Source: Aggregatilineales bacterium (GTDB lineage: Bacteria; Chloroflexota; Anaerolineae; Aggregatilineales; J027). Taken from it: a stretch of 64,000 nucleotides of DNA. The notes beneath the pieces were generated by a model, which saw only the letters and a list, made by a program, of their open reading frames with translations, did no database searches and had not been told where the DNA came from. The stretch is from the NCBI GenBank assembly GCA_965215855.1, contig CBDCER010000001.1, forward strand, positions 133,564 to 197,563. The letters are read 5' to 3'. Positions 1 through 64,000 of this stretch are shown here, piece after piece (position 1 is the stretch's first letter; the number at the start of each line of letters is the position of its first letter). Both the position numbers and the translations under genes were made by a program.

Positions 1-597
1 GTAATCAAACAGATCGCGCTGAGGCAGACTGAGCATGACGACAAAACCTGGGTTATCGACGCTGAGAGGGTCGGCGCTAAACGAACTTGTGGCTGATTCT
101 GTACGGTCTGCATCGCGGGAATCGCGGGGTGGACGTGGCCGATCTCCTTCGGGACGACCATCTTCTCCTCGGCCTGGGCCGGGTCTTCCTGGACGACCAG
201 AATCACTATCACCACCACGCCCGCGCCCTGAGCGGTCATCCGCTGTTTCGGAGACCGTATCTGAAACAGGGGCGGCTACTAGCGAGGTTTGGGGTGGTTG
301 GCCGCGTCCATCGCCTTCATGACAGTCTTCGCATGAGATTGCATCGAAAAACGGCCCTACTTGAGTCTCATCAAACTCGCGCTCAAAACCTTCGTCTCCT
401 TCGTCATGGAGCGCCAGTTCGGTCGGACTCAAACCTGGGATGGCGTTTGCGAATGCCTCTTCAGAAGCATCGAAAACGGTCAATGCTCCCCCTAACATGG
501 CGCTTTCGGGGACACCGCCGCCTTGCGCCTGAACCAATCCTGTCACGGTGAGCAATAGACCCATGACCAGAATCGCCTTACTAATGCGTCGCTTCAT
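1..597 (-). CDS. Secreted di-heme oxidoreductase (DHOR/thiol oxidoreductase-like) protein, 5' part; runs off the window edge
   Basis: Not in the ORF track. ATG at 597 with GAGGAG RBS; open to base 1. Translates MKRRISKAILVMGLLLTVTGLVQAQ (signal peptide)...GPFFDAISCEDCHEGDGRG, a CxxCH heme motif in the GPxFxxxSCxxCHxxDGRG context typical of DHOR. Confidence 0.75.
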   Translation of the reverse strand, partial: MKRRISKAILVMGLLLTVTGLVQAQGGGVPESAMLGGALTVFDASEEAFANAIPGLSPTELALHDEGDEGFEREFDETQVGPFFDAISCEDCHEGDGRGQPPQTSLVAAPVSDTVSETADDRSGRGRGGDSDSGRPGRPGPGRGEDGRPEGDRPRPPRDSRDADRTESATSSFSADPLSVDNPGFVVMLSLPQRDLFDY

Positions 598-654
598 TGT
601 TTGCTCCTCTTGAACAAAATATTCGGGAACTTAACTTATTAAGTAGGTGGCGGA

Positions 655-682
655 TGTTCAGAAGTTGTTCAGAAAGTGTCAG
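655..682. promoter_or_regulatory. Tandem direct repeat, possible regulator binding site in the divergent intergenic region
   Basis: TGTTCAGAA at 655-663 and 666-674 (11-bp period), with a weaker third copy GTCAG at about 678-682. Confidence 0.3.
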
Positions 683-3600
683 GCGATTGTAAATTATATT
701 TCCTAATAAGGATTATCGCGGGGGAGGGGAAAAAGCAGGGTTTACTGAGAAGCGCATGAAAAGGGCTTATAATGAAAATATACTTATAGCAGAACATGGG
801 GAACATTAATTATGCAAGTGCCGACAACAGATACCATTCAAGGATACGAAATTCAGGAAGAAATCGGGGCGGGCGGCTTTGGTATTGTGTATAGAGCCGT
901 GGAACAGTCGGTTTTGAGGCGAGAGGTTGCCATCAAAGTTGTGTTGCCAAAGTATGCCAACCAGCCTGACTACATTCGCCGTTTTGAAAGCGAGGCGCAG
1001 ATCGTTTCGCGTCTGGAACACCCCCATATCGTGCCGTTATATGACTATTGGCGTAATCCCGATGGGGCCTATCTGGTGATGCGCTGGCTACGCGGTGGCA
1101 ATCTAAAAGCGATGATTGCTCAGGAACCGCTTAATTTAGAAACAACCGGCCACATCCTTAATCAAGTTGGGACAGCATTGGCATTGGCGCATCGGCAGGG
1201 TGTCATTCACCGCGACATCAAGCCGTCGAATGTGTTGTTGGATGAGGAAGGGAACGCTTATCTGACCGATTTTGGGATTGCCAAAGACCTGGCGGCGTTT
1301 GCTACCCAGACCGAACCAGACGTTGTCATGGGGACATCGGGGTACATGTCGCCAGAGCAGGCACGTTCGGAAACCGTGTCGCCGCGCACCGATGTTTATA
1401 GCCTGGGTGTGATGCTCTACGAGATGTTGGCGGGTGAACATCCTTTTCCAAATGTAAACAGAATTGAGCAGATATATAAGCATCTCAATGACCCGCTGCC
1501 GCTGCTGACTGGACTGGAAAATGGTGTGCAGGATGGCATTAACGACGTCATCCAGAAAGCGACTGCCAAGAATCCGGCGGAACGTTATGGTGATGTGCTG
1601 AAGTTTGTGGCGGCCTATCGAGAGGCAGCGCAACTGGGAGGCATTGCAGCGGAGAACATCTTTCTGGCTCTGACGCGGCGCGAGCAGGAAATCCTGCAAT
1701 TGATTGTGGAGGGCAAATTGAACAAGGAAATCGCCCAAAAGCTCTACATCACGGTCGGGACGGTGCGCTGGCATATCCGCCAGATTTACAAGAAACTCAA
1801 TGTTCGCAGCCGGGTGCAGGCCATCGTCAAAGCGCGTGAGTTGAATTTGATTGTACCGGCGTCGTCGGGCGAGATGGTGCGAGTCAAACCGGATACCACG
1901 CATACCTACATCACACTGCCGGAGCCGGAAAATCCCTATAAAGGCTTGCAGGCGTTTCAGGCTGCCGACTCGAAGGATTTCTTTGGGCGCGAAAAATTGA
2001 CCCAGAAACTTCTGACGCGCTTGCAGGAAGATGACCAGTATAAGCGTTTCCTGGCGGTGATTGGCCCCAGCGGTAGCGGCAAATCCAGTTTGGTCAAAGC
2101 GGGGCTGATTCCGGCTATCTGGCGCGGTGAATTGCCTGATTCTGATAACTGGTATGTGGTGGATGCCATCCCTGGCACGCACCCGCTGGATGAACTGGAA
2201 GTGGCCTTGACGCGAGTGGCGGCGGACCAGTCGCATAATCTGAATGAGCATTTGCGGCGTGATGCACGTGGGCTGGTGCGGATTGGGCAACTGATTTTGC
2301 CCGACGATGGCAGCGAACTTCTGATCGTCATTGACCAGTTCGAGGAACTTTTCACACTGGTCGAGGACGAGGACATCCGCGCTCATTATCTTGACTTGAT
2401 CTATACTGCCAGCACCGATCCACGCAGCCGGGTGCGGGTGGTGGTCACGCTGCGAGCCGATTTCTATGATCGTCCGCTGCAGTATCCCGACTTCGGCGAA
2501 CTGCTGCGTAATCGTATGGAGACGATTTTGCCGCTGACGGCTGAGGAATTGGAACGTACCATTACAAAACCAGCCCGGCAGGTCGGTGTCAAATATGCCG
2601 ATGGCGTGGTGTCGGCCATCATCGGCGATGTGAATTACCAGCCCGGCGCGTTGCCCTTGCTGCAATATGCGTTGACCGAACTGTTTGACCAACGCGACAA
2701 CCATCTCATCACCCGCGAGGCGTATCAGGCCATTGGTGGGACGGTGGGGGCGTTGGCACGGCGGGCCGATGATATTTATGGTGAATTCACTGATGATGGG
2801 CAGGCTGCTATTCGCCAGATGTTTTTGCGATTGGTCACGCTGGGTGAGGGCACGGAGGATACACGCCGTCGGGTGGCGCGTAGTGAGTTGCTGGCGATTG
2901 CGGATGATGAAGATCTGATGGATGAGATCATTGATGCCTATGCGGGCTACCGGCTGCTGTCGCTGGATCATGACCCGGCCACGCGCAGCCCAACGGTGGA
3001 AGTCGCGCATGAGGCCATTTTGCGGGAATGGGAGCGATTGCGTGGGTGGTTGCATGAAAGCCGCGAGGATATTCGCCTGCAGCGGCAATTGGCGGCGATG
3101 ACTGCTGAGTGGCTGGATGCTGGGCGGGATGCCAGCTATCTGCGGCGGGGGTCGAGTTTGCGGCAGTTTGAAGGCTGGGCGGTGGATACGGAATTGGCAT
3201 TGACTGCGGATGAACGTGCTTTTTTGGAGGATAGTGTCAACGAGCGGGAACGGCAGGCCCAACGCGAACGCGAACGACAAGCACACGAACATCGCTTGCA
3301 GAGTCGTTTTCAGCGAGCAATGCAGATGTTGGCAGGGGTGTCGCTGTTGGCGGCGGTGGTTGGTATTGGGTTGGCGCTATTCGCTTTTGGTGAGCGTAAT
3401 CGCGCTGAGGATGCGCGGGTTGAGGCTGAACGTGAATCTGATGTCAATCGCAGTTTGATGTTAGCGAATCAAGCAGTACTTTTGGAGAACGGAGATTCGT
3501 CGTTAGCACTCGGTCTGTCTCTTGAAGCTGTCAAAATCGATGACCCACCGCCGCAAGCTGTGAGTGCTTTGCGCCGAGTGTCACGTGGTTTGGGTAGTCG

Positions 3601-4572
3601 TGCTTTGATAGATGCACACGCCAATGCGGTACGGGCACTTGAAATCAGCTCTGATGGATTTATGGCTTTATCTGGAAGCTGCGCGACATTGGATGCCAGC
3701 CAGACTTGCATCGAAGGCGAGCTCATTCTTTGGGATCTGACAACCAAGCAGGAAGTGCGCCGCTTTGTCGGACATACCAGTTGGGTGAACGATGTGGTAT
3801 TTCTACCTGATGGCGAGAGTCTGGTGTCTGCGGGCGGCGATGGCGTCTTGATACGGTGGGACATGCATACAGGGACGTTGCTACAGCAATACTCAGAACA
3901 TGTTGGCAGCGTGAACTCGGTGGCTGTGCTGCCCGATGGCGGCATGATGCTTTCTGCTGGAGAGGATGGACGGATTATTATCTGGGATATTGGAGCGGGT
4001 GCAATCTCGTGGGAGTTTAGACCGGACGATCCTGAAACTTCTGATATCGAAGGTCATTCTGGCAGTGTGCATTTTGTCGTTGTGTCACCAGATGGCCAGA
4101 TGTTTCTATCTGGGTCCGATGATATGACCATGTTACTGTGGAGACTGGAGACTGGAGACGTAGTGCAACGGTTCGTCGGACACAACGCTGCAGTCATATC
4201 AGCTGTATTTGATGGGGACAACCGCATTATCTCTGCTGGTCGTGATGCGACTATCCGTCGCTGGGATATGAATGGTAACCAGCTTGTGGTAGAAGTGTTA
4301 ATTGCTCCCACGACGAATGTTGAGATCTCGAACGAATATATTCTTATCTCTCATGTTGATAGTATACAGCTTCGTGCTGCTACAAACTTGGTCTTCTATG
4401 CCTCTTCAGAGCAACTTCCGCCACATGGTGTACAGACTACCCTATCGTGCATTTCAGTTAGTCAGGATGGTCGTCTGGTACTAACTGGTTCACTGGAGGG
4501 CACATTGATTGTTTGGAATATGCCGCAGACTGATGAAGTGTATCGCTTTCCTATTGAGGAGGTATCACCTGG

Positions 4573-5791
4573 TAGGGCAATCGCATATGGATATTTCAGG
4601 GACAGACAACTTTGCGTAAATAATGATTGTCCCAGCCTGCCATTTTACGTTTGGCGGCAATACCAACGTTGACCGAAGTCTCTTGTTTGAGCAAATTGAG
4701 AGCTAAATGTCGTAGAACTGCCATGTTTTGCGGCCCATGATCTTTGCGGATACGGGATTCATCTTCACGAAAGGCAATGTCGAGAACCCAGTGCAAACCG
4801 TTCTCAATTTGCCAATGCTCACGAATGGCTTTCAGAAAATCGTGAGCAGATGCTTGCCAACTGCTGATGAAATAGCGGGTTGAGGTTTCGGTTTTCCGGG
4901 GCGTAACGCGCACCGTCACTAATTTGATGAGCGTTTTCAAGTTTTTCCAGGCCATACCACGTCGTAGATAATGACGATGTTCAGGTTCAGAGACGATCCA
5001 GACTTGCCGGAACTCCTGGCGATCATGCCCGGCACTTTCGCGCTGGGCAGTTTGATGGATGACATCCTGATAACACTCATGCTCAAACCCCTCAAACAAT
5101 ATCTGCAAGTCTTCGTACAGGGTTCCCTGGTTCTTCTTCACCGCCAGAATGTAGTCAGCTTGCGCTTCTACAATTTGCTCGGCAATCTCGGTTTGGGTAT
5201 TGAGCGCGTCCAAAGTAACCACACAGCCTGTGATATCCAGTTGAGCCAATAGCTCCGGGATGGCGGTGATTTCATTGGACTTGTCATCGACCTTCTTCTG
5301 TCCTAGCACCAGCCGGTTCTCACTGGCCCAGGCACTCACCATCCAAATCCCTTCTCGACCCTTGCGTCGATCCTGACTCCGCCGCAGCTTCTTGCCATCC
5401 ATTGCCACCAATTGTCCCTCGCTACGTTCGCACAAACTGGTTGTCCATTTCACGAAACACGCCTGGAATACGCTTTCATCCAGCCATCGGAAAAACCGTC
5501 CAAAGGTGTCATGTGACGGAATACCCTTCTCCAATTCTAAAAACTCGCCTAACCATTCCTGTTTGGCTTTCCCATAACGTTCAACATCTGTCCACCCATC
5601 AGCTCCACAGATCACGGCTAAGATGGCAATCGTTACGATATTGACCAGCGGATGTGTGATATTCTCTCCTGTTCGTGGGTCTTCGATATCCTCAAAATAG
5701 GACATGATACTGGTTTCAGAAAACATGGCAGCACCTTTTTGGCTACCATTATCATCCATGAAGGATTAAGGTTCCATATGCGATTGCCCTA
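4573..5791 (-). mobile_element. ISAs1-family insertion sequence, 1219 bp
   Basis: 19-bp perfect terminal inverted repeats TAGGGCAATCGCATATGGA; 10-bp TSD TATCACCTGG at 4563-4572 and 5792-5801; one transposase ORF. Confidence 0.95.
4596..5726 (-). CDS. ISAs1-family DDE transposase
   Basis: Motifs IEDPR, PSHDTF, DGKKLR, KSNEITAIPELL, TLDALNTQ, HWQIENGLHWVLDIAFREDESR. Start uncertain (5726 or 5759). Confidence 0.95.
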   Translation of the reverse strand: MFSETSIMSYFEDIEDPRTGENITHPLVNIVTIAILAVICGADGWTDVERYGKAKQEWLGEFLELEKGIPSHDTFGRFFRWLDESVFQACFVKWTTSLCERSEGQLVAMDGKKLRRSQDRRKGREGIWMVSAWASENRLVLGQKKVDDKSNEITAIPELLAQLDITGCVVTLDALNTQTEIAEQIVEAQADYILAVKKNQGTLYEDLQILFEGFEHECYQDVIHQTAQRESAGHDRQEFRQVWIVSEPEHRHYLRRGMAWKNLKTLIKLVTVRVTPRKTETSTRYFISSWQASAHDFLKAIREHWQIENGLHWVLDIAFREDESRIRKDHGPQNMAVLRHLALNLLKQETSVNVGIAAKRKMAGWDNHYLRKVVCP

Positions 5792-6875
5792 TATCACCTG
5801 GTGGTCTGGCGGCAGGGATGGCGATCAGCCATGACGGACGTTATTTGGCTGTTGGGACATCTAACGGAGATGGCCTGCTGTGGAACATTGAAGCTGACTC
5901 TCCTACTTATCGTCAGGTTCTTCGGCGCTTTGAAGGTCATATCGGCTGGGTCAACTTTGCCCAGTTCAGCCCCGATGACCACTATATTTTGTTTAGCTCT
6001 CTGGATTTCTTCGGTGATAGCGGTGGAGGAAGCCTAATTCTATGGGATGTTCAGACGGGCGAGCAGGTTCAATCGTACACCGGATTCCACTGGTTTCCCC
6101 AGGCGATGGCATTCTCACCAGATGGGCAGTTGCTGCTATTTGGAACTCAGGGGTCACCTCTCCACCCAGACTATGAGGGCGGGAGCGTTGGTGATCTGTT
6201 GCTCTATGATGTGCTCAGTGGCGAAGTCCTTCGTCGATTCGACCTCACGCTAGATGTATCTGGTGCTGCTTTTAGTACCGATGGCACACGTTTCTTGACT
6301 GGCTCCAGCTTTGGAAACCGAGTCGTACTGTGGGACACCGCTTCCTTGGCACCAATTATGGAAATGGAGTACGGTTGGGTCAATGATGTTGGATTTGGTC
6401 CTAATGAACAGACAGTTCTTGCAACGTCAGGCCAGGGCAATGATGTCGTGATGTGGGATGCCACGACGGGGGAGATTGTACAACGCTTTGTGGGGAACGA
6501 AGGGTATTTGCCCCTTGCCCTTAGCCCAGATGGATATTATGTAGCAGCTGGCTCAGGAGATGATACTGTCCCGGTAATTATCATCTGGGACCTGGAAACT
6601 GCACAGGAAACGCGACGATTAGTTGGGCACGACAACTATGTGTGGAATCTGGCTTATGGTCCGGATGGTACGACGCTGTACTCGACAGCAACCGATGGCA
6701 CCTTGCGCGAATGGCGCGTCGGAGATGAATCACTGGATGAATTGTTGGAATGGGCAGAAGCCAATCGCTATATCACCGACTTCACGTGCCAGCAGCGTGT
6801 GACCTATCGCATCGAGCCACTGTGCGACTGATCTACAACCTGTAAATCGCGTTCGCTTCGGACGCAGGACGCTAC

Positions 6876-6912
6876 ACGAGAAGCTCTCGACACCACGAGG
6901 GCTTTTTCTCGT
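6876..6912 (+). terminator. Probable intrinsic terminator hairpin
   Basis: ACGAGAAGCTCTCG-loop-CGAGGGCTTTTTCTCGT just after the kinase-WD40 stop. Confidence 0.5.
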
Positions 6913-6960
6913 TGGTGTATAATATCCCTATCAGCAATAACCACAGACAAGGATGGGATC

Positions 6961-7521
6961 ATGGCTATTCAAGATCGCACCTATACCCGCAGCGAGTATG
7001 AAGCCATCGTTGAGCAGTATCCCGACAAGCGAATAGAACTCATCAATGGGGAGATTTTTGAAAAAATGCCGACCCAGCTACATGCGTTTATTGTGCATAT
7101 GCTCAGTGGGTTCCTGTTCGTGTTCCTCCAAAAGAATCCCATCGGCTATGCGCTGGTTGAGGCACGTTACGGCCTGCCTGATGACCAGGAAAATGACCGT
7201 ATCCCCGATTTATCTTTCATCAACAAGGAGAAAGGTCCACTCATCGAAACAGGCCCGGCTCCTTACATGCCTGATTTGGCGGTTGAGGTGCAGTCACCAG
7301 GACAAAGTGACCGTTTCATGGTGGATAAAGCCACCTATTATCTGGCGCATGGATCACGTATGGTGTGGCTAGTTTATCCTGACAAGCGCCTGGTGGAAAT
7401 TCTGACGCCGGATGACCGCTGGTTGTTGACAGAACGCGATCATATTGAGGGCGGCGATGTGCTGCCGGGTTTCAGCCTGCGGGTCAAAGACCTCTTTCCG
7501 GACGAGGACAGTCCCAAATAA
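6961..7521 (+). CDS. Uma2 (DUF820) family endonuclease-like protein
   Basis: ELINGEI, RIPDLSF, PDLAVEVQSP, VWLVYP, DVLPGF motifs. Confidence 0.9.
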   Translation: MAIQDRTYTRSEYEAIVEQYPDKRIELINGEIFEKMPTQLHAFIVHMLSGFLFVFLQKNPIGYALVEARYGLPDDQENDRIPDLSFINKEKGPLIETGPAPYMPDLAVEVQSPGQSDRFMVDKATYYLAHGSRMVWLVYPDKRLVEILTPDDRWLLTERDHIEGGDVLPGFSLRVKDLFPDEDSPK

Positions 7522-7538
7522 GTGAAATCCCCTTCATG

Positions 7539-8258
7539 CTAGCTCTTTTCCAGGATAGCGACATAAGGTTGGCCGCCAATAATCCGCGTAATGTGCCAGC
7601 CCGTCCCGCGCAGAATATCGCACATCTCATCGGGTGACACAAACAGATAGTCGAACCAGGCTCCGATATATTGCTGGTAGCGGGCGCGAATCCGCACCTG
7701 CCCCGACATGTGTCCACGCTGGCGATTGCGTGCATGATAGTTTAGATGAACTAGTTTATCAGTGCCGTAAGGATTGAGGCATTGGGTGATGATGCGGGCT
7801 TGTGGACTGGTCATCCCCTTAAAACGCCGCAAGAGCCACTGTGCCCGGCGCGGATTGGCGAACAGGCCGAAGTTGTTGCCCATCAGCAGAATTGTGTCGA
7901 AAATGCCATGCTTGCGGCTCAATTGCGTCGCGGATAATAGTTGTGCTTGCCGCAATCCGCGCAGTTTGCAAACCTCGATTGCCAGTGGCGAGACATCAAT
8001 ACCCAGCACGTCAATGCCTTGTTGCTGCAAATGCAGTGCGTGGCGTCCGGCCCCACAGCCAATATCAAGGGTACGGCCCTGTACAAGCTCTATCGCGGTT
8101 TGTCCAGACGAGTGCCATGTGTCGAATGACGTGAAGTATTGCTCGGTCGTCGCAACGTCTACGTAGCCATCATCGCGCTCTATCACGTGGAACGTGCTAC
8201 CGATTTCGTGCTGAAAATCGTATAGTGCGTGCCCAAAGGCATCCCGGGACTGTTTCAT
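7539..8258 (-). CDS. Class I SAM-dependent methyltransferase
   Basis: TLDIGCGAGRH motif I, GIDVSP, FDTILLMGNN; ATG at 8258 after AGGAG. Confidence 0.85.
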   Translation of the reverse strand: MKQSRDAFGHALYDFQHEIGSTFHVIERDDGYVDVATTEQYFTSFDTWHSSGQTAIELVQGRTLDIGCGAGRHALHLQQQGIDVLGIDVSPLAIEVCKLRGLRQAQLLSATQLSRKHGIFDTILLMGNNFGLFANPRRAQWLLRRFKGMTSPQARIITQCLNPYGTDKLVHLNYHARNRQRGHMSGQVRIRARYQQYIGAWFDYLFVSPDEMCDILRGTGWHITRIIGGQPYVAILEKS

Positions 8259-8367
8259 GGCCGAACTCCTGATTCGTTTGTCCCCATCTATTCTACCGCG
8301 AAATGCTGGCAAAGCCGGACGGTGAGGGCTACAATCCCTGGCGATTGAGAAAGGGAAAAATCAAACG

Positions 8368-9309
8368 ATGCAAACCCGAACACTTGGCAATACCGGCGTC
8401 GAGGTTAGTGCGTTGTGCTTGGGCGCGATGTATTTCGGCAGTCGTAATGATAAAAATACCTCGTTCCAGATGTTGGATACTTATTTTGCAGCGGGCGGCA
8501 GTTTTATTGATACCGCCAATATCTACGCGCATTGGGTTCCTGGCGGCCAGGGCGGTGAGAGTGAATCGCTGCTTGGTGAGTGGATGCGGAAGCGCGACAA
8601 TCGTCACCAGTTGTTTATTGCTACCAAAGTCGGCTTTGAATATGCGGATGTTGAACGCGGTTTGACTGCGAAGCAAATCGAAGCGGAAGCCGAAAAGAGC
8701 CTCAAACGTTTGGGTGTGGATACGATTGATCTGTACTATGCCCATGCCGATGATTATCACACGCCGTTAGAGGAAACGCTAGAAGCCTTCACGCGTCTGG
8801 CGCGGGCTGGCAAGGTGCGTTTTATTGGGGCCAGCAACTATCGTGCCTGGCGGCTAGAGGAAGCGCGGGCCATCAGCGAGGCGAATGGCTGGCCGCGATA
8901 TTGCTGTGTCCAACAACGCTACACGTATATCCGGAAGCGCCCTGGCACAACATTCGATCCGCAATTAGCGGTTAATGAAGATTTGCTGGATTATGCACGC
9001 CATCGTCAGTTTCCGATTATTGCCTATTCGGTGTTGCTGAGTGGCGCATTTACACGCGGCGACCGCCCGTTTCCGAACCAGTATCTTGGCCCGGACACCG
9101 ATGCTCGCCTAAAGATGGTGCATACGATTGCGAAGGAAACTGGCGCGTCGGTCAATCAGGTGATTCTGGCCTGGATGCTGCATCATGAAGCACCGACGAT
9201 TCCACTGATTGCCGCCAGTAACCTGGATCAGATGCAAGATAATTTGGATGCGCTGGATGTTCGGTTGTCCAAAGATCAGATGCGGCGTCTGAATATGGCA
9301 GCGGGCTGA
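8368..9309 (+). CDS. Aldo/keto reductase
   Basis: LCLGAMYFG, FIDTANIY, IATK, SLKRLGVDTIDLYYAH, GKVRFIGASN. Confidence 0.92.
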   Translation: MQTRTLGNTGVEVSALCLGAMYFGSRNDKNTSFQMLDTYFAAGGSFIDTANIYAHWVPGGQGGESESLLGEWMRKRDNRHQLFIATKVGFEYADVERGLTAKQIEAEAEKSLKRLGVDTIDLYYAHADDYHTPLEETLEAFTRLARAGKVRFIGASNYRAWRLEEARAISEANGWPRYCCVQQRYTYIRKRPGTTFDPQLAVNEDLLDYARHRQFPIIAYSVLLSGAFTRGDRPFPNQYLGPDTDARLKMVHTIAKETGASVNQVILAWMLHHEAPTIPLIAASNLDQMQDNLDALDVRLSKDQMRRLNMAAG

Positions 9310-9453
9310 TGTCGCGGTATTGGTGGCTGGGGGCGGGGTTGCTCGCCCCTTTTGATATGCGGATGCTGTCCAAATCACAACAGGCGTTTCTGGAGAGCAT
9401 CGCCAGGCAATAAATGTCACATAACGTGATTGCTCTGCGCGAAAATATCTGGA

Positions 9454-10590
9454 CTATTGCAGCGGCAGGCTGACGGTAAATACAGTGCCTTTGCCCAGCT
9501 CGCTTTCAACCCAAACCTCGCCTTTGTGTTGCTCAACAACAGCCTTTACAATTGCCATGCCCAGCCCAGAGCCAGTTTGTTCCATATGCGTTGAGCGATC
9601 TACCCGGTAAAATCTCTCGAAGATGTGCGGTAAGGCAGTTTCGGGAATACCGAGGCCGGTATCGCGCACTTGTATTAGAGTCTTAGAGCCTTCGACACCA
9701 GCCCATATCTCGACACGCCCGCCATTGGGCGTATATTTGATAGCATTCGAAACGAGATTGTGAATCACATGTTCGAAACGACCGGCAGCCAGATGCACGA
9801 TGACATCATCGGAGGGCGGGGAAAAGACGATTTCAATTTGCTTGTTTTCGGCGGCAAACTCGAACTCCTGAAGAGCATGTTCCAAATAGGCGGCCAGTTG
9901 GATGGGTTCGGTTTTTAGCTCCAAGCCTTCCTCAGCGCGGGCCAGGTCCAGGAGGTCACTGACCAAGCTTTGCATCTTTTCTGCACCGCGCTCAATCATA
10001 TCGACATAGCGGGAAGGCTCGCCCTCTGGTTGCAGGGTTTGACGCAACATGAACACCCCGCCAAGAATGGAGGTGATGGGGTTTTTCAGATCGTGCGACA
10101 CCATTCGCAACATATCATCTTTGAGTTTCAGCATCTCGTCTTTCAGATGGGCAACTTCTTCCAGATAGTTGCGTTCCCAGACGCGCAACTGGCGGTTTTC
10201 CATGATTTGCCAGCGGAGTTCGAGGTGCGTGCGGATGCGGGCCAACACTTCTTCGTAGTGGAATGGTTTGCTGATGTAATCGACGCCGCCGACGCGGAAG
10301 CCCATCATCACTTCTGGAACCTGGGAATGGGCGCTGATGAAAATGACCGGAATATCTTTGGTGTTTTCCTCAGACTGTAATTCCATGCAGACTTGATACC
10401 CGTTCATTTCTGGCATAGCAACATCCAGTAGAATCAGGTCAGGCTCCCATTCGGGGATGGTCTCCAGAGCTTCTCGGCCACTGGATGCCATCCGAACATT
10501 GTAGCCCGATTCAATCAGAACGGTTTCAAGCAGTTTTAGGTTACCCGGTGCGTCGTCAACGACAAGTATATTGGCAAGATTCTCAGTCAT
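9454..10590 (-). CDS. Hybrid response regulator (REC) - histidine kinase, cytoplasmic
   Basis: ILVVDD, ILLDVAMP, DYISKPF; H-box SHDLKNP; NLVSNAIKYT, DTGLGI, FERFYR, GSGLG. Confidence 0.92.
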   Translation of the reverse strand: MTENLANILVVDDAPGNLKLLETVLIESGYNVRMASSGREALETIPEWEPDLILLDVAMPEMNGYQVCMELQSEENTKDIPVIFISAHSQVPEVMMGFRVGGVDYISKPFHYEEVLARIRTHLELRWQIMENRQLRVWERNYLEEVAHLKDEMLKLKDDMLRMVSHDLKNPITSILGGVFMLRQTLQPEGEPSRYVDMIERGAEKMQSLVSDLLDLARAEEGLELKTEPIQLAAYLEHALQEFEFAAENKQIEIVFSPPSDDVIVHLAAGRFEHVIHNLVSNAIKYTPNGGRVEIWAGVEGSKTLIQVRDTGLGIPETALPHIFERFYRVDRSTHMEQTGSGLGMAIVKAVVEQHKGEVWVESELGKGTVFTVSLPLQ

Positions 10591-10993
10591 TTAGCTTCCT
10601 TTTGCAACACCGTTATCCTCTTTTAGGCAAAGTCTGTCGAACGGCCAACCCAATTTCTCGCTCTCGGCTCCATTGATCAATGAGCAAGTTCCCTTGAAGC
10701 TGGTGGGACTAAGTATGCGATGCCCTGCAAGTTATGGAAGATGCATCCATGTCCATCTGTAACCGGTGTGCTGATATTTCGTGTTCAGAATAACCATTTC
10801 TGTCTTGTTTGACAAGGGAAAAGCTGAATAGGCGCGAGATTCGGGCAAAATGAAATTATAACAGTTTGGAACGTTGGGGATTTTCGCAGCAATCGAACAT
10901 TTGGATTTGAGAGATTTTGCAAGCAGGGTAGATAGATTTTGATAGTAGTCTGATGATAGGCTCTGGGCAACCGTACATCACAAGGGAAAAACC

Positions 10994-12151
10994 ATGCGAG
11001 ACGTATGCATTATTGGTATCGGGCAAACGCCCATCGGCGAACTGTGGGATATGAGTCTCAAAGATCTGGCATTTCAAGCATTGCAGGCAGCTTTTGAAGA
11101 TGCAGGCGTGAATGATCCCCAAGCACTGTATGTAGGCAACATGTTAGCGCCGCGCCTCAGTCGCCAGGCCCATTTGGGCGCGATGGTTGCGGACTATGTC
11201 GGGCTTGTTGGGGCGGAAGCAGTCACCATTGAGGCGGCTTGTGCGTCGGGCGGGGCGGCATTTCGGGCGGGCTATATGGCGGTTGCCAGCGGCGCGGTTG
11301 ATGTGGTGGCTGTGTTGGGCGTGGAAAAGATGACAGACGGCATTGGGGCCGAAATCCCAACGGCGCTGGCAGCGGCGGCGGATGCGGAATATGAGGGTAT
11401 TCATGGGGCGACGTTCGTGGCGCTCAATGCCCTGGTGATGCAGCGTTATATGCACCAGTACAATGTGATGCACGATGCCTTTGCGCCTTTCAGCATCAAT
11501 GCCCATCAAAATGCCATGAACAATCCCAATGCGATGTATCATCGTGAATTGACGCTAGCAACGTATCAAAAAGCCCCCATCATTGCGGCTCCGATTAATC
11601 TATATGACAGCTCGCCGATTTGTGATGGGGCGGCGGCGGCCATTCTAGTTCCGCTGGAAATGGCGAAAATGATGCCGAATGTACAACCCATTCGTGTACT
11701 CGCCAGCGCCAGTGCCACCGATTTCATGAGCCTACATAGTCGCCAGGAGATCACCAAACTGACTGCCGGGCATATCAGTGCAGGTCGGGCATATGAAATG
11801 GCTGGTCTCAAGCCAGATGATATTGATGTTTTCGAGGCGCATGATGCGTTTTCGATCATGGCGGCACTCAGTTTGGAGGCAGCGGGGTTTGCTCAATCTG
11901 GCACTGCGACTCAACTGGCCCGTGATGGTGAGCTGGGAATTGGTGGGCAGTTGCCAATCAGTACGATGGGTGGTTTGAAGGCACGCGGCCATCCGGTTGG
12001 CGCGACGGGTATGTATGAAATCCTCGATCTGGTGACACAGTTACGTGGCGAGGCTGGTACGAATCAGGTGAAAAACGCTAGTATTGGCATGACACAGAAT
12101 ATCGGTGGCACAGGCGCGACCATTGTCACCCACATCTTGAGCAACAATTGA
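10994..12151 (+). CDS. Thiolase (archaeal/SCP-x-like acetyl-CoA acyltransferase)
   Basis: EAACASGG, EAHDAF, GGLKARGHPVGATG, NIGG. Confidence 0.88.
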   Translation: MRDVCIIGIGQTPIGELWDMSLKDLAFQALQAAFEDAGVNDPQALYVGNMLAPRLSRQAHLGAMVADYVGLVGAEAVTIEAACASGGAAFRAGYMAVASGAVDVVAVLGVEKMTDGIGAEIPTALAAAADAEYEGIHGATFVALNALVMQRYMHQYNVMHDAFAPFSINAHQNAMNNPNAMYHRELTLATYQKAPIIAAPINLYDSSPICDGAAAAILVPLEMAKMMPNVQPIRVLASASATDFMSLHSRQEITKLTAGHISAGRAYEMAGLKPDDIDVFEAHDAFSIMAALSLEAAGFAQSGTATQLARDGELGIGGQLPISTMGGLKARGHPVGATGMYEILDLVTQLRGEAGTNQVKNASIGMTQNIGGTGATIVTHILSNN

Positions 12152-12181
12152 TGACTTCCGGTGAGAGCGGGCAGCGTGTCG

Positions 12182-14029
12182 TTAACAGCCGCCAGCACAG
12201 GCCGCATCGTAGGCGGCTTCGATGATTGCCAGGAACCAACCTGTTGCCAGCAATAAGCCAAACCGCATGTGGAGTTGGGCACTACGCCGCAGCACCGGAT
12301 TGAGGGCCGCTGGCTCGGTATTGGCTGCGACGCGATAGACCAATGACAGGGCAGCAGGCAGACTGAATAATGTGATGAGCGTATAGGTTGGCGCTATGCC
12401 GAAGATGACCAGCGCAAGTTGTGATAGATAGGTTGCCCCAATCAGAACATAATACTCGATATTGGCATAGCGGCGCCCGACGAGCGTTGCCAATGTGCGC
12501 TTGCCCACCAACCGGTCATGTTCCAGGTCGCGTAGATTGTTGGCGTGGAGAATGGCGGCTACCAAAAACGCAATCGGCAACGAAGCTAGCAATGGTTCCG
12601 CTGTGACCAGTTTTACCTGAATGAAATAAGCGCCAATGATGATGACTGGCCCCATGAATATGCCCACCGTCAGCTCACCTAGGCCAATATAGGCCAATGC
12701 GACTGGCCCCGCAGTGTAGAAAAATCCAGCCAGTAGGCTGAAAATTCCCAGAAATAGAATGAATGGCCCGGCCACACTCACCAGATAGAGACCAATGCCC
12801 GAACCTAATACAAAACACAAGATACCGTAGACCAATATGGCCCTGGGTGACATTTCGCCGCGCTGGATGACGCCGCCGATACCTAGCGATTGCTCATTGT
12901 CGGCTCCCTTTACATGGTCATAGTAATCATTGACGAGATTGGTTCCGGCTTGAAATGCAACAGAGCCAACCAGTGCCAGCCCGAAGATGAACCAGTTGAA
13001 TGTCCAGTCGTAGGCATCGGTGGCAATTTTGGGCTTGAGCGAAAGGATGGTCGGCGCTGAATTGAAAATCGTCATGCGGTGGTAGCCTGCGATGGTACTG
13101 CCGACCAGCAGGGGAATCCAGGTGGCGGTGAAACTCCAGGGACGGGTGGCGATCCAATAGGCTGAAATGCGTTGTTGGAGCGAGGTTGGAGATTGGCGGC
13201 GGGTTTCGGGTTGCCAGGGAACCAGTAAACGGCTAATGCGCGATAGGATGGTGGCGAAGATGTAGCCCATGATTCCGGCGGTAACCAGGAAAGCAAAATA
13301 GAGTTCGACACGTACCAATTCTTTGGCCCGCCAAATCTGGAAGCCGATACCGGAGTCGTCGCTGAGGAAAAACTCTGCGCCGACGATGACCACCAGCGCG
13401 AACCCTAATCCTAGTTGCAGGCTACTGACGATGCCGGGCATACTGGCGGGTAGCGTCACGCTGAAAAAGACCTGAACCGGATTCGCGCCGAAACTTCGGG
13501 CTACTTCGCGGTGTTTGGGGTCGACCTGCGACATGCTCTTGACAACACTCAGCAGCACCAGAAAAAACACACTGAAGGCTACTAAACGCACCAACCCTTT
13601 TTCACTGAGACCATACAGCGAGATAACCAGCGGCAGGAAGGCGATTTTGGGCGTGGCGTATAATGCTTCGGCTAGTGGTTGGAAGAAGGCATAGATTTTG
13701 CGACTGGAACCCATTAATAGGCCGAGGATGATGCCGGGGATGGCCCCTAATGCAAAGCCGTAGATGACTCGATAGCTAGTAGCCCAGATATTGGTGACCA
13801 GTACATCATCTTGATAAAGTGATTTGAGTTCGTCCCAGATGCGAGTGGGGCGCTCGAAGAAACGCGGATCGAGGACAGGATCGAAGCTAAACAATACCCA
13901 ACTTCCCAAGCGCACATCGCCACGCACTAACGCTTCCCAGACGACTAAGAGCAGGATCGGAGCCAGGAGCGCAATGCTGATCTGTAGCAGCCGGGCCAGT
14001 GTGCGGCGGATTTCTGTTTGGATCATCAT
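12182..14029 (-). CDS. menA: Fusion: NitT/TauT-type ABC permease + MenA-type (DHNA polyprenyltransferase, UbiA family) domain
   Basis: N-terminal ~275 aa permease (PKIAFLPL; EAA loop REVARSFGA...VTLPASMP; VIVGAEF). C-terminal ~325 aa MenA (WIATRPWSF, NLVNDYYDHVKGAD, FYTAGP...YIGLGE, ANNLRDLEHD...GKRTLA). One uninterrupted ORF. Confidence 0.9.
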   Translation of the reverse strand: MMIQTEIRRTLARLLQISIALLAPILLLVVWEALVRGDVRLGSWVLFSFDPVLDPRFFERPTRIWDELKSLYQDDVLVTNIWATSYRVIYGFALGAIPGIILGLLMGSSRKIYAFFQPLAEALYATPKIAFLPLVISLYGLSEKGLVRLVAFSVFFLVLLSVVKSMSQVDPKHREVARSFGANPVQVFFSVTLPASMPGIVSSLQLGLGFALVVIVGAEFFLSDDSGIGFQIWRAKELVRVELYFAFLVTAGIMGYIFATILSRISRLLVPWQPETRRQSPTSLQQRISAYWIATRPWSFTATWIPLLVGSTIAGYHRMTIFNSAPTILSLKPKIATDAYDWTFNWFIFGLALVGSVAFQAGTNLVNDYYDHVKGADNEQSLGIGGVIQRGEMSPRAILVYGILCFVLGSGIGLYLVSVAGPFILFLGIFSLLAGFFYTAGPVALAYIGLGELTVGIFMGPVIIIGAYFIQVKLVTAEPLLASLPIAFLVAAILHANNLRDLEHDRLVGKRTLATLVGRRYANIEYYVLIGATYLSQLALVIFGIAPTYTLITLFSLPAALSLVYRVAANTEPAALNPVLRRSAQLHMRFGLLLATGWFLAIIEAAYDAACAGGC

Positions 14030-14808
14030 GATACCTCCGCTGCTAGATCAACTTGCTGGCGGAGCGTGGCCCAGATTTGGGCATAACGTTCGCCGAAAGT
14101 GGGATTGGCGCGGAGGGCCATGACATCACGAGGGCGTGGGAAATCAACCCTGTACTCTGCTAGGATGTGCCCTGGACGTGCTGACATCACCACGATGCGA
14201 TCTGCTAACGTCAGGGCTTCTTCGATGCTATGCGTGACGAACAACACCGTCATATCGCTGCTTTTCCAGAGATTGAGCAGGGTTTCTTGCAGTACTAAGC
14301 GCGTTTGGGCGTCGAGTGCGCCGAAGGGTTCATCCATGAGTAACACTTCGGGGTTGTGGGCAAAGGCGCGAGCCAACCCGACCCGCTGTTGCATCCCGCC
14401 GGAGAGTTGAGCTGGGAATGATTCGGTGAAACGCGCCAGACCAATGCGGTTGATCCATTGTTGGGCGGAGGCATAGCGTTGTTTGCCGCCAATACCCTGC
14501 ATTCGCATTCCGAAGCAGATATTTTCCAGCACTGTCATCCAGGGGAACAGGCCAGCATCCTGGAAGACCATCGCGCAGGCTGGGCGATTAGTGTCGGTTG
14601 GAACGATGTGCGCTTTGCCAGTCGTGGGGCGCTCTAGACCAGTCAGCACGCGCAGTAAGGTGGTTTTACCACAACCGCTGGGGCCGACGACACATACAAA
14701 TTTGCCGTCCTCAACCGTGAGCGACAGATTGTGTAGTGCGGTAATCGCGCCAGTGCCGACCGTGCCAGGATATTCAATCGTCAAGTTTTCAGCATGGATT
14801 TTGGGCAT
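14026..14808 (-). CDS. ABC transporter ATP-binding protein (NitT/TauT/SsuB type)
   Basis: GPSGCGKT, LSGGMQQR, LMDEPFGALD, VTHSIEEA; 4-bp overlap with the downstream fusion gene. Confidence 0.95.
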   Translation of the reverse strand: MPKIHAENLTIEYPGTVGTGAITALHNLSLTVEDGKFVCVVGPSGCGKTTLLRVLTGLERPTTGKAHIVPTDTNRPACAMVFQDAGLFPWMTVLENICFGMRMQGIGGKQRYASAQQWINRIGLARFTESFPAQLSGGMQQRVGLARAFAHNPEVLLMDEPFGALDAQTRLVLQETLLNLWKSSDMTVLFVTHSIEEALTLADRIVVMSARPGHILAEYRVDFPRPRDVMALRANPTFGERYAQIWATLRQQVDLAAEVS

Positions 14809-14811
14809 TGC

Positions 14812-15540
14812 TCAATCGCGCTCGAAGCGTATTCCATAGGGTCGGCTACGATAGTTATACATGATGTCAGCGTAAGCATGTGGGTCGTCAAAACCCCGGA
14901 ACGCATCTTTGATTTGCGAGAGTTGGATTATAAAGGTGATGTCGCCGATGGTATAGCGACCATATAGAGACCAACGTTCCATGCGCTCCAGCAAGGTGAA
15001 GTCGCTGGCGAATTCCGGAAAGCTGGCTTGAAGATGACTATAGGCCGCTTCCAGATCATCTACGACGAAGCCGATATGATGGATGCGGCTGGGAATGCCA
15101 TCGGTCAGGGGTTTGCCGGGTTCGGCATCGAACAGAAACAGGGAGGTGTTGCCGGTACTGACGACGGTGATATGTTCGTCATCGCGCATTACATCCATTT
15201 TCAATCCCTGGTGGAAGAAATCGCGGGCTTGCTGACGATCTTGCATTGTCAGTGCCACATGATCGAAACCAACCTGCCGCCAGCCCCGATTGTTGATAGT
15301 CAATGGTGATGATGAAACCAGTAGATTGCAGTGACCGTAGTGTTTATAGATTTCGCCCAAGAACATATCAGGATAGATCAGGTCACCGTTGTCAGTGCGG
15401 GCCGAGACGCGCTTTTTCGCCATGTCTGATGCAGGCAGGAGCGCAGTCATGGCTTCATGGACAATTTGAAGCGGCTCGAATTCGCCTTCGTAAATGTCTT
15501 TGAAATTAACGGTCAGCTTGACCGGAATAGATTGTGTCAT
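14812..15540 (-). CDS. VOC (glyoxalase/dioxygenase superfamily) protein with N-terminal extension
   Basis: FDHVALTMQDRQQARDFF and IHHIGFVVDDLEAA motifs; ATG at 15540 after AGGAGG. Confidence 0.75.
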   Translation of the reverse strand: MTQSIPVKLTVNFKDIYEGEFEPLQIVHEAMTALLPASDMAKKRVSARTDNGDLIYPDMFLGEIYKHYGHCNLLVSSSPLTINNRGWRQVGFDHVALTMQDRQQARDFFHQGLKMDVMRDDEHITVVSTGNTSLFLFDAEPGKPLTDGIPSRIHHIGFVVDDLEAAYSHLQASFPEFASDFTLLERMERWSLYGRYTIGDITFIIQLSQIKDAFRGFDDPHAYADIMYNYRSRPYGIRFERD

Positions 15541-15688
15541 GTAGGCCTCCTGCCTGGTGTTGTTGATTGTTGAATAAATGCTTGAAAGAATGACCTTCTC
15601 TGCAATTTGATGGCACAGATAGACCCCTCGTGCTCGTGATTGTTGCGGGGAGGGGTCTGATTCCATGGTTTAACGAGACTGGTTTGGA

Positions 15689-16825
15689 CTATTCGGAGGA
15701 CACCTCTTCAGTTGCTTCTGGAGAAGGTTCCGTGTCGTCCATTTCATACGGGCCGAGATCGGCGATAATTTCGTCCAGTAAGGAAGTGTCGAGCATGACG
15801 GTGACATCCATCAACGTGTCGTAGCCAAGTGTGTCTTCCCGGGCGAAGAAATAGCCTTGTAAAGTTTCCAAATTATCGACCTGGATTGTGCCGTCTACTG
15901 GGAAATAGGGACGCGATGCCGTCTTGTTGATTTCGGGAGGGACGGAGGTGTAGTCGGTCAGGATTTGTGCGACCTCATCACTAGTCCAGGTTTCATCATC
16001 GGCCAGGAAACGTGCGGCCCGCACATAGGCCCGCACAAACCCGACGGCGGCTTCACGGTTGCTTTCAATGAAGTCGGTACTCATGTAGAGGAAGGTGGCC
16101 TGGAACCCATCAACAAAGTCTTCCGACAAGCGCACAACCAACCCTTCTTGTTCGGCAAACGATACCAATGGTTCACCCAAAATAGCAGCATCAACGCGGT
16201 CGGCGCTTTCGCTGTTCAAGGCGGCTGGTACATCAGGGAAGCTGACGGCGACGATTTCTACCTCGTCGATGCTGACGCCACCTTGCTCAAGTGCCTGAGC
16301 CAGCCAATATTCGGTGGCTGCACCAATAGCATTGATGGCAACTCGTCCGCCTGCCAAATGCGCGACGCTGGTAATTTCGCCGTTTTCAAAGCGTTCGCGG
16401 CTGACGACGAGTGGGCTTGTGACAGGGGGACTTTCACTATGGACACCAGCCACGATACGGAAGCCTGGGTCGCCGTCGATGTCGATGTTGCGGGCGGCAT
16501 AATTAAATAGTCCGGCTCCCGCGCCACCAAATACGACATCTAGATCGCCAGTTGCCAGCGGGGCCAGCGGTTCGGACCCTCCGGCGACACGCTGCACGTC
16601 GATGACGATGTTCTCATCAGCGAAATAGCCTTGGGCATCGGCCACGAATAGCGGGGCAAAAATCATCACAGGTACAGCGCCGACGCGGACGGTAGTGATT
16701 TGCTCTTGCGGTGTGGGGCTTGGTGCGGCCTGCACCGTGATGCGGTTGGTGATGGTGAATAACAGCATGATGGTCACCAATACCAGGACAGTGCGGTGCA
16801 GGGTTGACGGTTTGGTGGGGGACAT
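15689..16825 (-). CDS. ABC transporter substrate-binding protein (SsuA/THI5/NMT1-like)
   Basis: Signal peptide; APLFVADAQGYF, LAGGRVAIN, VDAAILGEP, AVGFVRAY; AAGGAG RBS. Confidence 0.88.
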   Translation of the reverse strand: MSPTKPSTLHRTVLVLVTIMLLFTITNRITVQAAPSPTPQEQITTVRVGAVPVMIFAPLFVADAQGYFADENIVIDVQRVAGGSEPLAPLATGDLDVVFGGAGAGLFNYAARNIDIDGDPGFRIVAGVHSESPPVTSPLVVSRERFENGEITSVAHLAGGRVAINAIGAATEYWLAQALEQGGVSIDEVEIVAVSFPDVPAALNSESADRVDAAILGEPLVSFAEQEGLVVRLSEDFVDGFQATFLYMSTDFIESNREAAVGFVRAYVRAARFLADDETWTSDEVAQILTDYTSVPPEINKTASRPYFPVDGTIQVDNLETLQGYFFAREDTLGYDTLMDVTVMLDTSLLDEIIADLGPYEMDDTEPSPEATEEVSSE

Positions 16826-16929
16826 GGTGTCTCCTTGTGTTCAATTCGTTCAAAAAGTTCTGAAAGAACATTTTACGTGATTTCGCGGCAAAAGGCAACG
16901 GTAGCATGAAATATGCAAAAAAATATTAG

Positions 16930-16952
16930 GGGATAGTCCACCGGGCTATCCC
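16930..16952. repeat. REP-like palindrome, copy A1
   Basis: GGGATAGTCCACCGGGCTATCCC hairpin; 22/23 identical to the reverse complement of 19465-19487. Confidence 0.75.
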
Positions 16953-17053
16953 TAAAACTGCATGATTTGTCTTCGTGACCTCATGATGTTGGCAGCACTG
17001 TTCTCACTACGCCTGCCGCGAGCGTTAACCCTGCCGTTTGTCCAGAATCAGTC

Positions 17054-17923
17054 TTACGCCATCGTTCCATCACTCATACTTCCGCCTGGTTGGGTATAAT
17101 TACTGCCCAGGCTAGAGTATGTGGCAGGTAGACGCAAGAACTTGGAATAGGTTCTGATTGTCCACGAGACAGGCCCTCGGAAAAAATAGCACTCGGGCGC
17201 TGCGATCTTGTCGATGTCTTTTTTGTATTTCTCAGCGGTGCCTTTTGACAGGTGGAATTTCAGTTCGTCACTGTTCTTGAACGTTTCGTGGATAATCAAG
17301 GCATCTTCGCCAATGACCTGGTACACCTCAAACCTGAGCAGCCCCTCCTCAATCGCGTAAGCGTCAGTACCGACACGCTGCCACCAGTAAATGAGATCCT
17401 CGAGATGTGTAGCCTCATCTGGTTTGCATGTCCACTTGGCAGTGACCATGATAGCTGTCTCATAGTCAGGCCGCTTGTAGTCTTCCTTCACGTATCCAAA
17501 GAGAAATTCACCAAACGCGCCTGGTACGTTCTTCGCTAATAACGCTTCCCTGGCCGGTGCAGGAATGCTGTCTCCACGAATGAGGTGAATCTGTGGCTTG
17601 GCGACAGCCGTGAGCGCACCCATGTGCTGCGTGGCAGTTGTCGAAAAATAGTGAACCAGCGCATCGGGATTCTTGAAAACATGATGAACAAGCACAGCGT
17701 CTTCGCCAACCGCGTGGTTGATTTCTGTCGATAGGACCCCAGCATCGACTTTGGCGCCTGCATGGATGTCTTCCCACTCTTTCAGCATTTCTTTCGACTC
17801 GGCGGATTTTCTGAACAGTCCGCCTTTTTTCGTTGGGATCCATTTGCCGGTAACGCTGATCTCCTGACCAATCTTGGATGGTTCGGCGAGGAAGGGCGGC
17901 AGAGGATCTTTGGGCATTGTCAT
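17054..17923 (-). CDS. Hypothetical protein with two ABM-like (dimeric alpha+beta barrel) repeats
   Basis: Internal duplication (GEDAVLVHHVFKN / GEDALIIHETFKN) similar to the neighbouring ABM-like protein (ENAILVHDVFKD). Confidence 0.6.
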   Translation of the reverse strand: MTMPKDPLPPFLAEPSKIGQEISVTGKWIPTKKGGLFRKSAESKEMLKEWEDIHAGAKVDAGVLSTEINHAVGEDAVLVHHVFKNPDALVHYFSTTATQHMGALTAVAKPQIHLIRGDSIPAPAREALLAKNVPGAFGEFLFGYVKEDYKRPDYETAIMVTAKWTCKPDEATHLEDLIYWWQRVGTDAYAIEEGLLRFEVYQVIGEDALIIHETFKNSDELKFHLSKGTAEKYKKDIDKIAAPECYFFRGPVSWTIRTYSKFLRLPATYSSLGSNYTQPGGSMSDGTMA

Positions 17924-18211
17924 TGTTTCTCTCCTATGGGTATTGACTTTCCTGTGATTGCATCTCTGTGATTACAGTGGTCGCTCGTTGACTGACAGTA
18001 CCGATTACGCTCATGCGATAACTTTCAGTGGATCCTCTGAAAGGTGTTTCTGCGTCCAGAATAAGGCTGGAACAGCGAAAGTCCAAATCTGCCCTGTTGC
18101 AAGACAAATATACTCATCAGTCGAAATGTCATCACTATCGCCATGCCTAGGCTGGGTATTTGGCGTTGTCTGGCTTATGTAGCAGGCTTTTTTACTGACA
18201 CTGATAGGTCA

Positions 18212-18586
18212 TTACAGGCTTCGGTCGAACCCAAACGCATGAGTGCTAAATTCGGCGCCCATATTCATCCCTTGCGCGGCCTGCATTAGTTCTTCTGGTA
18301 CATCACCACAGAAGAAGAAAGGACCGGGGACCGCAATTTCGGCTAACTTGGGAAAGTGATGAGCTGCTGTACCGCCCAGATGAACGCCCAAGGCTGCACC
18401 GTCCTTAAATACATCGTGTACGAGTATCGCATTTTCTTCATCTGCAAAGTAGCATTCCATTTTAAGGCTATCCGGTTCATTTTCTTCCATCTCTTCGTAG
18501 ACTTCCTGGTAAATGGCCTTGAGTTCATCCAGTTTTCCAGGCTTGGCTGTCCACTTGTAAAACACTGTAATCTCTTGACTATTCAT
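18212..18586 (-). CDS. ABM / putative quinol monooxygenase-like protein
   Basis: 124 aa; WTAKPGKLDELK...ENEP...LVHDVFKDGAALGVH pattern of the ABM fold. Confidence 0.65.
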   Translation of the reverse strand: MNSQEITVFYKWTAKPGKLDELKAIYQEVYEEMEENEPDSLKMECYFADEENAILVHDVFKDGAALGVHLGGTAAHHFPKLAEIAVPGPFFFCGDVPEELMQAAQGMNMGAEFSTHAFGFDRSL

Positions 18587-18683
18587 TGCAATGGACCTTT
18601 CCTGTTCCACTTTTTATTTCAAGTGCTTCGGTGAATAATGAACTAAGCAGTTCAGCGAGTAATGGTTCAACCATACCAGAATT

Positions 18684-18721
18684 AGTTGAAAAAATCAACT
18701 GTTTGGTTTAAAATATAAACT
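18684..18721. promoter_or_regulatory. Two tandem palindromic operators, probably for the adjacent HxlR-family regulator
   Basis: AGTTGA-AAAAA-TCAACT (18684-18700) and GGTTTA-AAATA-TAAACT (18705-18721) between divergent genes. Confidence 0.6.
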
Positions 18722-18745
18722 AATATCGATTATTGAGGCAACGAC

Positions 18746-19372
18746 GTGAAAACAGATCGCAAGAGTTATGATCAAGTGTGCCCGCTGGCAACAGCCCTGG
18801 ACTTCATTGGTGATCGTTGGACGATCCTCATTCTCCGCGAACTCCTGGGTGGTTCTGCGCGTTTCAATGAACTCCGTGACGGACTTCCGGGCATCGCCAG
18901 CAATCTACTGACAGAACGCCTTCGCCGTTTGGAAGAGGATGGACTTGTTCGGCAGAGGAAAGCTCACAATACAATAGTGTATGCACTGACCGAGCAGGGT
19001 GCAGATAGTAGAGCTGCCCTGGAAGAACTCGGTATGTGGGGTGCGAGACTTACGCGAGTGACTCCCGCTGTGCATGGGAGGAGCATTCGCGCTATTGCGA
19101 TGGCATTGCAGTCTGTGTTGGTCCGGGCCAGCGACTTGCCCGCAGAGCGGTTGGTGATCGAACTTGAAGTGGACGGCGAGTATGTCGAAATCATACTTAG
19201 CCAGAGGCCAACAGTCATCGCCCGAATCTCTACTCAAGCAGATGCACGAGTGGAGATCTCAACCGATGGTATTTCAGCCGTTCTAATGGGGCAGTCCTTC
19301 GACACCTCGCCATTTACTCATATCTCTGGCAACAAAACTGCTATACAGCATCTGATTTCAGCACTCAGTTAG
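18746..19372 (+). CDS. HxlR/DUF24 winged-helix transcriptional regulator with SCP2-like C-terminus
   Basis: YDQVCPLATALDFIGDRWTILILREL...RFNEL...GIASNLLTERLRRLEEDGL; GTG start after GAGG. Confidence 0.88.
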   Translation: MKTDRKSYDQVCPLATALDFIGDRWTILILRELLGGSARFNELRDGLPGIASNLLTERLRRLEEDGLVRQRKAHNTIVYALTEQGADSRAALEELGMWGARLTRVTPAVHGRSIRAIAMALQSVLVRASDLPAERLVIELEVDGEYVEIILSQRPTVIARISTQADARVEISTDGISAVLMGQSFDTSPFTHISGNKTAIQHLISALS

Positions 19373-19464
19373 GACGAACGTGGCTTGAATCGCCACTTGT
19401 TGTGACGAGCTATGGCAATCTAAGCGATATTGAGCCAACTTGATTGGGGATGCGCAACAGAACA

Positions 19465-19487
19465 GGGATAGCCCAGTGGACTATCCC
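19465..19487. repeat. REP-like palindrome, copy A2 (possible bidirectional terminator)
   Basis: GGGATAGCCCAGTGGACTATCCC between convergent genes. Confidence 0.75.
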
Positions 19488-19508
19488 TAGAACCGCCAAG
19501 GGATGCGG

Positions 19509-20243
19509 TTATTGGATGGCGAAAGTGACTTCGAGGGCGATGTTGACGCCGAGTGACCCTTCAGCAATGGGTGGAATACCACCACCACCGCCACCGTAGG
19601 AGGCAACGGGGCTGTAGAAGCCGCCGCTGAGTTCGGTGACTGAAATGACTACGCCGAGTTCTACGCCGAGTTGGTCGGCCAATTGTTGGGCACGGTCACG
19701 GGAATCATCCAGGGCCGCGATACGCGCATCAGCTTCCAATGCACCCCGATCTGCAATATCGAAGTTCACGCCATGCACCACGTTGGCTCCGGACTCAATC
19801 ACGGCGCTGAGGATGTCGCCGACTTGGCTCGTATCGCGGATGGTGATGTTGACGACATTGCTGATGCGATACATGGTATCGGGTTCAGCCCCCGGCTCGA
19901 TAGGCATATCAGGTGGAAAGCCTTTGTCTTGATAGATGTTGAAGTAGAGCGTCCGCACGTTTTCGGATGCGATGCCGAACTCACTGAGGGCGCTCAGGAT
20001 GGCTTCCATGCGGGCATTGTTGTCTTCGAGGGCAGCGGCAATGTCGGAATCCGCACTTTCGACGCCAATATCCATATAGGCAACATCGGGTGCGCCGGAT
20101 GCTGCGCCAAAACCTGTGACGCGGATAGTGCGGGCGAGGGCGCTGCTATCGTCCTGGGCCTGGACATTGCGCGGGGCAAAGCCAGCGACGAGTACCAACA
20201 TCATCACGAACAGGATTGCCAGTGAAGATCTACGAATGGTCAT
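19509..20243 (-). CDS. SIMPL (DUF541/YggE-like) secreted protein
   Basis: Signal peptide; TIRVTGFG...PDVA, GANVVHGVNF, ARIAALDDSRDRAQQLA. Confidence 0.9.
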   Translation of the reverse strand: MTIRRSSLAILFVMMLVLVAGFAPRNVQAQDDSSALARTIRVTGFGAASGAPDVAYMDIGVESADSDIAAALEDNNARMEAILSALSEFGIASENVRTLYFNIYQDKGFPPDMPIEPGAEPDTMYRISNVVNITIRDTSQVGDILSAVIESGANVVHGVNFDIADRGALEADARIAALDDSRDRAQQLADQLGVELGVVISVTELSGGFYSPVASYGGGGGGIPPIAEGSLGVNIALEVTFAIQ

Positions 20244-20420
20244 GTTTCTCTTTGTACTCCTGGGGAAAACCCCAATTCAAAATTCACGATTGGGTATAGC
20301 GGTATTGGGCATTGTGACGGAGATGCGCTCGCGATGCTTGTCCAATAAATTGCTATCCCATAATATAGACGTTGCAATTTTGCAAAGGGTTCCCAATTTG
20401 ATAGATAAAGGGCAGACACG

Positions 20421-21512
20421 ATGGCTGACAACAAGATAAAGGTGGCGATTCTAGGCGCGACGGGTGCAGTTGGGCAGCGATTCATTCAACTGTTGGAGGA
20501 TCATCCCTGGTTCCAGGTGGCAGAGCTTGTGGCAAGCGAACGCAGCGCCGGAAAATCATATGGTGAGGCAGCGAATTGGGTGTTGGATGGACAACCGCCA
20601 CATAATGTTGCTCAATTGACGGTTAAGGGCATGGATGAGACACTGCAATCGCCGCTGGTGTTTTCGGCGCTACCGAGCAAACAAGCCAAGGTGGTGGAAG
20701 TGAAACTGGCAGCGGAGGGGCATGTGGTGTGTTCCAATGCCAGTGCAAACCGCATGGCGATAGATGTACCGTTGATGATCCCTGAAGTGAATGCCGATCA
20801 TATTCGCTTGGTGGACGTTCAGCGACGCAACCGGGGCTGGACGACGGGCGCGTTGGTCACCAACTCCAACTGCACCAGTATGCCGGTGACAATGGCGCTG
20901 GCTCCTTTGAAGCACTTCGAGCCAACGCATCTCCATATGGTCAGTATGCAAGCCATCAGCGGGGCGGGGTATCCGGGGGTGGCATCGCTCGATGTTCTGG
21001 ACAACGTTGTGCCCTATATCGGCGGCGAGGAAGAAAAATTAGGCATCGAACCGGCCAAAATGTTGGGCTACCTGGCGGATGATGGTGAAGCAGTCGAGAT
21101 GCTCTCGTGGAAGGCGAGTGCAGCGTGTAACCGTGTACCGGTGTTGGACGCGCATCTGGTCAATGTGGCGGTGCGCTTTGCGAGTAATCCATCATTGGCG
21201 GATATTGAGGCGGCCTGGGATGCGTTTGAAGCGCCGGATGTCGTGCGAGGTTTACCGTCGGCTCCACCCCAACCCGTGATCTATAGCCGGTTGCCGGATC
21301 GTCCACAACCACGCCGGGATCGGAATGCTGGCGGTGGAATGTCAACCGTTGTGGGGCGCTTGCGGAAATGCGAGGCAATTGATGGTGTGCAGTTTCTGGC
21401 GTTGGCACACAACACGGTGCGGGGGGCGGCGGGCTGCTCGATTTTGAATGCAGAATTGATGGCGAAGACAGGCTATCTTGAAGGTGTGAGAACATTGGCA
21501 CTTTCGATTTGA
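20421..21512 (+). CDS. asd: Aspartate-semialdehyde dehydrogenase
   Basis: LGATGAVGQRF, PEVN, NSNCT catalytic Cys, QAISGAG, CNRVPV, HNTVRGAAG. Confidence 0.95.
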   Translation: MADNKIKVAILGATGAVGQRFIQLLEDHPWFQVAELVASERSAGKSYGEAANWVLDGQPPHNVAQLTVKGMDETLQSPLVFSALPSKQAKVVEVKLAAEGHVVCSNASANRMAIDVPLMIPEVNADHIRLVDVQRRNRGWTTGALVTNSNCTSMPVTMALAPLKHFEPTHLHMVSMQAISGAGYPGVASLDVLDNVVPYIGGEEEKLGIEPAKMLGYLADDGEAVEMLSWKASAACNRVPVLDAHLVNVAVRFASNPSLADIEAAWDAFEAPDVVRGLPSAPPQPVIYSRLPDRPQPRRDRNAGGGMSTVVGRLRKCEAIDGVQFLALAHNTVRGAAGCSILNAELMAKTGYLEGVRTLALSI

Positions 21513-21516
21513 CGGC

Positions 21517-22107
21517 GTGGGCTATTGTTCGCTACTATATCCTCATCAGGTTGAGGATAAAATTGTGACATTGTTGAGACATGCCGAGTATTTTTTCAGC
21601 CAAAAAGGTTATCAGGCGACGACCGTTGAGGACATTGCAACGGCGGCGGGAGTCGCTTCTGATTCTGTAGACAAGGCCGCTTTGTTGTGGCAGAGCGCGA
21701 TTCGGGTGGCGGATGCGTTTCAGGCCGCGTTGGATGTTGTGTTGAAAGAACCACGCCCGGTGGATGATCGTCTGCGACACGCGATGATGGCGCATATCAA
21801 TGTCATTGTCAGCAACCTAGAGGCCGCCAATGTGTTTATGCACGAGTGGCGCTATTTGCCAGATGAGCAACTGCGTGAGTATCAGCAACGGCGGGATGCG
21901 TATGAGGCCCAAATCCGCGAGATGATCCGTGAAGGCATTTATAGCGGCATATTCGCACCTGTTGATGAGAAATTTGCAACGCTGATGGTATTAAGTGCAT
22001 TGAACTGGGTCAGCCAGTGGTATCGTGAGGATGGGCCGATGACGGCTATCGAAATCGCGCATACCCTGGCTGATTTGACGTTAAATGGTCTGTTTCGTCG
22101 GGTATAA
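21517..22107 (+). CDS. TetR-family regulator (PaaR/KstR2-like) with shortened HTH
   Basis: KGYQATTVEDIATAAGV and C-terminal LSALNWVSQWYREDG; directly upstream of paaA; the usual xxLYxHF helix is absent. Confidence 0.75.
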   Translation: MGYCSLLYPHQVEDKIVTLLRHAEYFFSQKGYQATTVEDIATAAGVASDSVDKAALLWQSAIRVADAFQAALDVVLKEPRPVDDRLRHAMMAHINVIVSNLEAANVFMHEWRYLPDEQLREYQQRRDAYEAQIREMIREGIYSGIFAPVDEKFATLMVLSALNWVSQWYREDGPMTAIEIAHTLADLTLNGLFRRV

Positions 22108-22110
22108 CTG

Positions 22111-22145
22111 CCCCCTCCCGGCCTCCCCCAAACATGGGGGAGGGG
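22111..22145. repeat. REP-like C/G-rich palindrome, copy B1
   Basis: CCCCCTCCCGG-CCTCCCCCA-AACA-TGGGGGAGG with a perfect 9-bp stem. Confidence 0.65.
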
Positions 22146-22224
22146 CTGCATAGGGCGCGATTCTGGTCACGACTTTTGTGACTTGCATACCCAAATCTGA
22201 GGTGAGTGGAGGAGAGAACGCTGT

Positions 22225-23202
22225 ATGGTAATGCCAATGACACCGGCTACTGAGGATGATAGCGGGTTGAGTGAGGATGAAAAGCTGGCGATTTTTGAGG
22301 CACGCATCGCCCGTAATGAGAAAATCGAGGCGACGGATTGGATGCCGGAACGCTATCGCAAGCAACTGATCCGCATGATCCAAAATCATGGGAACAGCGA
22401 GATCGTAGGGGCTTTGCCGGAGCGCGAGTGGATACCCCATGCGCCGACATTCAAGCGCAAGCTGGCGCTGACCGCCAAAGTGCAGGACGAGGTGGGGCAC
22501 GCGCAACTGCTCTATCGGGCGGCGGAAACACTCGGCAAACCACGTGAGGTCATCATCGAGGAATTGCTAAGTGGCAAGGCCAAATACTCGAATGTATTCA
22601 ACTATCGCCCCGAAACATGGGCCGATGTGGGCGTTATCGCGTGGCTGATTGATGCGGCAGCAATTATTCGCCAGTTGTTGCTGCGCGAGGGGTCGTATGG
22701 GCCTTATAGCCGTGCGCTCCAGCGGATTTGCTATGAGGAAAGTTTCCATCTGAAGCATGGTTATGATATTTGTGTGACGCTGGCATTTGGGACGCGGATC
22801 CAGCGTGATATGTTGCAGGATGCGCTCAACCGCTGGTGGGAGCCGATTGTGTGCTTCTTTGGCCCGCCGGATCGCCAGAGCGTGCATACCGATGAACTGA
22901 TGCGCTGGAAGGTCAAGATGAAGACCAACGACGCCATCCGCCAGGATTTCTTCGAGCAATATGTTCCGAAAATCTGGGAATTGGGACTGACCATTCCTGA
23001 CCCTGAATTGCGTAAGGACGAAACTACCGGCCAGTGGCGATACACTGAGCCGGATTGGGAGGAGTTCAAACGCGTCATTCGCGGTCATGGTCCATGCAAT
23101 GCCGAACGGATTGCGATGCGGCGCATGGCACATGAAGATGGCGAATGGGTGCGGCGGGCGTTGGCGGCGGCTGAACGTGGCGAGCCAGTTCCGATACATT
23201 AG
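22225..23202 (+). CDS. paaA: 1,2-phenylacetyl-CoA epoxidase subunit A
   Basis: [40 protein letters not shown]...CYEESFH, NRWW. Confidence 0.95.
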
Positions 23203-23297
23203 GATTGGGTTAATCTTATGTTGCAGAATGGTTATGGCTCACGGCGTAGGTTGTGGGCCATATTGTTGAGAGCAGACGAGGTTGGGGGAATAACAAG

Positions 23298-23618
23298 ATG
23301 AGCAAACAAGATACACAGTGGCAGACCTGGGAAGTGTTTCACCAGGCCAAACGCGGCGCAGCCCATGTACATGTGGGTAGCGTTCATGCGCCCAATGCAG
23401 AAATGGCGTTGTTGTTGGCGAAGGAACAATTTGCGCGGCGGCAAGCGTGTGTGAATTTGTGGGTCGTGCCGACGACGGCTATTCGGGCCACACAGTATGA
23501 AGATGCCGATATTTTTGAGCATGGCACGGACAAGAGCTACCGCGAGGCGTTTGGCTATAAGGTGCGGGCACGGGTACGCAGCGCGACGCAGGGAGACGAT
23601 GAAGAGGTGAAGGAATAG
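23298..23618 (+). CDS. paaB: 1,2-phenylacetyl-CoA epoxidase subunit B
   Basis: WEVF...HVHVGSVHAPNAEMAL...ARR...LWVV...DKSYR. Confidence 0.93.
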   Translation: MSKQDTQWQTWEVFHQAKRGAAHVHVGSVHAPNAEMALLLAKEQFARRQACVNLWVVPTTAIRATQYEDADIFEHGTDKSYREAFGYKVRARVRSATQGDDEEVKE

Positions 23619-23624
23619 ACGCTG

Positions 23625-24389
23625 ATGAACGACAATGCGGCAATGATGGATTTGCTGTTCCGGCTGGCGGATGATGAGTTGATGATGGGCCATCGCAATT
23701 CGGAATGGACGGGCGTTGCGCCGATTTTGGAGGAAGACATCGCGTTTTCGAGCATGGCACAGGACGAGATGGGCCATGCGCTGGCGTACTATACGGTGTT
23801 GCATGAGCATTTTGGGCAGGATATTCCAGACCGGCTGGCATTTTTGCGGGATGCGGACAAATTTCGCAATGCGGCCTTGACGGCGCTGGGGCGCAAGGAC
23901 TGGGCGCGGGCCATTATGCGGCAGTTTTTGTATGATGCTGCCGAGCAGGTGCGCCTGGAAGTTTACCGGCGGCATCCCTTCGAGCCATTGGCGCAACTGG
24001 CGCGGAAGTTTCATGGCGAGGAAAAATATCATTTCATGCACGCACGGGCCTGGGTGGTGCGATTGGGACAGGGCACGGATGACAGTCGTGGGCGGATGCA
24101 GGAATCACTGGATGAACTGTGGCCGTATGCGCTGGGACTCTTTGAGGCCGGGCAACCGGAGCAGGAAGGTGAGTTCGCGGAGGCGAGCTTACTGGCAGCA
24201 TGGCTGGGGTTAGTATGTCCGATTCTGATCGAAGCGGGTTTGAAGGTGGCTGCTGGGGAAAACGATGGTGTTTGGACGACGGACGCGGAGCCACACGCAG
24301 GTCGTTATGCAGCGCCGGACGCGGACCGGATTGGGCTGTTGGAAGCGATGCAGAAAGTCTACCGGATGGATCCGGAGGCCGAGTGGTAA
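23625..24389 (+). CDS. paaC: 1,2-phenylacetyl-CoA epoxidase subunit C
   Basis: LADDELMMGHRNSEWTGVAPILEEDIA...QDEMGHA, EEKYH, terminal W. Confidence 0.93.
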   Translation: MNDNAAMMDLLFRLADDELMMGHRNSEWTGVAPILEEDIAFSSMAQDEMGHALAYYTVLHEHFGQDIPDRLAFLRDADKFRNAALTALGRKDWARAIMRQFLYDAAEQVRLEVYRRHPFEPLAQLARKFHGEEKYHFMHARAWVVRLGQGTDDSRGRMQESLDELWPYALGLFEAGQPEQEGEFAEASLLAAWLGLVCPILIEAGLKVAAGENDGVWTTDAEPHAGRYAAPDADRIGLLEAMQKVYRMDPEAEW

Positions 24390-24394
24390 TTAAA

Positions 24395-24453
24395 CCCCCT
24401 CCTATCCTCCCCCAAACATACCTTCGGTGTTCCCGTTGGTCATGGGGGCGGAG
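24395..24453. repeat. REP-like palindrome, copy B2, with enlarged loop
   Basis: CCCCCTCCTATCCTCCCCCAAACAT + 24 extra nt + GGGGGCGGAG; related to 22111-22145. Confidence 0.55.
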
Positions 24454-24490
24454 CTTGTGGAGTGGGATTCTAGCCTGAAGGGGAAGAACT

Positions 24491-24979
24491 ATGGATGAGG
24501 CGCAGGTCTGGGAAGTGTTGCAGAGCGTACCCGACCCTGAAATTCCGACGGTGTCGGTGGTGGAGTTGGGCATTGTGCATGAGGTGGCGGTTGGGCCAGA
24601 TGGGTCGGTGCGGGTGGCGATGACGCCGACCTTTGCAGGGTGTCCGGCCACGGAGATGATGCAGCAAGACATTCGGGAGGCGCTGGCGGGGGCAGGCGTC
24701 ACCGAGATAGCGGTTGATGTGGTGTTCGATCCACCCTGGACGAGTGATCGTATCAGCGCGGAAGGTCGGCGCAAGTTGAAGGAATTTGGGCTGGCTCCGC
24801 CGCCACCGGTGCAGGGGCGGGGCGATGGCGCGATGATCTTGCTGGTGGAGCAAATCGCATGCCCGTTCTGCGATGCGACGAATACGCGGCTGGAATCGCC
24901 GTTTGGGCCGACGCTGTGCCGGGCGATTTACTACTGTAATTCGTGCAAGCAGTCGTTTGAGATGTTCAAGCCGTTGTAA
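24491..24979 (+). CDS. paaD: 1,2-phenylacetyl-CoA epoxidase subunit D (DUF59 + Zn ribbon)
   Basis: VPDPEIP, TPTFAGCPA, PPWTSD, CPFC...FGPTLCRAIYYCNSCKQSFEMFK. Confidence 0.93.
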   Translation: MDEAQVWEVLQSVPDPEIPTVSVVELGIVHEVAVGPDGSVRVAMTPTFAGCPATEMMQQDIREALAGAGVTEIAVDVVFDPPWTSDRISAEGRRKLKEFGLAPPPPVQGRGDGAMILLVEQIACPFCDATNTRLESPFGPTLCRAIYYCNSCKQSFEMFKPL

Positions 24980-25029
24980 TGCCAAAAACTGTGAGTTTCT
25001 CTTTGTTTTGCAGAATACAGGCGAATGTT

Positions 25030-26077
25030 AGATTTTATCGGAAATAGCCAAATAGCAACCGGCAGATACAATTTTCCCTTACCCATGACAGGATCAGGCA
25101 GCGAGGGGATAGTCAATCCGTAAATTATGAAGACCGCACGCTGTCTCCATGACCAAATCTGCCAGGTCAGTTTTGATGTGGCGAAAGATATGCCGCACAA
25201 TGGCAAAAGCTTTCACCCCACCAATACCATGTTCAACGCAGATACGCTCACTGGAGAGTTCTGAATTGCGGGCTTTTTCCTCCGGTGTTAACTCGCGTCC
25301 TCTGGGCTTTTTCTTGGGTTGAAATGTCTGGGTACCCGCTGGCTCATAGCCTTGAAAACCGGTGTCTTTCCAGAGCTTGCTCCCGGGTGGAAATTGGAGG
25401 GCGTGTTCATCGGCGAGTTTCTTATCATGTTTCTTGCCTTCACTGGTCGGACTCAACCCTTTGATCTTGCGCGTGCGCTTGTCCATAATCACATTGTTCT
25501 TGACCGTATGGCGCTTCTTCTTACCACTATAGTGCTGGCGCTGGCGCTCAGGGTCTTTTGGGCGGCGAATTGGCCTTTCCGTCCCATCAATGGCGAACTC
25601 TAACCCCGGACACCTGGCTAATACCTCGGCGATTTCTTTGGCCTGACGCGCCGGGAGTTGCTGCTGATAACCCAATGCCGCATTGAGAATTGGTATCAAC
25701 CGTTGTATCCATTCATTCGCTTGGGGTTGCCCCATGCCAAACAGATACCCTTGCAGCACTTGCACCGGATAGAACCGAAAGTACACCAGGATAAACATCA
25801 ACTTATCTTCGATCGCTGGTATTGCCCCGCGCCGACCCCCACCTCGTTGCCGTTGCCGCTCGCCTTCGCGTTGCTGTTCGCGCTCTTCCAAATCCGCTTC
25901 ATAGGCGGCTTCAAAATCGACCAGCAGCTTGGCGAAAGCTCGCGGCGTCAAGCCTGTGAAACTCCTGAATACTCCCGGTTTGCCTCTCAGTTCCTGGTAG
26001 TTTATCATCGTTGATCGTTGACCTATATGCTTTTTTCGATCTAGCTTACCTGTTTCTTTCTATTTCCGATAGAGTCT
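25030..26077 (-). mobile_element. IS5-family (ISL2-group-like) insertion sequence, 1048 bp
   Basis: 18-bp IRs AGATTTTATCGGAAATAG / AGACTCTATCGGAAATAG (2 mismatches); 3-bp TSD GTT at 25027-25029 and 26078-26080. Confidence 0.85.
25094..26008 (-). CDS. Transposase (HTH_Tnp_4 + DDE_Tnp_4 type)
   Basis: FTGLT, IDGTERPIRRP, YSGKKKRHTVK, GKKHD, DTGFQG, RICVEHGIG. Confidence 0.92.
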   Translation of the reverse strand: MINYQELRGKPGVFRSFTGLTPRAFAKLLVDFEAAYEADLEEREQQREGERQRQRGGGRRGAIPAIEDKLMFILVYFRFYPVQVLQGYLFGMGQPQANEWIQRLIPILNAALGYQQQLPARQAKEIAEVLARCPGLEFAIDGTERPIRRPKDPERQRQHYSGKKKRHTVKNNVIMDKRTRKIKGLSPTSEGKKHDKKLADEHALQFPPGSKLWKDTGFQGYEPAGTQTFQPKKKPRGRELTPEEKARNSELSSERICVEHGIGGVKAFAIVRHIFRHIKTDLADLVMETACGLHNLRIDYPLAA

Positions 26078-26086
26078 GTTGTACTT

Positions 26087-26884
26087 CTACTCAGTTGACC
26101 GTATTTCATGTCTAAACATGCTGGGTGATTTGCCAACAAAAGCCTTGAAAGTCTGACTAAAAGAACTCATGCTGAGATAGCCGACCTGCAAGGAAACCTC
26201 CGTAACTGAAGCATCTGGCAAAGACAAGAGTTCCAATGCCTTAATCACTCTAGCAGTGCGTAGATATGCTTGAAATGTCGTATCCATTTGATGACGAAAC
26301 AACCTCATGAGCGTTCGAGATGACATACCAAATTCTCGACTCACATTGGACATTGTAAGGCTTCTGTCGAGATTGCTAAGTATATAGCTCGTGATATTCA
26401 GAAGTTGTTCATGTTCAGTAGTGGGTAAAACCAGGGCAATGGCATCACGACACCAATCCGCGATTAAATAGCAAAGGGCATTATAGAAAGCTTCCTCAAT
26501 TTTAGTGACAGGATGTTCATAGTGCCATTGTTGCGTGTAAAGGATCATTTCTCGTGCCAATGGCGTTATCGGGAAGATCGTTAGGCGATCTGGAAACCCA
26601 TACTTCTTTTTGCCTTGTCCAAGATAGAGGGTTCGTAGATGGAGTTGGGGTGACGAAGACGCCACCTTATGGATTAGGCCAGCAGGTATCCATGCTCCGT
26701 GTTTTGTAGGGAGGATGAACTGCTGTTCATTTGCGAAGAAATGAAGTACACCACTTTCTGCATAAAGTAGCTGATGGCGTGAATGTTGGTGTGTTTCAGT
26801 AATGAATTTACCAACGGGTACATGAATGGCGAAATTCTGTTTTTTTATGTCTTCAATTCCTAAGTGTAAGACGGGAGAAGACAT
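26087..26884 (-). CDS. AraC-family regulator (cupin + double HTH, NimR/RipA-like)
   Basis: HQHSRHQLLYA...WIPAGLIH; MSSRTLMRLF; VGYLSMSSFSQTFK...GKSP. Confidence 0.92.
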   Translation of the reverse strand: MSSPVLHLGIEDIKKQNFAIHVPVGKFITETHQHSRHQLLYAESGVLHFFANEQQFILPTKHGAWIPAGLIHKVASSSPQLHLRTLYLGQGKKKYGFPDRLTIFPITPLAREMILYTQQWHYEHPVTKIEEAFYNALCYLIADWCRDAIALVLPTTEHEQLLNITSYILSNLDRSLTMSNVSREFGMSSRTLMRLFRHQMDTTFQAYLRTARVIKALELLSLPDASVTEVSLQVGYLSMSSFSQTFKAFVGKSPSMFRHEIRSTE

Positions 26885-26911
26885 TGTCGCTCCTGGACAA
26901 ATAACTGTCGT
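26885..26911. promoter_or_regulatory. Possible tandem AraC-type binding sites
   Basis: TGTCGC (26885) and TGTCGT (26906) 21 bp apart between the divergent araC and MFS genes. Confidence 0.35.
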
Positions 26912-26983
26912 TTTAGCGTTAGTGTGACATGTTAGACGATATTACACTGAAGGGCGTAAAAATAACAGGAAGCGCCAATCCTG

Positions 26984-28159
26984 ATGAACTTGACCAGATA
27001 CAGATCTCGGTTTGATAGCAAGGCAACACTCTTAGGGACACTAACTGTTGGGCATGGAACGAATGATTTTTACAGTGTGTTGCTCCCTGTCCTATTGCCC
27101 GTCATCGCGCTAGACTTTGGGCTAACCTACACTCAATTCGGGTTTATTCTTCTTATCACAACAATTTCATCAGGTTTCTTACAACCTCTATTTGGATTTA
27201 TCGCTGATCGTCATGGCATTCAGAAGCAAGTTGTGCTTATGGGATTTGTCATGTTTGCTCTAGGGTTAACTGGCTTCAGCATCGCCTCAACTTTTCTGGC
27301 CTTGATCGTGTCTAGCTTTATCTACGGTTTTGGAGAAACGACATTTCATGCCCAGTCTACAAGTTATATCACCTCAACTTTTGCTGAGAATAAGGGCAAA
27401 GCTATGGGCATTCACGGCTTAGGTGGCTCAGTGGGTAATTTCCTCGCACCTGTAAGTGCCGCGTTCCTTGTCACCGCATTTGAGTGGCGATTTGCCGCGA
27501 TCATGCTGGCAGTGCCAGCCCTTGCTTTAATCGCAATATTATCCGCCAGTTTGAAGAACAGAAAAAAAAGTAACCACTTATCATTCGCAAGCGGCTTGAC
27601 ACGTGAGATTTTTGTCTTAGGCATAAATTTTGGTCTGATTATTATGCTCTACAAGGGTTTCCTGGCATTTCTGCCAACATGGTTACTTGAGAACGGCGAG
27701 GCCTTAACTTCAGCCGGGGCAATTACATCGCTTATGCTGATCATAGGCATACTTGCACAGCCTATTGGGGGTATGGTTTTTGATAAGTATGGCGGACGGG
27801 TTGTTTTCATCGTCAGCCCTATCATCGCAGGCATTGCATTACTGTTGATGACAGGGATCAACGGGTGGCTGGTCATTCCTATGATTGTTATTATTGGGGC
27901 CTCAATTACGATGACTTTTCCAGTTGCGCTGGCTATGGCAAGCTCTTTGACAAGTGGGGGTGAAGCTGGAATGAGTGTCGGTGTTGTCTTTGGTATCAGT
28001 TCTACAATGTCGGCTTTCACTCCTCTTGTGACAGGGCTTCTTGCGGATCAGTTTGGATTGGAAATAGCCTTTCAACTACTTGTTCTCTTGCCGATATTGA
28101 CGGTAGTCATGGGTATTGCCATCCTCCCAAACAGAAAATACACGACAAAGCAGTCATAA
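26984..28159 (+). CDS. MFS transporter (Fsr-like)
   Basis: About 12 hydrophobic segments; GHGTNDFY, QPLFGFIADR, QPIGGMVFDKYGGR. Confidence 0.9.
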   Translation: MNLTRYRSRFDSKATLLGTLTVGHGTNDFYSVLLPVLLPVIALDFGLTYTQFGFILLITTISSGFLQPLFGFIADRHGIQKQVVLMGFVMFALGLTGFSIASTFLALIVSSFIYGFGETTFHAQSTSYITSTFAENKGKAMGIHGLGGSVGNFLAPVSAAFLVTAFEWRFAAIMLAVPALALIAILSASLKNRKKSNHLSFASGLTREIFVLGINFGLIIMLYKGFLAFLPTWLLENGEALTSAGAITSLMLIIGILAQPIGGMVFDKYGGRVVFIVSPIIAGIALLLMTGINGWLVIPMIVIIGASITMTFPVALAMASSLTSGGEAGMSVGVVFGISSTMSAFTPLVTGLLADQFGLEIAFQLLVLLPILTVVMGIAILPNRKYTTKQS

Positions 28160-28249
28160 TCCTATCAAGAACTGTATGACTGCTCAACGTAACGGATTTT
28201 TCAACAGGCTGGACCGTTTTTCTTGCGATAAGCTTGGGGGAACTCATCC

Positions 28250-29467
28250 TTATCCAAAACCCAGGCCAGCCATCAGCTTTCTGCCGAATTCGATATCGGC
28301 TTCAATCACCAAATCGCTGGCGTTGTGAAAAACCATGAAATCACGCATGGCGGTTGCGACGTCGGCGATTGTTCCTTCATCGGGGTCGATGCCGGGTTCC
28401 AGATGCAAGGCTTTCAGGCGTAGTGTGCCGGTTTTGCGTTCCAGTTTGGGATCGAAGCGCCCGATGAGACGGTCATGGTGCAGGATGGGCAGGCAGAAAT
28501 AGCCCCATTTGCGCTGGGGAGAGGGTTTGTAGGCTTCGAGGGTCTGCTCGAAATTCCAGAATTGCTGGTCGCGTTTGCTGGCCCAGAACAGGCTATCGAA
28601 GGGGCTGAGGAAGGTGGTGTGGACCGCCTGGATTGCGCCGTCCGCGATTTGTCCGAGCAGGGAGAGATTGTCGCGGTGGATGACTAAATCAGCGGTGGTT
28701 CCGTCGGCCAATTCGCCCTGAATTTCGATGAATGTCCCATCTTTTATCAAGCCTTCAATCAGTGGGCGGGCGGTGCCACGCTTGATATAGGTGTAGTCGG
28801 CGACCTGCATGGGCTGACAGACACCCAATGCCAATGCTGAACGCTCCAGAAAGTGCAGGTACATTTCTTCGTCGGTGGGTTGGGTGGTATCAACCCAATC
28901 GGGCAGCACGCGCTCGGTCAGGTTATAGATACGCTGGAAGTTGACGCGGTCTGCAATCATCAATTGACCCTGATCGTAGAGGTATTCCAGCGCCCGTTTG
29001 GATGGCTTCCAGCCCCACCAACTGCTGCCTTTGTGCCCATCGTCTTTGAAATCGGCACTTCGCAACGCGCCCTCGTCTTGGATGCGCTGATAGGTGGCTT
29101 CTATTATTTGGGCACTGAACTCCTCGCGCAGGAAACGGGCCTGGGAGCCGCGTGTGATCTCCCGTTTCATGAAGGGAATCCGGTAGCGATAATCGGCCAG
29201 TGGGATGATGCTGGCGGCATGGAGCCAGTATTCAAAGAGTTGACGATTTTCGCCGTAAATCAGTGCATCGAATTCGGCAGTGTCATATTGTCCCAGGCGG
29301 CTCCAAAGTGTGAGATATTGGCTGCGTTGAACCATTTGCAGCGTGTCGATCTGGACGCAAAGAATCTGGTGAATGGTGTCGTAGATAGATGAATTGGCGG
29401 TGGGGTCGGTCAGGCATTGGGTATGTAGGGCCAGGGTGCGGAGGGTTTTCAGGGAATAGGTGGTCAT
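28250..29467 (-). CDS. YcaQ/AlkZ-family (HTH_42) DNA crosslink-repair glycosylase
   Basis: VQIDT (QxD motif), LFEYWLHAAS, LSPFDSL, EAYKP...RKWGYFCLPIL...GRFD. Confidence 0.88.
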   Translation of the reverse strand: MTTYSLKTLRTLALHTQCLTDPTANSSIYDTIHQILCVQIDTLQMVQRSQYLTLWSRLGQYDTAEFDALIYGENRQLFEYWLHAASIIPLADYRYRIPFMKREITRGSQARFLREEFSAQIIEATYQRIQDEGALRSADFKDDGHKGSSWWGWKPSKRALEYLYDQGQLMIADRVNFQRIYNLTERVLPDWVDTTQPTDEEMYLHFLERSALALGVCQPMQVADYTYIKRGTARPLIEGLIKDGTFIEIQGELADGTTADLVIHRDNLSLLGQIADGAIQAVHTTFLSPFDSLFWASKRDQQFWNFEQTLEAYKPSPQRKWGYFCLPILHHDRLIGRFDPKLERKTGTLRLKALHLEPGIDPDEGTIADVATAMRDFMVFHNASDLVIEADIEFGRKLMAGLGFG

Positions 29468-29501
29468 GGCGCGAGTTCCTGTCTGTAGTATAATTGGCTT
29501 G

Positions 29502-29530
29502 AGTATAAGAACGAATGTTCTGATTGTCAA
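29502..29530 (-). promoter_or_regulatory. Sigma70 promoter with a LexA (SOS) box in the spacer
   Basis: Minus strand TTGACA (29530-29525) - 17 bp - TATACT (29507-29502); AGAAC-GAAT-GTTCT at 29508-29521 fits GAAC-N4-GTTC. Confidence 0.8.
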
Positions 29531-29615
29531 GCGATTCGGCAAATCGTTTTTCGGTTGGCAGTCTGTATTTATGACTCGTATACTACAGGCAGTTCAGTAG
29601 TCCAATGGGGGAGTT

Positions 29616-31322
29616 ATGTCTACCGATGAATTCCGGCCTGATGAGCCACCCGCATTGCTCAAAGCCCGTTATCATTTGCAGGAGCAAATCGGCAAGGGGG
29701 CGATGGCAGTTGTTTATCGTGCCCATGATGAAGCATTGGCACGGGATGTAGCGATCAAATTCCTGGCTCCGCATCGCCTGTTTGATGAGACTTCCAGCCA
29801 GCGATTTTTGCGTGAAGCGCGTGCCGTCGCTCGGCTTTCGCACCCCAACATCATGTCCATTTTCGATACCGGACGCCAGGATCACTGGCATTATTTGGTG
29901 CTGGAATATATTGACGGCCAGGAACTCTATGTGGCATTGGTGGAGCAGGGCGGATCAATGGCGCTGGAAGGTGTCTTGCGGCTCTTCCGGGAAATCCTGG
30001 AGGGGCTGGCCTATGCTCACCAACAGGGGGTCATCCACCGCGATATCAAAACGCGCAATATCATGTTGACCGCAGATGGGCATGTCAAGCTGACGGATTT
30101 TGGCCTGGCATCTGTGCAGGGCGATGTGCAGTTGACGCAGGACGGCATCTTGATGGGCACGCTGCTGTATATGGCCCCGGAATTGCTGATGGGGAAAGCG
30201 GCGGACGAGGCGGCGGATTTGTATGCGGCGGGCGCGGTATGTTATGAGATGCTGGCTGGCAACCCACCGTATGAGGGGCAGACTCCAACGGCGCTGATTA
30301 CCCAGATTCTAAATTTTCCATTGCCGTCTATTCGATCTGTCAATACGACTGTGCCCGTTGTATTGGAGAAACTCATCTCGCGCTTGCTGGCGAAACGCCC
30401 GGCGGAACGCTTCCAGACGGCTGAGGAAGTGTTGATGGAATTGCGGGGGATTGAAGCATCGCTGGAACGTCCTACGGAAATTCAGGCAATTGTGCCGGAA
30501 GCACGCCTGGCGATGGGTGGTGATAGTCTGGCGGCGATTGAGGGAGAGCGGCGACGATTGGCAACGGTGATTGAAGGCACAGTTATCGAGTCGCTGAATT
30601 TGTTGTTGGCACAGGCCAGTCTCTATGAACAGAGCATGGCGGCCAATCCCCAGGCGCGGACGGCGGCATCAGTCCTGGCATCGCTGGCGCGGCAGACGTT
30701 GCAACATGCGCATGATCTGGCGGATAATCTGCATCCATTGGTGTTGGAGACGTTGGGGCTGGTGGCGGCATTGGAATCGCTGGCCGATCAGGTGCGGCGC
30801 AGTTATGGAATGCAGGTGCGGGTGCAAGTTGATGGTTTGCATGAGCGGCTTCCGGCGCAAATTGAGTTGGCACTGTATCGGGCGGCGCAGGATGCGTTGG
30901 ATCGGGCGGCGCGTCATGCGCGTGCGTCGCAGATTGTGGTGACACTGGCGTATGAGGAGCCACAGTTGAATTTGCGATTGGCCGATAATGGCGCGATTAC
31001 GACGGGGTTGGATATGCTGCGGTTGGCACGCCAGCGGATTGAGGGATTGGGAGGGCAATTGGCGACGACGTTGCAGCCCGATGGCGGTCTGGTGATTGAC
31101 ATTAGTCTGCAATTGACCCCACCCATAAATCTGACGCCGCGTGAGAGTGAGGTGTTGGCGTTGTTGGTGGAGGGTATGACCAGCAAGGCGATTGCTCATG
31201 AACTCGGCATCAGCCCGCGTACAGTGAATTATCACCTGGACAATATGTATGCGAAGTTGGGTGTCAATTCACGGACAGAAGCAGTGGTGTTGGCGATGCG
31301 GTATGGGCTGGTGGGGAATTAA
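29616..31322 (+). CDS. Ser/Thr kinase - degenerate HisKA_3/HATPase - LuxR HTH fusion
   Basis: Kinase (GKGAMA, HRDIKTRN, DFG); NarX-like core (ERRRLA, LHPLVLETLGLVAAL, LYRAAQDAL, LADNG); LuxR (LTPRESEVL...ISPRTVNYH). Confidence 0.88.
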   Translation: MSTDEFRPDEPPALLKARYHLQEQIGKGAMAVVYRAHDEALARDVAIKFLAPHRLFDETSSQRFLREARAVARLSHPNIMSIFDTGRQDHWHYLVLEYIDGQELYVALVEQGGSMALEGVLRLFREILEGLAYAHQQGVIHRDIKTRNIMLTADGHVKLTDFGLASVQGDVQLTQDGILMGTLLYMAPELLMGKAADEAADLYAAGAVCYEMLAGNPPYEGQTPTALITQILNFPLPSIRSVNTTVPVVLEKLISRLLAKRPAERFQTAEEVLMELRGIEASLERPTEIQAIVPEARLAMGGDSLAAIEGERRRLATVIEGTVIESLNLLLAQASLYEQSMAANPQARTAASVLASLARQTLQHAHDLADNLHPLVLETLGLVAALESLADQVRRSYGMQVRVQVDGLHERLPAQIELALYRAAQDALDRAARHARASQIVVTLAYEEPQLNLRLADNGAITTGLDMLRLARQRIEGLGGQLATTLQPDGGLVIDISLQLTPPINLTPRESEVLALLVEGMTSKAIAHELGISPRTVNYHLDNMYAKLGVNSRTEAVVLAMRYGLVGN

Positions 31323-31379
31323 TGTGACTCGGCTCCCCTGCCAATCTGAGGCAAGAGAGCCTGTGTATTCTGCGGTTTA

Positions 31380-32552
31380 CTATGTGCGGGGACGGCGTGC
31401 CCAGGCGGGCAGGTCAGTGCGATAGTTGCCGCTGCTGTAGACATAGACCCAGGCTGCACCGTCGCTCTGCGCGTCAGCACTCCATTGGTAGAGCCACCAC
31501 GAGTCCATGATCGACAGGTTGACGCAGCCGTGTGATTGACGATAGCCGAAACCGTCATGCCAGTATGTGCCATGCAGGGCGATGTCGTTGTCGAAATACA
31601 TGACCCAGGGCACGTTCTCGATGAAGTAGAAATCGGGCTGGCCGCTGGCTCCTGTCATGGGTGTTGACGTGGCGCGGATATAGACTTCAAACAGCCCCTC
31701 ATTGGTAGACCATTGGGGCAAGCCACTGGAAATCAGGGTGGCGAAGACCATACGGTCCCCTTCGTAGGCAGTAGCGGTTTGCTCGAATAGATCAATGGCT
31801 ACCCAATAATCGGCGGGGCTAACGCCTTCGGGACGCTCGACAGCTTTGAGGCGAGCCACACGGGTTTGCTGGAGCCATTGGCCGGGCGCGACCAGATACC
31901 ATTCCCAACCGTCTACAATTTCCGTGCCGTAGATCGTCATGAGCGTGTATTGTCGGATGCGCGGCAAGTCAGGGTTTTCGGGGCCGCCAGGGAAGCTGCT
32001 GGCGCGGGCGGCGGCAACCATCCAGGCATAATTGCGCGTCAGTGGGCCGTTGATTTCAACGCCAGCTAGCTCAGATACATCAGCGTCCTCAATGTTTTCG
32101 CTGCGAACCCAATGGCCGTTGCTCATCTGTACCCAGCCATCAATGACTTGGCGAATGGAGACGTAATTGTAGCCCTGGTCAATATGACCGACGATGTTAC
32201 CGTTGGGGGCGTCGTAGAAATCGACGCTACCGACGATACGGCGAAAGCGACGTTGGTAGAGAATGTCATCGCGGATTTCCACTGGTTGCACTTCAGGGGT
32301 CGGATAGCGTTGCATGGCGGCGTGGGCGGCCCGCATCTCCAGGGCACTCATGCCGGGAGCAGTTAGGCAGTCGGGTGCTTCGACTTCCTGACCGGTTTCG
32401 AGGGCCAGCAACGATTGGGCAACCAACGCATCGCAGTCCTCATCGGCTTCGTCGCCGGGGTAGGCCAGCGCGTTTTCAGACTGTGGGATGTGGGGAATAG
32501 TGAATACACTTATCAGCAATGTCAGCAGCAATAGTTTCCTGAACACAACCAA
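31380..32552 (-). CDS. Secreted L,D-transpeptidase (YkuD) domain protein
   Basis: Signal peptide; IDLFEQT, ISSG, ALHGTYWH...SHGCVNL catalytic motif. Confidence 0.88.
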   Translation of the reverse strand: MVVFRKLLLLTLLISVFTIPHIPQSENALAYPGDEADEDCDALVAQSLLALETGQEVEAPDCLTAPGMSALEMRAAHAAMQRYPTPEVQPVEIRDDILYQRRFRRIVGSVDFYDAPNGNIVGHIDQGYNYVSIRQVIDGWVQMSNGHWVRSENIEDADVSELAGVEINGPLTRNYAWMVAAARASSFPGGPENPDLPRIRQYTLMTIYGTEIVDGWEWYLVAPGQWLQQTRVARLKAVERPEGVSPADYWVAIDLFEQTATAYEGDRMVFATLISSGLPQWSTNEGLFEVYIRATSTPMTGASGQPDFYFIENVPWVMYFDNDIALHGTYWHDGFGYRQSHGCVNLSIMDSWWLYQWSADAQSDGAAWVYVYSSGNYRTDLPAWARRPRT

Positions 32553-32697
32553 CTAACTCCAATAGATCAATGACAATAGAGTTGCAAGCATAATGGATAA
32601 AATATGGATGCGTAAAGGGGCTATTATCCTACGTTTTTCGGGCGGGGATTTAACAGCAAGAGTAGAGGTTGTCCACTCCTGCTGCCGTTTCTGAGCA

Positions 32698-34209
32698 TTA
32701 TTGGATCAACGGAACCACGTCGTAGTCGCCCCGGAAATAGATATTGCCAGATTGTATCCAGACGAGACCGAGTGGGGTATCGAGTTGGTACATCGTCCAG
32801 TCGGCGTTGCGTCCGGTGATGACGTATTCGGTGTTGATGGGCAGAAACCCAACCTCTCCGGTTATGTTGGCGCTGCTATAGACCGGAACCGTGCGGCGTG
32901 TAACGGCGGTGGCGGGTGCGATGGGGCCGACGGGTTGGGTGGCGATGGGCACGAGGTTGACATCGCCCCTGAACAAGATGTAGCGAGTGCGAACCCAACC
33001 GACACCCCAATCGCCTTCGACGCGCCACCAGACGCCATCGGGACTGACACCGGTGACAGGGAGAACATCGCCGCCAGCGACGGTGGCGAGGATGGTATAT
33101 TGTGCGCCGGGGCCGCTGCGAACGTTGAGGCGATAGGCATTGATCACCACATGATTGAAAATGCGAGGTGTGTCGTCAACGACAGGTATAGCGGCCATGT
33201 TGCCATTGAGTGTGATGCCGCTGAAGACCATCCAGACTTGGTTTGCACCGGCCAGCACCTTCAGCCATAGACCATCGGAGCTGCGACCTAGCACGCCGAC
33301 TTCCGTGCCTCGTCCGCCATCCAGCATCACGACGCCGAAACTAGGCGTGGCATAGAACAATTTGCGGTCGATAATGACGGTGGCGGTGGCGTGTGCTAGG
33401 CCATCGGCAGCCGGACCAGCGGTGGTGTCGCCAGTACGTAGTGGGATGTTGCTGGCAGCTCCAGCGATGCTGACGTTCCCGACGCTGATCCAGCCCAAAC
33501 CTGCGCCTTGGACAGCAACCATCCAGCGGGTATTGTCAGCGTTGCGCCCGACGATAGGTGTTGTCGTTCCAGCGGGCAGTGTGGCGAAGACCTGTCCAGC
33601 CTCGCTGTAAACTGGCTGGTCGCTGTGGAGTTGGACGGTGGGGCCGCCAAAGCCAGGACCGGGGTCCCTGATGTATGGAATGCCTTCTAATGAGCCACGC
33701 CGGACGATAGTCCCTGTGTTGACAAAGCCGACGATTGCGCCGAAGGTGACCTGGAACCATGCGCCGTCACCTGTTTGGCCGATGATCTCTGCCGAACTGC
33801 CGCTGGGGATGATGGCAACCACGAATGAGTTGGCGTTGGGATTGGTATAGACTTTGGCAGGGCCATAGGCAGCGACGGCCAGCGTTGGACTGGTGATGGT
33901 TATGCCTGCGGGATCAGAAGTGATGGGGATACTATTCCGGTCACCACGAAAAACAGTGATACGCGTGCTGATCCAGCCTGTACCAAAGGCAGAATCGACG
34001 CGCCACCAGCCGGTTCCGCTGCGCCCGGAGACATTTAAGACTGTGCCACCCTGGACGACGCCAAGGACACTGGTGGCGGTGGAGGGGCCACTCCGTATAT
34101 TGGCTTCGCCGCTGATGACCGTGACGGTATTGCTCTCCTGTGCGTAAACGGGGAGAGCTGCTAAAACGATTAATAAGAAGATGAAAAGCCCTTGAAGTAT
34201 GCGTTTCAT
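32698..34209 (-). CDS. Secreted multi-SH3 (SH3_3) repeat protein
   Basis: Signal peptide; about six repeats such as ANIRSGP...GRSGTGWWRV...GWI and LNVRSGP...GWV. Confidence 0.82.
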   Translation of the reverse strand: MKRILQGLFIFLLIVLAALPVYAQESNTVTVISGEANIRSGPSTATSVLGVVQGGTVLNVSGRSGTGWWRVDSAFGTGWISTRITVFRGDRNSIPITSDPAGITITSPTLAVAAYGPAKVYTNPNANSFVVAIIPSGSSAEIIGQTGDGAWFQVTFGAIVGFVNTGTIVRRGSLEGIPYIRDPGPGFGGPTVQLHSDQPVYSEAGQVFATLPAGTTTPIVGRNADNTRWMVAVQGAGLGWISVGNVSIAGAASNIPLRTGDTTAGPAADGLAHATATVIIDRKLFYATPSFGVVMLDGGRGTEVGVLGRSSDGLWLKVLAGANQVWMVFSGITLNGNMAAIPVVDDTPRIFNHVVINAYRLNVRSGPGAQYTILATVAGGDVLPVTGVSPDGVWWRVEGDWGVGWVRTRYILFRGDVNLVPIATQPVGPIAPATAVTRRTVPVYSSANITGEVGFLPINTEYVITGRNADWTMYQLDTPLGLVWIQSGNIYFRGDYDVVPLIQ

Positions 34210-34418
34210 TGAAAATTTCCTTTGGGCTGTCTGATGCAATTTTCATTAAGTATACGTCAGGCGCAGATAACCGCCAACAGGCCGATTAGGTTTGTTGGTT
34301 CAGGTTAGAGTCGGGAGAGCGTCGGTCTATCGACCCTGGTGCAATGCCAGAACATCGCTATACTGGTTCCGGTTTTTCTATATAAGAATCAAGCTATATT
34401 GATGTGAGGATTATTTTT

Positions 34419-36509
34419 ATGACAGGTGCATTTCGCTGGTTGCGGCGCGGGTTGACGATTCTGTTTATTGCCGGGGCGCTGGTGGGGTCTGTAATGTTTG
34501 TGGTGGTGACCACATCGGGCATCATGGAAGAAATTGATCTTCGGCGGGAACAGAACGAAAGAGATGCGAACCGACGCGAAACTGCAACCGCAGTGCAACC
34601 GATCATTGCGGCTGAATCGCAATCATTAGTCGAGTATCAGATGGATGATTTACAACTTCCTCCTGCGGTTGAGGAGACTCTGCCAGCAACTGCGGTGTCG
34701 CCGTCGCCAACACCATCACTGTCGCCGAGTGAGGAGGCAACGGGAGTCTTGGCTGTCATGGAGACGACGCAACCGACCGAAGCAGTGGGTCCAACTGATG
34801 CTATCGAATTGACTGATGAACCTCCCACTGATGTAGCACCGCTGGTAAGTGAGACGGATGTGCCGACTGATGAGCCGCCGACTGTTGAGCGATCTTCGCC
34901 AACAATGGCAATTGTGGCGACGACGGCTGTGATTCCGACGATAACTCCTCCGTCTTCATCTACACCCCTACCAACAGTAACCAATACGACGACACACACC
35001 CCCACTGTCATATTTTCGCCAACCGTGGTGGCGCAAGACCCACCAACGGCGTTCCCTACGAATACCGTGCCACCATCGGCCTTGCCGACCAATACGCCAT
35101 TCCCCACGAACACAGCCACGCCGACGGATACGTTTACACCAACCAATACGGCTACAGCGACCAACACAGCCACGCCCACACCGACGTATACACCGTCCAA
35201 TACGCCCACCGCAACACCGACACCACGCCCAACACTGGTGATTGAGGGGACGTATGTGACGCCGTTTTATACCCCGATTGCACCGATTCCTTTTCGGGCG
35301 GAGCTGGTTGAAGACGACCCCGACATTGTGAACATCTTATTGCTAGGATCGGATGTGGGGAGTTCATTGGCGCGTACCGATGTCATCATTGTGGTGTCAC
35401 TCAACAAGAATACGGGAACAGTGGCGATGTGGCATATCCCCCGCGACTTGCTGGTGTATATCCCTGGTGACACCATTCAACGCATTAATCTGGTTTTTCA
35501 GATTGGGCAACAAAATGCCTGGCCTGGCGGTGGGCCGGCGTTAATGCGCGAGATGTTTCTGTATAACTTTGGCCTGGAAATCGACCATTATGCACGAGTG
35601 GATTTTGATGATTTTAGAGCGATTATCGACCAGTTGGGCAACCTGACGGTATCGGTAGATTGCCAGATTACGGATTGGCGGCAGCTAGATGAAGATATGC
35701 CGTTGAGTGTGGCCGCGACTAATGAGGAATATTGGGAGGAGTATACGCTGCCGGTGGGCGTGCATGAACTCAGTCCCTATATGGCATTGTGGTATGCACG
35801 CAGCCGCGTGACAACAAGCGACCTGGATCGTGGCCGCCGCCAGATGGATTTGTTGCGGGCAATATGGCGACAGGCGCGCGCTAATGGTTTGTTTGACCAG
35901 GTATTGACGCTGTGGCCACAGGCATTGGAAATTGTCGATACGGACATGGCGCTTGAAGATGTCTTGAGTCTGGTTCCGCTGGCAGTCTCATTGGATCCGG
36001 CCCGAATTGAGCGTTTTAGTATGCGCCAGGGTGTTCACATGGAAAGCTGGCTGACACCCGATGATGGCCGCTCGGTCTTCTTGCCGAATTATCCGGCGAT
36101 TCGGTCTTTGGTGCAGGACTTTGTGACACCGTCCAGCCAGAATCGGTTGGCGCGTGAATCGTCACGAGTTGTAGTTGATGATGGCACGCTATATGGCCTG
36201 GGTTGGGGGCAGGTGGCGGCGGATCGCCTGGCCTGGGAAGGCTTTGCAGCAGATGTGGCCGTGTTGCAAAACCGGCATGATGTGACGTTGATTTATGATT
36301 ATACGGGTGAGACTAAAGGCAGTGAACTGGAACGCTTGCAAGAAATTATGCGGGTGGGGAATGCTAGCATCATTGCGGAACCTGACCCTGATCGAGTATA
36401 TGACTATCGAGTCGTGGTAGGGCGTACCTATAATTCCTGTTATCGTGGTTCCAGCACTGATGAAGTTGTGATTCCTGACGTGCCGCCGGCGGTTTCTGGT
36501 CAGGAGTGA
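34419..36509 (+). CDS. LCP (LytR-CpsA-Psr) family protein with Pro/Thr-rich stalk
   Basis: N-terminal TM, TPT-rich linker, NILLLGSD, RTDVII, IPRDLLV, YARSR...SDLDRGRRQ. Confidence 0.9.
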   Translation: MTGAFRWLRRGLTILFIAGALVGSVMFVVVTTSGIMEEIDLRREQNERDANRRETATAVQPIIAAESQSLVEYQMDDLQLPPAVEETLPATAVSPSPTPSLSPSEEATGVLAVMETTQPTEAVGPTDAIELTDEPPTDVAPLVSETDVPTDEPPTVERSSPTMAIVATTAVIPTITPPSSSTPLPTVTNTTTHTPTVIFSPTVVAQDPPTAFPTNTVPPSALPTNTPFPTNTATPTDTFTPTNTATATNTATPTPTYTPSNTPTATPTPRPTLVIEGTYVTPFYTPIAPIPFRAELVEDDPDIVNILLLGSDVGSSLARTDVIIVVSLNKNTGTVAMWHIPRDLLVYIPGDTIQRINLVFQIGQQNAWPGGGPALMREMFLYNFGLEIDHYARVDFDDFRAIIDQLGNLTVSVDCQITDWRQLDEDMPLSVAATNEEYWEEYTLPVGVHELSPYMALWYARSRVTTSDLDRGRRQMDLLRAIWRQARANGLFDQVLTLWPQALEIVDTDMALEDVLSLVPLAVSLDPARIERFSMRQGVHMESWLTPDDGRSVFLPNYPAIRSLVQDFVTPSSQNRLARESSRVVVDDGTLYGLGWGQVAADRLAWEGFAADVAVLQNRHDVTLIYDYTGETKGSELERLQEIMRVGNASIIAEPDPDRVYDYRVVVGRTYNSCYRGSSTDEVVIPDVPPAVSGQE

Positions 36510-36527
36510 GACTGATAGTTGATGAAG

Positions 36528-36569
36528 CACAAAGCCCCTTGCCGGGAATATTGGTGAGGGGTTTTTGTG
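36528..36569. terminator. Probable bidirectional terminator
   Basis: CACAAAGCCCCTTGCC...GGTGAGGGGTTTTTGTG between convergent genes. Confidence 0.65.
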
Positions 36570-36585
36570 TTAATAGGAATGCGAA

Positions 36586-38835
36586 TCAATGTTGCCAGTC
36601 GGGCAGGAAGTCACCTAGGGGGTTGCCGATGGGACTGAGGAGTTCTTCGGCAATGTTGTACCGGTAGAGGCCGTGGACGCTATTTTGTTCCCGTTGGAAG
36701 ATGATTGCTGTGCCGTCGGGCGACCAATCGGGAAAGCTGTCGTTTACGCTGAGGGGCATGAGTGGATGGAGATTCTGCCCATCACTGTCTACCAGAAAGA
36801 CTTGCGTGAAGTCGTCTTGTCGGACATGAAAGGCAAGCTGGCGACCGTCGGGTGACCAGGTGGGGAAGTAGGCATTGTCCAGGCTATCAGGTGAAATTTG
36901 CTGGCGGTTGGAACCGTCGGTAGCGATGGTGAAGATGCGATAAGCACCGTTGACGTAGCTATGAAAGGCGATATGTGTGCCATCGGGTGACCAATCTGGC
37001 CCTAAATCATCCATACTATTAAAGGTAACTTGTGTGACCGAGCCGTCTGAAAACTGGTAGATGTAAAGTTCGTAGTCCCGGCTGCCATCGACTGCGCCAG
37101 AACGGTCACTGTGGAACGCCAGGCGCGTGCCATCAGGCGACCAGGTGACATAACGATCATCGGTATCCAGAGAATTGGTCAGATTAACCAGGTTGGAACC
37201 ATCGGCGTCCATGAGATAAACATCGGCGTTGCCAGTGATGCTTTCGTAGGCATAGAACGCGATAAAACTGCCATCGGGCGACCAGGCAGGGCCAGTCTGG
37301 TGCAAATCTTCGTTAGCCGTTAATTGCTGGCGAATGGATACGCCGTCCAGGCTGGTGATGAAGATATTGAGAGAACCCGTGCGATGAGAGGAATAGGCGA
37401 TCAGTTGATCCGAGATACCGGTGAGGTTGGCGTCGGGAGTGTGGGGCGGTACGTCGGTCACGGTGGGAGCGAAGGTAAGCGGTAAGACACTGCTATCGGC
37501 GGTAGGCTGTATTGAACCATCGTTATCATCATTCGCTGAATTGAATGGATCTAGGGCGTAGATGGCGAGTGCCCCGCAGGATAGGGTGATGAGCAGTACA
37601 CCGATGATGATCAGCGTGGCCGTTTTCGGCCCCCGATAGCGTTGGCTGGCTCTGCGAAGAAAGGGCCGGACAACTGGTTGGCGTTGGAACCGGAGAAATG
37701 GTAGTGTTCGGGCGGCAGAGGGCGTGCTGCCTATTTGTGCGGCAGGTTCGTTGGAATGCTGGATAGCCTGAAGCGTTTTGGCGCGTAATGGATTCTTGTT
37801 TAGTGTGGGAGAGTCAACGCCATCTGCAATAGAAGGGGGATGGGCGGATGTAATGGTTTTGGCGATGGCCGAGTCTGGGGGGGCTGCTTGGCGGACGAAT
37901 TGCGAAACTTCAGGCAAGCTCAAAGCTTCTGGCGGGGACTCATCGATTGATTGAGGGAGCGGTGTTAGATCGGACGGGTCTGCACCGATGGCTTCCGCAA
38001 TCATGTCATAGACATCAAGGACATTGGAGATGCGATGAGTCGGATTTTTGGCGAGGCACCGAATCACGACATCATCAACCGCTTCGGGAATGTTGGGTTC
38101 TATGGCGTGAAGCGGGGTGGGTGGAAGGTGTAGATGCTCGTAGGTAATGCGCTCGGATTTGGTACTGCCCTGGGCCGCCGGATGACTGCCGGAAAAGGGC
38201 ACGCTGCCAGTTAACATTTGGTAGATGAGGACTCCCAACGAATAGACATCGGCGGTGGGCGTGATGTCGCCGCTGGTGATTTGTTCTGGTGACATATATA
38301 GTGGCGTGCCAAGTGCTTGACTGGATGTGCCGGAGAGGGTGGCGTCGTCTAGCAAGCGAGCGATGCCGAAATCGGTGACGAGCAGATTGCCGTTTTCGTG
38401 GACCATGATGTTGCCCGGCTTCAGATCACGGTGGATCACGCCTTCGCCATGCGCGAAATGCAGGGCAGACGTCAGAGGTTTCAATAACTCAAAGACTTCA
38501 CGGGTATTCAGCGGGCGGCCAGCTTTGTAGAGGCGGGCCTGGAGCGTTTCACCCGGCACATAATCCATAAGGATGAAGACGGTTTCATCGCTTTCGACCA
38601 AATCGTAGTAGCGCACGATGTTTGGGTGCTGGAGACGGGCCAGGACTTCGCCTTCGCGCCGGAAACGCTCTAAGAAGGTGGGTTCTTGGGCGTTATCGAC
38701 TCGCAGAACTTTGGCGGCAAGGTCTACATTGCGGCGTGTATCGTGAACGCGGTACACTTTTGCGAATGTGCCTTCGCCCAGACAAATATCAAAGCGGTAA
38801 CGCTCCGCGATGGTTTGGCCCGTCAGATCGGTCAT
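36586..38835 (-). CDS. Membrane Ser/Thr kinase with C-terminal TolB-like (PD40) propeller
   Basis: GEGTFA, HRDLKPGN, DFGIA; one TM; repeated WSPDG motifs. Start placed at MTDLTGQT. Confidence 0.9.
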   Translation of the reverse strand: MTDLTGQTIAERYRFDICLGEGTFAKVYRVHDTRRNVDLAAKVLRVDNAQEPTFLERFRREGEVLARLQHPNIVRYYDLVESDETVFILMDYVPGETLQARLYKAGRPLNTREVFELLKPLTSALHFAHGEGVIHRDLKPGNIMVHENGNLLVTDFGIARLLDDATLSGTSSQALGTPLYMSPEQITSGDITPTADVYSLGVLIYQMLTGSVPFSGSHPAAQGSTKSERITYEHLHLPPTPLHAIEPNIPEAVDDVVIRCLAKNPTHRISNVLDVYDMIAEAIGADPSDLTPLPQSIDESPPEALSLPEVSQFVRQAAPPDSAIAKTITSAHPPSIADGVDSPTLNKNPLRAKTLQAIQHSNEPAAQIGSTPSAARTLPFLRFQRQPVVRPFLRRASQRYRGPKTATLIIIGVLLITLSCGALAIYALDPFNSANDDNDGSIQPTADSSVLPLTFAPTVTDVPPHTPDANLTGISDQLIAYSSHRTGSLNIFITSLDGVSIRQQLTANEDLHQTGPAWSPDGSFIAFYAYESITGNADVYLMDADGSNLVNLTNSLDTDDRYVTWSPDGTRLAFHSDRSGAVDGSRDYELYIYQFSDGSVTQVTFNSMDDLGPDWSPDGTHIAFHSYVNGAYRIFTIATDGSNRQQISPDSLDNAYFPTWSPDGRQLAFHVRQDDFTQVFLVDSDGQNLHPLMPLSVNDSFPDWSPDGTAIIFQREQNSVHGLYRYNIAEELLSPIGNPLGDFLPDWQH

Positions 38836-38902
38836 TTTTACATCGTCCTCGCTGATGAGTTTAGGCGGCGGCGGCACGACTGTCAACATAGAAGGGACAA
38901 AT

Positions 38903-40219
38903 ATGGCGCGTATTCTTATCAGCGTTTTGCCCGCGTCGGGGCATGTCAATCCTCTGGTGGCGATTGCCCAGGCATTGCAGCGAAATAGGCACGAGATAAC
39001 GGTAGCGACGGATGTGTCGTATCGGGAGCAACTGGCGCGTATTGATCTGGATTTGTTGCCGTTGCCTTATCCGCCGGGAGCAGTTGGGCGGTTGTTGAAA
39101 GCGTTCCAGAAACCGGCACGATGGCTTGTACAGTTGCAACCGAAGCCCGCCCAGATGTATTTCCTCGATCATCTGGACGTGTTGACAGCGGCTTTGATTG
39201 AACGAATACAGCAATATCGACCGGATGTGTTGCTGAGCGATTTGAACTTTTATGCCGGGCCAATTGCAGCCGAGGTGTGCGGGCTGCCGTATGCTAGTTT
39301 TTGCGCGATTGTGAACACCTTGCACACGCCGGATGTGCCACTGTATGGATTGGGGAGCGACTGGCATCCGTCAGGCGATGTGCGGCGTTTATTGTGGCGA
39401 GTGTTGCGCCTGCCAGTGGGCATGGTGTGGGGTCGCTATGACCAGGTTATCAATAGCGTGCGACGGGATAATGGCTTGAAACCAGTGCGAAATGGGATGC
39501 TGCAATATTCGCCCTATCTGGGGCTAGTGCCGACGACGGAAGCTTATGCCTATCCACGCCGGGTTGTACCGCCCCAGATACATTATGTGGGGCCAGTGAC
39601 ATCGGCCAATCGGGGCGAGACACATGATGACTTTCCGTGGGAGTGGCTGGATGATGAACGCCCGATGTTGTATGTGTCGATGGGCACGATTGTCGGCGGG
39701 GTGAAGGTGTTCCAGGCGGTGATTGAGTTGGCACGTGGGGCAGCCTGGAAGGCGGTGCTGGCAGTGGGGCGCAATACGGATGTGGGGCAGTTTGCCGATG
39801 CGCCGGAGAATGTGCTGGTGCGAAATTTTGTGCCGCAACTGGCGGTGTTGAAACGGGTCGATGCGGTTATCAGTCATGGGGGCAATAACACCGTGACGGA
39901 TACACTGCTGCATGGCTTACCACTGGTGGTGATTCCGTTCAGCGCAGATCAGCCGGAATCAGCGGCGCGGGTCAAGGCAGCGGGGGCAGGTATTCGTATC
40001 CGGCCAGGGTTGGCGCATGGGGAACGGTTGCGGCGGGCGATTGAGGCGGTGTTGCATGATCCGGCTTATCGACAGGCGGCACAGTCCATCCAGGCCAGTT
40101 ATGTGGCGTGTGATGGGGCGGCGACGAGTGCGCGTCTGGTGGGGAAGTTAGCAGCAACGGGAAAACCAGTCTACCGGCAGAGTGCGAGGGTGGGGAATCA
40201 AAGCGACGAGGCCAGTTGA
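38903..40219 (+). CDS. GT1/MGT-family glycosyltransferase
   Basis: PASGHVNP, YVSMGT, FVPQ, ISHGGNNT, PFSADQ. Confidence 0.9.
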   Translation: MARILISVLPASGHVNPLVAIAQALQRNRHEITVATDVSYREQLARIDLDLLPLPYPPGAVGRLLKAFQKPARWLVQLQPKPAQMYFLDHLDVLTAALIERIQQYRPDVLLSDLNFYAGPIAAEVCGLPYASFCAIVNTLHTPDVPLYGLGSDWHPSGDVRRLLWRVLRLPVGMVWGRYDQVINSVRRDNGLKPVRNGMLQYSPYLGLVPTTEAYAYPRRVVPPQIHYVGPVTSANRGETHDDFPWEWLDDERPMLYVSMGTIVGGVKVFQAVIELARGAAWKAVLAVGRNTDVGQFADAPENVLVRNFVPQLAVLKRVDAVISHGGNNTVTDTLLHGLPLVVIPFSADQPESAARVKAAGAGIRIRPGLAHGERLRRAIEAVLHDPAYRQAAQSIQASYVACDGAATSARLVGKLAATGKPVYRQSARVGNQSDEAS

Positions 40220-40252
40220 CCTCGCCGCCAAGTCAGAGGGGGAATCTGCGGA

Positions 40253-40708
40253 CTATTTCTTCTTGCCAGATTTGACCGCGATCAGCTTGGGTTGCACTTC
40301 GGGAACCTTCGGCAGACTCAGGGTCAGCACGCCATCTTCGAAGTTGGCATCGACCTTGTCGCCATCAACAGGCTGGGGCAGGTGGATGCGGCGGCTGAAT
40401 TTGCCATAGCGACGTTCCTGGATCAACGTGCGGCCTTCCTTTTCCTCGATAACCTGTTCGGGGATTTCGGCCTCAACGATCAGGTATTCATTGTCCAGAC
40501 GCACGTCGATGTTTTCAACGCTGACGCCAGGCAGGTCGGTGGTGACGGTGTAGGTGGTGTCATTCTCGACTACATCAACGGGCAGCGTGAAAATGCTCTC
40601 ACCGCGCTCCGCAAATCCTGGAAAGCTGTTATCAAACATGCGATCCAGGGCGCTTTGCATCGCTACCATCTCACGCAATGGGTTCACACAAATAATTCGA
40701 CGGGACAT
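40253..40708 (-). CDS. Hsp20/alpha-crystallin small heat-shock protein
   Basis: VDVVE, DLPGV, ERRYGKFSR, ANFEDGVLTLSLPK. Confidence 0.93.
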   Translation of the reverse strand: MSRRIICVNPLREMVAMQSALDRMFDNSFPGFAERGESIFTLPVDVVENDTTYTVTTDLPGVSVENIDVRLDNEYLIVEAEIPEQVIEEKEGRTLIQERRYGKFSRRIHLPQPVDGDKVDANFEDGVLTLSLPKVPEVQPKLIAVKSGKKK

Positions 40709-40927
40709 TTCAACTTTCCTCCTGTAATCAAGCTGTTTGGCTTGTTTTTTCGATTTCAGTTACGAGGATACGGCTTGAATGTAAGAAAATTTATGAGCAA
40801 TATAAGAGAAATGTTCGAGAGTATAAGAATTTCATACGAGATGGATGTGCCCAGTTCTCAGATTGAGTATCAATGGCTTAATGTTGCGTTGAGTCGCAGA
40901 TAGATGTGTGTCAAATGAATTAGAAAA

Positions 40928-41359
40928 TTACTCTATCGTTTTATATAAAAGCACAACATAGAGCGCAATCACAACCACAACAACAAAACACATTACGGCA
41001 ACCTCAGCCAGAATTTTACTAATGCCAAAATGCTGGTGAATTTCATTCGCTACCCAAAATATGATGTACCAAATGAATAAGACGCATGATGTAGCCACCA
41101 GTATAGGTAGGGCAATCGCATATGCTTTCTTAATGGAAAAATGGGCCTTATTGAACCCTCTTGATCTCATTTGATCTATGCATCCGATAAGGTTATCGGG
41201 TATTCAGCGCAACACTCAATGTCAAAGCTGCAAATTCGGTTCGATTATTGGGGATTTTGAAGGTCATAATGGCTCATTGTTCGAGAATTAAGGTTTGATA
41301 TGCGATTGCCCTACCAGTATAGGTATGCAACCAACACGTTCTTCTCTTGGTTTCAACAT
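40928..41359 (-). pseudogene. Small two-TM membrane protein (71 aa) interrupted by a MITE
   Basis: Removing 41108-41323 gives MLKPREERVGCIPILVATSCVLFIWYIIFW...LYKTIE*. With the MITE present the frame stops at TAA inside it. Confidence 0.7.
41108..41313. mobile_element. 206-bp MITE with ISAs1-type ends
   Basis: 16-bp perfect IRs TAGGGCAATCGCATAT; 10-bp TSD CCAGTATAGG at 41098-41107 and 41314-41323; ends match the IS at 4573-5791; no transposase. Confidence 0.92.
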
Positions 41360-41372
41360 AATGAAAGTCTTT

Positions 41373-41981
41373 CTAATCGAACTGGACGGGCACAATCTGA
41401 CCGCTGGATAAATCCGAAAGTTGCTGGCTGAAGGCGGGCAGTTCTTCCTCTGCAATCCGCAGAACGATCATCACTTCGGCGGCGAACTCCTCCTCGTCGA
41501 TGATGGTGTTGTAGCCTTCAATCATGCGCTTGACGAGTTCGTAGAGGTGGTAGGGGACTTCGATGCCGATGGTCTGGCGCGTGACTTTTTCCTCAACGGG
41601 CAATGCAGCCACAGCTTCGCGGGCAGTCTGTCCGTAGGCATGAACGAGACCACCTGTGCCGAGTTTGGTTCCGCCAAAATAGCGCGTGGTGACCAGCACG
41701 ACATCGCCAATGCCGGAGCCGCGCAACACGGCCAGCGATGGCGGGCCGGATGTGCCGGAGGGTTCGCCGTCGTCGCTCATGCCTTCGGTGACGCTGGAGC
41801 CATAACCCACAATGAAAGCATACACATGATGGCTGGCGTCGGGCATTTCGTCGCGGATGCTCTGGATGAAGGCTTTGGCTTCGTCTACGGTGTCGGCGCG
41901 GCCAATTGTGCCGTAGAAACGCGAATTGGAGACGCAATGTTCAACACGGATGGTGCGTTTGGGGATGGGGTAGGAAGGCAT
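41373..41981 (-). CDS. yigZ: YigZ/IMPACT family protein
   Basis: SRF, ASHHVYAF, SDDGEPSGTSG, TRYFGGTKLGTGGL. Confidence 0.9.
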   Translation of the reverse strand: MPSYPIPKRTIRVEHCVSNSRFYGTIGRADTVDEAKAFIQSIRDEMPDASHHVYAFIVGYGSSVTEGMSDDGEPSGTSGPPSLAVLRGSGIGDVVLVTTRYFGGTKLGTGGLVHAYGQTAREAVAALPVEEKVTRQTIGIEVPYHLYELVKRMIEGYNTIIDEEEFAAEVMIVLRIAEEELPAFSQQLSDLSSGQIVPVQFD

Positions 41982-41983
41982 GG

Positions 41984-44275
41984 TCAGTCCAGTAGGCGTG
42001 TAGGGTCGGTACGTCGGATATAGCGGCGAAAGGCTGCCAGTTCGTCCCAGGCATGTTGCAGGCGACTGATGTCATTTTCTACAAAATCGGCGGCAGTGAT
42101 GTGGACATTGCCACGTGGGCTGATGGTCACATTGTCGCCCAGTAGATAGTCCAGGCCCAGGCGGACGAGTTGCTCATTGACGCCTAACCGCTCGCGGAGT
42201 TGGGTCAGGGTGGTTTTGCCATCCTGGGAGTTGACGACGGTCTTGACCAGTCCGCGCAGCGTCTTGAGGAAGGCGGGCAGGCTGTCGATGGGTGATGGGG
42301 CAGCGACCAGATAGACGCGGGCGGGTTGGACAGCATTGATAGCGTGGACGATGTGGTCGAAGCCGGTGGGTGCGGTCAGGATGACCAGGGCGGCGGCGGG
42401 TTGCAGTTGGCTGAGGGGGAAGCCGGGTGATTTGCTGGCCGGGAATCCTTCGGCCCAGACAGCCAGATCGGTTTCCTGCTGGCGAATATCATCGAGTGCA
42501 TCCAGTGCGTGACCAGTAGTACGGAAGTCAATGATTTCGGCGGTTTCGACGGGGTCGGGGGTAGGGGCCTCGATTTGCTGCCAATCTACCAGCGTAACTT
42601 GTAATTCGGATACCTCGCGGTAGGTGGAAATGTCGATGGTGTAGGCCAGATCAAAACGCCCATCCAGCAGTGGTTCATCGGCGCTATTCCACCAAAACAC
42701 TGTCTGGCGATGGCCCTCACGGTCTTGCACGGTCACGCGGCGATGCTGGTTGTTTTTGCCGAGTTTGGCAGTGCTGGCGGTAGATAAATCAGGTGTGACG
42801 AAGATAGGTTGTGGATTGCCCGCGCCGAAGGGGGCCAGTCGCCGCAACTGGTAGGCGAAATCCAGCGATAGGTTTTCCAATGATAATTGACCGTCAATCG
42901 AGATTTCATCGGGCGGCACATCCTGGCGCACATCAGCGAAGGCTTGCGAGAGGCGACGGCGCAATAGCGGGGCGTTGTCCCCATCCACCGATAATCCGCC
43001 TGCGCCTTCATGACCGCCATATTTCAGCAGAATACTATCCAATTGAGCCAGCGCCTCGCCGACATGGTAGCCGGGGATGCTGCGAAGGGAGCCGCGCATT
43101 GAGCCATCATCGGCGGTGACGAGCATAGCAACCGGCTTGTGATAGGTTTCGGCCAAACGAGCTGCGACGATACCCACCACACCGCTATGCCAGTTGGGGC
43201 TGCTGAGGACGAGGCTCTCCCAATTGAGCAGGGTGGGATCGCGTTCGATTTGCTCCTGGGCCGCAGCATAAACCTGGTCAGTCAGCATCCGGCGGCGGCG
43301 ATTGAGGCCATCGGCTTCCTGGGCAAGTTGCTGGGCGGTGACGGGGTCGGTGGTGGTCAAGAGTTCGACAGCTTTTTCGGCAGTATCGAGGCGACCCAAT
43401 GCGTTAAGAGCTGGCGCGACGCGAAAGCCGATGTCGGATTCGGTCAGGGTAGCGGGGTTGATGCTGAACTGGCGACAGAGTGCGATGAGGCCGGGACGCT
43501 CGGTTTTGTGGAGAGCACGAAGACCTAATTGCACCAGATAGCGCGTATCGTTGATGAGTTCCACCACGTCGGCCACCAGGCCAATTGCTACCAAATCCAG
43601 GAAACGCCGCGCTTCTGAGGCACGGTTTTGGGCGGTGTAGAGGGCTTGTAGCAGCAGATAGCTGACTCCAACGCCCGATAGTGTCCGCAGCGGGTGATTT
43701 TCGTTTTGGAGGCGTAGTGGATTGATAAGCGCATCGGCGGGTGGTAGTGTTTCAGGGAGTTCGTGATGGTCAGCGATGATGGTTGGGATGCCGAGCGATT
43801 TGACATGGGCAATGGCTTCGACATCCGCCGAACCAGTATCGCAGACCAGCAGCAAATCAGGCGATTGTTCATTGAGCATTGGCACTAAACTGCTGAGATG
43901 CACGCCGTGCGATTCACGCTGGCGGTTGGGGATGTAGTAGCTGACATCCAGGCCAAGTCGCTGCAAGCCTTCAACCAGGATAGCGGTGGAGGTCTGGCCG
44001 TCGGCGTCGAAATCGCCCCAGACGAGGACATGGGCGTTTTCTTGTGCAATGAGTTTGCTCAGAATGGCGATGGCACGATCCAGGTCGGGCAGTTGAGATG
44101 GCAGCGCCGGGTGGTAGTGTTCGGGCGAGAGATGGGCGGCGGCGGTTTCTGCGTCATCAATGCCGCGTTGATGCAGGATAGCCAGTAATTCGGGTGGTAA
44201 GGGGCCGCCAGGCAGTTGCCAGTCGCTTTCAGGGAGTGGGCCATCAATGGTATAGCGCCAGACTTTATCTGTCAT
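41984..44275 (-). CDS. recJ: Single-stranded-DNA exonuclease RecJ with C-terminal extension
   Basis: GDFDADG, CDTG, ADHH, VADVV, PALNALGRL, GSLRS, GGHEGAGG, APFGAGNPQP. Confidence 0.93.
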   Translation of the reverse strand: MTDKVWRYTIDGPLPESDWQLPGGPLPPELLAILHQRGIDDAETAAAHLSPEHYHPALPSQLPDLDRAIAILSKLIAQENAHVLVWGDFDADGQTSTAILVEGLQRLGLDVSYYIPNRQRESHGVHLSSLVPMLNEQSPDLLLVCDTGSADVEAIAHVKSLGIPTIIADHHELPETLPPADALINPLRLQNENHPLRTLSGVGVSYLLLQALYTAQNRASEARRFLDLVAIGLVADVVELINDTRYLVQLGLRALHKTERPGLIALCRQFSINPATLTESDIGFRVAPALNALGRLDTAEKAVELLTTTDPVTAQQLAQEADGLNRRRRMLTDQVYAAAQEQIERDPTLLNWESLVLSSPNWHSGVVGIVAARLAETYHKPVAMLVTADDGSMRGSLRSIPGYHVGEALAQLDSILLKYGGHEGAGGLSVDGDNAPLLRRRLSQAFADVRQDVPPDEISIDGQLSLENLSLDFAYQLRRLAPFGAGNPQPIFVTPDLSTASTAKLGKNNQHRRVTVQDREGHRQTVFWWNSADEPLLDGRFDLAYTIDISTYREVSELQVTLVDWQQIEAPTPDPVETAEIIDFRTTGHALDALDDIRQQETDLAVWAEGFPASKSPGFPLSQLQPAAALVILTAPTGFDHIVHAINAVQPARVYLVAAPSPIDSLPAFLKTLRGLVKTVVNSQDGKTTLTQLRERLGVNEQLVRLGLDYLLGDNVTISPRGNVHITAADFVENDISRLQHAWDELAAFRRYIRRTDPTRLLD

Positions 44276-44277
44276 GA

Positions 44278-45105
44278 CTAAAACTCCACTGCTGAGGTAT
44301 CCAGCGGCAGGGTATCATCTAGCCGCCAGTAATTGTCCAAATCCTCCGCCGTGATGTCGCTGATGGTAGGGCTGGTGCCGCGTTCGCAGAGGCCGCGATA
44401 GTAACAAAAACGGCAAGGCCGCTCGTCGGGTACTTTGGGGAAATCGGAACTGTCGATAGCGGCGATGACGGATTGGATGCGGCTTTTGTACTCGTCAGCA
44501 GATTGCTGGTTGATGTTGAAGGTGCGTATTTCCCCATCGACGATACCCGCATAGATCAGCACGTAGTTGGCGATAGGCGTTGTGACCAGCCGGACGGCTT
44601 CTGTGAACAAAATATAGCCGTAAACAATGGTCTGCATCCGGCGTGATAACCTGGATTCAGATGGTAGTCTGCCGGTTTTCCAGTCTACGGCGAACAGCGT
44701 ATCTTTTTGTCGGCCAATCAGGTCAAACTTGGCGAGCAGCGGGCGGCTATCCAGCGTCGTCGATAGCGATATTTCGGGCCATGCTCGCTCGAATTCTCCC
44801 AGACGTTTCAAAATATCCTGGTAACGCCGGAACCAATCCTGCAAGGTCGAGTCGGCGTTGCGGAGAAGTGCCTCATCTGGGATGCCGAGTTGGTGACGTT
44901 CGACCATCAGGTGGAAGCGTTGGCCGCGCTGCATGGCGTTCTCAAAATCAGCCTGCGGCTCAATGAGCGGCGAGGGCCATTGTTGGTTGAGGATGTATTT
45001 CAGGTAGAAGCGGCGCGGACAATCCTCAAAATCCTGTAGTTTGGATTGGGTGAATTGAAAACCACGCGGCAGACTGAGCGCGGCGTCAACTTGAAGATCA
45101 GCCAT
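44278..45105 (-). CDS. PD-(D/E)XK nuclease, AddB/Cas4-like, four Cys (Fe-S staple)
   Basis: SKLQDFEDCPRRF, GQRFH, E...AKFDL...VDWKTG, Q...Y, CRFCYYRGLC. Confidence 0.88.
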   Translation of the reverse strand: MADLQVDAALSLPRGFQFTQSKLQDFEDCPRRFYLKYILNQQWPSPLIEPQADFENAMQRGQRFHLMVERHQLGIPDEALLRNADSTLQDWFRRYQDILKRLGEFERAWPEISLSTTLDSRPLLAKFDLIGRQKDTLFAVDWKTGRLPSESRLSRRMQTIVYGYILFTEAVRLVTTPIANYVLIYAGIVDGEIRTFNINQQSADEYKSRIQSVIAAIDSSDFPKVPDERPCRFCYYRGLCERGTSPTISDITAEDLDNYWRLDDTLPLDTSAVEF

Positions 45106-47371
45106 TCAGATGCTCCAACAGATGAATGAGTGGCAGGGCAGGTTGCTTAACACGATGGCCGCCTTGTTCCCAGAAACGTCCGGTGTTCCAGGTAATGATA
45201 AGCTCGGATTTGGCGCGGGTGATGCCCACATAGAGCAGGCGCAGACGTTCGGCGGCGTTGGCGAAACGATCTTGCTTCGAGGCATCGCCCAGGTGATAGT
45301 TTGCTAGTTTGCCGTCGATCAATGCCTGGAGTTGGGCCATGATTTCGGCTTCCAGATTGAGATTGTCGCGCACGAACCATTTTTCGCCGATGAATTCTTC
45401 ATATTCCAGGGCGGATGGGAAGCTATAGTTGTTGACGGCCATCAGGTAGACACGATCCCATTCCAGCCCCTTAGCGGCGTGTAGGGTGGCGATGGTGATG
45501 GTGCTGGGTTTGGGTTCGTAGCCAGTTTCGCTATCGTCGAAGCCGATGAAGCGGCGCTCGTTTTCGCTGATGCGGCGCAGCTCTTCAGCGAATTCGGTCA
45601 GGCGATAGCTGGCATGATCCCGTGAGATGCTTTTGAGGACGACGGCGATTTTGTAGGCCAGGGCGATGTCGGCGGGGTCGGTAAAAATGTCGCCGCTGAT
45701 GGTTAAGACAAGTTGGTCGATAGGCAGACTGGTTGCATCTAGCCAGCGGCGGATTAGGATGATGAAAGCCTGGAGATCGGCTTGCCACTCATCGTCAAGG
45801 CTGGTTACTTTCAATACCTCGCGCCAGTCGGTCTCAACAGGCCAAATAATTTCTTCAACACGATTCAGGCGACTGAGTAAGCGGGCGATGGGGGGCCGCG
45901 CGTTGTCTTCATCTTCATCGTCGTTGTCTACTCCTAGTGCAGAAATGTGGCGTAGCCAGACTCCATGATAGGTTTGGGCTAATTTGCGGGCGCTGCGAGG
46001 ATCGGCCAGGTAGTCCATCACGAAGCCGAGAATACGGGCGGTTTGGCGTGTTTCGGTGGTGCTGCGGAGCAATTCTTCGTAATCTAGATGATGGTGTTTT
46101 AGTTGCTCGGCCAATTGATAGCCCCGGTTGTTTTCCGGCACGAGGACGGCGACGGTTTTATCGGGATTATCTGGTAGCCAGTTGAGTAGATTTCGCACCA
46201 CCATATTCAGTTCGTCATCGGGCGTCAGTTGCTTGTTGGCGGGGTAAATATAGATATTCGAGACGGCGTCTCGGGGATTTTCTTGCACATCGCCAGGTTC
46301 GGTGGGTTCAATACGCTGGAAGTAGAAGGCGTCACGTAGCGTCGAAACGGGATGGTCATAGACGCTCCAGCGGGCAAGTTCGTTGGCGAGTTCCATGATT
46401 TTGCGCGAGGAACGTCCAGATTTGCTGAGGGGGTGTTCGCGGACATCGTCACGAGCCAGAAATTCGCGCAAATAGCGTAGATCGGCAGTGGTGAACGTGG
46501 TGTTGATGGCCTGATTGGGATCACCAACGCGCACCCAGTTTTTGCCAGCGGAGAGCAGTTCGAGCATCTCTTGTTGGAGCTTGCTGCTGTCCTGGGCTTC
46601 GTCTTCCAGGATGTACGGCCATTTTTCGCGCTGACGTTTGAGGAAGCGTTCGTCTTCTTCCAATGCGATCAGTGCCAGCCGTACCAGGTCATCGAAATCT
46701 ACCGCGCCGCGATAGGCCAGGCTGCGCTGATAGTCTTGATAAACAGTGACGGCGAAGCGGGCCAGATCGAAGGTTTCATCAGTTCCATTCAATGCGTTTA
46801 ACAGGTCTTCGGGAGTCTGGCGGTGGGCTTTGGCATTGCTAATGAAACGGGCAGCTAGGTCTTCGAGGGCGACTGGCAGGTGATGTTGAAAGACACGATT
46901 CTGCTGGTTTTCGCTAATATCTTCGTCGAGTATCCAAGCCAGACGCGGACGCCATTCGGGAAGATGGGCGTTGACGGCTTCAATTTGTATATTACGCGAG
47001 ACACGTTCATCGACAATGCGAAAGTCTTCAGCCAGACCAACCAGGGTCGGGCGCTCGCGCACGATGTCATGGGCCAGGCCGTGCAGGGTGCGGACGCGGT
47101 AGCCGCTATAGGGCAATAAGCCGCGCTCGTGTTCCAGGATATGGGCGATGCGGCTTTTGAAACTGTTGACAGCGGAATTGGTGAAGGTCACGATGAGGAC
47201 CTCGCGCTCGTTCTTAAAGCTACGCGAGTCTAGGCGTTGCACCAATTGAGCAGCGAGATGCGATAGGGTGAAGGTTTTGCCGCTGCCAGGGACGGCGGAA
47301 ATACCCATCAGACCCCGACTGTAGCCGCCGATGATGTCCCATTGTTGCTGGCGAAACTTAAAGTCAGTCAT
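45098..47371 (-). CDS. UvrD/REP-family ATP-dependent helicase
   Basis: [60 protein letters not shown]. Confidence 0.93.
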
Positions 47372-49419
47372 GCGTCACCTTCGGGACGAAGAATATGCTG
47401 GAACAAATGTAGCAACGGTCCGCGTTGCTCGAAGCCTTGTTCGCCCAGGTCAGCAATGGCAAGGAAGAGCTGCTGGTGACAGCGGCGCACCAATCCCAAC
47501 ACCAGTCGGTAGAGCGTTTGCCAATTGGTATCTTGTTCGTCTTCATCAGTCCAGATATGATCGACCGGATAATCGCGGCGCAAAACATAGGGGTGGGTCA
47601 GCGGCTGATCCAGACGTTCGCCCCAGGCTTGACTACCGACGTCAATCCAGAATTGGTAATCCACTGGGCGGTTCCGCATCAAGTAGGTGTAGGCGGGCGC
47701 GATGAACACAGCGTCGGTTTCTTCTTTTTGCCAGCTAAGAGGGTGGAAAGCGGCCAATAAGCCCTCGCTGACGAGTTCACGATAGATATGCCAGACGGGT
47801 GACCAATCGTCTGTTCCTTCGGGGTAGAGTGCTACGCGGAAACTGTAGGCTGAATCAATCAGTTGAGCAGCGACAGTTCCGGTATCCAAATCGGTCTGGA
47901 AGCCAAAGCCAGTCTGCGTAGCAACATCGCCGAATAGGCTTCGTAGGAAATGGTCGGGCGGGGTGGACGCTGCCAGTTCACGTTGCTGGAGGAGCCAATC
48001 GCGCAGATGTTGATAGCGTTCGCCGCTGGTGTAGGTGATGCGTTGCTGCATCGTGGCGTTGATGATGTCGAAGGGGCCGGGTTCGTGCCTGCCTACACCA
48101 TATACAATGTCGGTCAAAAGCCCGGCACGGATTGGATCGAGGCCATCTATCAGTTGCACAAGGGCACTGGCGAAATCGTTGGCTTGTGGCGTGGTCGGTT
48201 CAGTGGGGTTAACCAGTTGCATCAGCGTCAGCATGGCCCGTGCTGCTGGTTCTTCACGGATGGCGCGTGATGGACGGTGGGAGACGATGGGTACGCCTGC
48301 ATTTTCGAGGCGATTCATGACGGAAAAGCGCAATGAGTCATTTAGGAATGGAGCGATGAGAACGATTTCGCGGGGCGAGATGCGTTGGTTGTGGACCAGA
48401 TCTATAACCTGTTCACAAACCCAATCTAGCATTTGGGGGTAGAAGGTATAGAACTGGTAGGTGAACGCGGCTTCGGGATCACCGGTGGGAGCCGGAATAT
48501 CTCCCGTGTCGTCAAATGCTTGAGCAACAGCTTGCTCCAGGTGTTGCAAGGGCGGCGATTGCCCATGAGCGGTTGCGTGGACTTCATGCGACTGGCAGAG
48601 GTCGCGCAGGTGATGGGCCGCGTCGGGTTCTGCACCCAGGAAAATGCGATATCCAGCGTCGCTATCGTAGACCAGCAAGGCGGATTCGAGTGACGGCCAC
48701 AGCCAGCGAATGAAGTCGAGCGCAACAGGGCTATTTTCTTCGATGTTGTCAGCAACCAGGTGGCGATATTGTTTCCGCAGATAGGCAGCCGATTGCTCTA
48801 TGTTCAGAATGTGGCGGGTAAAGACTTCGATTTGTAACGAGAAATCTAGCAAATTGTGTTGCAGACAGTGGGCGCGGAAATTTTGGGCGACTTCCTGCCA
48901 AGTGCGATAAACCATGTGGCGGCTAGAATGCCCTCCCCAGGCGGCAATAAGGCGCTCGGTTACGTCTTCGATGTTAAAGCCGTTGATGGCAGCTTTGGAG
49001 AGGTTATCGAGTGCCTGGGCAATCAAACGGGCACGGGGCACGCTGACACTATCGAAACGTCCGGTCTGAGTGGCCTCATCGACAAATTGGGCCATGTGAT
49101 ATTGAGCAGTTTCGATGGTCAGAAAAGTGGGTTCTGTATCGCCTGCAAAACCAGCAGGTTCGGCGATTAAGGGCCAGAATCGCTCGGCACTGCGGCGGGC
49201 CAGACCACCGATGGTCACAATATCGACGCCAGCGACATTCGACCAGCCGGATTCCACCAAGTTGATTTGATAAGGACGTCCCAGTGTACGTTGGGGAACG
49301 AGTGCCAGAACCGCGTATGGGGAGACGTCATCTTCTAGCAGGGAATGTAGATGTTGCATAGCAGCGGTTGTTTTACCAGTTCCCGCCGGACCTTCTAGGA
49401 ATGTTGTTGTCATGGGCAT
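47368..49419 (-). CDS. UvrD-like protein with degenerate helicase motifs (AddB/RecC-like partner, no nuclease domain)
   Basis: Walker A GPAGTGKT retained; Walker B is ADNIEE, motif III YDSDAGYRIFLGA, motif VI GLVRRC; ATGA overlap with the next gene. Confidence 0.72.
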   Translation of the reverse strand: MPMTTTFLEGPAGTGKTTAAMQHLHSLLEDDVSPYAVLALVPQRTLGRPYQINLVESGWSNVAGVDIVTIGGLARRSAERFWPLIAEPAGFAGDTEPTFLTIETAQYHMAQFVDEATQTGRFDSVSVPRARLIAQALDNLSKAAINGFNIEDVTERLIAAWGGHSSRHMVYRTWQEVAQNFRAHCLQHNLLDFSLQIEVFTRHILNIEQSAAYLRKQYRHLVADNIEENSPVALDFIRWLWPSLESALLVYDSDAGYRIFLGAEPDAAHHLRDLCQSHEVHATAHGQSPPLQHLEQAVAQAFDDTGDIPAPTGDPEAAFTYQFYTFYPQMLDWVCEQVIDLVHNQRISPREIVLIAPFLNDSLRFSVMNRLENAGVPIVSHRPSRAIREEPAARAMLTLMQLVNPTEPTTPQANDFASALVQLIDGLDPIRAGLLTDIVYGVGRHEPGPFDIINATMQQRITYTSGERYQHLRDWLLQQRELAASTPPDHFLRSLFGDVATQTGFGFQTDLDTGTVAAQLIDSAYSFRVALYPEGTDDWSPVWHIYRELVSEGLLAAFHPLSWQKEETDAVFIAPAYTYLMRNRPVDYQFWIDVGSQAWGERLDQPLTHPYVLRRDYPVDHIWTDEDEQDTNWQTLYRLVLGLVRRCHQQLFLAIADLGEQGFEQRGPLLHLFQHILRPEGDA

Positions 49420-49624
49420 ATTCAGGTTGATGGAAATCGTTAATAGCAGACCTATTTTATCATAGAATGGCCGTTTTCAGGCGATTAATCTGGTATGAAT
49501 CATACGGCCTCATGCGCGATTCATCTTGCAGCCGTATGCTTAAATCTGAGATAGAGTTGCCAGACATCAGCCAGACTATTAAGATTGATGGGCAACTAGA
49601 TATCTCAGAACCAAAGGATTTTTT

Positions 49625-52399
49625 ATGTCTGTATGGCACACGCAATCAATAGCCGAAGTTCTGAAGGACTTACAGGTTGATTCGGACACAGGATTATCGG
49701 CAGAAGAAGTTCAGAAACGGATGGCGCAGTATGGCCCAAACCAACTGGCCGAAGCACCTCCCGTCAGTTTTTGGAAACGGTTAGCGGCCCAATTCAATAA
49801 CTTTGTGATTTATATTTTGCTGTTTGCTGCTGTTGTTTCATTTATTCTGAGCCTGACGGAGGATAAACCGCCCTATGAATCGGTGGCGATTATGGCAATC
49901 GTCATTCTTAATACGGCGTTGGGGGTTGTGCAGGAAGGCCGGGCCGAGCAAGCATTGGCGGCACTGAAGAAACTGGCGGCTCCCGATGCACGGGTTCTGC
50001 GTGGGGGACATACATTGGCAGTCACAGCATCCAAGATTGTGCCCGGTGACATTGTGCTGCTAGAGGCAGGTGATAATATACCAGCCGATTTGCGCTTGCT
50101 TGAAACGGCGAACCTGAGTATTGAAGAAGCATCGTTGACTGGCGAATCTGTGCCCGTGCAAAAGGATGCGACTGAGATTGCAGGCGAACATGCGGTGTTG
50201 GGAGACCGGCACAATATGGCGTATTCGAGTACAGTTGCGACCTATGGGCGTGGCAAGGCCGTCGTTGTGGCAACGGGGATGCAGACCGAGATTGGCAAGA
50301 TCGCCGAGCAGTTGCAATCCACCGAAATTGAGGAAACGCCATTGCAAGAGAGTCTCAATGAATTGGGGCGAATGCTGAGTATCGCGGCGTTGATTATTTG
50401 CGGCATTATTTTTGCTTTGGGGGCGGTTCAGGCGTTGCGGCATGGCGAGGAATTGATTGTTGCGCTGGAGGAAAGCTTCCTCATTGCGATTTCGTTGGCG
50501 ATTGCGGCTGTACCGGAGGGGTTGCCAGCGGTGGTGACAATTAATCTGGCGATTGGAATGCGTGAGATGATCCAACGCAATGCACTCATTCGACGTCTGC
50601 CAGCGGTGGAGACGTTGGGCAGTGCAACAGCGATTTGCTCCGATAAAACTGGTACGCTGACCCAAAATCAGATGACGGCGGTGCGATTAGTGGTCGCTGG
50701 ACAACGCCTGGATGTGACGGGCGAAGGCTATGGTGTAGAAGGTGATTTCCGACTGAATGGCGAGGTCAAGGACCCGCATGAGTGGTTACAGCTGGAACGA
50801 TTGTTGTTGGGTGGCTTGCTGGCGAGCGATGCACGGTTGGAAAAAGACGAGGAAGCGCCAACTGGCTACCGGATGGTGGGTGATCCGACTGAAGGAGCGA
50901 TGGTGGTGGCGGCGGCCAAAGCGGGCTACTGGCGCAAAGAGACTGAGCAGCAATATCCACGTGTGGCGGAAGTGCCCTTCGACTCGGCCCGCAAGCGCAT
51001 GAGCACCATCCACAAGTTGCCAGACGGGAACGGCTATTTGGCCTTTGTGAAGGGCGCACCCGATATTGTCATCGACCTGTGTGACACGTTGTATGAAAAT
51101 GGCGATTCGGTCCCCATTACGCCAGAACGTCGCCAGAATATTCTGGATGTTAATAGCGGGATGGCGAGTGAGGCGTTGCGGGTGTTGGCGGTGGCTCAAC
51201 GTCGGTTGGATAAGCTACCGGACGAGGTTGATTCAGAAACAGTAGAGCGTGATCTGGAGTTGGTGGGGTTGATTGCTTTGCGTGATCCAGCCCGGCCAGA
51301 AGTCAAGCCAGCGATTGAGCAGGCCCGCAGTGCCGGTATTCGTACTGTAATGGTGACAGGGGATTATCCGGATACTGCCAGAGCCATTGCTGAAGAGATT
51401 GGCTTGTTGCGTAAGGATGGGCGGGTAGTCAGTGGGGCTGAATTGGAACAGATGTCGGACGATGAGCTGGATACCATTTTGGCGGATGTTGATGCTTTTG
51501 CACGGGTTTCGCCCAGCCACAAAGTGCGGATCGTGGAAGCTTTCCGGCGCGATAGGCACGTGGTGGCGATGACGGGCGATGGTGTCAATGATGCACCTGC
51601 GCTCAAACGCTCTAGTATTGGCGTGGCAATGGGTATCACTGGCACGGATGTGAGTAAAGAAAGCGCCGATATGATCCTGACCGATGATAACTATGCCAGT
51701 ATTGTGTCGGCTGTGGAGCAGGGACGCATCATCTATGGCAATATCCGCAAGTTTGTCTACTTTTTGCTGAGTTGTAACTTGGCTGAAATTTCAGTGATTT
51801 TCCTGGCGACATTGTTTGATTGGGGAACGCCGCTGACGGCCATTCAATTGCTGTGGCTCAATCTGGTGACGGATGGTGCGCCTGCGTTGGCATTGGGTGT
51901 CGAGAAAGGCGACCCAGACATCATGGCGCATCCACCACGCGATCCCGATGAACCGATTATCAACGAGGACATGCAGATTGGCATGGTGATTCAGACGATA
52001 GTGATGACGGCTGTCACACTGATTGCCTATGCTTATGGCCGCGACAAAGGTGGTATCGAGTTAGGGCGTACTCTAGCGTTTATGACCCTGTCGGCGGCGC
52101 AGTTAACTCGTGCCTATAGTTCACGTTCGGAGCTGTTTACGATATTCCGCATTGGTGTGTTTAGCAATAAATATATGCAATGGGCAGTGTTGACGTCGTT
52201 GATTGGCTTGTTGCTGGTGGTGTATGTACCATTTTTGCAAACGATTTTCGAGACGGTGTCGATGACAGCAGAACATTGGGCTGTGGTGTTGCCATTGTTG
52301 TTGTTGCCGACGGTAGCGGCTGAGGCAACTAAGCCTTTCTTGCAGCGGCGTCATGCACAACGTGAGGCGGCAGCGATGGCGAGTTCTGAAGCTGTTTAA
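49625..52399 (+). CDS. P-type cation (Ca2+, P2A) transporting ATPase
   Basis: TGES, PEGL, CSDKTGT, KGAP, TGD, TGDGVNDAPAL, NLVTDG. Confidence 0.95.
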   Translation: MSVWHTQSIAEVLKDLQVDSDTGLSAEEVQKRMAQYGPNQLAEAPPVSFWKRLAAQFNNFVIYILLFAAVVSFILSLTEDKPPYESVAIMAIVILNTALGVVQEGRAEQALAALKKLAAPDARVLRGGHTLAVTASKIVPGDIVLLEAGDNIPADLRLLETANLSIEEASLTGESVPVQKDATEIAGEHAVLGDRHNMAYSSTVATYGRGKAVVVATGMQTEIGKIAEQLQSTEIEETPLQESLNELGRMLSIAALIICGIIFALGAVQALRHGEELIVALEESFLIAISLAIAAVPEGLPAVVTINLAIGMREMIQRNALIRRLPAVETLGSATAICSDKTGTLTQNQMTAVRLVVAGQRLDVTGEGYGVEGDFRLNGEVKDPHEWLQLERLLLGGLLASDARLEKDEEAPTGYRMVGDPTEGAMVVAAAKAGYWRKETEQQYPRVAEVPFDSARKRMSTIHKLPDGNGYLAFVKGAPDIVIDLCDTLYENGDSVPITPERRQNILDVNSGMASEALRVLAVAQRRLDKLPDEVDSETVERDLELVGLIALRDPARPEVKPAIEQARSAGIRTVMVTGDYPDTARAIAEEIGLLRKDGRVVSGAELEQMSDDELDTILADVDAFARVSPSHKVRIVEAFRRDRHVVAMTGDGVNDAPALKRSSIGVAMGITGTDVSKESADMILTDDNYASIVSAVEQGRIIYGNIRKFVYFLLSCNLAEISVIFLATLFDWGTPLTAIQLLWLNLVTDGAPALALGVEKGDPDIMAHPPRDPDEPIINEDMQIGMVIQTIVMTAVTLIAYAYGRDKGGIELGRTLAFMTLSAAQLTRAYSSRSELFTIFRIGVFSNKYMQWAVLTSLIGLLLVVYVPFLQTIFETVSMTAEHWAVVLPLLLLPTVAAEATKPFLQRRHAQREAAAMASSEAV

Positions 52400-52444
52400 C
52401 AGCTTGATTACATTTGTGTGCCAAACTCCAAGTATCAGTGCGAG

Positions 52445-52483
52445 GCTCGCCCGTCATGTCAAAAAATGAGGTGATGGGCGAGC
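52445..52483 (+). terminator. Intergenic hairpin, possible terminator or mRNA stabiliser
   Basis: GCTCGCCCGTCAT...GTGATGGGCGAGC; no U-tract. Confidence 0.35.
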
Positions 52484-52507
52484 GAACAGGTTCATGGAGA
52501 AACTGAA

Positions 52508-54058
52508 ATGAATAAGTTCCGGTTATTCATAATACTGGGGTTCTCATTGTTGCTGGTTGGGAGTCTGGGGCAACGGCATGACGCTGCGTATTCTCAAGAT
52601 GAGACTAATGAGGACTGCGTGGCGCTGGTGACGGAGGCTATGCGGATATTGGGGAGTGCGTGTGCTGAAGTGGGTAGCAATGAAGCCTGCTACGGGCATA
52701 CACTAGTATCCGCAACGTTTCGGGAAGAGAATGTGGAACGTCAGTTTTTGACCAGTGGCGATATTGTGTCGATTGAAGCCCTAGAGGCGCTGGTGACAGA
52801 TCCTTTGAATCTAGATACCGGTACGTGGGGCATTGCGTTGATGCGGTTGCAAGCTGATTTGCCAGATTCGTCGATGACCCTGATTTTGATGGGTGATACA
52901 CAGTTGACCAGTGCGGTTGACCCCAATATTGCCGCTTTGCCAACTTGTGCCGTCACGAATGACTCGGCACGGAATATGAATCTGCGAGCTGGACCGGGGC
53001 TTAACTGGGAAATCACGGGCGTTTTGCCAGCAGAGGAGACTTTGGTTGCCAATGGGCGTGATGAAGAGGGTGACTGGGTGCGCGTGGTGCGGAACGGCGC
53101 GTTTGGTTGGGTTTACACGCCACGCATGACTATAGATTGTGAGGTTGAGACGTTGGCGGTGGTGGATGAGACAGCCGAGACGAGTACCATCTATTCTCAA
53201 CCTATGCAGGCGTTTACGCTGCAAAGCGGCACTGAGAGCATGTGTCAGGAAGCTCCGAATGCATTGCTGGTCGAGTCACCTTCTGGACAACGGGCGCATA
53301 TTATGGTCAATGGAGTCGAGTTGGAGTTTGCCAGCGCTGGTATTCTGACGGCTGATCTCAATGGCGATTTGGTCATCGCCGGGCTGGAAGGCAAAATTCA
53401 GGTGACAGCTCTCGGACATACATTCTTGGTAGAGCCTGGGTTGCAAACACTTGTACGGCTGCAAAATGGGCTACCCATTGATATTCCCGAAGTACCGCAT
53501 CCCATTATCAACTCTGCATTAGAGGGGATCCCACGTGACGTGTTGGAGGATGGGTTAGGGGATATTCTCGATATTGATGTTGGTACGATTATTGACATAC
53601 CGCGACTGGACGAAATACCCTCGATCCGGCCAGGTGATGGTGATACAGATACCCCGATAGATGGCGTTGACATACCCTCTATTGATCCGATTCCAGGCGG
53701 CGACGGCGGTGATATTGGTGTGCCGCCGGATGGCACGCTGAATCCGACCTGTGCGGTGGGGTCCAGAGTGTCGGGAGTCTATACTGCCGTGAATCTATCG
53801 GCATCGTCGGAGACATTTGTGTTGCGACTATCCGACGGGATTCGATATGTCAGCCCTGGAACGATGATTACAGTTCGGTCCGGGGAAACTGTTGCCGATA
53901 CGGTGTCGCTGGCGATTACCGAACCTGTATCATCAGAGGCGACGGCGGTCAGTGTGGAAGTGACGGATGTCAGTCCGAATGTGACAGTGGTTGTGTCGGG
54001 TGAGGTGAATTGTGGAGTGGATGATAGTGATCCAGATGGATTGCCTACCAGTGATTAA
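52508..54058 (+). CDS. Secreted Cys-containing SH3-domain protein
   Basis: Signal peptide; C...C...NEACYGH; MNLRAGPG...GRDEEGDWVRV...GWV; acidic D/I/P/G-rich linker. Confidence 0.7.
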   Translation: MNKFRLFIILGFSLLLVGSLGQRHDAAYSQDETNEDCVALVTEAMRILGSACAEVGSNEACYGHTLVSATFREENVERQFLTSGDIVSIEALEALVTDPLNLDTGTWGIALMRLQADLPDSSMTLILMGDTQLTSAVDPNIAALPTCAVTNDSARNMNLRAGPGLNWEITGVLPAEETLVANGRDEEGDWVRVVRNGAFGWVYTPRMTIDCEVETLAVVDETAETSTIYSQPMQAFTLQSGTESMCQEAPNALLVESPSGQRAHIMVNGVELEFASAGILTADLNGDLVIAGLEGKIQVTALGHTFLVEPGLQTLVRLQNGLPIDIPEVPHPIINSALEGIPRDVLEDGLGDILDIDVGTIIDIPRLDEIPSIRPGDGDTDTPIDGVDIPSIDPIPGGDGGDIGVPPDGTLNPTCAVGSRVSGVYTAVNLSASSETFVLRLSDGIRYVSPGTMITVRSGETVADTVSLAITEPVSSEATAVSVEVTDVSPNVTVVVSGEVNCGVDDSDPDGLPTSD

Positions 54059-54158
54059 CCCATGTGGCATCTAGCTATTGCTTTTTCCGATGTGTCCTTT
54101 CTACGAGTCGCATGGGTATACCATTTGTGTTGAGTAACAGAGTATAGGAAACAGATAC

Positions 54159-57100
54159 ATGGCTGAAGATAGGATAATTGCCAGCTTCGATGATCCCCTG
54201 GTGCAACGTAAACTTGGCGATTACTTCATAGAGGCACGGATCGGGAGAGGTGGTATGGCGACCGTGTATCGGGCCATTCGTGACGTAGATGAGGCTGTTG
54301 TTGCGGTGAAGGTAATTTCGTCACAGTTCGTGCAATCGGAAGAATTTCTGCGGCGTTTCAAACGCGAATCTCGGCTGATGGCGGCACTCGACCACCCGCA
54401 TATTTTACCGGTATACGATTTTGGTACGATTGGCGACGTGACCTATTTGGTGATGCGGCTCCTTCATGGGGGAGCGTTGAACGAGCACTTGCGCCGGGGG
54501 CCGCTAGAAGCTCAATCAGCGGTCGAAATCATTGAGCAAGTCTGTGAGGCGTTGGATTATGCACATAATCAGGGGGTGATTCATCGTGACCTCAAGCCTG
54601 CGAATTTGTTGCGAGACCGCGATGGCGTGGTCTACCTGACCGACTTTGGCATTGCCAAATGGAAAGATGAGACGATTGGCCTGACATCCACTGGATCGTT
54701 GGTGGGGACACCGGGCTATATGGCCCCTGAGCAATGGCGCACTGAACCTGTAGATGTGCGAACGGATATTTATGCGCTGGGCGTGATGACTTTTGAGATG
54801 CTGACGGGGGAGATGCCATTTACAGCGCAAACGCCATTTAGCCTGATGTATAAACACCTGGATGAACCGCCACCGCTGGCCTCGGCACATGACTTCAGTT
54901 TGCCGCCGGGCGTCGATTTTGTTTTGGAACGAGCGCTGGCGAAATTACCAGAGTTGCGCTATCAGTCCGCCGGGGCATTTGCGGTATCGTTGCGGGAAGC
55001 ATTTTTTGGCGACGCCCTGGATCAAGCCACGCTTGCTCAAACATTGGCGGAACCTGTCGATGATATGATGACTTCAGCCTTGCCGTCGGCAGTGGGGACC
55101 TACGACTCCATTGATCGAGGGGCACGAACCATCCTGTCGCGGGCACGTGAGACAGCACGTGAGACGATGGGTGGTATGGCAATGTTGGCCGGGGCCGTCG
55201 TTGAATATGTCCAGCGATTGCGCGAACAGGCCAAATATGCCCCAGGTGTAGAAGAAGGGCCGTATAAGGCACTCGAATCGTATGACATTGATGATAATCG
55301 GTTGTTCTTCGGGCGCGAAGAAGCGATTGATGCCATGCTAGAACGAGCGCCCTTCGCTCGATTCACTGTGTTACATGCTGAAAGTGGAGCTGGTAAAACA
55401 TCGCTGATCCGGGCGGGGTTGATGCCGCGTTTGTTAGCGGGTGGCTTCTTGCCCCTATATGTGGCTGTACGACGTCGGCCACCGCACGAAGCAATTAAGC
55501 GAGTGTTACTTCCTGATCCGAGCAAACTCCCTGGGCTGGAGGGGGCATCGCTCCGTACCTATTTGAAGGGTGTGTCGCAGACCGTTGGCCCGAAGCGGGA
55601 AATTTTCATCTTCGTTGATCAATTTGAGACATTCTTCACCGATGTTTTTACAGATGAGCAACGCGCCGAATTCATCAGTGAAATTGCCGAGTGCCTGGAC
55701 GATTCGAGTTTGGAAGTGCGCGTCACGCTGGCGATGCGGACGGAGTATTTCGGATTAGTGGCGCGTTTCCAGCCAGCAATTGAGCAACCGTTTGAAAAGG
55801 AACTCTTGCTACGCCGCCTGACTCGTGATGAGGCGGAACGGGCATTGGTGATGCCAGCGGAAGTACAAGGCTATAGCTTTGCAGAGGGGCTGGTGGGGAC
55901 GATTTTGGATGACCTGGCCGACGATAGTGGAGCAGTTGCACCACCTCAGTTGCAGTTGGTGGGTACGGCTTTGGTCGAGCGTGTGCCAGGAGAGCGTCGT
56001 GACATTACGTCGGAGGATTATGAGAAGGCGGGCGGCGCTAAGGGGGTGTTGCGGAGTTATCTTGAGCGTCTGTTGGAGCGACTGCCTGCCCAGGATCGGC
56101 GTCCAGCGCGAGTGGTTATTGAGGGTTTGGTGCGTGCTGATCAGACGCGGGATGTTCGTACACCGTCCAGTTTGAGGGCTGAACTGGAAGCTCTGCGGGT
56201 GCCGACGAGTAGGCTGGAAGAAACCCTGAGTACATTGCGCGAGAATCATGTGCTGCGCTTGGTGGAGACAGATGAGGGGGCGGCCTATGAATTGGTGCAT
56301 GATTATTTGGCGTTGCAGGTGCAGCTTGATCCTGAAACAGCGGCTCGCAAGGCTGCCCAAGAATTGCTGGAACGACGGGTGCGCGATTATGAACAGTATG
56401 GATCGCTGTTGACCCGCGAAGAATTAGACGTGCTTCAAGCACAAGAGGATTGGCTACGGCTGGGTAATGAGTCGCAGGCGCTTATCAACCAGTCGGCTGG
56501 GGTTTTTCGTCGCCAGCGCCGTCTGGCCCTGGTATTGACGGTGGCGGCAGTGTTGGGTTTGGTGGGGATATTGGCGATTGGGTTGTTGGCAGCTGTGCGC
56601 GAAAGTCAGAACCGGCAAGACCGGTTGGAAGCAGCGCAAACCGCCGAGGCTCGTATTGCTACTGAGCGCGATGCCGGGTTAGTAACAGAGTCGCGGCGAC
56701 TGGCTAATTTGGTGTTGGAGCAAATTGATCTGGATTCAATGGCCGCGCTAAACCTGAGCTTGGAAGCCTTTGATCCACGCGAAAGGCCGTATGTGCCGGA
56801 AGCTGAATTCGCTTTGAGTCAGTCAATACAGCGGATCAATGAGCGAGTGTATATGCCGAGTGAGCAGCGTGTGTTGGGTGCGACCTGGAACACAGATGAG
56901 ACACGGGTGTTGACCTGGAGTAATGATGACACGGCGCGTATTTTTGATGCAGTGACCGGTGAGGAACTGGTGTTGATGGCCGGGCAGAGTGGCGATGCAT
57001 TGGTCGCAGCGTGGTCACCCGATGAAATGCAAGTGTTGGTCGGTGATCTGAACGGAAATCTTTATGTATACAATGCCGAAAGTGGCGATCTGATATTAAC

Positions 57101-59174
57101 CATAGAAGGGGCACATAGCGCTAGTATTCGCGGTGTGGCCTGGGATGCAGCGGGCGGGCGGATTCTGGCTTGGTCTGATAGAGATACAAGCCTGTGGGAT
57201 AGTTCGGGAGAGCGTATCGCGCAATGGGCAGGCAATGAGGCGGCCTGGAGTCCTAATGAAGCGCGGGTGTTGACGATTGAGGCAGTGGATCGGCTCACCC
57301 ATCTTATTCATGTTTGGGATGCAGAAACAGGGGAATTAGTCGTTGATTTGAGGGAACATGTCAACAGAATACGTGGAGCGGCCTGGAGCCAAGATGGATC
57401 GCAAATTCTATCGTGGAGTGCAGACGCTACAGCACGCGTCTGGAACAGTGTGACGGGCGAAGCAATTTTGGTGCTGGAGCGTGTTGATTTGTTGGCGGAA
57501 GATACGGATGCGACATCAGAGGACGATGCGGAGACGGATGATAAAGACATCAATATCGCGGTTTGGTCGCCTGATGAGCGATATATTGCCGCCGGTAGTC
57601 TTGATGGCTGGGTTATTGTTTGGGATGCACTATCGGGAGAGAGGCTTTGGAGTCTTCAGCCTGATGACGAAGATCCGGCAGATGGTATTGTCGATGGTAT
57701 AGTCTGGAGTGCTGATGCCTCACGGTTTCTGACATACGGAAAACCGGATGGACTGGGGATTTGGAAAGCGGAAGATGGGACGCGTCTGATGCCGCAGGTA
57801 GATGGCTTTGATGACTCGGATACGATCTGGGAGGCGGCCTGGAGTCCAGACGAAACTTATATTCTGACACGGAGCAAGGAAGGATGGGCACGTGTTTGGG
57901 ATGCGGTCAATGGTGATGAACTCATGCGGTTTCCAGGACATGGCGGCCAGTTGACCAGCATGGCCTGGAGTACCGATGGCACTCGTGTATTGACCAGTGG
58001 GCCGGATGGATCGGCACGAATCTGGGCGCTGCTTGATGATGGTATCTTGGTGGGTACAGGTGAAGTGCAACGGCTGATGGGATCAGGTGGGAATGTGCTT
58101 GAAGCCTATTGGAATGCTGATGAGACTCTGGTAGCGGCATCTTATGAAGGTGGCACGGTGCGTGTCTGGGATGCGGCCAGGGGTGATGAAGTTTGGGCAG
58201 AAACTGTTCATACTGGTGGGGTTGAGATTCTGCTGTGGAGTCCCAACCAGACCCGTTTGTTATCGGGTGGCGATGATGGCCGTGTGATCATTTGGGATGT
58301 GACAACGGGGGAACAATTGGCAACGATGGCGCATCAGGGTTCGGTAACAGCGGCGGCTTGGGATGGTGATAGCGGCCGTGTGGCGAGTGGCAGTAGTGAT
58401 GGCAAGTTGCGGGTCTGGGATTCTGAAACTGGCAGCCTGATTCAGGAATGGGTGATGGGTGATCCCAATATCGATGTGTCACAGGTAAAGTGGAATCGAA
58501 CTGGGACACAAGTATTGGCAACGAACGACGGCGCCTATCTCTGGATTGTGGATGTGGAATCGGGTGAACTTGCGTTAGAGATTGTTGTCGATACAGCAAC
58601 TTCAATAGCAGCCATCTGGAATGCAGATGAGACGCAAATTCTGGTATTTGGCACAGAACTTTTCGGTTCCATTGCACGCGTGTATGATGCCAACAACGGT
58701 GATGAACTGTTCCGAATGGATGGGCATGGCCTATGGGTGGTTAGCGCCAGTTGGAGTCCGGATGGCACGCGCATCTTGACCACTAGTCATGATACCACCG
58801 CGAAAATCTGGGATGCGATGACGGGCGAGATCCTCATGACGCTGGAGGGGCATGAGGAGAATGTCACTGAAGGAGTATGGAGTAGCGATGGTAGTCGAGT
58901 GCTGACGCGCAGCACGGATGGAACAGTCCGCGTCTGGGATTTGACGGATGGTGTTGAAGTGCTGCTAATTGACGGTCATTTGCTGAAAGTCAATTCAGTG
59001 GTCTGGAATGCTGATGAAACGTTGATCCTAACGTCTAGTAATGATGGTTCGGTCCGGGTTTGGCGCTCCTGGCCGAGCCTCGATGGATTGTTGGACTATG
59101 CTGAGACGCTGGTCACCCACCCACTGAGCGCAGAGCAACGAGAGGCGTTCTTTCTGCCGCCAGCTACTCCATAA
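54159..59174 (+). CDS. Ser/Thr kinase - STAND (nSTAND1-like) - TM - WD40 protein, 1671 aa
   Basis: GRGGMA, HRDLKPAN, DFG; PYKAL, FFGRE, AESGAGKTS, VDQFE, YELVHD; one TM; many WSPD/WNAD WD40 repeats. Confidence 0.92.
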   Translation: MAEDRIIASFDDPLVQRKLGDYFIEARIGRGGMATVYRAIRDVDEAVVAVKVISSQFVQSEEFLRRFKRESRLMAALDHPHILPVYDFGTIGDVTYLVMRLLHGGALNEHLRRGPLEAQSAVEIIEQVCEALDYAHNQGVIHRDLKPANLLRDRDGVVYLTDFGIAKWKDETIGLTSTGSLVGTPGYMAPEQWRTEPVDVRTDIYALGVMTFEMLTGEMPFTAQTPFSLMYKHLDEPPPLASAHDFSLPPGVDFVLERALAKLPELRYQSAGAFAVSLREAFFGDALDQATLAQTLAEPVDDMMTSALPSAVGTYDSIDRGARTILSRARETARETMGGMAMLAGAVVEYVQRLREQAKYAPGVEEGPYKALESYDIDDNRLFFGREEAIDAMLERAPFARFTVLHAESGAGKTSLIRAGLMPRLLAGGFLPLYVAVRRRPPHEAIKRVLLPDPSKLPGLEGASLRTYLKGVSQTVGPKREIFIFVDQFETFFTDVFTDEQRAEFISEIAECLDDSSLEVRVTLAMRTEYFGLVARFQPAIEQPFEKELLLRRLTRDEAERALVMPAEVQGYSFAEGLVGTILDDLADDSGAVAPPQLQLVGTALVERVPGERRDITSEDYEKAGGAKGVLRSYLERLLERLPAQDRRPARVVIEGLVRADQTRDVRTPSSLRAELEALRVPTSRLEETLSTLRENHVLRLVETDEGAAYELVHDYLALQVQLDPETAARKAAQELLERRVRDYEQYGSLLTREELDVLQAQEDWLRLGNESQALINQSAGVFRRQRRLALVLTVAAVLGLVGILAIGLLAAVRESQNRQDRLEAAQTAEARIATERDAGLVTESRRLANLVLEQIDLDSMAALNLSLEAFDPRERPYVPEAEFALSQSIQRINERVYMPSEQRVLGATWNTDETRVLTWSNDDTARIFDAVTGEELVLMAGQSGDALVAAWSPDEMQVLVGDLNGNLYVYNAESGDLILTIEGAHSASIRGVAWDAAGGRILAWSDRDTSLWDSSGERIAQWAGNEAAWSPNEARVLTIEAVDRLTHLIHVWDAETGELVVDLREHVNRIRGAAWSQDGSQILSWSADATARVWNSVTGEAILVLERVDLLAEDTDATSEDDAETDDKDINIAVWSPDERYIAAGSLDGWVIVWDALSGERLWSLQPDDEDPADGIVDGIVWSADASRFLTYGKPDGLGIWKAEDGTRLMPQVDGFDDSDTIWEAAWSPDETYILTRSKEGWARVWDAVNGDELMRFPGHGGQLTSMAWSTDGTRVLTSGPDGSARIWALLDDGILVGTGEVQRLMGSGGNVLEAYWNADETLVAASYEGGTVRVWDAARGDEVWAETVHTGGVEILLWSPNQTRLLSGGDDGRVIIWDVTTGEQLATMAHQGSVTAAAWDGDSGRVASGSSDGKLRVWDSETGSLIQEWVMGDPNIDVSQVKWNRTGTQVLATNDGAYLWIVDVESGELALEIVVDTATSIAAIWNADETQILVFGTELFGSIARVYDANNGDELFRMDGHGLWVVSASWSPDGTRILTTSHDTTAKIWDAMTGEILMTLEGHEENVTEGVWSSDGSRVLTRSTDGTVRVWDLTDGVEVLLIDGHLLKVNSVVWNADETLILTSSNDGSVRVWRSWPSLDGLLDYAETLVTHPLSAEQREAFFLPPATP

Positions 59175-59633
59175 CGTCAGCGATGTGGTGATTGCTACAC
59201 AGCCACCGATGGTGCGGGCTACCGGGCAGAAATCGGCATGGAATCCATGCACCCGTTCGGCAATCTCGCGATATTCGGAGGCTGTTTTCAATTCATAAGT
59301 GACATTGATGCGTTTGATGACGAGGACTTTGCCATCAAGTTCGATTTCACCCTGTACTGAAGCGACCAGATAACCTTCTCCTGCTGGGACCCCACGCGCT
59401 TCCAGCGCGCCGCCAAATGTGCCAGTCAGTCAGCCACCTGTCGCGGCGACCACGTAATCGAGCGTGGTGGCGTGGGGATCGTGAACGTTGGGGTCAACAT
59501 GATAATGTTCCGCGATTTCAGAGTGGACACCGAATGCGACAGGCGAGTCTTCGGCAGGGAGATAGGCATGGCGGAAGGGGCCTTTGATGCGTTTAATGCG
59601 GATATTGGATGTGTAGACGACGTCGTCGCTCAT
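59028..59633 (-). CDS. OsmC-family peroxiredoxin-like protein with in-frame TGA (probable selenocysteine)
   Basis: ...DYVVAATGG-TGA(59432-59430)-LTGTFGGALEARG...HADFCPVARTI; the TGA sits where OsmC has its first Cys; same frame as ORF 59028-59291. The 3' end is uncertain. Confidence 0.8.
59394..59429 (-). promoter_or_regulatory. Candidate bacterial SECIS element
   Basis: GCGCGCT-GGA-AGCGCGT stem-loop; the loop starts with G, 26 nt 3' of the UGA. Confidence 0.6.
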
Positions 59634-59710
59634 AGCAGACCTCTTTGATATGCGATGATTTCAAGTAGTATACTATTCGATAAGGATTCTTAAAAATGAG
59701 GACGATTTGG

Positions 59711-60430
59711 ATGACGGAAGCATTATATTTGACCGACTCGTACATGCAGGAATTTGAGGCGACTGTAACAGCGATTGATTCTGAAACGAAAACCGTGACC
59801 CTGGACAGAACAGCTTTCTATCCAGGTGGCGGCGGCCAGCAACCGGATGCTGGACAATTAGTGGGCGATGATATGGTGTATGCCGTGTGGAAAGCCAAAA
59901 AGCGTGGCGGCGAGGTGCTGCATTTCATTGCTGGTGAAGATTTGCCAGCAGTCGGGGCAATGGTCACGGGCAAATTGAATTGGGAGCGCCGCTATCAAGC
60001 GATGCGGACGCACACAGCTATGCACATTTTGTGTGGTGTCATCTGGCGTGATTATCAGGTGAGTGTGACGGGCGGCAATATGGATTTGCTGGCGGGGCGG
60101 ATGGATTTTGAGTTTGCCGAGATCAGCCGCGAGACAATTGCGGATATTGAAGTCAAAATCAATGCTGAAGCTCAGCACGGCCGTGAGGTACAGGCCAGAA
60201 TTTTGCCACGCGAGGAAGCGTTTCAGATTCCGGATTTGATTCGTACCAAGATTAATTTGTTGCCGGAAAGTATCCGCGAAGTACGGGTCGTGGAGATCAT
60301 TGGACTGGATTTGCAGGCAGATGGCGGTACGCATGTGAAGAATACGTCTGAAGTCGGCAATATTCGGATTACGGGATATAAAAGCAAAGGTAGCATCAAC
60401 AAACGACTATATGTGGAATTGGACGAATAG
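59711..60430 (+). CDS. Alanyl-tRNA editing protein (AlaX-M type)
   Basis: LYLTDSY, TAFYPGGGGQ, RTHTAMHIL, QADGGTHV. Confidence 0.9.
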   Translation: MTEALYLTDSYMQEFEATVTAIDSETKTVTLDRTAFYPGGGGQQPDAGQLVGDDMVYAVWKAKKRGGEVLHFIAGEDLPAVGAMVTGKLNWERRYQAMRTHTAMHILCGVIWRDYQVSVTGGNMDLLAGRMDFEFAEISRETIADIEVKINAEAQHGREVQARILPREEAFQIPDLIRTKINLLPESIREVRVVEIIGLDLQADGGTHVKNTSEVGNIRITGYKSKGSINKRLYVELDE

Positions 60431-60432
60431 AT

Positions 60433-61176
60433 ATGGCAAAGAGCGAGAAGAAACGTCAGGCAAAAGCATTAAAGAAACGACGCAAGCGACAGGCAGCGGT
60501 CAATCGTAGTCGGCGGGAAACGCAGCGAGAATCGCCGCGTGGCATCATTAAACGTGCGCGTAATTTTCCATTACATGATTGTTGGATTGACGAGGGTTGG
60601 GCGGATTCTGGCCCTGGCTTGGTACAGGTTGTGATATCCCGTCAGAAGCCAGATGGGGGCTTGGTCGCCGCCAGTTTCTTGATAGATATGTTGTGTTTAG
60701 GAGTGAAGGATGCGGTTTGGATCGCGAATGTCACAGCTAAACGCTATGAGGAAGAGTTGTTATCGGCGATATTACCACCGGATAGGCGCACGGAGTGTCC
60801 AATTGAATTGGCACACCAATTGATTTATAGCGTGGTTGACTATGCGGCTCAATATGGCTTTAAACCTCATAATGATTTTAAATGGGCCAAGTATCTTTTG
60901 GAGCCACGTGGCACATATCCAGAGACTTACGATTTAGCTTTTGGCCGAGACGGAAAGCCGATGTTTATTCCAGGGCCATACGATAATGTGCGGGCGATCG
61001 TGGCGAAGCTGGATCGTAACCCGGGGCCAGGAAATTATCACTATATGATGGCCCCAATGGATATGATAGCTATGGATGAAGATTTTGAAGACGACGAAGA
61101 TTATGAATTTGACGATGAGGAAACCGATGACTTTGACGTCGCTGATGCGAATACAGATACAGATGTTGAAGAGTGA
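60433..61176 (+). CDS. Hypothetical protein, basic N-terminus and acidic C-terminus
   Basis: 247-aa ORF 2 bp after alaX; core FLIDMLCLGVKD...YAAQYGFKPH...FGRDGKPMFIPGPYD. Confidence 0.75.
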   Translation: MAKSEKKRQAKALKKRRKRQAAVNRSRRETQRESPRGIIKRARNFPLHDCWIDEGWADSGPGLVQVVISRQKPDGGLVAASFLIDMLCLGVKDAVWIANVTAKRYEEELLSAILPPDRRTECPIELAHQLIYSVVDYAAQYGFKPHNDFKWAKYLLEPRGTYPETYDLAFGRDGKPMFIPGPYDNVRAIVAKLDRNPGPGNYHYMMAPMDMIAMDEDFEDDEDYEFDDEETDDFDVADANTDTDVEE

Positions 61177-61197
61177 TAGAGCAGGCGTGATTTGATC

Positions 61198-61836
61198 TCA
61201 AGATGTCCTTCGTAGCCAGAGTTCAAAACCGGATTGGACGATGGCGATGTGAGTTTCACGGATGATCTCGAAGTCAGTAAGATGGGCGAGTAGTTCATTG
61301 CGTTCATAGTAAGCATAGAAGCGGTTCCCGGCTAGCTTCTGTTTGGCTTGTTCGCCACCAGGATAGCCGGGTAGGGGCTTTGGCTCGAAGCGTTCACCCT
61401 GGCCTTCTTTCATATTCAGATAGAAGACGCCGCCAGGAACAAGCAATTGGTGGAACGCCTGGATGCAGTCAGGAAATTCATTCTTTTTGAGATGGTAGAG
61501 GCAACCAGAAGCCCAGATGCCATCAAAAGGGCCAGGCAACGTATTAAGATCGCGCAGATCGAGTTTGAGGTAGGTTCCGGCGGGGTCTTCGCGGCGGGCG
61601 ATGGCGAGCATACCATCCGATAGATCAAAAGATACCATTGCCAGGCCGAGTGATGTCATGAAACGTGAATGGCGCCCATCACCACAGCCAGGAGCTAGGA
61701 CACGTTGGCCGGAAAGCAAGTCGTAGAAGTAGCGCATGGACTCTTCTTCCCATTGCTGCACATCAGGTGTGTTGGTCAAGACATAATCGGGCGCGATGCG
61801 GTTATAGGTGGCAATGGTTTCGGTGATATGCTCCAT
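61198..61836 (-). CDS. Class I SAM-dependent methyltransferase
   Basis: VLAPGCGDGRH, FDLSDGML, FDGIWASGCLYHL, LVPGG. Confidence 0.85.
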   Translation of the reverse strand: MEHITETIATYNRIAPDYVLTNTPDVQQWEEESMRYFYDLLSGQRVLAPGCGDGRHSRFMTSLGLAMVSFDLSDGMLAIARREDPAGTYLKLDLRDLNTLPGPFDGIWASGCLYHLKKNEFPDCIQAFHQLLVPGGVFYLNMKEGQGERFEPKPLPGYPGGEQAKQKLAGNRFYAYYERNELLAHLTDFEIIRETHIAIVQSGFELWLRRTS

Positions 61837-61947
61837 TGAATATTTCTCTATAAGCTCGTATGTAGCTGACTGTATATCAATGATACACAGGTTTGCCTGA
61901 AATGACGGAGAGGCTTATTTTGCCAAAGTTTGAAGCGCAAAAAACAG

Positions 61948-62616
61948 ATGCCGCACTTTTTTCCATTTGAAGATCTGGGTTTTCGCTGTAACCCGTTTCG
62001 AGCTTTGGCCGATGAAGAATGGGCGGCTGTAGCTATTGTGCCGCCGTCGATTTTGAAAGCAGACGCGCCTTATATCCAGATTCTCGGCGAGCAAGGACGT
62101 GGCAAATCGACCACATTGCGGGGGTTGGCGGCTTACTTACAACTGGAGAGCCAACGGGTTATGTATGAATATCTGCCGTTGGGGCAGCGGCGATTCATCA
62201 CCTCCATAGCAGATTTGGACGTGTTTTTGTTGGATGAGGCGCAGCGGCTCTGGTGGTGGGAGCGTCGTCGATTGGTGCGTAGTACAATGAAATATGATAC
62301 ACGGCTTGTATTCAGCAGTCATGAGGATTTGACAGAGCTTTTCGGACGTTTCAGATTATCAGTATTCACGATATGGTTGGATCAGGTAGATGAAGACCGT
62401 TTAGCAGCGATATTACAGCGACGCTTGGCGTACTTTGCACTGCATGATCCGCCAAGCGTTGTATTCTCGCCGGACGCTATTCAATACCTATTTGCCCAAT
62501 TTGGCAGCGATTTGCGGCAGATGGAATATTTCTTGTATGAAGTTTTTCAGCGCCTAGAGACGTTTGAATTGCTGACGGTTGCGTATTTGGCTAACGTCCG
62601 GGCGGTGCTAGAATAA
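61948..62616 (+). CDS. Small P-loop NTPase (AAA-like), function unknown
   Basis: NPF, GEQGRGKST, FLLDEAQRL, SSH, GSDLR. Confidence 0.65.
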   Translation: MPHFFPFEDLGFRCNPFRALADEEWAAVAIVPPSILKADAPYIQILGEQGRGKSTTLRGLAAYLQLESQRVMYEYLPLGQRRFITSIADLDVFLLDEAQRLWWWERRRLVRSTMKYDTRLVFSSHEDLTELFGRFRLSVFTIWLDQVDEDRLAAILQRRLAYFALHDPPSVVFSPDAIQYLFAQFGSDLRQMEYFLYEVFQRLETFELLTVAYLANVRAVLE

Positions 62617-62986
62617 AACGTTCTGTCACGTTGGGATCCATTGCGCGTGGAACGTCGATATTGACCATGATCTGCCAGATGATATTGACATAATGTCCGG
62701 CATAGCTCCAGGGGCCGAGGGGTAACTTGAGGTTGAAGTCATGATAAGTGGGCAATCCTGCATCCAACGTTCCCTGATATAGATCCATTTCGGCGATGAC
62801 TGCCGAATCTTTATCGCCACGCCCTTCGGTATGCCACCCCAAACGCACATAGAGGTGACGGCAGTTCAGGTTGTTGTCTGGCATTACCTGAATTGTGCCT
62901 TCTATGATTTCGTTGGGGGCGAAGCGGCGGCCCTGGGGCGTTAGTTCACCATTTTTCAAAGTAAGCGCGATTTCAACGTTTGGCAT
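62591..62986 (-). CDS. Hypothetical protein, arrestin-N/Spo0M-like beta-sandwich (tentative)
   Basis: ATG at 62986 after GAGG; WHTEGRG, LPLGPWSYAG...IIW; fold call is tentative. Confidence 0.6.
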   Translation of the reverse strand: MPNVEIALTLKNGELTPQGRRFAPNEIIEGTIQVMPDNNLNCRHLYVRLGWHTEGRGDKDSAVIAEMDLYQGTLDAGLPTYHDFNLKLPLGPWSYAGHYVNIIWQIMVNIDVPRAMDPNVTERFILAPPGR

Positions 62987-62996
62987 GGGGTTGTCC

Positions 62997-63614
62997 TCAT
63001 AATTCAATAGCGCCGACAGCGCCAGGTGATACCATTAACTCATAGTCTGCTTGAAAATCGGGCCAGCCCGGGATACCGATTTGTACACGAATGAACCAGC
63101 GGAGTTTATTGCGCCTGGCAGAAAATGTATGCATGCCGCCAGGTGGTATCTGGAGTGTGCGTTCGTCATTGAAAACCTGGTCGCTGTGAAAGCTCTGGAG
63201 TGGAAAATCGGCTATGGCTACATTCACATCCTTGTGAACCGTGACCGTATCTGTGCCGCTACTATAGATTGCGGTTTCGCGGAAAATGAGCGTATAGTTG
63301 AACTTCGTGGGGCTGATGTTGCTTTTAAATCCCTGGCGATAAGTGACTTTGAAAATGTCACCGACGCCGACCAATGGCGATGAAATCCATAGCTCAGGCT
63401 CGGCGACTTTCATCTTGGCGAGTGCCTGTATTGCGATCAATCCTGTGATCAGAAGACCGATGGCGAGGAAGACGATGCCGATGATGAGCGCGGCGGGTTG
63501 GTCTGATGTGAGGCCGACGATTAGTGGGCACAATGCACCACCGCTCCAGATCACGCCAAAAATCAATGCAAAGGCCAGCGGTGACGATTGATTATCTCGT
63601 TTGAGTTGGATCAT
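62997..63614 (-). CDS. Two-TM membrane protein with a C-terminal domain resembling the downstream gene
   Basis: Two N-terminal TMs; IPPGGMHTF...LRWFIRVQIGIPGWPD; AAAGGA RBS. Confidence 0.7.
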   Translation of the reverse strand: MIQLKRDNQSSPLAFALIFGVIWSGGALCPLIVGLTSDQPAALIIGIVFLAIGLLITGLIAIQALAKMKVAEPELWISSPLVGVGDIFKVTYRQGFKSNISPTKFNYTLIFRETAIYSSGTDTVTVHKDVNVAIADFPLQSFHSDQVFNDERTLQIPPGGMHTFSARRNKLRWFIRVQIGIPGWPDFQADYELMVSPGAVGAIEL

Positions 63615-63663
63615 GAACCATCCTTTCTCTATGGTTTAATTGTACTGCATTTAGGGGCATGGC

Positions 63664-64000
63664 ATGTATCGTGGGGCAATTTACGGATTATCGGCAGCAG
63701 CAATTTGGGGTGGCATGTATGTGGTGTCGGATGTGGTGCTGGAGACGATTCCACCTTTCACTCTATTGAGTCTGCGCTTGATGATTGGCGCGGCCATGCT
63801 GGTGCTTGTCGTCCAGCGTACACCTGGTAATCGTCTACCGCAGCGAAAGGACATCATGCCATTATTGGGCGTGGGGTTGGTTGGATTTGGAGTCAGCCTG
63901 GGAGCACAATTCGTAGGTACGGATAAATCGACTGCCGTCAATGGGGCACTCATCACCAGTGCGTCTCCGGCGTTCATCCTGGTGTTTGCGGCGTTGATTC
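63664..64000 (+). CDS. DMT/EamA-family transporter, 5' part; runs off the window edge
   Basis: Not in the ORF track. MYRGAIYGLSAAAIWGGMYVVS...IPPFTLLSLR...GTDKSTAVNGALITSASPAFI. Confidence 0.85.
   Translation, partial: MYRGAIYGLSAAAIWGGMYVVSDVVLETIPPFTLLSLRLMIGAAMLVLVVQRTPGNRLPQRKDIMPLLGVGLVGFGVSLGAQFVGTDKSTAVNGALITSASPAFILVFAALI

Follow-up and report, generated by a model that had tools for sequence, protein, structure and literature searches.

The locus at positions 12182-16825 of the window, the whole 64,000-nucleotide stretch of Aggregatilineales DNA that was analysed, raises the question of why an ABC importer has its permease joined to a MenA-type prenyltransferase, and what compound such an importer would carry. 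Four same-direction ORFs lie here on the minus strand, coding for a binding protein, a VOC protein, an ATPase and a permease::MenA fusion. The features are as follows.

16870..16898, minus strand: promoter-like site 5' of the binding-protein gene, 9/12 positions matched in a consensus scan
15689..16825, minus strand: binding protein of the NMT1/SsuA/THI5 fold, 378 aa (Pfam NMT1_2 and NMT1)
14812..15666, minus strand: predicted cytoplasmic VOC (glyoxalase/dioxygenase-fold) protein, ORF of 284 aa (Pfam Glyoxalase)
14026..14808, minus strand: ABC ATPase, 260 aa (Pfam ABC_tran)
12182..14029, minus strand: permease::MenA fusion gene, 615 aa plus stop (BPD_transp_1 and UbiA)
13223..14029, minus strand: ABC permease domain of the fusion, residues 1-269 (BPD_transp_1, EAA loop)
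13142..13222, minus strand: Arg-rich linker of the fusion, residues 270-296 (alignment and model)
12185..13141, minus strand: MenA-type prenyltransferase domain of the fusion, residues 297-615 (UbiA, TIGR00751)

The ORF list bears out the gene order and spacing given in the initial annotation, with a gap of 3 bp between the VOC and ATPase ORFs and an overlap of 4 bp between the ATPase and fusion ORFs. A ribosome-binding site, AAGGAG, immediately precedes the binding-protein ATG at 16825. The promoter-like site is a weak candidate, as such sites are no more numerous in this region than in shuffled sequences.

The fusion protein comprises a BPD_transp_1 domain at residues 99-271 (Pfam, E = 8.3e-20) and a UbiA domain at residues 339-576 (E = 2.2e-36), which confirms that a full permease with its EAA loop and a MenA domain with both Asp-rich motifs reside in one 615-aa ORF. 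In the PDB, the permease is related in sequence to CmpB (4.1e-19) and NrtB (8e-18), and it scores under the cut-offs of the SsuC (82.4 under 347) and TauC (81.5 under 342) families. An alignment of 22 fusion proteins, with identities of 49-76%, revealed that the EAA-loop positions E175, A177, G181, A182, P194 and P198 are invariant. The Asp-rich motifs of the MenA domain, NDYYD at residues 367-371 and NNLRD at residues 497-501 followed by D505 and K510-R511-T512, are both invariant or nearly so, and N367, D371, N497, N498, R500, D501 and D505 are strictly invariant. The linker is bordered by an invariant PW at the permease end and an RPWS motif at the start of MenA; the junction residues P271, W272, W292, R296 and S299 are invariant, and P297 and W298 nearly so. 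In the predicted structure, the linker adopts a coil (residues 270-282) and a short helix (residues 283-294), the permease end and the MenA start lie on one Arg-rich side, and the second MenA helix has the first Asp motif at its end, with the relative placement of the two domains being of low confidence (pTM 0.60). Type I permeases have a cytoplasmic C-terminus and UbiA enzymes a cytoplasmic active site, a topology that the modelled same-side arrangement matches.

Such an ORF might also result when an assembly or frameshift error wrongly unites separate genes. A single in-frame stop at the junction does part the two halves in three of 66 related loci (L085, L087 and L090), the 66 being those with permease and MenA adjacent, and the contigs of a low-depth run (X3) end at 13205, within the linker. 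However, permease and MenA share one open frame in 63 of the 66 loci, which come from other, independent assemblies, and the junction residues are invariant. Moreover, public sequencing runs have contigs across the junction: Logan contigs of runs X1 and X2, from two samples of one study and possibly the assembly's own source, span 12182-16825 with 0 differences, and X4 contigs bridge the junction. The fusion is no assembly artefact, and the probability that we leave to that explanation is vanishingly small.

The fused architecture is conserved beyond the window. A search gave 413 matches; among the matches listed, all, at least 120, carry both Pfam domains, BPD_transp_1 and UbiA, and 63 fused loci were counted. 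Unfused menA genes beside such ABC genes were found as well, namely in the three loci with the in-frame junction stop. The three core parts are linked as an operon or regulon: the gene immediately upstream of the fusion is an ATPase orthologue in 46/66 loci, a binding-protein orthologue is adjacent in 43/66, and binding protein plus ATPase are present in 43/66. For stand-alone fusions, a binding-protein orthologue occurs elsewhere in four of the five genomes tested, and in three of those four it is followed directly by an ATPase orthologue, with no permease match beside the pair. Deep Chloroflexota lineages retain the fusion, its junction motifs and the adjacency; among them is a clade in which permease and MenA are two genes that are merely adjacent. 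The conserved core comprises the binding protein, the ATPase and the fusion. The VOC protein, which the initial annotation counted among the parts of the system, is accessory and stands outside this core, its orthologue occurring in 7/66 loci, each time between the binding-protein and ATPase genes. The core aside, no gene family is kept around the operon across clades, and no candidate pathway genes are linked to it. We consider the chances about even that this system takes up DHNA or a close naphthoquinone precursor and traps it by prenylation.

The binding protein is exported, and its N-terminus bears a hydrophobic anchor or signal. A hydrophobic N-terminus is also present in 35 of 47 orthologues, in most of which a Cys follows it in a lipoprotein-like manner. 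The protein matches Pfam NMT1_2 (1.6e-20) and NMT1 (2.3e-16), and its AlphaFold model (pLDDT 87.8, residues 1-39 disordered) displays a periplasmic-binding-protein fold that resembles SsuA, TauA, NrtA, CmpA and ThiY. Its identity to any solved relative is 14-21%; these relatives bind sulfonates, taurine, nitrate, bicarbonate, thiamin, pyrimidine or PQQ, and the fold family includes binders for cofactor salvage (thiamin, formylaminopyrimidine and PQQ). The solved structures compared included no close ligand-bound relative, and the invariant columns of the binding protein held no Arg or Lys obviously suited to hold a carboxylate. The ATPase (ABC_tran, 1.1e-32) has the Walker A, signature, Walker B and H-loop motifs in its translation. 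With an extracytoplasmic binding protein, an EAA-loop permease and an ATPase of complete motifs, the system appears from its sequence to be a type I importer.

The same three-part layout and an NMT1/SsuA-fold binding protein are found in the NitT/TauT importers (SsuABC, TauABC, NrtABCD and CmpABCD), with the permease of the fusion resembling NrtB/CmpB and the ATPase resembling TauB; however, the permease in the window bears an enzyme domain, and genes for assimilating sulfonate or nitrate are not linked. An SsuABC/TauABC sulfonate importer was rejected on family scores under the cut-off and on the lack of conserved neighbour genes. The binding protein reaches 80.9 against the SsuA family TIGR01728 (cut-off 163.5), and the best NCBIfam matches of the ATPase, the taurine, SaoA and nitrate ATPase families, are all under cut-off (220.7 vs 357 for the taurine family). 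The same binding-protein fold scavenges an aromatic cofactor or precursor in ThiXYZ (pyrimidine), the thiamin binder 4nmy and PqqT (PQQ), although identity to these is 17-21% and the consuming enzyme is not fused to the permease in any of them. RibXY is a further cofactor-salvage importer with this fold. ThiXYZ and RibXY importers usually have a TPP or FMN riboswitch upstream. An Rfam search of window positions 11500-19500 with E up to 1 found no riboswitch, with only a chance snoRNA match, and in 7 related loci TPP, FMN and other riboswitches were absent at gathering score; a ThiXYZ/RibXY importer was rejected on this account.

These resemblances bear on the possibility that an unrelated small solute, such as a sulfonate, taurine, nitrate, thiamin pyrimidine or riboflavin, is imported, in which case the MenA fusion would be metabolically meaningless and tolerated, or would act as a scaffold for membrane insertion or assembly. 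All three ABC parts do score best with taurine, sulfonate, nitrate and Sao families, and the fold matches to SsuA, TauA, NrtA, CmpA and ThiY point the same way, but every such family score is far under its curated cut-off, and neither a riboswitch upstream nor a conserved sulfonate monooxygenase or other consumer gene near the operon was found. In addition, the maintenance of fusion, junction motifs and adjacency across deep lineages, the dependence of the orphan binding-protein/ATPase pairs on the fused permease and the way in which the fusion tracks the loss of menB and menD (see below) all argue against this possibility, which we regard as quite improbable.

Turning to the enzyme, the C-terminal 320 residues of the fusion are assigned by sequence to the MenA type (DHNA polyprenyltransferase), as they keep the Asp-rich motifs and RPWS and pass TIGR00751 (141.3 for the fusion protein vs a cut-off of 102.15). 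In contrast to known MenA, the domain lies behind an ABC permease, and its clade is a paralogous one: 33 of 50 carriers have a standalone MenA in addition, often beside MenG; since these carriers have both, the fused enzyme is not the sole route to menaquinone. The remaining carriers (17/50) have the fused MenA alone, and there it must serve the main quinone. In the tree, the main fused clade contains 55 fused and 3 unfused rows (SH-aLRT 94). The unfused L089 falls within it and lies beside menC, menE, menB, menH, menD and menF, a full menFDHBEC cluster, and L088 is near menG. The best solved sequence relative of the fused domain is the animal enzyme UBIAD1 (8djk, 3.4e-28), which makes MK-4 from a head group obtained by salvage and not by the organism's own synthesis, with menadione rather than DHNA as acceptor. 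The salvage logic is that proposed here; however, UBIAD1 is a eukaryotic endomembrane enzyme without an attached transporter.

The menadione specificity of this closest solved relative raises a related explanation, in which transport and prenylation are coupled in the same way but the acceptor is another aromatic compound (1,4-dihydroxy-6-naphthoate, menadione/1,4-naphthoquinone, an amino-naphthoquinone, a hydroxybenzoate or a plant or microbial phenolic) and prenylation yields either another membrane compound, distinct from the main menaquinone pool, or a detoxified product. The standalone MenA proteins score 200-255 bits with the menA model, vs 120-196 for the fused domains, so that the fused paralogue may have diverged in substrate where both are present. 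The fused domain also misses the narrower NCBIfam models (231.4 vs 277 for NF004749 and 200.6 vs 264 for NF004751), and the VOC fold, encoded in 7/66 loci, is common in enzymes acting on aromatic rings. On the other hand, the fused MenA is the sole MenA in the 17 carriers above, and L089, a member of the clade, resides in a classical DHNA-producing men cluster. The standalone MenA of the window's genome, which groups with that of a menB-bearing relative, is likewise below the cut-offs (212.6 for NF004749, 225.1 vs 264 for NF004751), and the low scores are therefore a trait of the lineage and not of the fusion. On balance, a different acceptor is unlikely, and we retain DHNA or a close precursor as the preferred cargo.

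Recognisable head-group pathways are absent in nearly all carriers. Two MenA genes are encoded in the window's genome (93% complete, 3 contigs), along with MenG (222 vs a cut-off of 158), complex I with two NuoH genes and heme O synthase. In the same genome, menB (134 vs 342.7), menD (70 vs 244) and isochorismate synthase (181 vs 225) remain below their cut-offs, and MqnA/D (PF02621) and MqnC gave no match. Among 50 other carriers, menB is present in 2 and menD in the same 2 (G259 and G274), MqnA/D-like PF02621 in 6, and neither menB nor PF02621 in 42, while MenG, serving as a recovery control, was detected in 43. The expected pattern of missing men/mqn genes with menG kept thus holds for most carriers. 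In an even sample of the phylum, 94 of 121 MenA-bearing non-carriers have menB; the contrast with 2/50 is overstated by a Fisher p value, as kin are non-independent, and the carriers come without completeness figures. Two closer comparisons agree in direction: in family f18, menB occurs in 15 of 16 genomes and the sole exception (G247) is the fusion carrier, and in genus g147 one genome (G311) has menB and no fusion and another (G316) the fusion and no menB.

The gap is, however, not specific to carriers but common in the lineage with or without the fusion, because 12 of the 19 MenA-bearing, fusion-less genomes among 31 close relatives likewise have neither menB nor PF02621. Several of these 12 are 95-97% complete, and two belong to the window's genus, in which menB is absent from all six genomes searched. 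This could mean an undiscovered de novo route to the head group, with the fused importer only recapturing leaked DHNA or scavenging opportunistically, as an accessory means of economy rather than the source of supply. Consistent with such a route, two carriers also hold the complete classical genes, and menaquinone is reported from cultured members of several carrier lineages. Yet only the core is conserved around the operon, with no candidate pathway genes, and the depletion of menB and menD in carriers fits lost synthesis better than indifference. We judge this explanation unlikely. Because the fusion occurs mostly in genomes unable to make the head group, the system is probably a candidate importer for a quinone precursor, the first of its kind.

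In the preferred model, DHNA uptake would proceed as follows. The membrane-anchored, exported binding protein would catch a small soluble aromatic compound outside the cell, most likely DHNA or a very close precursor, and an ATPase dimer would power its passage through a permease dimer. The compound would then emerge on the cytoplasmic side, next to the MenA domain, and receive a polyprenyl chain, by which the product would stay in the membrane as demethylmenaquinol, to be methylated by MenG to menaquinone. In this manner, the system may supply the respiratory quinone in Chloroflexota that lost head-group synthesis. The ligand, the direction of coupling from transport to prenylation and any direct hand-over to the tethered enzyme are what we infer. 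More tentatively, the importer might pass its cargo straight to the permease-fused enzyme such that prenylation completes uptake, trapping the menaquinone head group in a manner akin to group translocation; this would be a new mode of nutrient capture. The scavenging role suggested in the initial annotation is partly supported: the four computational checks proposed there, on fused architecture, unfused neighbours, pathway gap and junction, gave the expected outcome, but the VOC protein drops out as a core part and the pathway gap is not peculiar to carriers.

A similar pattern, in which only the late steps (menA and menG) are kept, is described for gut and lactic acid bacteria living on external DHNA, with the same proposed reliance on the DHNA of neighbours, in passages of two reports (PMC5738691, PMC10746273). 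These passages present DHNA as a growth factor shared among organisms, the transporters and uptake system for which are not known there, whereas the present system offers a candidate dedicated, fused importer. If the reading is correct, no transporter for DHNA or a related quinone precursor would have been identified before this one, and filamentous Chloroflexota of mats, lakes and activated sludge would in many cases depend on neighbours to obtain the respiratory-quinone ring.

The accessory VOC protein has one weak Glyoxalase/VOC domain (Pfam, 7.2e-08) and no sequence match in the PDB. The closest match in the Atlas is a cluster of VOC proteins with 69 members, most commonly from Chloroflexota. 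Since its orthologues align from residue 43 onward only, the true start is probably the ATG at 15540, giving a predicted protein of 242 aa.

The operon consists of four co-oriented ORFs on the minus strand, as the ORF listing of window 12182-16825 confirmed, and the tight spacing of the last three described in the initial annotation also holds, with the VOC, ATPase and fusion ORFs either 3 bp apart or overlapping by 4 bp:

Within 12182-16825, minus strand: binding protein, 378 aa, with NMT1_2/NMT1 domains (Pfam)
Within 12182-16825, minus strand: VOC protein, 284 aa, with a single weak VOC/glyoxalase domain (Pfam)
Within 12182-16825, minus strand: ABC ATPase, 260 aa
Within 12182-16825, minus strand: permease-MenA fusion, 615 aa, with BPD_transp_1 at residues 99-271 and UbiA at residues 339-576 (Pfam)

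The C-terminal half of the fusion scores above the menA equivalog cut-off of NCBIfam (TIGR00751, 141.3 vs 102.15) and below the cut-offs of the narrower NCBIfam MenA models. For the ABC parts of the locus, the NCBIfam models of sulfonate, taurine, nitrate and Sao transporters all gave scores far below cut-off. Ahead of the first gene lie a ribosome-binding site and a promoter-like site. Upstream of the operon, neither the window nor seven related loci contain a riboswitch of any known class, which argues against a thiamin-pyrimidine or riboflavin system. The VOC protein has no sequence match in the PDB, and the Atlas yields only one unnamed Chloroflexota VOC cluster for it. A thiolase gene of the archaeal acetoacetyl-CoA thiolase type (10994-12151, plus strand; NF004720, 466.9 vs 420) runs towards the fusion gene and stops 30 bp short of it.

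The fusion of the permease to MenA is genuine and conserved. A search of 5.8 billion proteins returned 413 matches to the fusion, and all 120 matches listed possess both Pfam domains, as do the 70 members of one Atlas cluster; the database label of these proteins is DHNA octaprenyltransferase. Among 185,579 species genomes scanned, 556 relatives came up, and in the best 80 of these 556 the permease part lies beside the MenA part in 66 loci, 63 of which keep one uninterrupted frame across both. The other three have a single in-frame stop exactly at the junction (L085 and L087, TGA; L090, TAG), and may represent either two separate genes or read-through; all three are of the Thermomicrobiales type, and the related locus L086 is fused. 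Across 22 aligned fusion proteins (49-76% identity), little or no variation is seen in the EAA loop, in either Asp-rich motif, or in the PW and RPWS motifs located at the end of the permease and the start of MenA, respectively. In addition, public-run contigs from two samples of one study, possibly the source of the assembly itself, cover the whole stretch with no differences. By record title, the carriers belong to Anaerolineales, Aggregatilineales, Thermoflexales, Roseilinea, Caldilineaceae/Litorilinea, Ardenticatenales, Chloroflexaceae, Roseiflexaceae and Thermomicrobiales. A ~30-residue loop separating MenA helices 1 and 2 (fusion residues 316-345, about 12995-13084) occurs only in the closest relatives of the window, and is modelled with pLDDT below 50.

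The fusion usually travels with the other transporter parts. An ATPase orthologue sits directly upstream of it in 46 of the 66 loci, and both binding protein and ATPase are present in 43, compared to only seven for the VOC gene. Neither binding protein nor ATPase is nearby in 20 loci, eight of which are cut by a contig end; the remaining 12 are lone fusions surrounded by housekeeping genes (Pfam scans covered seven of these loci). In four of the five genomes with a lone fusion that were searched, a binding-protein orthologue (39-47% identity) is encoded elsewhere, and in three of these four it is directly followed by an ATPase orthologue, with no permease match in the flank examined. Such a permease-less pair, together with a lone fused permease, looks like one transporter split over two sites. 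In G257, a genome with a lone fused permease, two tandem binding-protein paralogues lie on contig C2 (28006-30020; loci L108/L112), with 47% and 40% identity to that of the window.

A hydrophobic N-terminus is present in 35 of 47 binding-protein orthologues, mostly with a Cys as in lipoproteins, and the binding protein of the window has an N-terminal hydrophobic segment that is disordered in the structure model. The binding proteins are accordingly predicted to be exported, which argues for a system that imports something from outside over a disguised cytoplasmic enzyme. PDB sequence and fold searches for the ligand of the binding protein returned distant relatives only, whose ligands vary widely, so the ligand is not readable from homology. 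When 1341 flanking ORFs were compared all against all, no other gene family proved to be conserved around the operon across clades, and the only synteny was clade-specific. Just upstream of the operon lie two proteins with an antibiotic biosynthesis monooxygenase (ABM) domain (17054-17923 and 18212-18610) and a divergent HxlR-type regulator (18746-19372); they were rejected as parts of the system, as none has a match of at least 60 bits in the 80 related loci.

The initial annotation proposed that the importer salvages a naphthoquinone precursor and hands it to the tethered MenA, and suggested checking whether carriers lack the head-group genes of the men and mqn routes yet keep menG. This pattern was indeed found. 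In the genome of the window (93% complete, 3 contigs), menB (134 vs 342.7), menD (70 vs 244) and isochorismate synthase (181 vs 225) all fall below cut-off, and MqnA/D (PF02621) and MqnC have no match at all; MenG is present (222 vs 158), and there are two NuoH genes. Among 50 other carrier genomes, menB exceeds the cut-off in two, which also have menD, and PF02621 is found in six, with one match each; in total, 42 are without both menB and PF02621. MenG was recovered in 43 of the same 50, and incomplete bins therefore cannot account for the pathway gap. By comparison, an even phylum sample of 251 genomes contains 123 with MenA, and menB is present in 94 of the 121 non-carriers among these. 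The one other carrier in this sample, G247, alone lacks menB among the 16 genomes of its family. Genomes flagged as unpublished were included (G262 among the 50; G227, G038 and G145 in the sample), and their removal shifts each count by at most 3.

Among 31 close relatives the picture is less simple. None of the seven with the fusion has menB, but neither do most of the 19 with standalone MenA only, of which just seven have it, and PF02621 is found in none of the 31. Both known routes are thus likewise missing from twelve MenA-bearing close relatives without the fusion (G307, G309, G314, G315, G318, G320-G322, G327, G328, G332 and G334), of which several are 95-97% complete; this could point to a different uptake route, or to a head-group pathway not yet described, in this order. 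The alternatives are that dependence on an external head group is widespread here, the fusion being one remedy among several, or that the lineage has an undescribed pathway. The puzzle extends to a large share of MenA-bearing Chloroflexota, which have neither known head-group pathway; a table in PMC3914697 covering 15 Chloroflexi proteomes lists seven with MenB and one with MqnA.

The lineage of the fused enzyme bears on its substrate. A tree built from 82 MenA domains (LG+G4, quick search) unites 55 fused and three unfused rows in one clade with a support of 94; four Thermomicrobiales-type genes branch apart. One of the unfused rows, L084, is cut at a contig end and actually has part of a permease. 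The sister clade consists of unfused genes from Tepidiformaceae/Dehalococcoidia. The fused domain thus probably descended from an ordinary DHNA-using MenA, since the unfused L089 within the clade adjoins menC, menE, menB, menH, menD, menF and a regulator, the unfused L088 lies near menG, and two of four tested sister-clade genomes have menB, plus one truncated match just below cut-off. The closest solved relative of the MenA domain is UBIAD1. A standalone MenA is kept in 33 of the 50 carriers, often beside MenG, and the fusion is the sole MenA in the other 17; in most carrier genomes the fused enzyme is an addition.

The structure model of the fusion has six long permease helices up to residue 269, followed by a short Arg-rich linker, and the first Asp motif of the MenA domain is located where helix 2 of that domain ends; the model is not confident about how the two domains are placed relative to each other (pTM 0.60). 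Given the known topology of type I permeases and UbiA enzymes, both the linker and the active site would face the cytoplasm. Cargo exiting the permease would then meet the prenyltransferase immediately, and uptake would be coupled to prenylation. Of the possible cargoes DHNA is the likeliest, since MenG is retained and the clade of the enzyme is linked to DHNA. The salvage interpretation is thus supported in part, by the gene pattern of the genomes and the DHNA-linked clade, and weakened by the twelve fusion-less relatives that also lack both routes. We consider the chances evenly balanced that the system takes up a naphthoquinone head-group precursor for menaquinone; the stronger version, in which this precursor is also handed over directly, we hold more tentatively, as somewhat short of probable.

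In either form, the system is a new combination of two known kinds of protein. Full-text literature searches found no report of a permease-MenA fusion, and passages of the Chloroflexus genome paper (PMC3150298) contain nothing on MenA architecture. Gut and lactic acid bacteria with partial men pathways depend on external DHNA, and passages of PMC5738691 and PMC10746273 describe transporters for DHNA or other menaquinone precursors as not known, whereas here a fused importer is the candidate. If the proposal is true, it would identify the uptake step so far missing from quinone cross-feeding, and would offer a testable explanation for the difficulty of growing many Chloroflexota by themselves. 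It would also represent an ABC importer design not known before, with a consuming membrane enzyme fused to the channel.

Other long MenA-like ORFs of the phylum sample were considered as divergent permease fusions, and the five that were examined were rejected, as one has UbiA only and four are fusions of another kind:

L113:1583-3574, luciferase-like monooxygenase::UbiA, genome G040
L114:1392-3548, luciferase-like monooxygenase::UbiA, genome G016
L115:1583-3556, luciferase-like monooxygenase::UbiA, genome G128
L116:191-2254, luciferase-like monooxygenase::UbiA, genome G178

These four proteins, of 657-718 aa with a MenA-like UbiA domain, come from other Chloroflexota families. The genome of the window itself has six UbiA-family genes, including the fusion, a heme O synthase and a standalone MenA (151.8 vs 102.15), which in the MenA tree pairs with the standalone MenA of a relative that has menB. 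Contig C3 also encodes a third MenA-like UbiA protein, a distant one (L006:1420-2460; NF004749, 60.6 bits), and a further UbiA protein, unassigned, is encoded at L005. The standalone MenA gene (L003:1429-2340; contig C3, about 1015230-1016141) has a 4-bp overlap with the upstream gene for a CheR-like methyltransferase with TPR repeats (L003:41-1432), which suggests that the two are co-translated.
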